Assembly (NCBI RefSeq): GCF_000018105.1
Contig: NC_009925.1
Span: 1,080,001 to 1,112,000, forward strand
Direction: 5' to 3'
Length of the DNA: 32,000 nt
Source: Acaryochloris marina MBIC11017
Lineage (GTDB): Bacteria > Cyanobacteriota > Cyanobacteriia > Thermosynechococcales > Thermosynechococcaceae
In this document: positions 1 through 32,000 of the stretch, piece after piece
Layout of the letters: each line of letters begins with the position of its first letter
Position numbering within the stretch: position 1 is the stretch's first letter
The notes under the pieces: generated by a model
Told to the model about the DNA's origin: nothing
What the model saw: only the letters and a program-made list of their open reading frames with translations
Databases searched by the model: none
Program-made: the position numbers and the translations under genes

Positions 1-54
1 CTCGATAGGAGCATCTTCAGATAGGGGAGAGAGGGATGGGCCAGTAGTCATCAT
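1..54 (-). CDS. First 18 codons (MMTTGPSLSPLSEDAPIE) of a CDS that runs off the window. Product unknown. Its position directly downstream of the MCP gene suggests the next gene of the chemosensory operon, possibly a CheA-like kinase.
   Basis: ATGATG at 54..49 on the minus strand, open to the window edge, 49 nt downstream of the pilJ-like stop. Too short for any homology judgement. Confidence 0.25.
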   Translation of the reverse strand, partial: MMTTGPSLSPLSEDAPIE

Positions 55-103
55 GTGTACCTAGTGTCAGTGGACCAAATAATTGGGAATGAATGATGTG
101 AAT

Positions 104-2194
104 CTAGACAGCAAGTGCTGACTCAGATGATGCGGATTCCTCAGATTCTTCAGCAGAAGCAGAGTCTTCAGAGTGTTTCGCAAGCGTGGATTCTTCGGAT
201 TCCGCAGCAGGCGTGAGTTCCTCGGATTCTTCGGCAGGAATTAACTCGTCGGATGGCTCAGCAGACAAGGATCCTTCGGATTGTGAATCAGCATTCAATT
301 TCTCGAGTTGTTCAGAGGGAGCCGTTTGGAGTAGGGTGAAATCTTCTTCGGGCAAAGTGAAGACTTTGACTTTCCCTAACAAGTCATCAGAAAGCTGATT
401 CATGGTGTCTGCTAACTGTTGCGCATCGTCCGACTGACCTGCAATTTGGGCCGAGAGTTGGGCAATGGCCTCCATCGTCATGGCCGTTTGCTCTGAGGTT
501 TGAACAATGTCTTCACTGGTCTTGGCTACGGTCTCACCAGATGCCACCGCTTGTCCGGTCACATCTTGTACCTTTTGGAACACGGATTGGGTATGTCGAA
601 CCCCTTGGGTAAAGTCATCCACCACGCCGCCTAGTCGTTGCACATCGGCGTCTACATCGGTCACAACCCGGTGAATCTGAGCGCTCCGTTGTTCTAGAGA
701 ACCGAGACCGTCGTTGGTTTGTTGAGCCAATTGACTCACCTGGTTAGCAATCGATTCAAATTCTTGCGCCACCTGGGCAAACTTTTTCGGATCGGATTGT
801 TCGGAGGCTCTTGCTGCTACCAACGCTGCATTCAACGCCAACATCTGTGTTTGTTCAGCAATGTCCCCCTGGTCCTGCACAAACTGATCTGTCAAACCCA
901 CGAATTCTCCTAGAGTTTTCATCTGCTGCACGATGCGATCGCTACCCTGTTGCAGCACTTCGATTTCTTCTCTCAACGAACCGATCTCAACTTGACCCTG
1001 GGCCACAGCCGTATTGAGGGTCACCAAGGATTGGTTGGTCGTTGCAAGTTGCTGGGCTGCGTTGGTTGCAAAAGAGCGGACGTTATTGATCAAGCCCAAA
1101 ACCTGCATAACTTCTTGTGATTGCTGATCGGTGTTTCGAGCTACAACCTCTGTAATATCTTTTTGGCGGGTACTGCTCGCCGAAACTTGACGCGACGTTG
1201 CTGATACTTGTTTGAGAATATTGCCCAATTCTTCAATTAAGCGATTGAGCGTATCTGCAATTAAACCCGTGGCTCGATCATTCACCGTTGCTTGGGTTGT
1301 AAAATCTCCTTCCTCAATATTGGCAACCACATCCAGCAGCTCAAGAATATCTCCCTGCAGCTGGTCATTATCTTGGCGAGCCTCTTCTTCTTGTTGTTTC
1401 CGAGACTCAATTTCTTCCTGAAGTTGACTATTCAAAACCAATTGTTCTAGCTGGGATTGATTCACCTTATCCTGGAATTCTTGTCTGTCGCGGACATAGT
1501 CGCGGACGGCAGTTAAGACCAAAATCCAACTGGCTAATAGGATGGGTAAAGCCACTAAACCCGCAAAGCCAATAGATGCTTGGAGCTGGCTTTGATACGC
1601 CTCAAGCTGCTCGTCGATAAAGTACTCAATGAGCTGAGTAACCTGTCGATTGCCTTCCGAATATTGAGCCTTAAGCAGCCCGTATTCATCCCCCTCCAAG
1701 ATCGTTTGAGCTTCTTCAGCCTTGTTTGCTTTAACCAAGCCAAACGCCTGTTCTTCCAGCTCGATTAGTCTTTTATTGGCTTTATCCGTCTTACTCGCTT
1801 CAATCCTGATTTCCTCGGGAACATTGCCAAGGGTTTGGGCAATCGCTTTGTCCAATAAAGGAACATATCGCTCATACCGTTGTAGCCATTTCAAATCGCC
1901 GGTGCTAGCAGCCATTCGTGCAGACATGGTTAGCACTTCATCGTAAAGGGCAATTTCCCCAGTATTTTTTTGCAGCTTAAGTTCGCGCTCAACTATCTGT
2001 TCTAGATTGCGGGAACTGTTCCAGATACTGACCCCACAGCCTGCAGTAACAATTAGACTCGTGGCAATCGTTGCTGAGAGAGTTGCCACCAAGTTTTTTC
2101 TGACAAACTGTTGAACGTGGTGTATAAGAGAAGGAGAAGAATCGATCGGTAAGACTTGATCCAATGTGCCGGACTGAAGTTGATCAGAATTCAT
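104..2194 (-). CDS. pilJ: Methyl-accepting chemotaxis protein (PilJ/HmpD-like): two TM segments, a HAMP-like region, an MCP signalling domain and an acidic Ser/Glu-rich tail
   Basis: 696-aa ORF. Two hydrophobic segments (LVATLSATIATSLIVTAGCGV and GFAGLVALPILLASWILVLTAV) flank a sensor region. The Q/A/S-rich heptad region contains the MCP hairpin-like motif (EQTQMLALNAALVAARA). It is the last gene of a PatA-CheY-CheW-MCP gene order. Confidence 0.85.
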   Translation of the reverse strand: MNSDQLQSGTLDQVLPIDSSPSLIHHVQQFVRKNLVATLSATIATSLIVTAGCGVSIWNSSRNLEQIVERELKLQKNTGEIALYDEVLTMSARMAASTGDLKWLQRYERYVPLLDKAIAQTLGNVPEEIRIEASKTDKANKRLIELEEQAFGLVKANKAEEAQTILEGDEYGLLKAQYSEGNRQVTQLIEYFIDEQLEAYQSQLQASIGFAGLVALPILLASWILVLTAVRDYVRDRQEFQDKVNQSQLEQLVLNSQLQEEIESRKQQEEEARQDNDQLQGDILELLDVVANIEEGDFTTQATVNDRATGLIADTLNRLIEELGNILKQVSATSRQVSASSTRQKDITEVVARNTDQQSQEVMQVLGLINNVRSFATNAAQQLATTNQSLVTLNTAVAQGQVEIGSLREEIEVLQQGSDRIVQQMKTLGEFVGLTDQFVQDQGDIAEQTQMLALNAALVAARASEQSDPKKFAQVAQEFESIANQVSQLAQQTNDGLGSLEQRSAQIHRVVTDVDADVQRLGGVVDDFTQGVRHTQSVFQKVQDVTGQAVASGETVAKTSEDIVQTSEQTAMTMEAIAQLSAQIAGQSDDAQQLADTMNQLSDDLLGKVKVFTLPEEDFTLLQTAPSEQLEKLNADSQSEGSLSAEPSDELIPAEESEELTPAAESEESTLAKHSEDSASAEESEESASSESALAV
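935..942. repeat. HIP1 octamer GCGATCGC (representative copy)
   Basis: Further copies at 7835, 8382, 12348, 14187, 18043, 19291 and 29346. About 0.5 copies are expected by chance in 32 kb. Confidence 0.9.
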
Positions 2195-2299
2195 AAGCGC
2201 AAGCTGTTTACAGTAAGTAAAAGGCCATCAATAAGACATCACAAGCTGTCTTTAGGATGTAGAAGGGATTGGAGAAAATCGGGGGCTATGCTGCATACC

Positions 2300-2770
2300 C
2301 TATCCTTGTGGATGCCATAAGTCTGGGGGAAACCAATCAGGCTGAAATAAGACCTGAGAATCCGTACCTTGGGGGTAGAGTGCCTGGGACGTGAGCACAG
2401 ATGGGGAGAGTTGTTCCTTACTGGCGCTGCCTAAGGTCCTATCAACAATAATGCCCATATTAGTCAACCTTTCTGCCTTGCGGTTGAGCTGCAACACGGT
2501 CACTGTTTCGCGCAAGGTGTTTTCTTGCGTCTGCAGCACCTGATGGGCTGATGCTAAAGGAATAATTTGACTGTTGTGATGGGTCACGCCGCTCAATGGT
2601 GATTGATAAAACGGCAGATCTAGGATTTGGGATCTTTGAATCCTAAAAATCTCAGCAACCCAACGGGCCGGGAAAATCAAAACCCATGCCCCAACCTGAG
2701 TGAGGATATACCTCTCTTTAATGGAGGCTGAAGAAGAGACGATCGATTCAGTGGTCGCAGTAGCTGACAT
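2300..2770 (-). CDS. pilI: CheW-like coupling protein (PilI/HmpC-like)
   Basis: 156-aa ORF lying between the CheY-like and MCP genes. Size and hydrophobic pattern fit a single CheW domain. The call rests mostly on synteny. Confidence 0.65.
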   Translation of the reverse strand: MSATATTESIVSSSASIKERYILTQVGAWVLIFPARWVAEIFRIQRSQILDLPFYQSPLSGVTHHNSQIIPLASAHQVLQTQENTLRETVTVLQLNRKAERLTNMGIIVDRTLGSASKEQLSPSVLTSQALYPQGTDSQVLFQPDWFPPDLWHPQG

Positions 2771-2781
2771 TTACACCTCCA

Positions 2782-3144
2782 TTAAGCGTTAACACGCTGT
2801 AAGATTTCTTCGACGGTTTCATTGGTAACAGGCTTGGTGAGATAGTCATTGGCCCCAGCGCGTTTAATGCCATAGTTCACTTCTAGTGGTGTAGTCTTGC
2901 TGGAACAGAAAACCACGTACTGGTCAGCAGTAGTCGGGTTTAACCGAAGCGATCGTAAAAATTTATACCCATCTTGCCCAGGCATAACGACATCTAGAAA
3001 AACTAGATTGTAGTTACCTGACTCAATCTGTCTGAGGGCATTCTCTGTTCCTTCGCATTCATCAACGTCATGGCCTAGATTTTGCAACATCGAGACTAAG
3101 GCCAATCGATCGACTGCACTGTCATCAATGACTAGTAAACGCAT
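2782..3144 (-). CDS. pilH: Single-domain CheY-like response regulator (PilH/HmpB-like)
   Basis: 120 aa. Receiver signature MRLLVIDDS...FLDVVMPGQDGY...SSK...K with the acidic pocket, phospho-acceptor Asp and conserved Lys. Confidence 0.9.
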   Translation of the reverse strand: MRLLVIDDSAVDRLALVSMLQNLGHDVDECEGTENALRQIESGNYNLVFLDVVMPGQDGYKFLRSLRLNPTTADQYVVFCSSKTTPLEVNYGIKRAGANDYLTKPVTNETVEEILQRVNA

Positions 3145-3202
3145 TTTTCAAACTCCAAAAAACTTGCTTTATCAACAAATTGCTGTGTGAGGCAGCGTAT
3201 TT

Positions 3203-4384
3203 CTAAGCACCTGAAATCATAGATGGACCAAAAACTAATGTGTGGATCAATTCTTGCAACTGTAGTTGAAATTGATTGATCTCAGTTGCTGCGAGGGGTT
3301 TGGTTAGGAACTCGCAACCGCTCCATTGGGCCCGCCATTTATTGGATAGCTTTTGTTCTCCCGTTAAGATCACCAGGGGAATGGCCGCTAAATTTGGCTG
3401 TTGCCGAATTTTCTTTACCAATTCAAAACCCGTAATCCCTGGCATATTAATATCAATAAAAACGATGCCAGGTTTTACTTGATCAATTTGTTCTAAGGCA
3501 GTTTCAGCTTGCTGACAGACTTCCACCTGATACCCCAGCGCTCCCACCAGACTGTGAAATTGCTTAAGGACTAGAGGGGAGTCATCGATAATCATGACTT
3601 TAGTCGATTGAGTCTGTTGCAGAGGCTCTAAATGCAGCAATTCTGCCCGCACCCATTTTGCAAAGAGACGCGCAACTTCCAAAGGATCTTTCGCTAGGCC
3701 AATCGCAATCTTGCTCAAAGGACGCTGGTGCTGAACAATCTTTTCGATCCACTGTCGCTGGGATTGCGGTAAATTAGCCGCGTCAAGAACCTGAGGATCT
3801 AGCACCGGCAACATATTCATCGAAGGGATAATCGGTCGCAGCTGTTGCCATAAGACGAGTCGTTTCTGAGATTCGTCTAATAGTTCAGCGATGGGGATGC
3901 CTGGGACTGGAATGATATCCCGCAGTTGCGCACTGGGGATGAAAGACGCTTCTCCCCCTCCGAGGGTTAGAAATGCATCAAAGTCATTGAGCATCTTCAA
4001 TCTCAAGGCTTGCTGAACCTGTTCAGGCATAATCCCCAGCTGCAGCATATGCTCGTAAATGGCTTTTGCAGTGATCGTTTGGTCCTTGAGAGCAGCCTGC
4101 CAACGGGCAACATGAGGCTTAAGGGATTCCTGGCGGGTCTGTAAAATATAGCGCTTGGCGGCTTGTAGAAGCTCATGATTAGTCCAAGGACGATAGCCGG
4201 AGTAGCTGATGGTCCCCACATCTGTAATACCCAGGTAACCAAAGGTATTCTCTTTTCGGTTCGCCAAGCGAGAGAACTGTATCTTCCAATGTCCATCACC
4301 GTTCATCAATGAGGGGTCCAGTAATTTAGTTGGAAGTTCTTGGGACTGAAAAGAAAATTGCTGAGTTTGTTCTAAAGTCTGCAT
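3203..4384 (-). CDS. pilG: PatA-type response regulator (N-terminal PATAN-like domain plus C-terminal receiver; PilG/HmpA-like)
   Basis: 393 aa. C-terminal receiver domain (KVMIIDDSPLV...FIDINMPGITGFE...LTGE...KPL) follows a roughly 260-aa N-terminal domain. It is the first gene of the operon. Confidence 0.8.
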   Translation of the reverse strand: MQTLEQTQQFSFQSQELPTKLLDPSLMNGDGHWKIQFSRLANRKENTFGYLGITDVGTISYSGYRPWTNHELLQAAKRYILQTRQESLKPHVARWQAALKDQTITAKAIYEHMLQLGIMPEQVQQALRLKMLNDFDAFLTLGGGEASFIPSAQLRDIIPVPGIPIAELLDESQKRLVLWQQLRPIIPSMNMLPVLDPQVLDAANLPQSQRQWIEKIVQHQRPLSKIAIGLAKDPLEVARLFAKWVRAELLHLEPLQQTQSTKVMIIDDSPLVLKQFHSLVGALGYQVEVCQQAETALEQIDQVKPGIVFIDINMPGITGFELVKKIRQQPNLAAIPLVILTGEQKLSNKWRAQWSGCEFLTKPLAATEINQFQLQLQELIHTLVFGPSMISGA

Positions 4385-4443
4385 TTTAGTGGTTCTGCAA
4401 CAAGATCATTGACAACCAAAAGATCTTGGATGAAATCACACTT

Positions 4444-4468
4444 TAAGTTGAATATTACATTCAACTTA
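4444..4468. promoter_or_regulatory. Perfect 10-bp inverted repeat TAAGTTGAAT-N5-ATTCAACTTA, 60-85 nt upstream of the pilG-like start
   Basis: Read directly from the sequence. No U-tract on either strand, so it looks more like an operator than a terminator. Confidence 0.3.
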
Positions 4469-4792
4469 GAGAATGTCCTTCTGAGAATCTATTGCCTGTA
4501 GCTCATCCATACTGACCTAGTGTTCCCCAATTAATCCATATTTCTGGCAGGGAGAATTCTCTGTTTCGAATTAGGACTCTTTTGGATTGTTGATGTGACT
4601 CAATCCCCCAACTTCCCCCTGTTAGCGTTAGTCTATTGAAGTAATGACCTCATTAAGCTTTAGAGGCTAAATAACTAGCTAATTTTGAATGTCTTTCATC
4701 TTATAAGCTAAAAAATAGTTCATAAGAGATGGACAGCATCTAGTGAAAGTTATAAGCCAAAATGATGGAACTTTTAGAGAAATTCCTAGCAT

Positions 4793-6553
4793 TTAGAGAC
4801 TTTTCACGCATTCCTTAAAAAATATTCTCCTCCATTGGGTATCATTCTGGCAATCGCAAGAGATTTCCAATATATGTAAACCGCTTTCTGGTAAAGGGTT
4901 TAAGGCTTGTTGCAAGTGTGCCCAGGACTGAATAAGTGTCCACTTGGCCTGATAGGTTGCTGCCAAATGTTTCAGCTGAACCTGTTGTGGGGTGCGGAAA
5001 AACCGCTCAAATGGGGGGTCAAAGGCTGAGATCGGCAGCATTTGAAAAATGCCGCCTCCTCCATTGTTAACAACAATAATTGTCAAATGGCCTTGCCAAT
5101 AATCCTGCAACAAAAATCCGTTGGTGTCATGAAGTAACGCTAAGTCCCCCGTCAACAGGACGCTACTTTGTTGACGATGGGACATCCCCAAGGCCGTAGA
5201 GAGGGTGCCATCAATGCCGTTTGCCCCTCGATTGAAGTAAGGCTGAATATGCAGGGTTCCTGGCTGCCAAAAATATTCGATATCGCGTACCGGCATGCTA
5301 TTAGCAATAAATAATGGGGTGCGAGGCGGCAGGATTTGAGAAAGTAACCAGGCGATTTTGCTTTCGATAAGTTCTGACTGTTTTTGCATTGCCCGATTGA
5401 TCAGGGTTCGCACTGAATGATTGGCATTTAACCATGACTTTGCATACGCTGTAAGCGGCTGACAGTGTTCCTTCTTAGCTGCAGGGATAGATGTGATCAA
5501 TCCTTCCACGGAGATGCGTACTGGAATAGAGAGACCATGCAATGGATCCATATTGTGATCAGAGACGTCTACCACCCAAGTTTGAGCACGACTCTGGGTC
5601 AGCCACACTCTCAAGACTTTACTGGTTGGCAACGCTCCGATGCTAATGACCTGCTGAGGCTGTAACTGACTGGCAATAGTCGGGTTTCGCAATATCAGGT
5701 CGTAGGTTGAAATCAGATAAGAATTTCGATCTGCCCAATTGCGCAGGGGAGAAAGCCCTTCTGCAAGTACCGGCCAACCCAATATGTGGGCGAGTTGAGC
5801 GATGGCTAAACAATAGTGCTCTGGGGTATCGGGTTGTGCAGGTCCTGCAATAATGAGTCCACGATCGCAACTCATCCACTGATCCAAATAGACGTTGGTG
5901 GTCTGAAGGTCGAGGGAGATCTGGACCGAGGGTAAGGGGTGAACAGCAGCAAAGAATTGATCGATATCGAACGTCGCAGCTAGGCTCTCCGTTTCTAAGT
6001 CGGAGATAGGTGCGAGCGGATCGCGAAACGGAATATTGAGATGGACCGGGCCAGGAACTGGCCTTTGTGATTGTTCCCAGGCGTAAACACAGGTTTGGCG
6101 TAAATAGGCCAGCATCTCTGGATGAGTACTGGGTAATGCTAACTCAACCTGCCACCGTGGATAATGTCCATAGAGCTTGACTTGATCAATGGCTTGGCCC
6201 GCCTGGCAGTGTCGCAGTTCTGGTGGTCGATCTGCCGTGAGTAAAAGTAAGGGGACTCCGCTGGCTTCAGCTTCAATGACGGCTGGGTAGAAATTGGCCC
6301 CTGCGGTCCCGGAGGTGCACACTAATACAACAGGTAAACCCTTACGACGAGCAATACCTAACCCAAAAAAGGCGGCCGAACGCTCGTCTAAAACTGGAAT
6401 GGCTTCAATGTCAGGATGCTGGGCAAAGGCGACGGCTAGAGGGCCTGAGCGAGACCCTGGACAAATGATGGCAGTTGTTAACCCTAATCGGCTCAGGGTT
6501 TCTGCAATAATCGATGACCACAACATATTGACATTGCGAAAATCTAGGGTCAT
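4793..6553 (-). CDS. menD: SEPHCHC synthase (2-succinyl-5-enolpyruvyl-6-hydroxy-3-cyclohexene-1-carboxylate synthase), ThDP-dependent
   Basis: 586 aa. N-terminus NVNMLWSSIIAETLSRLGL..ICPGSRSGPL and a ThDP-binding region (GANGIDGTLSTALG...LTGDLALLHDTNG) typical of MenD. Adjacent to menF. Confidence 0.9.
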   Translation of the reverse strand: MTLDFRNVNMLWSSIIAETLSRLGLTTAIICPGSRSGPLAVAFAQHPDIEAIPVLDERSAAFFGLGIARRKGLPVVLVCTSGTAGANFYPAVIEAEASGVPLLLLTADRPPELRHCQAGQAIDQVKLYGHYPRWQVELALPSTHPEMLAYLRQTCVYAWEQSQRPVPGPVHLNIPFRDPLAPISDLETESLAATFDIDQFFAAVHPLPSVQISLDLQTTNVYLDQWMSCDRGLIIAGPAQPDTPEHYCLAIAQLAHILGWPVLAEGLSPLRNWADRNSYLISTYDLILRNPTIASQLQPQQVISIGALPTSKVLRVWLTQSRAQTWVVDVSDHNMDPLHGLSIPVRISVEGLITSIPAAKKEHCQPLTAYAKSWLNANHSVRTLINRAMQKQSELIESKIAWLLSQILPPRTPLFIANSMPVRDIEYFWQPGTLHIQPYFNRGANGIDGTLSTALGMSHRQQSSVLLTGDLALLHDTNGFLLQDYWQGHLTIIVVNNGGGGIFQMLPISAFDPPFERFFRTPQQVQLKHLAATYQAKWTLIQSWAHLQQALNPLPESGLHILEISCDCQNDTQWRRIFFKECVKSL

Positions 6554-6645
6554 CGTCCTCGCATCATATACAGTTAATTTGATCTGAAGAGGCTGTTGGG
6601 TTGAAAGCAGAGGACTGCAGCCGCTTCTGATACAAGCTTATCTTC

Positions 6646-8058
6646 CTATAACAGTGCATCGAGTAGCGTATGGAGTTTGAGCTGAATTTCGGCCAGTTCT
6701 CGTTGGGGGTCAGAGCCAGCCACAATCCCTGCTCCAGCATAGAGCCGGGCTTGGGAGCCGTTTATCAATGCGGACCGAATGCCGACTGTAAATTCACCAT
6801 TCCCCTGATAATCAATCCACCCTAAAGGAGCTGCATAGAGATGACGTTCAAAGGTTTCTTGTTTGTGAATTTGCTGTTGAGCGACTTCTCGTGACATTCC
6901 TGCTACAGCAGGGGTTGGATGTAAGGCTGCCAAAATTTCCAGTAGATGCAGATGTTGAGGGACTTCAGCGGTGATCAGGGTGCGTAAATGTTGAATATTA
7001 GGGAGCTGGAGCAGATGGGGCAGAGAAGTCACTTGGGGGGTAATCCCCAGTTCCCAGAGGCTATCGCGAATGAAGTCTAGGACAACGCGATGTTCATGGC
7101 CATCTTTTTTACTGCTGAGCAGCTGATTTCCTAAGGCCTGGTCCTCTTCATGGGAAAGCCCTCGAGGTGCTGATCCGGCCAATGCATCCGTCACCAGGTG
7201 GTGATCATGTAATTCAATCAGCCGCTCAGGGCTGGCGCCAATAAAGCTCTGGCCTTGGCCATTACTAACGGCAAAGACATAACATTCTGGATAGCGTTCC
7301 CGGAGAGTTCCCAAGGCATGGCATAAATCCAGCGGTTGAGGTGTTTTGACATCTAAGGTATGAGCTAAGACAAGCTTTTGCAGTTTGTTAGCCTTAATAA
7401 GTCCTAAGGTATCGGCGACTGCTGTTGTAAAAGCGTCTGCATTCGTTAACTGGGGATAGAATTGGGATGCTTGAGATCGGGGTGAAGGACAGCGGCGAGG
7501 CGTTTGTAATAGCTGCCATCGTTCCCAGATGTTCCGGGCCAAGGGTTCTAAGACAGTGTCTGTATCAATAACTGCGTTAGCCACCAGTACTGCTTGGTCC
7601 TGAACACAGGCGACTTGCCAGCGGGGAAGAAAAACGGAAGCTGCGGGGAAAAACGCCTGTTCTTGATTGGTGTGATCAAAGAAGGTAAAACTGCAGAAAA
7701 AATGAGCTCCTGCAAAGGGAAGGTGGAGGGCACCCGCAGAAACGGTATCCACCAAAGAAGTACAGATAAAGTGTTGAGCCTGGGTAAATCTCTGCGTTCC
7801 GTCGATTTGTAAATGGAGTAATGGTTCCGTTGCTGCGATCGCAGTCCGTTGCGACTGTTTTTCCCAGTAAAAATAAGGATGGTCTGCCTGTTGCAGTAAA
7901 TCTAGAGCAGCCAGTGGGTCTAACTTGGGGAGTTCCAAAGAAAGACTGACAACTTGGGCATGTTCCTTCTCAAGGGCGATAGTACGACAGGAAGCGAGAA
8001 ACTCGTGGAGTGACCTGCGGTCCTGAAATAAATTGGCAGAAGAGGAAGTTACTGTCAT
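6646..8058 (-). CDS. menF: Isochorismate synthase
   Basis: 470 aa. Chorismate-binding C-terminal domain motifs (FIGASPERL, ALAGSAPRG, YAAPLGW, AGAGIVAGSDPQRELAEIQLK). Confidence 0.88.
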   Translation of the reverse strand: MTVTSSSANLFQDRRSLHEFLASCRTIALEKEHAQVVSLSLELPKLDPLAALDLLQQADHPYFYWEKQSQRTAIAATEPLLHLQIDGTQRFTQAQHFICTSLVDTVSAGALHLPFAGAHFFCSFTFFDHTNQEQAFFPAASVFLPRWQVACVQDQAVLVANAVIDTDTVLEPLARNIWERWQLLQTPRRCPSPRSQASQFYPQLTNADAFTTAVADTLGLIKANKLQKLVLAHTLDVKTPQPLDLCHALGTLRERYPECYVFAVSNGQGQSFIGASPERLIELHDHHLVTDALAGSAPRGLSHEEDQALGNQLLSSKKDGHEHRVVLDFIRDSLWELGITPQVTSLPHLLQLPNIQHLRTLITAEVPQHLHLLEILAALHPTPAVAGMSREVAQQQIHKQETFERHLYAAPLGWIDYQGNGEFTVGIRSALINGSQARLYAGAGIVAGSDPQRELAEIQLKLHTLLDALL

Positions 8059-8285
8059 GAACTCGAGGATAGCAAGGTGGGCCGCCGGGAATGCAGGTTA
8101 CCTCCAAGGTAAAGGACACAATCTGGCCATAGCATGACCACTAGGTCGGGCCAGACTTCGTACCTAATATTCCATCTAACCATTGAAAGGGGCAACCCGT
8201 GTGGTTCACCGCCCCCTTGTTCACAAATGCTTAGAAAGAGCCAATCCTGTACCCTAAACTTAATGAAGGCCATTGCAATTTTTCT

Positions 8286-9176
8286 ATGACCACCCAAACC
8301 CTGCCAACTCGTAAACTATGGTTCGCTGCCCTAAAGCCCCCTATGTATAGTGTGGCTGTGATACCAATTTGGGTGGGATCTGCGATCGCATGGTCAGAAC
8401 AACAGCACTTAAACGCCCCCATCTTCTGGACTTTCCTCAGCGCCGCCATCCTGATTATTGCCTGGCTTAATCTCACCAATGATGTTTTTGATGCCGACAC
8501 CGGGATTGACGTGAACAAGGCTCATTCCTTGGTTAACTTAACGGGCAATCAGTCCCTGATCTTTTGGCTAGCCAACGGTTTTCTGGGATTAGGCTGTCTA
8601 GGATTAGTAGCGATCGCTTGGTGGCAGCAGGACGTCACGGTATTAGCCCTCATCCTCTTGAGTTGTTTTCTGGGCTACACCTACCAAGGCCCACCGTTCC
8701 GCTTGGGATATCAAGGTCTAGGAGAACTGATTTGTTTTGTTACCTTTGGTCCCCTTGCCGTTTCCGCAGCCTACTATAGTCAAACCCAAGCCTGGTCGAT
8801 TCGCCCCTTACCTGCCGCTATCATTATCGGCCTCACCACCAGCTTGATTCTATTCTGCTCCCATTTTCACCAAGTCGCGGATGATTTATCAGCAGGGAAA
8901 CGGTCCCCCATTGCTCGTCTCGGCACCGCCCGGGGCGCTCGATTATTGCCTTGGATTTGCGGGGGGATTTTTGGGTTGATTTTGATCTTTATGGGGTTCA
9001 ACCTATTTAGCAATGGAGTTGTGTTGAGCTGGGTCAGTCTCCCCCTCGCCATCCATCTCTGTCGACATGTGTGGCGATATCACGATCAGCCAGACCAAGT
9101 TAAAGACTGCAAATTTATCGCGGTAGGCCTACATTTTGTGAGTGGTTTGTTATTAGGAATTGGTTTGCTGGCTTAA
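8286..9176 (+). CDS. menA: 1,4-dihydroxy-2-naphthoate phytyltransferase (UbiA-family prenyltransferase)
   Basis: 296 aa, polytopic membrane protein with the NDxxDxxxD motif (NDVFDADTGID). Divergent from menF-menD. Confidence 0.85.
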   Translation: MTTQTLPTRKLWFAALKPPMYSVAVIPIWVGSAIAWSEQQHLNAPIFWTFLSAAILIIAWLNLTNDVFDADTGIDVNKAHSLVNLTGNQSLIFWLANGFLGLGCLGLVAIAWWQQDVTVLALILLSCFLGYTYQGPPFRLGYQGLGELICFVTFGPLAVSAAYYSQTQAWSIRPLPAAIIIGLTTSLILFCSHFHQVADDLSAGKRSPIARLGTARGARLLPWICGGIFGLILIFMGFNLFSNGVVLSWVSLPLAIHLCRHVWRYHDQPDQVKDCKFIAVGLHFVSGLLLGIGLLA

Positions 9177-9495
9177 TATAGTATCGTTCTACCCTTGAGG
9201 GGCTCTAACTCTCACTTGATGAGTCACCCTTAGTCATTCAGGCTGAGGAGAAGGGTACGGTTATGTCTCACCCTGCTTTAGCAAAAACCGAACCTATGAA
9301 TGCCACAAACTTGCTAGGCTAAAGTTACGCCAACCCTTTTATCTCAGGTGTTTTGACGCTTTTATCACTCAATAAATACAAAGCCTAAGCCTCACCCCCA
9401 GGCTGCGTTCTTACCTGACCAGGGAACCCATGGCTTAACACCCATCGGTTGGTCTCCAGTATTTTTTGTCTTGCTTGACCCAAGGAGTAACGCTA

Positions 9496-10482
9496 ATGCC
9501 TGCTGCGGATTACAAAGACTACTACCAAATTCTTGGGGTGAGTAAGTCCTCTAGTGAAGCAGAAATAAAGCGGGTTTTTCGTAAGCTAGCTCGGAAGTAC
9601 CACCCAGATATGAATCCGGGGGATAAAACTGCCGAGGCCAAATTCAAAGAAATCAGCGAAGCCTACGAGGTACTATCGGATCCAGATAAACGGCGCAAAT
9701 ATGATCAGTTTGGCCAATATTGGAATCAAGCTGGTGGACAAGGGAGTGGCTTCGATTTTGATTTTGGGCAATATGGCAGTTTTGACGACTTTATCAATGA
9801 ACTATTAGGGCGATTTTCCGGTGGGTTTGGAGCGGGAAACGCCTCGACCAGATCCCAAAGCACTTCCTACCGCGGAGGAGCATCTAGCACCCCAGGGTTT
9901 GGCGGGTTCCAAGATTTTGCAGGCTTCAACACACCCGGTATTTCTGCAGATGCCGAAGCAGACTTAAAATTGACCTTTTCAGAAGCCCTCAAAGGCGTAG
10001 AAAAACGACTGACCATCGGCGGCACTGAGACCATCACCGTCCGGATTCCCCCCGGTGCCAAACCTGATAACCGCATACGAGTTAAAGGGAAAGGACAAGT
10101 GAACCCCCTCAATCAATCCAGAGGGGATCTTTACCTCAAAGTCAAACTAGACGCCCACCCCTTTTTTAAGTTTGACAAGGAAAATATTTTATGTACCCTC
10201 CCCATTGCCCCAGATGAAGCGGCCTTAGGCGCCAAGGTTGATATTCCAACCCCGACCGGGGAAGTCAGTATGAATATCCCTGCCGGTATTAAATCCGGAC
10301 AATCCTTACGGCTTCGAGGAAAGGGATGGCCAAGCGCTAAGGGGAGTGCCAGCGATCTAGTGGTTAAGATTCAAATCGTCCCTCCCCCTGATCTGAGCAC
10401 CACCGAAAAGGAGTTATATGAGAAACTCGCAAACCTGCGGCAATATGATCCCCGCTCAAATCTGCTCGAAAAATCCCCTTAG
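9496..10482 (+). CDS. J-domain co-chaperone, DnaJ/CbpA type, without the Cys-rich zinc-finger domain
   Basis: J-domain DYYQILGV...KYHPDMNPGD (HPD), G/F-rich linker, C-terminal substrate-binding domains and no CxxCxGxG repeats. I prefer the ATG at 9496, preceded by AAGGAG, over the TTG at 9466 in the ORF track. Confidence 0.88.
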   Translation: MPAADYKDYYQILGVSKSSSEAEIKRVFRKLARKYHPDMNPGDKTAEAKFKEISEAYEVLSDPDKRRKYDQFGQYWNQAGGQGSGFDFDFGQYGSFDDFINELLGRFSGGFGAGNASTRSQSTSYRGGASSTPGFGGFQDFAGFNTPGISADAEADLKLTFSEALKGVEKRLTIGGTETITVRIPPGAKPDNRIRVKGKGQVNPLNQSRGDLYLKVKLDAHPFFKFDKENILCTLPIAPDEAALGAKVDIPTPTGEVSMNIPAGIKSGQSLRLRGKGWPSAKGSASDLVVKIQIVPPPDLSTTEKELYEKLANLRQYDPRSNLLEKSP

Positions 10483-10571
10483 TGAGTAGAGAAATCTCTT
10501 GACTTCACCCATACAACCCTCAACTTTCTGATAAAATATTACAAAAGTTAAGATTTGTAATTTAAGACCTC

Positions 10572-11552
10572 ATGAATCTATTAATTGTCGGTGCTACTGG
10601 AACACTTGGCAGGCAAATTGCCCGTCGGGCCTTAGATGAGGGACATGAGGTCACTTGTTTAGTGCGCGCACCTCGCGCCGCCACGTTTCTAAGGGAATGG
10701 GGTGCTTCCTTGATTAAAGGGGATTTACGAGATCCAGAAACCCTCAAATTGGCCATGGAAGGCAACACCGCCGTTATTGACGCTGCAACGGTTCGAGCCA
10801 CAGATTCCATCGGCATTCGAGAAGTGGATTGGGATGGTAAGGTAGCCCTGATTCAGGCCGCTAAAGCTGCTGGCATCCAGCGATTTGTCTTTTTCTCCAT
10901 TTTGGGCGCAGAGAATTATCCCAAGGTGCCCTTGATGGACATTAAGAACTGCACCGAGCTGTTTATCAAAGAATCTGGCCTAAACTACACGATTCTGCGC
11001 CCCTGCGGTTTCTTCCAGGGACTGATTGGACAGTATGCCATTCCCATCCTTGAGGACCAGTCCGTTTGGGTGATGAATGAAGCCACTTCAACGGCATACA
11101 TGGATACGCAAGATATCGCCAAGTTTGCGGTGAATGCCCTCTCCCATCCTGAAACTGAGAACAAAACCTTTGATTTAGCGGGCCCCAAAGATTGGTCCCC
11201 TGAACAAATTGTGGCCCTTTGCGAGAATATTGCCAATCAACCTGCCAAAGTGACACGGATGCCGATTGGCTTATTACGGAGTGGGCAAAAAATTGCTCGT
11301 TTCTTCCAATGGAGCTGGAACATTGCTGATCGCTTAGCGTTTAGTGAAGTGATTACGTCTCAGGCGCCGATCACCGTCCCGATGACAGAGACCTGTAAGG
11401 TATTTGGAGTAGATGAATCTGAGATTTCTACTCTGGAAGCCTATATGCAAGAATATTTTGATCGGATTCTCAAGAAACTGAAGCAGCTCGAATACGAGAA
11501 GAACCAGAAACAATCTCGCAAACGGAGCCCCTTCAAAACTCCCAGTTCCTAA
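10572..11552 (+). CDS. ycf39: Ycf39-like atypical short-chain dehydrogenase (NmrA-like; PSII assembly factor family)
   Basis: 326 aa. Rossmann motif VGATGTLGRQI. Full-length resemblance to Synechocystis Slr0399 as I remember it (VRATDSIGIREVDWDGK, YPKVPLMDIKNCTE, FFQWSWNIADRLAFSEV, LEAYMQEYF). Confidence 0.82.
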   Translation: MNLLIVGATGTLGRQIARRALDEGHEVTCLVRAPRAATFLREWGASLIKGDLRDPETLKLAMEGNTAVIDAATVRATDSIGIREVDWDGKVALIQAAKAAGIQRFVFFSILGAENYPKVPLMDIKNCTELFIKESGLNYTILRPCGFFQGLIGQYAIPILEDQSVWVMNEATSTAYMDTQDIAKFAVNALSHPETENKTFDLAGPKDWSPEQIVALCENIANQPAKVTRMPIGLLRSGQKIARFFQWSWNIADRLAFSEVITSQAPITVPMTETCKVFGVDESEISTLEAYMQEYFDRILKKLKQLEYEKNQKQSRKRSPFKTPSS

Positions 11553-11566
11553 CGATAGGTTGAACC

Positions 11567-12490
11567 TTGAGCGTGCCGAAAGCTGGCATTATCTATAACG
11601 AACTCAAGCCGTTCGCTTGCCGAATTGCGACTGAACTCAAAGACAAGCTCCATGCTTGTGGTTGGCAAGTCTGCTTGGCGACAGGGGTTGGCGGCATCCT
11701 TGGATATTCACGCCCTGAACATCCCGTTTGCTTCACGACGATTGATGAGTTGGTCCCTACTGGCTTTGATCAGGATGTCAAATTTGCCATCATTTTAGGT
11801 GGAGATGGCACTGTTCTGTCTGCTTGCCGACAGCTAGCTCCATGTAATGTGCCAATGTTGACGGTAAACACGGGGCATATGGGGTTCCTAACGGAAACCT
11901 ATGTCAATCAATTAGACGAAGTTCTGGATCTGTTGCTGCAAGATCAATTTTCCGTCGAAGAGCGAGCGACTCTGACGGTACAGGTGATCACAGATGGAAA
12001 AGTGCTCTGGGAAGCCTTATCTCTCAATGAGATGTTGCTCCATAAAGAACCCCTAGCCGGGATGTGCCACTTTGAAATAGCCGTCGGCGAGCATGCAGTG
12101 GTTGATATTGCTTCAGATGGCCTGCTGGTGTCTACCCCCACAGGCTCTACGGCCTATGCTTTGGCTGCTGGAGGTCCAGTGATTGCCCCCGGCGTTCCGG
12201 TAATGCAGCTAATCCCGATTTGCCCCCACTCCCTGGCATCCAGAGCGCTGGTATTTGCTGATACCGAGCCTCTAGAGGTGGTTCCAGCCAACCAACAGCA
12301 GCTTGTCCTGGAAGTAGACGGAAACGCCGGATGCTATATTGCACCCGGCGATCGCGTACGTGTAATTAAGTCACCCTATTCAGCTCGCTTTATTCGGCTT
12401 GGATCCCCAGAGTTCTTTAAAATCCTGCGGGAGAAACTGGGTTGGGGATTACCCCACATCGCTAAGCCAACATCAGTAGAGCTGCCTTAG
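11567..12490 (+). CDS. nadK: NAD(+) kinase
   Basis: 307 aa. GGDGTVL motif, [24 protein letters not shown]. The start is TTG at 11567 or GTG at 11573. Confidence 0.9.
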
Positions 12491-12496
12491 GCTTTG

Positions 12497-12691
12497 TTAG
12501 GATGAGCAGCTACTGAGTTGATGCATATAAAGTCCAGGTGCATAGGCTTCAACAACTTCACCTGTCTTGGCATCAGTGATCATTAAATAATCACATTCTA
12601 CACATTGGGTGCGCATCAAATTATCAATATAGTGGCGCTCTCCATGCTGGCTTCCACAGTTAGGACAGCGAATCTTTTCTATACGACTCAT
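12497..12691 (-). CDS. Small zinc-ribbon protein (CPNC...CVEC), function unknown
   Basis: 64 aa with two CxxC pairs (CPNCGS, CVECD). Converges on nadK with only a 6-nt gap. Confidence 0.55.
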   Translation of the reverse strand: MSRIEKIRCPNCGSQHGERHYIDNLMRTQCVECDYLMITDAKTGEVVEAYAPGLYMHQLSSCSS

Positions 12692-12818
12692 GAGTAAATA
12701 CCTTTGTTAAAGAGAGAAGTGAGTGACCCAGTTACAGAAGCTAAAAAAAAGATTAAATAAATGTGTTTAAATCCTAAGCTTGTTGATGTTCTCTAGCCCG
12801 TGATCCCCTCTTTTATAG

Positions 12819-12849
12819 CACCGACCTCTTAAGGGTGACGGTGTTTTTT
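12819..12849 (+). terminator. Rho-independent-type terminator oriented for the plus strand
   Basis: CACCGACC-tcttaag-GGTGACGGTG (with a 2-nt bulge) followed by TTTTTT. There is no T-run on the opposite strand. Confidence 0.45.
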
Positions 12850-13111
12850 AATGAATTTTTAGATTTGATCCCCGATGGCTAAAACTATCGCCGAGAGGGA
12901 ATACTTTTAGGGAACTATTGAGTTGAACTATCGGGGATCATACAAAAAAGACTTTTTTCACTTCACGGATGGGGAAATTGATTTTTTGTAAAAGCAAAAT
13001 ACTCGAAAACAATTCCCTGATTTGAGAGATGCATCAATAGTATTCTCGGGAAAAATATCCCATGAAAACCCTTTATTGTTTTTATTAAAAGATAAACTAA
13101 CGTCATCTTTT

Positions 13112-14992
13112 TTAAGCGGGATGGAAATAATCATAGATTTTCTGAGCAAGTTGAGGGCCAATGGTCGGGACGGCTTTTAATTGCTCTGGGCTAGCTTCCC
13201 GAATGTAGTCAATGGACCGAAAAGCCGCGAGTAGTTCCTTTTGGCGGTGGTGGCCAAGCCCTGGGATATCATCTAGCCGCGAGCGCCGCATTCGCTCTAA
13301 TCGCTTCTTGCGATGAAAACTGATGGCAAAGCGATGGGCTTCATCCCGTAATCGGCGAATGAGTTGGACGCCAGGTTGTTCAGGATCCGTGGGCAAAGGC
13401 TGGCTTTCTCCAGGCTGAAAAATCTCTTCCCGTTGCTTAGCCAGACTGATAATCTGTAGATCTTCAACGACTTCAATTTTCGTCAACGACTCTAAAACCG
13501 CTGATAATTGCCCTTTACCCCCATCAATGACCACTAGGTCAGGCCAGTCGGAGGTGCCTTGTCGAGGTTGTTCTGGGGATAGATGGTACTGGCGAAAGCG
13601 CCGATGTAGGACTTCCGCTAGACTGGCAAAATCATCTGAGTGACCAGCCTTAACGTTGGGATTTCGAATTTTGTACCGTCGATAATGTTGCTTAGCAGGT
13701 AAGCCGTCGATAAAGACCACTTGAGAAGCTACGGCATCTGACCCTTGGATATGAGAGATGTCATAGCATTCAATCCGGTGCGGTAGCTCGGGCAGATCTA
13801 AAAGTTCGGCTAGGTCTTGGAGGGCGTTGAGGGTGCGATCTCGGCTTTTTTGGGTCCGGGCTAACTCATATTGGGCATTGCGTTCGACCATTTCGATCAG
13901 TTCAGCTTTGATCTGCCGTTGGGGACAGGTAATACTGACTTTGCGTTCCTTTCGCTGGCTGAGATAGCTGGCTAATAGTTCCGTTTCCGGTAACTCAGTT
14001 TGCACCAAAATTTCCAAGGGTAGCTCTACTGGCTCAGCGCTACCGTAATGGGCTTCTAATACATGCTGCAGAATCATCCCCAGGGAGCCCGATTGGGCAT
14101 CCGCCATAAATCCCAACCGGCCCACTAAACGCCCGGACCGAATCTGGAAGAGTTGAACACAGGCAATTTGATCGTCAGCAGCGAGGGCGATCGCATCTCG
14201 CGATACGGTGTCATCGGGCAAGGCAACTTTTTGGTCAACCCCCAAGCCCTGTAAGCCTTTAATCTGATCTCGAAGCCGCGCTGCTTGTTCAAAATTAAGA
14301 TCTTCAGCAGCTTGCTCCATTTGTAGCGACAGGGTGTTAATCAATTCACTGGTACGGCCCTGGAAAATCATCACAACTTTTTGCAGGATCTGGCGATAGG
14401 CTTCTGGTGTAATCAGAGCTTGGCAAACCCCAGGGCAGCGACCAATTTCATAATTAAGGCAGGGGCGATCTTTGAACAGGGGCTTTCGTCGTTGTCGTAG
14501 GGGAAACAGGCGCTTGACCAACCGCAGGGTTTGACGAAGCTGCCACACGTCAACATAGGGGCCGTAGTATTTATCTTGGGCCTTGCCTAACCGCCGTTTG
14601 CGAGTAATAAAGATGCGAGGGTAAGTTTGGGACCAAGTGACACATAGATAGGGATACTTTTTATCGTCTTTAAGCAAAACATTAAAGTGAGGCTGATGCT
14701 GTTTGATCAGATTGGCTTCTAAGGCCAACGCCTCTGCTTCGGTATCCGTCACAATAAACTCAATATCCGCCACCTGATGAACCATCAGCTCAATTCGAGG
14801 TGGGTGGTCTTGAATTTGTCGAAAATAGGAGCGAACGCGATTTCTGAGTTTTTTGGACTTGCCAATATACAAGATGTCATCATTGGCATCTCGCATAAAA
14901 TACACGCCTGGCTCGGGCGGGATCTCTTTTAGCCTGGCTTCTAGGCGATCACGATCTTTAAGCAGGGTGGTGGTCGAAACGGCATCGGTCAC
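13112..14992 (-). CDS. uvrC: Excinuclease ABC subunit C
   Basis: 626 aa. GIY-YIG domain ([29 protein letters not shown]), UVR domain ([16 protein letters not shown]), endonuclease V-like region and C-terminal (HhH)2 domains. Confidence 0.95.
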
Positions 14993-15209
14993 GATTATGC
15001 GTCACTGTTCCAATAAGCGATTTCTTCTAATCCTAAAACGTCTTACTCTTCGTCACATACAAATTGAGGTGTGAAGGTCTTAAGCCTCTCAACTAAACGT
15101 TATTCAAAATTAGAAGTGAAATCTTGATTTGAAATTAGACCCAATAGAGTTTGGAGGTAGATAAGTTATACGGAAGGCTCATAATAATGTTTCAATCGAT
15201 ACACTGAAC

Positions 15210-15962
15210 TTAATCCCACCAGAAGCTCCAGGCATGACCGTTCATTAAGAGAGCGGCTAAATGTTCGATTGTTTCACATCCTTGATCTACGATATCTGGA
15301 CAATAGAGGTAATGTTCCAAAGCTAAAGATAAGGATTCTTCTTGTGTGGAAGGAGGGTTGTCAATGGACATTTCAACGGTGTCACCGCTTATTCCCGCCA
15401 ATGATGCCCCAAAACGTTGACCCCAATATTGAAGCAGAGCGGCATGAACATAGGCTGCTGGACACTCATTCCAATTACCATAGGCGAGAGAAATAGGAGC
15501 GAGCCAACTCTCTTGTGCAGGGACCAGAAGCATCCACCAGGGGTCTAAGTGGTTACCCTGACGATCAAAAGGAAACCAAAATGAATTTTTAGGTCCAATA
15601 TTCGTAGGCCAGACTCCCCGAGGAAAACTGCCCTCATTATCTTCTTCAAGATCTTGATGGCGTTCTGAGAACCAGTTCTTTAGATTCAGTTGAGTTGCCA
15701 AACGAATATTTTCGGATGAATCCCAGGAATTATTATTGTCAAGATGAGCTTGTAGATAGTTGAGATCATCTGTGCTACCCACTCCTACGGGAAGATATCC
15801 AAAGCGCTTTGCCTTTTGAGTCGCCAGGTGCCACCGGTCAAAAGACCTATCTGCTGGCATTGCCAGTGCCCAGAGTGGATCTGGAGTGGGACTGACTAAT
15901 CTTTCTACTTCGGTAATGTCCGATAGCTCCAGTCCCTTAAGCAGTTCTGTTACTTGCAACAT
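15210..15962 (-). CDS. DUF4253-like protein
   Basis: 250 aa. C-terminal half resembles DUF4253 (YGNWNECPAAYVHAALLQYWGQRFGA...EHYLYCPDIVDQG...AWSFWWD). Recognised from memory of the family profile. Confidence 0.6.
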   Translation of the reverse strand: MLQVTELLKGLELSDITEVERLVSPTPDPLWALAMPADRSFDRWHLATQKAKRFGYLPVGVGSTDDLNYLQAHLDNNNSWDSSENIRLATQLNLKNWFSERHQDLEEDNEGSFPRGVWPTNIGPKNSFWFPFDRQGNHLDPWWMLLVPAQESWLAPISLAYGNWNECPAAYVHAALLQYWGQRFGASLAGISGDTVEMSIDNPPSTQEESLSLALEHYLYCPDIVDQGCETIEHLAALLMNGHAWSFWWD

Positions 15963-16021
15963 CTACTTTTTCGATGTAATTCTTTTGAAATTTTGGGAAC
16001 TGTGATTGTGGCTATCAGTGC

Positions 16022-17494
16022 TTAACAACGAACCATTTCATAGACGCCTTGATATTGCTCTCCAGGATAATTCCAGGAATAGTCATAGGCCATCCCCTGC
16101 ATCACCAGCTTTTGAAACTCTTTAGGATAATCCGTCCATAGGCCCATAGCTCGGTTCATGGCTGATTCTAAGGCATGATTATCGGTCTGATAAAAGACAT
16201 AGCCATTACGTTCCTCAGGCGTCTTTTCTGGATCGAAATCGCGATCAAAGACGGTATTCACTAGACCACCCACCCCACGGACAATGGGGACGGTACCGTA
16301 CTGGAGGCCAATCACCTGCGTTAAGCCACAGGGTTCATAGTTACTGGGCACCACAATCATATCTGCCCCAGCATAAATCAGATGGGCCAGTTCTTCGTTA
16401 AAGCCGAGTTCGAGATGGCAATCTGGGTTGGAGTTAAGGAAATGCTTCTCATGCCAGAACCAAGAATTAATTCCAGGTTCTGTAGCAGAGCCCAAGAGAA
16501 CAAATTGGGCGTTTTTATTCAGGGCATGGTAAATGGCATGGTGCACCAAATGCATCCCTTTCTGCTCGTCCAATCGGCCAATAAAGGCAATTAAGGGCCG
16601 ATCGACATCTCTAAGCAATAATCGCTCCCGGAGTGCCTTTTTATTCAGGGCTTTACCACTTAAATCATTGACGGAATAGGGATGAGGAATATAGTCATCC
16701 TTTTCGGGGTTCCAGACATTGTAGTCAATGCCGTTGAGGATACCGCCAAATTTACCCTGATGGATTTCTAGAGTATGTCCTAACCCATAACCCACCGTTT
16801 CGTAACGAGCCTCCCAAGCATGATGAGGGGATACGGTATTCACATAGTTGGCGTAAACAATCCCACCTTTCATCAGGTTGAGGGCAAAGGGATTGAAATT
16901 GTCTAATAGGCGATCGTAATGGAAGTAGTAGGATTCTCGGTTAAGCCCCGTTGCCCACAAAACATTGGCTCCAGCAATGCCTTGATGCTTAAAGTTATGG
17001 ATGGTGTAAACCACGCGCTGGCGACCCATTCCATGATATTGATACATCTCATAGAGGAGGACGGGCACCAATCCGGTCTGCCAATCATGACAGTGGAGAA
17101 TATCAGGGCGCTTATTGGATCTGAGCAAAAACTCTAGGGCTGCTTTACTAAAGAAGGCAAAGCGCATATGGTCATCGGTCGCCCCGTAGTAATGCCCCCG
17201 ATTGAAGAAATTATCGCCAGAGTTGGGTTGGATAAAGAAGCATAGTTGGCCGTGAACCCAACCACAAAAGACGTTGCAATGAACAGCTCCGCCATACCAA
17301 GGCACTGACAAGTCTCGATAGGCTTCATGCAGACCCCAAACATGGTCGTAGCGCATGCAGTCGTACATTGGCAAGATGAGTTCAACGCAATGGCCCCGAA
17401 CTTCAAGTTCTCTACTCAGACCATAGACGACATCTCCGAGCCCACCGGCTTTGATTACTGGGGCACATTCAGAGGCAATCTGGACAATGTACAC
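16022..17494 (-). CDS. glgA: Glycogen synthase (GT5, ADP-glucose dependent)
   Basis: KAGGLGDVV motif and full-length GlgA pattern. I prefer the GTG at 17494 (MYIVQIASECAPV), 5 nt after AAGGAG, over the GTG at 17500. Confidence 0.93.
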   Translation of the reverse strand: MYIVQIASECAPVIKAGGLGDVVYGLSRELEVRGHCVELILPMYDCMRYDHVWGLHEAYRDLSVPWYGGAVHCNVFCGWVHGQLCFFIQPNSGDNFFNRGHYYGATDDHMRFAFFSKAALEFLLRSNKRPDILHCHDWQTGLVPVLLYEMYQYHGMGRQRVVYTIHNFKHQGIAGANVLWATGLNRESYYFHYDRLLDNFNPFALNLMKGGIVYANYVNTVSPHHAWEARYETVGYGLGHTLEIHQGKFGGILNGIDYNVWNPEKDDYIPHPYSVNDLSGKALNKKALRERLLLRDVDRPLIAFIGRLDEQKGMHLVHHAIYHALNKNAQFVLLGSATEPGINSWFWHEKHFLNSNPDCHLELGFNEELAHLIYAGADMIVVPSNYEPCGLTQVIGLQYGTVPIVRGVGGLVNTVFDRDFDPEKTPEERNGYVFYQTDNHALESAMNRAMGLWTDYPKEFQKLVMQGMAYDYSWNYPGEQYQGVYEMVRC

Positions 17495-17946
17495 AGTCAC
17501 TCCTTGATTGAATAAATCTTTTTAGAGAGAATATAAATAAAAGCTTAATTTACAAAAGTATATATTTATATTGCTCTTAAATCAGCAGGAATCGCAAACT
17601 TCCTTTCTACCTATTGGGTGAATATAAGCTGGATGAGTGGTCTGTAATCCTGCCCTATCTCAACAACATTAATGCTTTACAGCTTGTACATTGGGGGCGG
17701 GTTGAGAGAATAACATCCCTTCGAACCATTACTGCAAATACCACAATAGTTGTCCCCTTGCCCTCTCAACATGAACTTTATTGACGTAGCCCATAAAGAT
17801 TATTGACAACAGCTTTAGTAAATCTTCATACAAAGATTCACGATGCACCTTTGATACAGTATCGTTCTACAAGGCACTCTTATTGCACTTATCAACATTC
17901 AGTTCAGACTGAATATTATTATTTTTAGGGTTAAGGAGCATACAAA

Positions 17947-18207
17947 TTGTTCACACCAACTTTTCTTACGGTTGCCGTCCGCGCGGTTAATTGGACCCCA
18001 GCAGTAGGTGTTGTAATGATTGCAGCCAATATTTTGGCCATTGCGATCGCAAAGTACAGCATTCAATATCCCAATGTTGGCCCAAGCATGCCAGCATCCA
18101 ACTTGTTTGGTGGGTTTAGCTTCAATGCTGTGTTGGGGACCCAAGTGTTTGGTCATGTCTTAGGTGCTGGAGCGATTCTAGGACTCACCTATTTGGGTGT
18201 TCTTTAA
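17947..18207 (+). CDS. psaK: Photosystem I subunit PsaK
   Basis: 86 aa, two TM helices. FGGFSFNAVLGT..FGHVLGAGAILGL..LGVL matches the PsaK family end to end. TTG start lies 8 nt after AAGGAG. Confidence 0.85.
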   Translation: MFTPTFLTVAVRAVNWTPAVGVVMIAANILAIAIAKYSIQYPNVGPSMPASNLFGGFSFNAVLGTQVFGHVLGAGAILGLTYLGVL

Positions 18208-18266
18208 CGCTCTAGATCCAAAGCATAGGGGTTACTTCAACTAGATTCGGTCAAGCAGTCAGGGTC

Positions 18267-18905
18267 TCAGATCTCTGGCTGCTTTTGTATGGCGGGTTGC
18301 GTCAGAATTCCATTTAAAAATATATCTGCTAAGGTCTCGGCCATTTCTCGCTGAAACCCTGGAGAAGGGTCTTCATCCATCAGCGTATCCTGGCTAAATC
18401 CAGCGATCATGAACATCCCTAGAAACACACGGGCAACAACCTGGGGGTTGAGGTCACGATAGGTTCCTCGCTCAATCCCCGTTTGAATAAAGGCTTCCAC
18501 CACGCTGGTCATTTTAGAAATAATTTCAGCTTGAATTCGATCTCTGAGTTCAGGATGAAACTGGGCTTCCATAAAACAAACCCGCATCAGGTCGGCCTGT
18601 TTGGGAAGCGTTAGCATACGCTCACGCATCAGTTTGGCAATGGATCGATAGCTACCCATTTCACTTAAATGAGTGAGTAAGTCTGTTAGCATTTCACTCC
18701 AACCTTGGGTGACCACTGCGACCAAAATGGCTTTTTTGTTCTCGAAATGCCGAAATAGGGTGCCCTCAGCAATCTCAGCAGCTTCTGCAAGTTGACGTGT
18801 CGTCGTTTTTTCAAATCCTTGACGGGCAAATAACCGCTGGGCAGCTTCTAAAATACGGTGGTTAACGTCAGTTTGTGGAGCAGTGGAGTGGCTGGAAAGT
18901 TGCAT
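18267..18905 (-). CDS. TetR-family transcriptional regulator
   Basis: 212 aa. N-terminal HTH (FEKTTTRQLAEAAEIAEGTLFRHFENK). Confidence 0.85.
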   Translation of the reverse strand: MQLSSHSTAPQTDVNHRILEAAQRLFARQGFEKTTTRQLAEAAEIAEGTLFRHFENKKAILVAVVTQGWSEMLTDLLTHLSEMGSYRSIAKLMRERMLTLPKQADLMRVCFMEAQFHPELRDRIQAEIISKMTSVVEAFIQTGIERGTYRDLNPQVVARVFLGMFMIAGFSQDTLMDEDPSPGFQREMAETLADIFLNGILTQPAIQKQPEI

Positions 18906-19106
18906 GATTTCAGACCTGAAGCAACTGATTAGCTTACATTGTCCAATGAATTTTGTAGAACCGACGGAAGCATTGGTGTTTCTTTACGAAGGTAATTTCT
19001 GAATATAAATGATTTGGATTCGAAAGCATTTCAAAGAAATTGCGCTTAGAACTCTGGGGAATACTGAGAAAGAACGTCTAAGAGCTAGATTTTGGGTTCA
19101 CGGTTG

Positions 19107-19373
19107 ATGAATTTCCTAATCAAACCCTATGAGAGTGTTGGGCTAGTCCAGCTAGGAATGACTCCTAAACAAGTTCGACGAGCCTTGAAGTGTTCACCGT
19201 CAACTTTTGTGAATCCTGATTCCTTTGAAATTAGCGATCATTCTGGTGTGCTTGGACTGAACATCGGTTATCGTGCTCCCAATCATCTTTGCGATCGCAT
19301 TCTTTTATTCCGACCTGCAAGTCCAATTTTCCAAAATCGTAGTCTGCTAAAACGACTGTCCATGGAGAAGTTA
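19107..19373 (+). pseudogene. 5' fragment of a small hypothetical gene interrupted by IS insertion
   Basis: The ORF ends in a TAG created by the first bases of the IS630-type element. The frame continues at 21726 once both IS elements are removed. Confidence 0.55.
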
Positions 19374-20327
19374 TAGCAGTCGCCATATTGAGAAGGACTT
19401 AAACTAGAGAAGTATTTTATTCCTTCTCCTGTGTGATGCCCAAAATTTATAGTTACGACCTACGTTGCAAAGTGATAGATGCGATTGAGCTAGATGGGAT
19501 GCGCCCTTCTGAGGCTAGTGAGCTGTTCGATATCAGTCGTAACACCATTAACCAATGGCAACACCTCAAGGCGGAAACGGGTGATTTGCATCCCAAGCCA
19601 GTCCATCATCCTGGCCATAGCCATAAAATCACTGACTGGGACAAGTTTCGAGCGTTTGCCCACAAGCATCGTCATAAAACCCAAGCTCAGATGGCTCAAC
19701 TATGGGATGGAGAGATTAGTGATCGAACCATCTCAAGAGCCCTCCAGAAAATCGGATTTACTCGAAAAAAAAACATATGGGTACCGAGAACGAGATAAGC
19801 ACAAACGGGCAGCGTTCATCAAACGTCTGAGTACCGTGGACCCAGACGATATCGTCTATGCGGATGAGTCGGGCATGGATCATCGAGACGAGTATGACTA
19901 TGCTTATGGCCCCAAAGGTGAGCGGGTTTATGCTTTGAAGACTGGGCGTAGAAGCGGCCGAGTCAATATGATTGCGGCGTTGAGAGCAAAGCAGTTGATG
20001 GCACCGTTCACGATCGAAGGAGCTTGCAATCGGACTGTGTTTGAACTTTGGCTAGAGCGTTGCTTGATACCCGTGCTCAAGCCTGGGCAGAAGCTGGTGA
20101 TAGATAATGCCACTTTTCACAAGGGAGGACAAATACAGGAATTAGTGGAAAAAGCAGGATGTGAGGTTTGGTATTTACCGCCTTATTCCCCTGACTTGAA
20201 CAAGATTGAGCGGTCTTGGTCTTGGATTAAAAGTCGCATCCGTCACCAATTAGAACATTTTGGATCTCTCAGAGAAGCAATGGAACATGTTCTACATCTA
20301 GTGTCCTGAATAGAATGGCGACTGCTA
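19374..20327 (+). mobile_element. IS630-family insertion sequence (about 954 bp) flanked by a TA target duplication
   Basis: Terminal inverted repeats TAGCAGTCGCCAT..AGGAC at 19374-19399 and 20302-20327 (13 bp perfect, then partial). Flanking TA at 19372-73 and 20328-29. Encodes a DD35E transposase. Confidence 0.9.
19433..20309 (+). CDS. IS630/Tc1-mariner-type transposase in two frames: HTH part 19433-19798, DDE part in the +1 frame to 20309. The frames join at an A9 run (19765-19773).
   Basis: The N-terminal frame ends ..IGFTRKK. The second frame continues KTYGYRERD..VYADESGMD..VIDNATFHK..(35 aa)..NKIE, i.e. DD35E. Removing one A gives a continuous protein of about 291 aa. Confidence 0.85.
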
Positions 20328-20330
20328 TAA

Positions 20331-21722
20331 CCCTCTTTTATCACTTTAGACAGATAAAAAATAGACTATTCTCAGTTTCTATTTTTCTAATGAGTGATGT
20401 CAGCTTCAAGAAGTCCAGAACCAACCATTGGCTTTGTTGATGAGTACTGCCAACTATTTGCAGAGTTATTTCCCCAAGTCCGCAGTTATGAAGCCTTCAA
20501 GCATCTCCATCTGGGGATGATTAGTGATATCAAACGTAAATCATTGCCCGCCATTGCAAGAGCAGTGGGCTTGGAGAACCATCAAAGCCTGCATCATTTT
20601 CTGAGTGAATCACCTTGGGTAGCGTCACATTTGTCTGACAAGAGATTGGACATCATCTTGAAAATACTGGATGGGCGCAGGTTAATTCTATTGATCGATG
20701 AGACGGGCGATTGCAAAAAAGGCAAGAGTACCGACTATGTGAAACGGCAGTATATCGGCAATGTGGGCAAGAAAGAGAATGGCATCGTCGCAGTCACTGC
20801 CTACGGGCTGTTTCAAGGGATGATTTTGCCTTTGTCCTTTGAAGTGTACAAACCCCGAGAACGTCTTAAAGAGGAGGATGAGTATCTCAGCAAACCCCAA
20901 ATTGCTGCTGGAATGATCCGACAGTTGCAAGGGATGGGCTTTTGCTTTGAGCTCGTCCTGGCTGACAGCTTGTATGGGGAAGCTCAAACAAACTTTGTGA
21001 ATGTCTTAGAGGAGTTAAAGCTGCCCTATATCCTAGCGATTCGTAGCAATCATGCGGTGTGGTTACCCGCAGAACAAGCAGTCTTTGCCGAACCGTGGCA
21101 GTCATTTGAACGAACCTTCAGCAATGGCACCACTGAAACTCGTTACAGGCAAGAGATCATTTATGGCCAGCGACACCACCAGAAGCGCTATTGGCTATTA
21201 ACCACGGACCCCCAAACGCTACCAGAGAACTCAACCTCTTATGTCATGGCAGCGGCACCCGAGATCAAGCTGGATGAAATTGGGGATTGCTATGGCTTCA
21301 GAACTTGGATTGAGTATGGTCTCAAACAGTCTAAAGATACCTTGGGTTGGGCTGATTTTCGCATGACGCACTACGAACAAATTGAAAAGTGGTGGGAGAT
21401 AGTGATGAGCGCTTTCTTGATGGTGAGTTTGTTCGCTGATGTCTTCAATGACTCTTGTCCAGTGGCACATCAACACTTTGCGCAGCATCCTTGGTGGGAT
21501 AACCAAAACGGGTGGAAGAATCTGCTCAATAATGTGCGCTTGATCATTCAACCGTTAATCAGTTGGAATCTTCTAAAGCGCTGGTTAGAAGTCTTTCCCA
21601 GCCGTGCTTTGAAAAAGGGGTTTGAGCAACTCACATCAAAGATGGAGGCATTTTGCTGTCCACTGGTGAGGAAATTGCTCAAGCATCCTGATTTTCTCTC
21701 TGTCTAAAGTGATAAAAGAGGG
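20331..21722 (+). mobile_element. IS701-family insertion sequence (1392 bp) with perfect 24-bp terminal inverted repeats and a 4-bp ATAA duplication
   Basis: CCCTCTTTTATCACTTTAGACAGA at 20331-20354 is the exact reverse complement of 21699-21722. ATAA at 20327-30 and 21723-26. Confidence 0.9.
20394..21707 (+). CDS. IS701-family (IS4-like) DDE transposase
   Basis: 437 aa. N-terminus and LLIDETGDCKKGKSTDYVKRQYIG.. / LVLADSLYGE / TWIEYGLKQSKDTLGW are typical of IS701-type transposases. The stop codon lies inside the right IR. Confidence 0.88.
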   Translation: MMSASRSPEPTIGFVDEYCQLFAELFPQVRSYEAFKHLHLGMISDIKRKSLPAIARAVGLENHQSLHHFLSESPWVASHLSDKRLDIILKILDGRRLILLIDETGDCKKGKSTDYVKRQYIGNVGKKENGIVAVTAYGLFQGMILPLSFEVYKPRERLKEEDEYLSKPQIAAGMIRQLQGMGFCFELVLADSLYGEAQTNFVNVLEELKLPYILAIRSNHAVWLPAEQAVFAEPWQSFERTFSNGTTETRYRQEIIYGQRHHQKRYWLLTTDPQTLPENSTSYVMAAAPEIKLDEIGDCYGFRTWIEYGLKQSKDTLGWADFRMTHYEQIEKWWEIVMSAFLMVSLFADVFNDSCPVAHQHFAQHPWWDNQNGWKNLLNNVRLIIQPLISWNLLKRWLEVFPSRALKKGFEQLTSKMEAFCCPLVRKLLKHPDFLSV

Positions 21723-21725
21723 ATA

Positions 21726-21869
21726 AGCCAATGGATTCAGTCGATGGACGAGTCAGCCATTATGACTGGAATTGAATGTGTATCCTTTCAATTTGGCTTT
21801 GCGCTGATTACAACTAGTTTCAAGCTTTTCAAACATAAGCGTCCCAAAGAAGTCCTCGTTTTTAAATAA
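21726..21869 (+). pseudogene. 3' fragment of the IS-interrupted small gene
   Basis: 47 codons stay open in the frame that is continuous with 19107-19373 after in-silico excision of both IS elements (junction ..GAG AAG TTA | AGC CAA TGG..). Confidence 0.5.
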
Positions 21870-21922
21870 GGCTTTTACGACCATCTTCAAACATAACTAA
21901 TAAGGTTCAACTCATACTTCAA

Positions 21923-23119
21923 ATGGCAAAAAAGAAGAAAAAAGAGCCGGGCTGTGGCTGTGGCAGTATTCCTTTCTCCGTGATCTTGTTGGTTTTAGGG
22001 GTTGGAGGGTGGTGGTTTAGCCAAGCAGAGAATCGACAGCTAGGCCGATATTTCCCCAAAGATACAACGGTTACCATTCCCGTTTTAAATCAGCCAATTA
22101 CTCTCAATCCATCATCGCCTTTTCCAACTCCCAGTGTTGTCCCTATTAAACCGGTCGAACCCCTGCCGACGCCAGAAGTGGTTGCAGTTGAGGTGCCCAA
22201 GGAAATCGAATTTCCCAAGGCTTGGACTCAGAAGAAGATGCGGGGAATTTATCTCAGTCGATATCAAGTCACCAATAATGCATCTGAAGAAACCATTCGC
22301 GAACGGGTTCGATATTATCGCGCCCAAGGGTTCAACACCATCTTGCATGGGGTGTGGGGCAATGCCTGCACCATGTATAAAAGTGAAGTAATGGCCCAAC
22401 AGTTGGGTTTTCCTAGCTGCCCTAATCTCTTTCAAGATCAATGGCTGGACTGGCTCATCGATGAGGCTCATAAGCAGGATATGCAAGTGCATGCCTACTT
22501 TGAAAAAGGCATCAAGATTGATAAAAACAGCCCAGTTTATAAACGGGCTGTGGCTGAAAAATGGCTGGTCCCTGGCGTAGATAAAACCTATAGCGGTATT
22601 GAGCATTATGTCCTGGATGTGGACAACCCAAAGGTAGCAGATCTATTCACAGACATTACGGTAGAGTTTGTGCAGAAATATCCCACCATCGATGCGGTGC
22701 AGTGGGATGACTATTTGGGGTATCACGCTGAACTCCCAGGCAAGGTGGACCGAACCACCAGCCTCACAAAATTTTCTCAACGCATGATCAAAGAAATGAA
22801 AAAAGCCAACCCAAAGGTGAGTTTCGATCTATGTCACCATAATCCTTACTGGTCCAAACGCTATTTTGCTGCGGATTGGAAGAACTGGGACGTGGACCGG
22901 GTCTTTGTCCAAGCCTATAACGAGGCTAATTTTGTCAAGGAATTAGAGTACGCTCACGCCCAAGTCGGTATTGCCATTACCGACAACCAGCTCCACCGAT
23001 TACAAGGACTCGTCGAGGATCCTAAAATAAAAGGCATTTTAGTGTTTCCCCTATCCGGTAAGCCTGAAGAAACAGCAGTCAAAGTTAAAGATCTGGTACT
23101 CAAGGCAGATAAAGGGTAA
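21923..23119 (+). CDS. Glycoside-hydrolase-like family 10 (GHL10/DUF187, YngK-like) protein with an N-terminal membrane anchor
   Basis: 398 aa. Lys-rich N-terminus plus a TM helix. MRGIYLSRY...AQGFNTIL..VWGNA...WLIDEAHKQDMQVHAYFE resembles the GHL10 TIM-barrel family. Recognised by eye only. Confidence 0.6.
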   Translation: MAKKKKKEPGCGCGSIPFSVILLVLGVGGWWFSQAENRQLGRYFPKDTTVTIPVLNQPITLNPSSPFPTPSVVPIKPVEPLPTPEVVAVEVPKEIEFPKAWTQKKMRGIYLSRYQVTNNASEETIRERVRYYRAQGFNTILHGVWGNACTMYKSEVMAQQLGFPSCPNLFQDQWLDWLIDEAHKQDMQVHAYFEKGIKIDKNSPVYKRAVAEKWLVPGVDKTYSGIEHYVLDVDNPKVADLFTDITVEFVQKYPTIDAVQWDDYLGYHAELPGKVDRTTSLTKFSQRMIKEMKKANPKVSFDLCHHNPYWSKRYFAADWKNWDVDRVFVQAYNEANFVKELEYAHAQVGIAITDNQLHRLQGLVEDPKIKGILVFPLSGKPEETAVKVKDLVLKADKG

Positions 23120-23275
23120 CTCACAGACTTAAATGGGGTGAGGTGCATGTGATTCCACCCCATTCAGATGGTGGAATCACCACCGATATTAAATCCTGGC
23201 AGAACTGAGCCAGTTAGGGGTTGGAGCCCCCCTCAAATAATTAACTTCCAACAATTAATAGGTGTAATACCGCTA

Positions 23276-23380
23276 TCAGGTTTTGCCAACGACTTCCACC
23301 AACAGGTTGATGGTCAGTCCCAAACTAATCCATACCAATCGAGTTAAAAAGACAACTTGGTTTGAAAAGATCGGTTTCAT
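23276..23380 (-). CDS. Possible 34-aa single-TM peptide (MKPIFSNQVVFLTRLVWISLGLTINLLVEVVGKT), not in the ORF track
   Basis: ATG preceded by AGGTG. Hydrophobic core. Lies just downstream of the terminator of the psbE/F-like operon. No family recognised. Confidence 0.2.
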   Translation of the reverse strand: MKPIFSNQVVFLTRLVWISLGLTINLLVEVVGKT

Positions 23381-23422
23381 AAATATTGCACCTAAAATTT
23401 CGTTCATACCTACAAACAGAAG

Positions 23423-23459
23423 AAAAAAAAGACACCCCCTTCTGCCTCAAGAGAGTGTC
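23423..23459 (-). terminator. Strong Rho-independent terminator of the psbE-like/psbF-psbY-like operon
   Basis: On the minus strand: GACACTCTCTT-gaggcag-AAGGGGGTGTC (11-bp stem including G-U pairs) followed by T8. It begins 24 nt after the stop at 23483. Confidence 0.8.
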
Positions 23460-23482
23460 AAGCTAGCGTCGTTTTGCCAACC

Positions 23483-23782
23483 TTATTCGCGTTGTAAGAC
23501 TTCTTGGAGTTCTTGCAACGTCGGACCACCAAAGAAGATGACGTTCCAAACAACCGAGAACAAGATGGGAGCCAGCACCAAGGCTAGCCGCAGATCAATT
23601 CCAGCAATCATCGTTGGGGCAACTGCCTCATAGGCATCCATTCGGTTAATAAACTGCATAGATGCAATTGCGCCGAGGAACCACACCAAAGGGACACCCA
23701 ATGTGTGGACCGCCAACCAGCGCACGGTATAGATAGGATATTTCCTTTGGGGAGGTCGCTGGAGCTGAGTTCTTGCCGTCAT
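23483..23782 (-). CDS. psbF: Cytochrome b559 beta (PsbF)-like protein fused in frame to a PsbY-like transmembrane helix
   Basis: Residues 1-46 (..[33 protein letters not shown]) match full-length PsbF, including the heme-ligand His. There is no stop at that point. A 14-aa linker follows, then [38 protein letters not shown], which matches PsbY as I remember it. AGGAG lies 9 nt upstream of the ATG. Confidence 0.75.
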
Positions 23783-23794
23783 ATCGAATGCCTC

Positions 23795-24067
23795 CTAATT
23801 GTTGGTATCAAGACTTGGACTAAGATTGCGAAAATCATCGATTTGCTGTTTACCGGCATACCGATCCGTCACAATTTGTATTTGAGACTCAGATTGAGAA
23901 TAATATTCATTTGGATGGGGCGTTCCAAAAACATCGTATGCTAGCCCAGAACTGACAAAGAGCCATCCTGATATAAAAATAGCTGGAATATTAATAACGT
24001 GGAGCTTCCAGAAAGAGAAATCGGTGATAATCTCACCAAACGGGCGCTCACCTGTTACACCGGCCAT
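23795..24067 (-). CDS. psbE: Cytochrome b559 alpha (PsbE)-like protein, divergent
   Basis: [48 protein letters not shown] is collinear with PsbE, with the heme His retained. I prefer the ATG at 24067 (6 nt after AGGAG) over 24073. Confidence 0.85.
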
Positions 24068-24089
24068 AAGCATCTCCTAACTTAGTTGA

Positions 24090-24149
24090 GAATAATTCTT
24101 ATTCACAGACTTATTATTGCAATTAATTATCAATAATTCAAGAGATAAT
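24090..24149 (-). promoter_or_regulatory. Predicted promoter of the psbE-like operon, overlapped by Fur-box-like palindromes and hexamers
   Basis: Minus strand: TTGAAT (24141-24136), 17-nt spacer, AATAAT (24118-24113). Palindrome AATTAT-CA-ATAATT at 24125-24138. Palindrome GAATAA-TTC-TTATTC at 24090-24104. GATAAT at 24144-24149. Confidence 0.45.
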
Positions 24150-24492
24150 TTCTGTTCTCATTTAGAGATTTGATAAGTAAAAGCTATAGCGGCAGAAATT
24201 CAGCCCTTGGAAGCGAGGAGCCAATCATCATCACCAGCCCATTTTTTGCCCTTTCATGAGCAATGATTTTTATTTTTATTGAGAATTGTTGTAAATTTGG
24301 AGACAGACTGAACGCCCTAAACCTCAGACCAGTGTGTTGTCCTTTATCTACTGTTAAGCCTGGATACAGCTCTTTCACTTGTAATGATTTTGTGGAAACA
24401 ATATCACAACCTCAGCTATAACTATCCGCTGCCCTTATATACAGGAATCTATCCCCTCAGGCCCATAGGAAAATATCTTGTCAGGACGGTAC

Positions 24493-24936
24493 ATGTATAC
24501 TTCTAGCTCACTCAAAGCCGAATTAAATGAGAAAGGTTGGCGACTGACTCCTCAGCGGGAAATAATATTGACGGCCTTCCAAGAATTGGAGAAAGGGCAA
24601 CATCTCAGCGCTGAAGATCTCTACGAGCTGTTAATGCAACAAGGTAATCCCATCAGCCTTTCCACCATTTATAGAAACACTAAGCTTATGTCCCATATGG
24701 GAATACTCCGAGAGCTGGAATTCGCTGAAGGGCATAAGCACTATGAGCTAAATCAACCCTACCCGAATCATCACCATCACCTGATATGCGTCAAATGTAA
24801 TCAGACGATTGAGTTTAAAAGCGATTCCATCCTCAAAGTGGGGAAAAGTAAAGCGAAGCAATCTGGATTTCATCTCTTAGACTGTCAATTGACGATCCAT
24901 GCCATTTGCCCAACTTGCAAAATTGCAAAGGGGTAG
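24493..24936 (+). CDS. fur: Ferric uptake regulator (FurA type)
   Basis: 147 aa. SLKAELNEKGWRLTPQRE..HLSAEDLY..ISLSTIYRN..GHKHYEL..HHHHLICVKCNQTIEF..LLDCQLTIHAICPTC is near-collinear with cyanobacterial FurA. The ATG at 24493 (AGGA 6 nt upstream) is preferred over the TTG at 24478. Confidence 0.9.
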   Translation: MYTSSSLKAELNEKGWRLTPQREIILTAFQELEKGQHLSAEDLYELLMQQGNPISLSTIYRNTKLMSHMGILRELEFAEGHKHYELNQPYPNHHHHLICVKCNQTIEFKSDSILKVGKSKAKQSGFHLLDCQLTIHAICPTCKIAKG

Positions 24937-24963
24937 CGATCCGCCCCTCTTGCCTGAACCCAA

Positions 24964-25335
24964 TTATTTAATTTCTAAGGCTTCTGAACCGCCTTCCTCT
25001 AAAGTTCTTAGAAGTATTCCCAGCTGATACCACACCAATAGCCCACTGGATAGCACCACAAAAGTAGACATGGTAAATCCAACAGCCCAGGTAACAGCAA
25101 AAGTCGTTAAGGATGAACCCACAAAAATCCAACTACAAATACAAATCCCTAGGTAAGGTACAAATAACCTGGGTTCATTAACATTCCTGAGTGGCTTTTC
25201 AGATAACCCCTCCGACCATTCTTTTGTTTTGCGTTTGATTGACACTTCAAACGCTTTGCCACAAGCAAATCCGCAGAGGGCAGCAATGCCAATCAAAAAG
25301 TATGGCGGATCAGGAATTTCAAAAAGAAAGTGCAT
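24964..25335 (-). CDS. Hypothetical membrane protein (about 3 TM helices)
   Basis: 123-aa ORF with three hydrophobic segments. Converges on fur with a 27-nt gap. No family recognised. Confidence 0.5.
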   Translation of the reverse strand: MHFLFEIPDPPYFLIGIAALCGFACGKAFEVSIKRKTKEWSEGLSEKPLRNVNEPRLFVPYLGICICSWIFVGSSLTTFAVTWAVGFTMSTFVVLSSGLLVWYQLGILLRTLEEGGSEALEIK

Positions 25336-25650
25336 GCATTACACCCTATAGAGCGAACTGAGGAACATTCAGCAGAAAATATATCTATTCTGATTGAAAC
25401 TCAATTTGTTGATAAAAGCACATTTTAATCTGGGGTAAGTAGCCCTTTCCTTTAGAGGAGAATCAATAGCTTAAGCCTAGGGCACCTATTTAAAGCGTTT
25501 TTAGGCTAACAAGCCCACCTAATCCGCCATTAGTTAAGTCCAGGCAACTGAGAATTTTCGGAAATGAGAGTACGACGGATAAATGTTGAACCCGTACCAG
25601 TTTGTTTTCCAGCCCAAGGGAAATTGCTTGGATCAGGAATGGAACATGTG

Positions 25651-26265
25651 TTAAGCAATTTCTCTGTCGAACTTAATTTTTATATTTTTCTGGATAAATC
25701 TAGGGGGCTTGTTGCCGATATAGTCGAATTCAGCCAACTTATACTGACTAAACTGCACATCCAGCTCACTATAAGCAATTTTGGGATCCCTCTTGGAAAT
25801 TGAGCTAGCTAGCCCACCTTCTTCGCCAACACAGGACTTGAAGTCGACCAAATACAAGTTGCCGCCACTGTCAAAGCTAAAGAAAGGACCATCCTGGCCG
25901 CCAATTGAATAATTTCCGTCTTGACCATTATCCAAATCATAAATATTCCGATTACAGATGGTCTCTTCTGTATGCTTTACCCCCGTATGGGGAGAAATAT
26001 ATTCAAAAGAAAATCTTGCATCCTTACCCAAATCATTGATGGTTAAGCTGCCCATTAACCCTTCCAAATCTTTGCCACTATTTAAGGCATTGACCACAGT
26101 ATCTTTGTCATAGGAAACCTTGCCAGAGATCACTCCCTCATCTCCAATATTGCCAGCACTCTTGAAGGAGTAGGTGGTAGCCCATGCGGAATTAGTCATT
26201 ATCAACAAACCTAAGCACACACATACAGCGCTGATCAGCAAACGCTTGAGACTATTGCGAATCAT
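25651..26265 (-). CDS. Hypothetical secreted protein
   Basis: 204 aa. N-terminal signal peptide (..LLIMTNSAWA/TT), Gly/Asp-rich mature part with two Cys. No family recognised. Confidence 0.55.
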   Translation of the reverse strand: MIRNSLKRLLISAVCVCLGLLIMTNSAWATTYSFKSAGNIGDEGVISGKVSYDKDTVVNALNSGKDLEGLMGSLTINDLGKDARFSFEYISPHTGVKHTEETICNRNIYDLDNGQDGNYSIGGQDGPFFSFDSGGNLYLVDFKSCVGEEGGLASSISKRDPKIAYSELDVQFSQYKLAEFDYIGNKPPRFIQKNIKIKFDREIA

Positions 26266-26464
26266 CGGTGATAATCCTCTGTACGATTTTTATTGAAATT
26301 CTCTCTCAATAATTACACAAGCTTGCCAACAGATCAAAATCGCATCTATCGATAAAAAGTTCAAAATTCATTGTGAATAGTTAGTTTTACTGCATAAATC
26401 TGCTGCCAAGCTATCTATCAGCTCTAACATTATTGAGTTTTATTACAGCTGTACATCTAGATTA

Positions 26465-26507
26465 TTGACACTTAATTTCAATAAAACTATTCTGACAATC
26501 ATTGATC
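26465..26507 (+). promoter_or_regulatory. Predicted sigma70-type promoter followed directly by a Fur-half-site-like sequence, upstream of the TPR / chlorophyll-binding-protein genes
   Basis: TTGACA (26465-70), 17-nt spacer, TATTCT (26488-93), then GACAATCATTGATC (26494-26507; 9/10 match to GATAATCATT of the classical Fur box; core palindrome CAAT-C-ATTG). Confidence 0.35.
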
Positions 26508-26711
26508 GCTCTAAAAAATGTTCTCCTCTCAGAGACATGGCAAGGGGAGCTGTAAGTACTCAGTTCCCTATTTTTTTTCAGGGCTAGGCCGTGGTTATTG
26601 CACGCCGCCCCAGCATCAGACTATTGCTGCAAAACTGAATCCTACCCTTGACTGACTAGATCGAGAATCTAGCAAAGTCTGCAGGGTTCAGTGCCCATGA
26701 AAGGTGGAGAT

Positions 26712-27398
26712 ATGAAATGCATTGCTCTCAGATTAATCACCCTTTTTCTAGCAGGGTCTATTTTCTTGAATGGTTCATCGGCAGCGATGGCGCTTTCCAG
26801 TGCCGATGGTCACTCATCTCATCCCCAAGGTGAGCCATCTTCGACCTTTGACAAAGCAGAATTTCTGTATTGGTTCAAGCAATGCGAACATCTTCAAGGC
26901 CAAGAGGCCCTGGCAGCTTGTGAGCAAGCCTTGAAGATCAATCCCCATGTGGCCGCAGCTTGGATCAACCATGGCCAAAAGCTATTCAATTTTCGTCAAT
27001 ATACGAAAGCTTTGATTTCTTTTGAAAATGCCTTGTTGCTGAAGCCCGATTACTCCCTGGGTTTGGCCAACCGATGCGGTATTCTCACTGTCTTAGGTCG
27101 ATATCCCGAAGCCTTAGATTCCTGTGACATGGCCTTAATTGGTGATCAGCAATGGGGATTTAGTGGACAGGTTCTCGCCTGGAATAATCGGGGCGATACC
27201 TTGATCAAGCTGGAACGGTATGAAGAAGCATTAGCCTCTTTCCAAAAATCTTTAGCGATCGACCCCAACGATGTTGCGGCCCAGCAATATCGTCATGTTG
27301 TCCTGAAAAAACTAAACCGTCGCGATCACTCGCAACCACAAGCGCCTGGTTTTATCCCTTCACAACAAGAGTCACAAATCGCTCTTGTCCCGTACTGA
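26712..27398 (+). CDS. Secreted/lumenal TPR-repeat protein
   Basis: Signal peptide MKCIALRLITLFLAGSIFLNGSSAAMA. At least 4 TPR units (e.g. AAAWINHGQKLFNFRQYTKALISFENALLLKPDY; AWNNRGDTLIKLERYEEALASFQKSLAIDPND). The ATG at 26712 (GGAG upstream) is preferred over the GTG at 26691. Confidence 0.8.
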   Translation: MKCIALRLITLFLAGSIFLNGSSAAMALSSADGHSSHPQGEPSSTFDKAEFLYWFKQCEHLQGQEALAACEQALKINPHVAAAWINHGQKLFNFRQYTKALISFENALLLKPDYSLGLANRCGILTVLGRYPEALDSCDMALIGDQQWGFSGQVLAWNNRGDTLIKLERYEEALASFQKSLAIDPNDVAAQQYRHVVLKKLNRRDHSQPQAPGFIPSQQESQIALVPY

Positions 27399-27466
27399 TA
27401 CAGCGCAGCGATATTCAAAACCCCCGTTTTGTCCTTTTTCTTTTATTTATATATTGGAACACCATT

Positions 27467-28570
27467 ATGGAATCCTCGATTGAAAACCAAAACTATCCCT
27501 GGTATGCAGGGAATAGCCGCTTAATTGAACCCTCTGTTTCAGGGAGATGGTTAGCTGCCCATATTCTCCAAGCGGCCATTATTATGTTCTGGGTGGGGCT
27601 CAATACCCTATCGGAGTTACAGGTCTTTGACCCCGATGTTGCTATGTATGAGCAGGGATTAGTGCTGATCCCTCATATGGCAGCTGAAGGGATAGGCGTC
27701 GGTCCAGGGGGAGTAGTTATGGATACATTCCCCTACTTTGCCATTGCCTTTGTACATTGGGTCGCGAGTTTAGTTCTCCTGTTTGGCGGTTATTATCATC
27801 TCGCCGTGGGGCCGTCTGATCTTTCCAAGGGAGGCCGAGGAAATACGAAACGGTTTGCCTTTGACTGGGATGATCCGAAACAGTTGGGATATATCTTAGG
27901 TAACCACCTCCTCTTTATTGGATTTGCCTCAATCCTATTTGCAGGCTGGATTATCAGTCATGGTATCTATGACCCCACCATTGGGGAGGTTCATGCAGTC
28001 ACCCCCACTGCTGAGAACTTTACCCATATCTATCAATATGGTTGGTCAACGCCTGGATTTAATCCGTTTTTTATCGATAATTTAGGGGATTTAGCCGCAG
28101 GTCATATTTTAATTGGCCTCTTCGACATGCTCGGCGGAATTTGGCACATTAATGTCGCCCCCTTCAGTTGGGAACAGCAGCTAGGCGCTCGAAGAGATAA
28201 CTATAGTGCCGATGGGCTGATTGGCTTATCCCTGGGAGGCGTTGCCATCATGGGATTCATTTCCGCCTATTTTTGTGCAGTCAATACCTTTGTCTATCCG
28301 GTTGAGTTTTACGGTGCTGCGTTGGAAGTGAAATTTAACGTTGCCCCTTACTTCAAGGACTCAGTTGAGCTAGGAGATGGTGTGTTTAGCTCCCGAGCTT
28401 GGCTATCCAATGTGACTTACTATGTCGGCTTCTACTGCTTGCAAGGCCATCTTTTCCATAGCCTCAGAGCCATGGGCGTCAAGTTTGAAAATCTTCCTCA
28501 AGCCCTTGGTGCAGCTTTCAAAATTGAATCTTCCCAACCCACAGAAGCCGCGCAGCCCACTGGCGAATAG
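27467..28570 (+). CDS. Chlorophyll-binding antenna protein of the IsiA/Pcb (CP43-like, six-helix) family, divergent member
   Basis: 367 aa. WYAGNSRL..SGRWLAAH, FVHWVASLVLLFGGYYH, GNHLLF, AAGHILIGLFDMLGGIWHI, NTFVYPVEFYG, SRAWLSNV..CLQGHLFHSLRAMG are collinear with IsiA/Pcb. Confidence 0.88.
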   Translation: MESSIENQNYPWYAGNSRLIEPSVSGRWLAAHILQAAIIMFWVGLNTLSELQVFDPDVAMYEQGLVLIPHMAAEGIGVGPGGVVMDTFPYFAIAFVHWVASLVLLFGGYYHLAVGPSDLSKGGRGNTKRFAFDWDDPKQLGYILGNHLLFIGFASILFAGWIISHGIYDPTIGEVHAVTPTAENFTHIYQYGWSTPGFNPFFIDNLGDLAAGHILIGLFDMLGGIWHINVAPFSWEQQLGARRDNYSADGLIGLSLGGVAIMGFISAYFCAVNTFVYPVEFYGAALEVKFNVAPYFKDSVELGDGVFSSRAWLSNVTYYVGFYCLQGHLFHSLRAMGVKFENLPQALGAAFKIESSQPTEAAQPTGE

Positions 28571-28612
28571 CATTTTCAGGGATTGATGGAGCAATCTTTT
28601 TCGCAATGAAGT

Positions 28613-28649
28613 GGCAGGATGGTTATCCGATGGGGACAGCCATCCTGCC
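28613..28649 (+). other. 10-bp perfect stem-loop (GGCAGGATGG-N17-CCATCCTGCC) downstream of the antenna gene. Possible 3'-end or processing structure; no U-tract.
   Basis: Read directly from the sequence, 43 nt after the stop at 28570. Confidence 0.35.
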
Positions 28650-28744
28650 TGCAAGCGGCAAGGCGTGCTTTACCAAAGCGATACGTGTCTCAACGCCATT
28701 CTTTTTAGATAAAAAATTTTGCTGAACCACTCAAAGGTAATGTC

Positions 28745-29035
28745 ATGACCGAAGAACAGGCAGCCACTGCCAATGATCAAGTTGTTTCTAAACCCAATGC
28801 CGAAACACCTCAAGCCGAAGCGGTAGCAACGGCTCCCCCTGAGACGGCTAAGGTAGCCACCCATGAACCCACTGCAGACCCCCCATCTCCTGCGGCAAAA
28901 TCCAAGGCAAAGGAAACTCAACCCCAGTCTTCCCCCGAAGGCCCTCGGTTTTCCTCAGGTGTGCTGTTTTTCCTCTGGGTATTCTGTACCCTCGTTTTTC
29001 TATCCATTGCTGCGGGCTATATTGCCACTCGATAG
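28745..29035 (+). CDS. Small tail-anchored protein: Pro/Ala/Glu/Thr-rich N-terminal region plus one C-terminal TM helix
   Basis: 96 aa. TM segment GVLFFLWVFCTLVFLSIAAGYIA at the extreme C-terminus. Same orientation as the antenna gene. Overlapping alternative-frame ORFs look like shadows of it. Confidence 0.45.
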   Translation: MTEEQAATANDQVVSKPNAETPQAEAVATAPPETAKVATHEPTADPPSPAAKSKAKETQPQSSPEGPRFSSGVLFFLWVFCTLVFLSIAAGYIATR

Positions 29036-29084
29036 TTCCCCCTACCCCATCTATGCATCTAAATTTTTCCCCGGTCCTGAGGCG

Positions 29085-29747
29085 TTAATTCTGCTCTCCT
29101 AGTAAGTGGGGACATTCATTAAATCGGTGAATGCGGCATAGCTGGGGATTTGGTTTGGATGGAGAAGTAGAAGACAAAGCAATTTCAAATTCAAACAGAG
29201 CTGTGTTGCCAATCTTTATGCTCCAATCGACGTGCGTATCAAGGATAGCGGCAATAAGATATTGCAAGATCCCCCCATGGGTCACTACCCAAGCTCGATC
29301 TGAAGGTTGGTGAGTTTGATAGAGGGTGTGGATGAAACGGCGAGTGCGATCGCAACAATCAAACAAGGTCTCCCCCCCTGGAATGGGAATTACCTCCTGG
29401 CTATTCATCAACTGTTCACACAGTTCAGGGTGCTGCTCTTGGGCCTCTTGCCAAGTCAGCCCTTGAAAAATGCCATTGTCAATTTCCAGTAGAGCCTCAT
29501 CCGTTTGAATCGGGGGAAAATCATCGCCCTCCGGGTGGCAAGCTACCAGCATCTCCAAGGTCATCATCGCTCGCTTGAGGGGACTACAGTAAAGATGTGT
29601 TGGTCGCCAGCTTTGTTGGGATAACCACTGTCCCAAGAGCTGAGCTTGCAGAACCCCGTGGGGCGACAGTAGCTCATCTAACTGCCCTAACATCCTATGT
29701 TGGGCATTTCCCTGGGCCTCGGCATGGCGAATCAACAGCAATCGCAT
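29085..29747 (-). CDS. Histidine phosphatase family protein (phosphoglycerate-mutase-like)
   Basis: 220 aa. N-terminal catalytic motif LLLIRHAEAQGN and a distal THGG motif (VVTHGGIL). Confidence 0.85.
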   Translation of the reverse strand: MRLLLIRHAEAQGNAQHRMLGQLDELLSPHGVLQAQLLGQWLSQQSWRPTHLYCSPLKRAMMTLEMLVACHPEGDDFPPIQTDEALLEIDNGIFQGLTWQEAQEQHPELCEQLMNSQEVIPIPGGETLFDCCDRTRRFIHTLYQTHQPSDRAWVVTHGGILQYLIAAILDTHVDWSIKIGNTALFEFEIALSSTSPSKPNPQLCRIHRFNECPHLLGEQN

Positions 29748-29769
29748 GGGCGATGTAATTCCAACAAAA

Positions 29770-30864
29770 TTACTCTGTCAACAATTCACACTGGGCATGA
29801 TGGCGGAGTAGATGATCGCACAACACTAAAGCAACCATCGCTTCTACCATAGGTACGGCCCTCGGCAATACGCAAGGATCATGGCGGCCTTTCGCTGCTA
29901 ATGTTGTGGCTTCACCAGCCTGATTGACCGTTTTTTGGGGTTTGCCAATGGTTGCGGTTGGTTTAAATGCCGCCCGCAGCACAATATTTTCGCCATTAGA
30001 AATGCCACCTTGGATCCCACCAGACCGATTGGTTACAGTTCGAATACGACCTGTCTCATCGGTATAAAACTCATCATTATGTTCTAGCCCCGTCAGCTGA
30101 GTACCCGCAAACCCAGAGCCAATCTCAAACCCTTTACAGGCAGGCAAAGACATCACTGCTTTGGCTAGTTCGGCCTCCAGCTTGTCAAAGACAGGAGCGC
30201 CTAATCCTTTCGGCACCTGACGAGCCACACATTCCACCACTCCTCCGATCGAATTAGCATCTCGTCGGGTTTGATCGATCAAATCAATCATTTCCTCTGC
30301 AGTTTCAGGATTGGGACAGCGCACCATATTGGCTTCTACCTGAGCTAAGGTCACTTGATCTGGATCAATATCCGCTTCCACGGTTTTAATCCGTTTGACA
30401 TAGCCGATCACCTCCACCCCAGCCGCTTGCTGAAGAATCTTTTTCGCAATCGCCCCTGCCGCGACTCGACCAATGGTTTCCCGAGCAGATGAGCGGCCAC
30501 CTCCTTGCCAATTCCGAATGCCATATTTCGCGTCATAGGTGGCATCCGCATGGGACGGACGATAGACCTGGGCCATCTCACTGTAGTCTTGGGGGCGAGT
30601 ATCTTTATTCCGCACCAAAATGGTGATCGGTGTCCCTAATGTTTTTCCCTGAAACATGCCCGAAACGATTTCGCAGGTATCTGTTTCTTTACGGGGCGTG
30701 GTAATTCGACTTTGCCCCGGTCGTCGACGATCTAACTCAAACTGAATGTCTTCTGCCGCAATTTCAATTTGAGGTGGGCAGCCATCAATAACAACCCCAA
30801 CACCACCACCATGAGATTCACCAAAGGTTGTAATCCGAAATAAATGTCCAAAGGTATTTCCCAT
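29770..30864 (-). CDS. aroC: Chorismate synthase
   Basis: 364 aa. [60 protein letters not shown]. Confidence 0.95.
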
Positions 30865-30943
30865 GCTCTTGATCTGACCGTGCTAAACATATACCGGGCA
30901 AGCTGCCTGTCTTCACTATCTCATTCGACCTTGTTAAATAGCC

Positions 30944-30972
30944 AAAAAAAGAGAGGGAAATATTTCCCTCTC
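30944..30972 (-). terminator. Rho-independent terminator (minus strand) after the 52-aa ORF
   Basis: Palindrome GAGAGGGAAAT/ATTTCCCTCTC (30951-30972) followed on the minus strand by T7 (30944-30950). Confidence 0.75.
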
Positions 30973-31004
30973 CTCAAGAGCGTTGGTTATGGCTGGAATA
31001 AAAA

Positions 31005-31163
31005 TTAGTTATGTTGAGCAGTCTGTGTGCGTAGTTGTTCCATTTGGGCAATGGCTGTATCGACCTGTTGGGGGGTGTAACTGGTCAATTCTGTGAGCCA
31101 ATGCTTGATCAACTCTTGCGAAAGATCGTTTGGATTTGTCAACATTTCAGTAGTACTAGACAT
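31005..31163 (-). CDS. Unlisted 52-aa soluble protein (MSSTTEMLTNPNDLSQELIKHWLTELTSYTPQQVDTAIAQMEQLRTQTAQHN), predicted helix-turn-helix hairpin, function unknown
   Basis: ATG with a GAGAAG-type purine tract upstream. An open frame of 52 codons sits exactly between two minus-strand terminators. Below the ORF-track size cut-off. Confidence 0.45.
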   Translation of the reverse strand: MSSTTEMLTNPNDLSQELIKHWLTELTSYTPQQVDTAIAQMEQLRTQTAQHN

Positions 31164-31295
31164 AGACTTCTCTCAACTTTTGATCCAACTAGTTTGGAAA
31201 TAACCGTCTCTTGAATCCAAATACTAATCCCAATGCACAATAATATAGCCAAGGCAATGTAAGAATAAACAGACAGAAAAGGTCAGAGATCTTCG

Positions 31296-31326
31296 AAAAA
31301 AAGTCAGCGATGCCACCTGACTTTTT
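31296..31326 (-). terminator. Terminator after hrcA (A7-GTCAG-N9-CTGAC-T5; the T7 run follows the hairpin on the minus strand)
   Basis: Short 5-6 bp GC-poor stem extended by A/T pairing. Lies 40 nt downstream of the hrcA stop. Confidence 0.5.
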
Positions 31327-31365
31327 CTCAGAAGGTCATATTTATTCTAAAAAATAAAATAACCT

Positions 31366-32000
31366 TTAAGCGACCTGGGTGAGACAGGTAGATAGATAAT
31401 CGGCGGTCACTGTTACCAGAGCGATGACTTTCTCATAAGCCATACGAGTGGGCCCAAGTACGCCAACACTTCCCATTGGCAATTCGCCTTTTTGATAGGT
31501 TGAAGAGACCAGGGAATAGGCCTGAATAGACTCAAGGCTATTTTCTGAGCCGATGCGAACGTTGACTTTTGTACTCCGAGGCACCACATCAGCCCCCTGT
31601 TTAATCTCATCAGCCATCAACTCATTAAAAAGAGGTCGAAGCAGATCTTGGCCATCTTCTAATAAGTGAATTAAGGTCTGAGCCTGCTGTAATTCAGAGA
31701 ATTCAGGCTGTCGCAAAACCTCAGCTAAACCACCCACTAAGATATTTTTAGGACTGAGGGATTTACACTGTTGTGTCAGATCCGTCAGCAATATTTTTAA
31801 GAAATCAGTGTATTTTTGAAATTCCCGATCCAGTTCACATGGATCCAGCGCAACTAAGTCTTGCAATGAGCTCCCCACAAAATGGTGGTTCAAAAAATTA
31901 GAGAGAATCTGCAGTTCCTGTTCAATTCGATCTGGATCCACTTCATCCCAGGCCGAGTGGGGTAATTCCATCATCACGGACTGAGTCTCGTAGGCATCGG
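31366..32000 (-). CDS. hrcA: Heat-inducible transcription repressor HrcA, C-terminal part (the CDS continues beyond the window)
   Basis: C-terminal ..IGSENSLESIQAYSLVSSTYQ..GSVGVLGPTRMAYEKVIALV is typical of HrcA. The frame stays open upstream of the GTG/ATG cluster at 31977 to the window edge. Confidence 0.85.
   Translation of the reverse strand, partial: DAYETQSVMMELPHSAWDEVDPDRIEQELQILSNFLNHHFVGSSLQDLVALDPCELDREFQKYTDFLKILLTDLTQQCKSLSPKNILVGGLAEVLRQPEFSELQQAQTLIHLLEDGQDLLRPLFNELMADEIKQGADVVPRSTKVNVRIGSENSLESIQAYSLVSSTYQKGELPMGSVGVLGPTRMAYEKVIALVTVTADYLSTCLTQVA

Follow-up and report, generated by a model that had tools for sequence, protein, structure and literature searches.

Two minus-strand open reading frames of Acaryochloris marina MBIC11017, AM1_1130 (24067-23795) and AM1_1129 (23782-23483), make up an operon for a variant cytochrome b559 whose beta subunit, AM1_1129, is a genuine in-frame fusion of PsbF and PsbY; the variant pair is a paralogue of the canonical cytochrome b559. 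Both the conserved operator found before this operon and the conserved neighbourhood found around it are new observations of this study. Positions refer to the window, i.e., the whole stretch of 32,000 nucleotides that was analysed (Table 1).

Table 1. Features of the variant cytochrome b559 operon and of the genes and sites around it
Feature	Position	Strand	Details
Intrinsic terminator of the two-gene operon	23421..23459	-	11-bp stem, then T-run
psbF::psbY fusion	23483..23782	-	AM1_1129, ABW26168.1 = B0C2V2 = 7YMI_F, 99 aa, 11.27 kDa
PsbY-like domain	23486..23599	-	fusion residues 62-99
Linker	23600..23641	-	fusion residues 48-61, 14 residues
PsbF domain	23642..23782	-	fusion residues 1-47
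Variant psbE	23795..24067	-	AM1_1130, ABW26169.1, 90 aa, cytochrome b559 alpha paralogue
Promoter-like element	24113..24141	-	TTGAAT-17 nt-(TG)AATAAT, upstream of variant psbE; a match to consensus alone
Fur-type operator, 23-bp palindrome	24114..24136	.	TTATTGCAATTAATTATCAATAA; one mismatch to TTATTGA-N9-TCAATAA
Second FurA-like site	24274..24292	-	ACAACAATTCTCAATAAAA; 15/19 to Anabaena consensus, fur-proximal side of the shared intergenic region
Fur-family regulator	24478..24936	+	AM1_1131 by position; divergent from the b559 operon
Membrane protein, 123 aa	24964..25335	-	AM1_1132 by position; no family assigned; Acaryochloris loci only
AM1_1133, 204 aa	25651..26265	-	signal peptide, beta-rich mature domain, invariant SCVG motif
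Perfect palindrome TTATTGA-N9-TCAATAA	26290..26312	.	divergent AM1_1133/AM1_1134 promoter region
Second perfect palindrome	26462..26484	.	AM1_1133/AM1_1134 intergenic region; 28.4 bits, outside the training set
TPR protein with signal peptide, 235 aa	26691..27398	+	AM1_1134 by position; TPR_1 83 bits
Pcb/IsiA-type six-helix chlorophyll antenna, 367 aa	27467..28570	+	TIGR03041 358.9 bits (cut-off 335)

Structure and products of the variant operon

An earlier note on this DNA had described a two-gene minus-strand operon, and the protein strings that it quoted are all present in the frames 23795..24073 and 23483..23782. The former, on the minus strand and as called, encodes 92 aa, but translation almost certainly begins at the ATG at 24067, for a protein of 90 aa, since an AGGAG abuts the ATG at 24073 and stands 6 nt from the ATG at 24067 and the homologues all begin MAG or MSG. 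The fusion gene starts 12 nt past the stop of the variant psbE, with AGGAGG ahead of its start. The strong terminator proposed for the operon is real, with an 11-bp stem at 23459-23431 of the minus strand followed by T8, 23 nt after the fusion stop, and the absence of psbL and psbJ likewise holds, homologues of neither gene being detected in the window or in any fusion locus and both being present in 70 canonical loci.

AM1_1130 is a full-length divergent PsbE, as had been proposed, scoring above the cut-offs of TIGR01332 (cyt_b559_alpha; 115.4 bits, cut-off 93.95) and of PF00284 for the lumenal domain (66.1 bits, cut-off 25), and it is identical to the canonical Acaryochloris PsbE at 49 of 83 positions. 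The heme-ligand histidine (canonical His23) is kept as FWKLH in AM1_1130 and is present in the consensus of the 21 variant sequences which, together with 138 canonical PsbE sequences, were used to draw the signatures of the two families, ITD-x-x-FW-x-LH-x-x-N-x-PA-x-F-x-SG for the variant alpha subunit vs ITS-x-RYWVIHS-x-TIP-x-LFIAG for the canonical one. The fixed differences are grouped around the heme histidine (S16D, loss of R18, Y19F, T26N, and A33S); Arg8 is kept in the variant family, and the heme-pocket residues Arg18 and Tyr19 are not conserved, position 18 being S, E, Q, or K and position 19 Phe. Arginines contacting the heme propionates have been reported to help set the redox form of cytochrome b559. 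Elsewhere in the protein, the two consensus sequences agree at 23 of 31 lumenal positions and have one stretch of 22 residues fully in common, and the variant C-terminus is 7-17 residues longer than that of canonical PsbE.

In AM1_1129, residues 14-47 score 65.1 bits on TIGR01333 (cyt_b559_beta; cut-off 61.15), and the PsbF part, identical to canonical Acaryochloris PsbF at 31 of 44 positions, ends ...MQFINR, exactly where canonical PsbF stops. Unlike the single-helix PsbF (~39-46 aa, ending ...QFIQR), the frame continues for 52 residues beyond this point. The heme-ligand His26 is invariant in the homologues (40/40). Positions at which AM1_1129 departs from canonical PsbF include Tyr18 (canonical Phe), Leu32-Val33-Trp34 (Ile-Thr-Phe), Ser41 (Ala), and Asn46 (Gln), and it has YPIYTVR in place of YPVFTVR.

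The residues after the linker had been proposed to be PsbY, and this identification is borne out by the family as a whole. Residues 62-99 match PsbY end to end, at positions 1-38 of the 40 of model NF009711, with E=1e-5 for the whole fusion and E=3.8e-6 when the C-terminal 52 aa are taken by themselves, and AM1_1129 matches PF06298 with E=3e-4; the bit scores of this one protein are under the curated cut-offs of both models (PF06298, 19.2-20.8 vs 24 bits; NF009711, 24.8-26.3 vs 48). Among the homologous C-terminal domains tested, all 31 match Pfam PsbY (PF06298) at E<=0.01 (best 1.2e-8), none of the 31 matches PsbL or PsbJ, and a precomputed PF06298 match is carried by 13 homologous clusters. 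A profile of these C-terminal domains finds solved PsbY chains (9t5u_R, E=1.2e-5; Synechocystis 7n8o_R, E=3.3e-5; a further match, E=6e-4), and the PsbY-like domain is found by tblastn with Synechocystis PsbY (E=1.8e-5). Across 40 full-length homologues V69, P72, and W79 are invariant and G61, D63, and R65 are near-invariant (>=90%).

Regarding topology, the AlphaFold2 (AF2) model of the fusion has helices at residues 17-45 and 64-98 joined by a loop at residues 46-63, and hydropathy and charge (loop -2, N-tail +4) agree with these two helices. The linker, which is acidic and 11-15 residues long across the family, is predicted to be a lumenal loop. It is also the least constrained segment, with a dN/dS of 0.4-0.7, whereas the PsbF part has 0.09, the PsbY part ~0.06, and the gene as a whole 0.04-0.12. 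The PsbY part, in which synonymous and non-synonymous changes stand at 9 to 2, is under purifying selection.

Compared with canonical cytochrome b559, which is encoded by psbEFLJ and carries one bis-His heme, the variant subunits pass the NCBIfam equivalog cut-offs, retain both histidines, have a closely similar alpha lumenal domain and beta helix, and are encoded with psbF directly after psbE. They differ in that the operon has two genes, without psbL/psbJ and without rubA-ycf48 ahead, in that the alpha subunit lacks Arg18/Tyr19 and has a longer C-terminus while the beta subunit has a second transmembrane helix, and in that the operon is near-silent in standard culture and lies behind a Fur-type palindrome. 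The fusion domain resembles PsbY (Sml0007/Ycf32) over the full profile length and in its D-x-R...V..P......W pattern, and the expected topology of PsbY, with a lumenal N-terminus, would fit a tail-to-head fusion to PsbF; it departs from PsbY in not being a free ~40-aa peptide, in the sub-cut-off Pfam and NCBIfam scores of AM1_1129, and in a conserved motif of its own in the second half, FG(K/G)PT.QE. As in the plant PsbY precursor (PsbY-1/PsbY-2), PsbY is part of a longer multi-helix polypeptide, but the plant protein joins PsbY to PsbY and is cleaved, whereas here PsbY is joined to PsbF, with no sign of a cleavage site.

Two further candidates for the identity of AM1_1129 were rejected. PsbF2 of Synechococcus sp. 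PCC 7335 and of the FaRLiP clusters is a different, unfused duplicate. In PCC 7335 it is likewise a second psbF copy outside psbEFLJ, but it is a plain PsbF with 75% identity to PsbF1 that adjoins psbO1, nblA, and psbV and has neither a paired psbE nor a PsbY domain. The NCBIfam "cytochrome b559 subunit beta, long form" (NF002717/NF002720) is also a PsbF of ~97 aa, but its extension is N-terminal, with the PsbF core at model positions 55-92, whereas that of the fusion is C-terminal, and AM1_1129 scores 54.2 vs a cut-off of 153 and 47.7 vs 127 bits on these models.

Distribution and paralogy

The fusion architecture was detected in ~40 protein clusters (95-107 aa) from Acaryochloris, Okeania, Trichodesmium, Leptolyngbyaceae, and marine metagenome-assembled genomes (MAGs), and the list of species drawn from GTDB species genomes is a lower bound. 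The fusion is thus conserved beyond Acaryochloris, in independent assemblies and lineages, and this shared architecture together with purifying selection on the PsbY part shows that it is real and not an artefact.

Contigs of Acaryochloris near-identical to those of MBIC11017 also carry the canonical operon rubA-ycf48-psbE-psbF-psbL-psbJ, with a psbF of 44 aa, which upholds the earlier proposal of a paralogous cytochrome b559. The PsbE of this operon is identical to PDB 7YMI chain E over 80 aligned residues, and a published RNA-seq study lists AM1_2630 (psbE), AM1_2629 (psbJ), and AM1_6425 (psbL) beside AM1_1130 and AM1_1129. In one Leptolyngbyaceae MAG the fusion (L013) and a canonical psbF (L040) were found on separate contigs.

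AM1_1129 is annotated under conflicting names, ABW26168.1 being called "cytochrome b559, beta subunit, putative" and UniRef100_B0C2V2 "Photosystem II reaction center protein Y". No paper describing a PsbF-PsbY fusion was found in the literature searched (fusion, b559 paralogues, AM1_1129/1130, and iron-responsive psbE). The view that the fusion was undescribed therefore stands for the literature; it does not stand for the databases, in which both domain calls are recorded and the sequence is that of PDB 7YMI/7YMM chain F.

Operator, expression and conserved neighbourhood

The operator overlaps the spacer and -10 of the promoter-like site, and on the gene strand 66 nt separate its upstream end from the ATG of the variant psbE. 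Palindromes of this type with at most one mismatch occur three times in the window, against 0.00 expected, and all are in the two promoter regions of the module. A weight matrix finds the palindrome upstream of the variant psbE in L004, L007, L008, and L010-L016; because the matrix was trained on these same upstream regions, the matches in untrained loci alone are independent (30 bits in L011 and 34 bits in L018), and in ~1.1 Mb of canonical loci it gives four weak matches only. The palindrome recurs before the variant psbE in lineages without an adjacent fur and also precedes the gene for class I fructose-bisphosphate aldolase in L014 and L016; in Trichodesmium under iron stress, class I aldolase has been reported to replace class II.

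When the window is compared with the Anabaena FurA consensus (AAATAAATTCTCAATAAAT), the four closest matches all fall in these two intergenic regions, including 24120-24138 with 15/19, although the full 19-mer gives no match in the window at three or fewer mismatches, 15/19 being the best. The Fur box published for Synechocystis is an AT-rich palindrome of 21-23 nt with a central base, typical of bidirectional promoters. The cyanobacterial Fur regulon, which includes isiA and iron uptake genes, is resembled in these same properties by the 23-bp palindrome, in the TCAATAA core common to the palindrome and the Anabaena FurA consensus, and in the neighbouring genes (fur, ferritin-like, IsiA-like, heme oxygenase, and class I aldolase). 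The palindrome could instead serve Zur or PerR or, in Acaryochloris, the autoregulation of fur. No PSII core-subunit paralogue was found as a Fur target in the literature searched.

In published RNA-seq data from iron-replete cultures, AM1_1130 has 47/21/33 reads and AM1_1129 20/20/20, compared with 34,459 for the canonical psbE. The earlier suggestion of conditional use under Fur, still a prediction, is strengthened by a palindrome at the promoter, by its recurrence in lineages without an adjacent fur, and by near-silence under iron-replete conditions. A "PsbY" gene has been reported to rise ~4-fold in low far-red light in strain MU13, and the locus tags AM1_1129 and AM1_1130 were not found in the text-form supplementary files of the far-red/low-light study. 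Far-red light was set aside as an inducing condition, the MU13 "PsbY" gene being one that cannot be tied to the fusion. Kiss et al. in 2012 reportedly saw psbE1 and psbF remain lowly expressed and proposed an alpha-alpha homodimer, the far-red-induced "psbE2" of that work being said to be the canonical gene. It has reportedly also been inferred that A. marina does not have enough psbF transcript for its psbE; any such inference likely stems from the canonical psbF having been left unannotated.

The true start of the fur-family gene AM1_1131 is likely the ATG at 24493 (MYTSSSLKAELNEKGWRLTPQRE...). The protein scores 110 and 82 bits on Fur models, under the equivalog cut-offs, and has orthologues in L001 and L007; fur is adjacent to the operon in Acaryochloris, and a ferritin-like gene adjoins fur in L007. 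AM1_1133-like and TPR genes are both linked to the variant operon in the same 11 of 15 variant-operon loci. Relatives of AM1_1133 form ~5 representative clusters among 1.84e9 proteins, it belongs to no known family, and its AF2 model (pLDDT 74.7, pTM 0.70) matches no known fold, the best Foldseek match in the PDB having E 0.2 and all query-normalised TM-scores being <0.25; a hemophore/nitrobindin fold was rejected, since these scattered matches are at the level of noise. A Pcb/IsiA-like gene is linked to the variant operon in two lineages, adjoining it in the Leptolyngbyaceae locus L013, and that at 27467..28570 in the window is probably ABW26174.1, the "PcbA1" of Shen et al., judging by accession order. 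A heme oxygenase gene lies within the cluster at three loci (L010, L012, and L013), and some module lineages have a small ORF for an extra PsbY-like peptide.

Possible functions of the variant cytochrome b559

The explanation that we prefer, which to our mind has an even chance of being right, is that AM1_1130/AM1_1129 is a cytochrome b559 with tethered PsbY, repressed by Fur and used under iron limitation. The operon would normally be held off by a Fur-type repressor at the predicted operator. As in canonical b559, a single heme would be held by two histidines, one from the variant alpha subunit and one from the PsbF part, and the beta chain would recross the membrane as the PsbY helix, with a cytoplasmic N-terminus (charge +4), the acidic 14-residue loop in the lumen, and a cytoplasmic C-terminus. 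Since PsbY would be part of the beta chain, a small subunit that normally sits loosely beside b559 would be fixed at 1:1 and could not be lost. PsbY has been reported to adjoin PsbE and PsbF and to be needed for high-potential b559 in Arabidopsis. With Arg18/Tyr19 lost on its cytoplasmic side and PsbY tethered, the heme should differ in redox form or in stability.

The operon belongs to a small conserved module with AM1_1133 and the TPR protein, both predicted to be secreted or lumenal, to which some lineages add a heme oxygenase, a Pcb/IsiA-type antenna, or an extra PsbY-like peptide. As the module promoters carry the same 23-bp palindrome, induction under iron limitation is predicted, and the induced module may then build or maintain a modified PSII into which the variant pair would be incorporated. 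A heme protein induced by iron scarcity beside a heme oxygenase makes no obvious economy, which speaks against this explanation; similarly, the lack of second copies of psbL/psbJ and of a recognisable fold in AM1_1133 speaks against a seat in PSII. More tentatively, and with the balance of probability against it, the operon might be the core of an unrecognised Fur-controlled module which, in a minority of cyanobacteria, builds a distinct iron-starvation PSII with a re-tuned, PsbY-locked b559 and new lumenal partners; its members would be the AM1_1133-family and TPR proteins with, as options, the heme oxygenase, the Pcb/IsiA-type antenna, and the extra PsbY-like peptide.

Alternatively, though this seems unlikely to us, the pair might be a small heme-binding membrane complex outside PSII that holds, delivers, or recycles heme or iron under metal stress, with the secreted AM1_1133, the TPR proteins, and the heme oxygenase as partners, so that the b559 fold would have been re-used and its PSII seat would not. 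Such a role is in keeping with the lack of psbL and psbJ in every fusion locus, with partners that have signal peptides and fall outside the PSII families, with the heme oxygenase in the cluster at L010, L012, and L013, with the replacement of the heme-pocket residues Arg18 and Tyr19, and with the iron-themed neighbours. However, the alpha lumenal domain is nearly unchanged and the PsbF helix differs from the canonical Acaryochloris one at ~7 of 33 positions, a conservation that is hard to explain without PSII contacts; furthermore, published work gives PsbY no known role outside PSII, and the Pcb/IsiA-type antenna is linked to the operon in two lineages.

It is improbable that the 99-aa product is a polyprotein which is cut in the lumenal linker to give PsbF' and PsbY'. 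There is a published precedent in plant psbY, a two-unit precursor cleaved to ~5 kDa peptides, and the low constraint on the linker would suit a cleaved segment; but the linkers have no Ala-x-Ala signal-peptidase site (Acaryochloris has AVA followed by Pro), and in most homologues the linker ends F/L-G before the conserved Asp. The constancy of its length (11-15 residues) and of the near-invariant Gly61 fits a structural loop instead.

We consider it very improbable that AM1_1129 serves as the PsbF of ordinary PSII in A. marina, as chain F of 7YMI/7YMM would have it. The deposited chain F is identical to AM1_1129 (99/99), and AM1_1129 is the sole PsbF in the gene table of a 2016 transcriptome paper, but its transcripts are at the floor (20 reads vs 34,459 for canonical psbE) and 7YMI chain E is the canonical alpha subunit and not AM1_1130, its gene being directly followed on Acaryochloris contigs by the canonical 44-aa psbF. 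Moreover, the structure, at 3.3-3.6 A resolution, was modelled by mutating T. vulcanus chains, and the authors saw no PsbY density and blamed its loss on purification, a way in which a fused helix cannot go. Chain F of 7YMI/7YMM has thus probably been given the sequence of the silent paralogue in place of that of the canonical 44-aa PsbF.

Finally, the truncation of the Leptolyngbya sp. Heron Island J homologue (L038) inside the PsbY helix and the near-zero expression in culture could be taken as signs of pseudogene decay, of a sequencing error, or of a stop codon having been lost, but this explanation is ruled out by the conservation data, i.e., the same architecture in ~40 clusters from independent assemblies and lineages, the motifs invariant across the family, and a whole-gene dN/dS of 0.04-0.12; ribosome-binding site, terminator, and operator are all preserved as well.

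PSII biology has long asked what cytochrome b559 and PsbY do, and the variant represents a natural experiment on this question: as its PsbY is joined to the beta subunit and two residues of its heme pocket are altered, it could show how PsbY occupancy and Arg18/Tyr19 set the redox form. Two uncharacterised secreted proteins of the module, and a small ORF resembling PsbY, also become candidates for factors associated with PSII. Regarding regulation, the Fur-type operator points to iron depletion as a candidate inducing condition for an operon that looks silent, and the recurrence of the operon in scattered cyanobacteria behind a site of the iron-regulator type suggests a spare part for iron scarcity.

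Gene structure and domain content of the variant operon

The variant operon, psbE'-psbF'::Y, comprises AM1_1130, encoding a PsbE-like protein, and AM1_1129, encoding a 99-aa protein with a PsbF part, a linker and a PsbY part. For the PsbE-like gene the most probable start is ATG 24067, giving the 90-aa protein ABW26169.1 (AM1_1130), since an AGGAG motif abuts the ATG at 24073 but lies 6 nt from that at 24067, and since homologues start with MAG or MSG. The 99-aa protein matches ABW26168.1 (AM1_1129, A. marina MBIC11017), UniRef100_B0C2V2 and chain F of PDB 7YMI at 99/99 residues; it is named 'cytochrome b559, beta subunit, putative' in GenBank and 'Photosystem II (reaction center) protein Y' in UniRef and PDB, each database having recognised one half of the fusion. 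All peptide strings quoted in the earlier note were recovered in the translated ORFs, and the strong terminator described there was also found (see table).

Coordinates of features in the window and in comparison loci (L numbers) of other cyanobacterial assemblies
Feature	Position	Strand	Remarks
PsbE-like ORF	23795..24073	minus	ORF call; probable true start ATG 24067, 90 aa
99-aa fusion ORF	23483..23782	minus	begins 12 nt after PsbE-like ORF; own AGGAGG
Intrinsic terminator	23459-23431	minus	11-bp stem and T8; 23 nt past fusion-gene stop
Palindrome copy	24114-24136		overlaps TTGAAT-17-AATAAT promoter-like site
Palindrome copies	26290-26312; 26462-26484		between divergent AM1_1133 and TPR genes
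AM1_1133	25651-26265	minus	204 aa, signal peptide, beta-rich
TPR protein	26691-27398	plus	signal peptide; beside AM1_1133
Heme oxygenase	L010 2150-2875; L012 5151-5867; L013 10411-11130		three lineages
Small PsbY-like ORF	L013 12615-12746; L012 7227-7340; L010 4592-4717; L004 12042-12170		
Small PsbY-like ORF, further loci	L008 5131-5259; L011 3427-3549; L014 7701-7844		

In profile searches the PsbE-like protein scored 115.4 bits against TIGR01332 (cut-off 93.95) and also passed PF00284, and residues 14-47 of the fusion scored 65.1 bits against TIGR01333 (cut-off 61.15). Residues 62-99 aligned end to end with PsbY models at scores under the curated cut-offs (NF009711, E=1e-5; PF06298, E=1e-3, or 3e-4 with the C-terminal piece alone), and because the single window sequence scored below cut-off the PsbY assignment was tested on the family of C-terminal domains. 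PF06298 was matched by 31/31 of these at E<=0.01 (best 1.2e-8), and their profile matched solved PsbY chains (9t5u_R, E=1.2e-5; Synechocystis 7n8o_R, E=3.3e-5; a third, 6e-4). Similarly, tblastn with Synechocystis PsbY as query returned 23599-23486 (E=1.8e-5). Simple loss of a stop codon in psbEFLJ would give PsbL or PsbJ as fusion partner, and the C-terminal part showed no similarity to either. The second gene thus encodes PsbF followed by a PsbY-like helix, as the earlier note had read it, with the PsbF part above cut-off and the PsbY homology established at family level.

Conservation of the fusion and the canonical paralogue

Around 40 protein clusters of 95-107 aa, from Acaryochloris species, Acaryochloridaceae, Okeania, 'Cyanobacteria bacterium CRU_2_1' and many unnamed metagenomic sources, align over the entire fusion, and both Pfam domains are precomputed in 13 of them. 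Among the matches listed in a scan of one genome per species, the full-length fusion was detected in Acaryochloris sp. IP29b, a Trichodesmium MAG, a Leptolyngbyaceae MAG and at least seven marine cyanobacterial MAGs, and at least two incomplete genes were present. In Leptolyngbya sp. Heron Island J (L038 10001-10249) the ORF ends within the PsbY helix after 82 aa (...LVLLPLALGASEGSGNR), as a result of gene decay or of an assembly error. Invariant positions are Y15-T19, His26, G29, P31, W34-F35, G37-I39, M42-F44, V69, P72, W79 and E91, and at least 90% of sequences keep G61, D63 and R65; linkers differ in sequence and measure 11-15 residues throughout. Between Acaryochloris orthologues the PsbF part has a dN/dS of 0.09 and the linker one of 0.4-0.7; in the PsbY part, where 9 synonymous changes stand against 2 non-synonymous ones, it is 0.06. 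An AlphaFold2 model from a 40-sequence alignment, of moderate confidence (pLDDT 69), has helices at 17-45 and 64-98 with a loop between them; hydropathy likewise gives two membrane segments, with charges of +4 on the N-tail and -2 on the loop. The predicted topology, with both termini inside and the loop lumenal, fits the orientation expected of PsbF followed by PsbY.

Regarding the claim that the pair is paralogous, a search with the different, canonical A. marina PsbE of 7YMI chain E led to Acaryochloris contigs carrying rubA-ycf48-psbE-psbF-psbL-psbJ, with a psbF of 44 aa and a psbE identical to 7YMI_E across 80 aligned residues. The MBIC11017 gene list of a 2016 transcriptome paper contains both the canonical and the variant sets, with 34,459/11,070/17,313 reads for AM1_2630 (psbE), 47/21/33 for AM1_1130 and 20/20/20 for AM1_1129; the contigs and this table together bear the claim out. 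The Leptolyngbyaceae MAG likewise combines in one genome the fusion (locus L013) with a canonical psbF (locus L040). The variant alpha subunit shares 49/83 residues, and the PsbF part 31/44, with its canonical Acaryochloris counterpart.

In 7YMI/7YMM, structures of the A. marina PSII-Pcb megacomplex, the entry for chain F gives the AM1_1129 sequence and calls it 'Photosystem II protein Y', next to a canonical alpha chain E. According to the accompanying paper, PsbY density was absent, which it ascribes to loss in purification, and T. vulcanus chains were mutated to build the model, at 3.3-3.6 A resolution. A fused PsbY helix could not have come off, transcripts of AM1_1129 are scarce, and there is a canonical psbF. 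Most likely, therefore, chain F is really the canonical 44-aa PsbF and was given the sequence of the wrong paralogue, probably through an annotation-driven mix-up. In Kiss et al. 2012, AM1_1129 was reportedly taken for the sole psbF and an alpha-alpha homodimer put forward for b559; an unannotated canonical psbF would account for that inference.

Linked genes and a putative operator

The ORFs of the window were compared with those of 17 related loci; 15 loci carry the variant operon. Genes of the AM1_1133 family (~200 aa) and for the TPR protein (~235 aa), both with signal peptides, are linked to it in 11/15 loci from several cyanobacterial orders. Proteins of the AM1_1133 family are rare, at about five representative clusters in 1.84 billion proteins; AM1_1133 had no family match, and its AF2 model (pLDDT 74.7, pTM 0.70) had no PDB match. 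In a 112-aa metagenomic protein, P0216, ~30 N-terminal residues of a variant PsbE (SGTTGERPLRDIITDIEFWKLHFINIPAI) run into the last 80 residues of an AM1_1133 homologue; a deletion or chimeric assembly is the probable cause, and the protein places the two genes side by side in a further organism. In three loci the fusion and the AM1_1133 homologue are separated by a heme oxygenase gene (280 bits). Clusters outside Acaryochloris contain an uncalled ORF of 37-47 aa (e.g. MFNLSNLIDLRLLLVLSPITTAIAWAM...), absent from the Acaryochloris loci, that follows the TPR gene or, in L014, directly follows the fusion gene; its N-terminal half is PsbY-like (DLRLLLVLSPITTAIAW), with a Pfam PsbY match over the first 20 positions that exceeds the gathering cut-off in 2/5 examples (up to 28.7 bits).

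A Pcb/IsiA-type antenna gene adjoins the operon in Acaryochloris and in the Leptolyngbyaceae locus L013. That of the window (27467-28570, plus strand), in the accession run from ABW26168 (AM1_1129) to ABW26174, is by accession order probably 'PcbA1' (B0C2V8), a Pcb not detected in the solved structure of the PSII-Pcb megacomplex, and may be part of the same conditionally expressed set as the variant operon. In Acaryochloris the divergent neighbour is a Fur-family gene; its mechanical ORF in the window (24478-24936, plus strand) starts with TTG, and ATG 24493 is the likelier start because the orthologue in L007 (Acaryochloris sp. IP29b_bin.148) begins MYTTSSLKAE. In L007 a 144-aa gene (8323-8757, minus strand), ferritin/Dps-like by eye only, lies between fur and a 149-aa membrane-protein gene.

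The motif TTATTGA(C/T)AAT-N5-TCA(A/T)T lies upstream of variant psbE in nearly all loci, and TTATTGA-N9-TCAATAA occurs in the window at three sites with at most one mismatch, against 0.00 expected from shuffles. With a weight matrix trained on 11 sites, the operon's upstream region yielded sites outside the training set in L018 (34 bits) and the Trichodesmium MAG (30 bits), and a weak site (14.7 bits) appeared at L013 9215 on the antenna-gene side of the intergenic region; ~1.1 Mb of canonical psbEFLJ loci gave four weak matches. The matrix also picked out the palindrome at L014 8518-8540 and L016 11586-11608, within the divergent promoter that serves a class I fructose-bisphosphate aldolase gene beside the cluster; in Trichodesmium under iron stress, class I aldolase takes over from class II. 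The two best window matches (15/19) to the FurA consensus, which is Anabaena's, both fall in the fur-psbE' spacer, and the next tier (14/19, four sites) includes one within each palindrome of the AM1_1133-TPR spacer. In Synechocystis the Fur box has been described as an AT-rich palindrome of 21-23 nt around a central base, often seen in bidirectional promoters. Fur control of the variant operon is the leading hypothesis, and such putative control would keep the operon silent in iron-replete cultures.

A proposed alternative cytochrome b559 and competing explanations

The best-supported reading is that the variant pair forms a conditionally expressed alternative cytochrome b559, with PsbY built permanently into the beta subunit as its second helix; the condition, judged from the putative operator, is probably iron limitation. 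Across 21 variant and 138 canonical PsbE sequences, a 22-residue stretch is the same in both consensuses and 23/31 lumenal positions are common to both, whereas variant PsbE has a longer C-terminus and fixed changes around the heme His (S16D, loss of Arg18 to S/E/Q/K, Y19F, T26N, A33S); the PsbF part differs by few helix changes, with YPIY for YPIF and VWF for VFF. Mutant studies indicate that alpha Arg18 specifically tunes the heme potential. In published work, arginines touching the heme propionates are linked to the redox form of b559, PsbY packs against PsbE and PsbF, and Arabidopsis lacking PsbY has b559 in the low-potential form only. With lumenal domain and helices near-canonical, the variant would still dock in PSII, and the changed heme pocket and PsbY tether may give it a different redox form or stability.

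The leading alternative is a heme-handling complex independent of PSII, in favour of which psbL and psbJ are missing, the partner proteins are secreted and a heme oxygenase lies nearby; the near-canonical lumenal domain and helices favour the alternative b559. The fusion could possibly be a polyprotein that is cleaved, although it has no recognisable cleavage site. An artefact is excluded, the in-frame fusion claimed in the earlier note being upheld by its architecture in ~40 clusters and the low dN/dS of its PsbY part. As the genes were already annotated and standard models detect both domains, the protein is not of a new kind; the searched literature contained no paper on a PsbF-PsbY fusion, its conservation, linked genes or operator, so that the earlier note's remark that it was not aware of a described fusion stands for that literature and fails for databases, which list the genes under half-names. 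The variant b559 is of real interest for PSII and iron-stress research.
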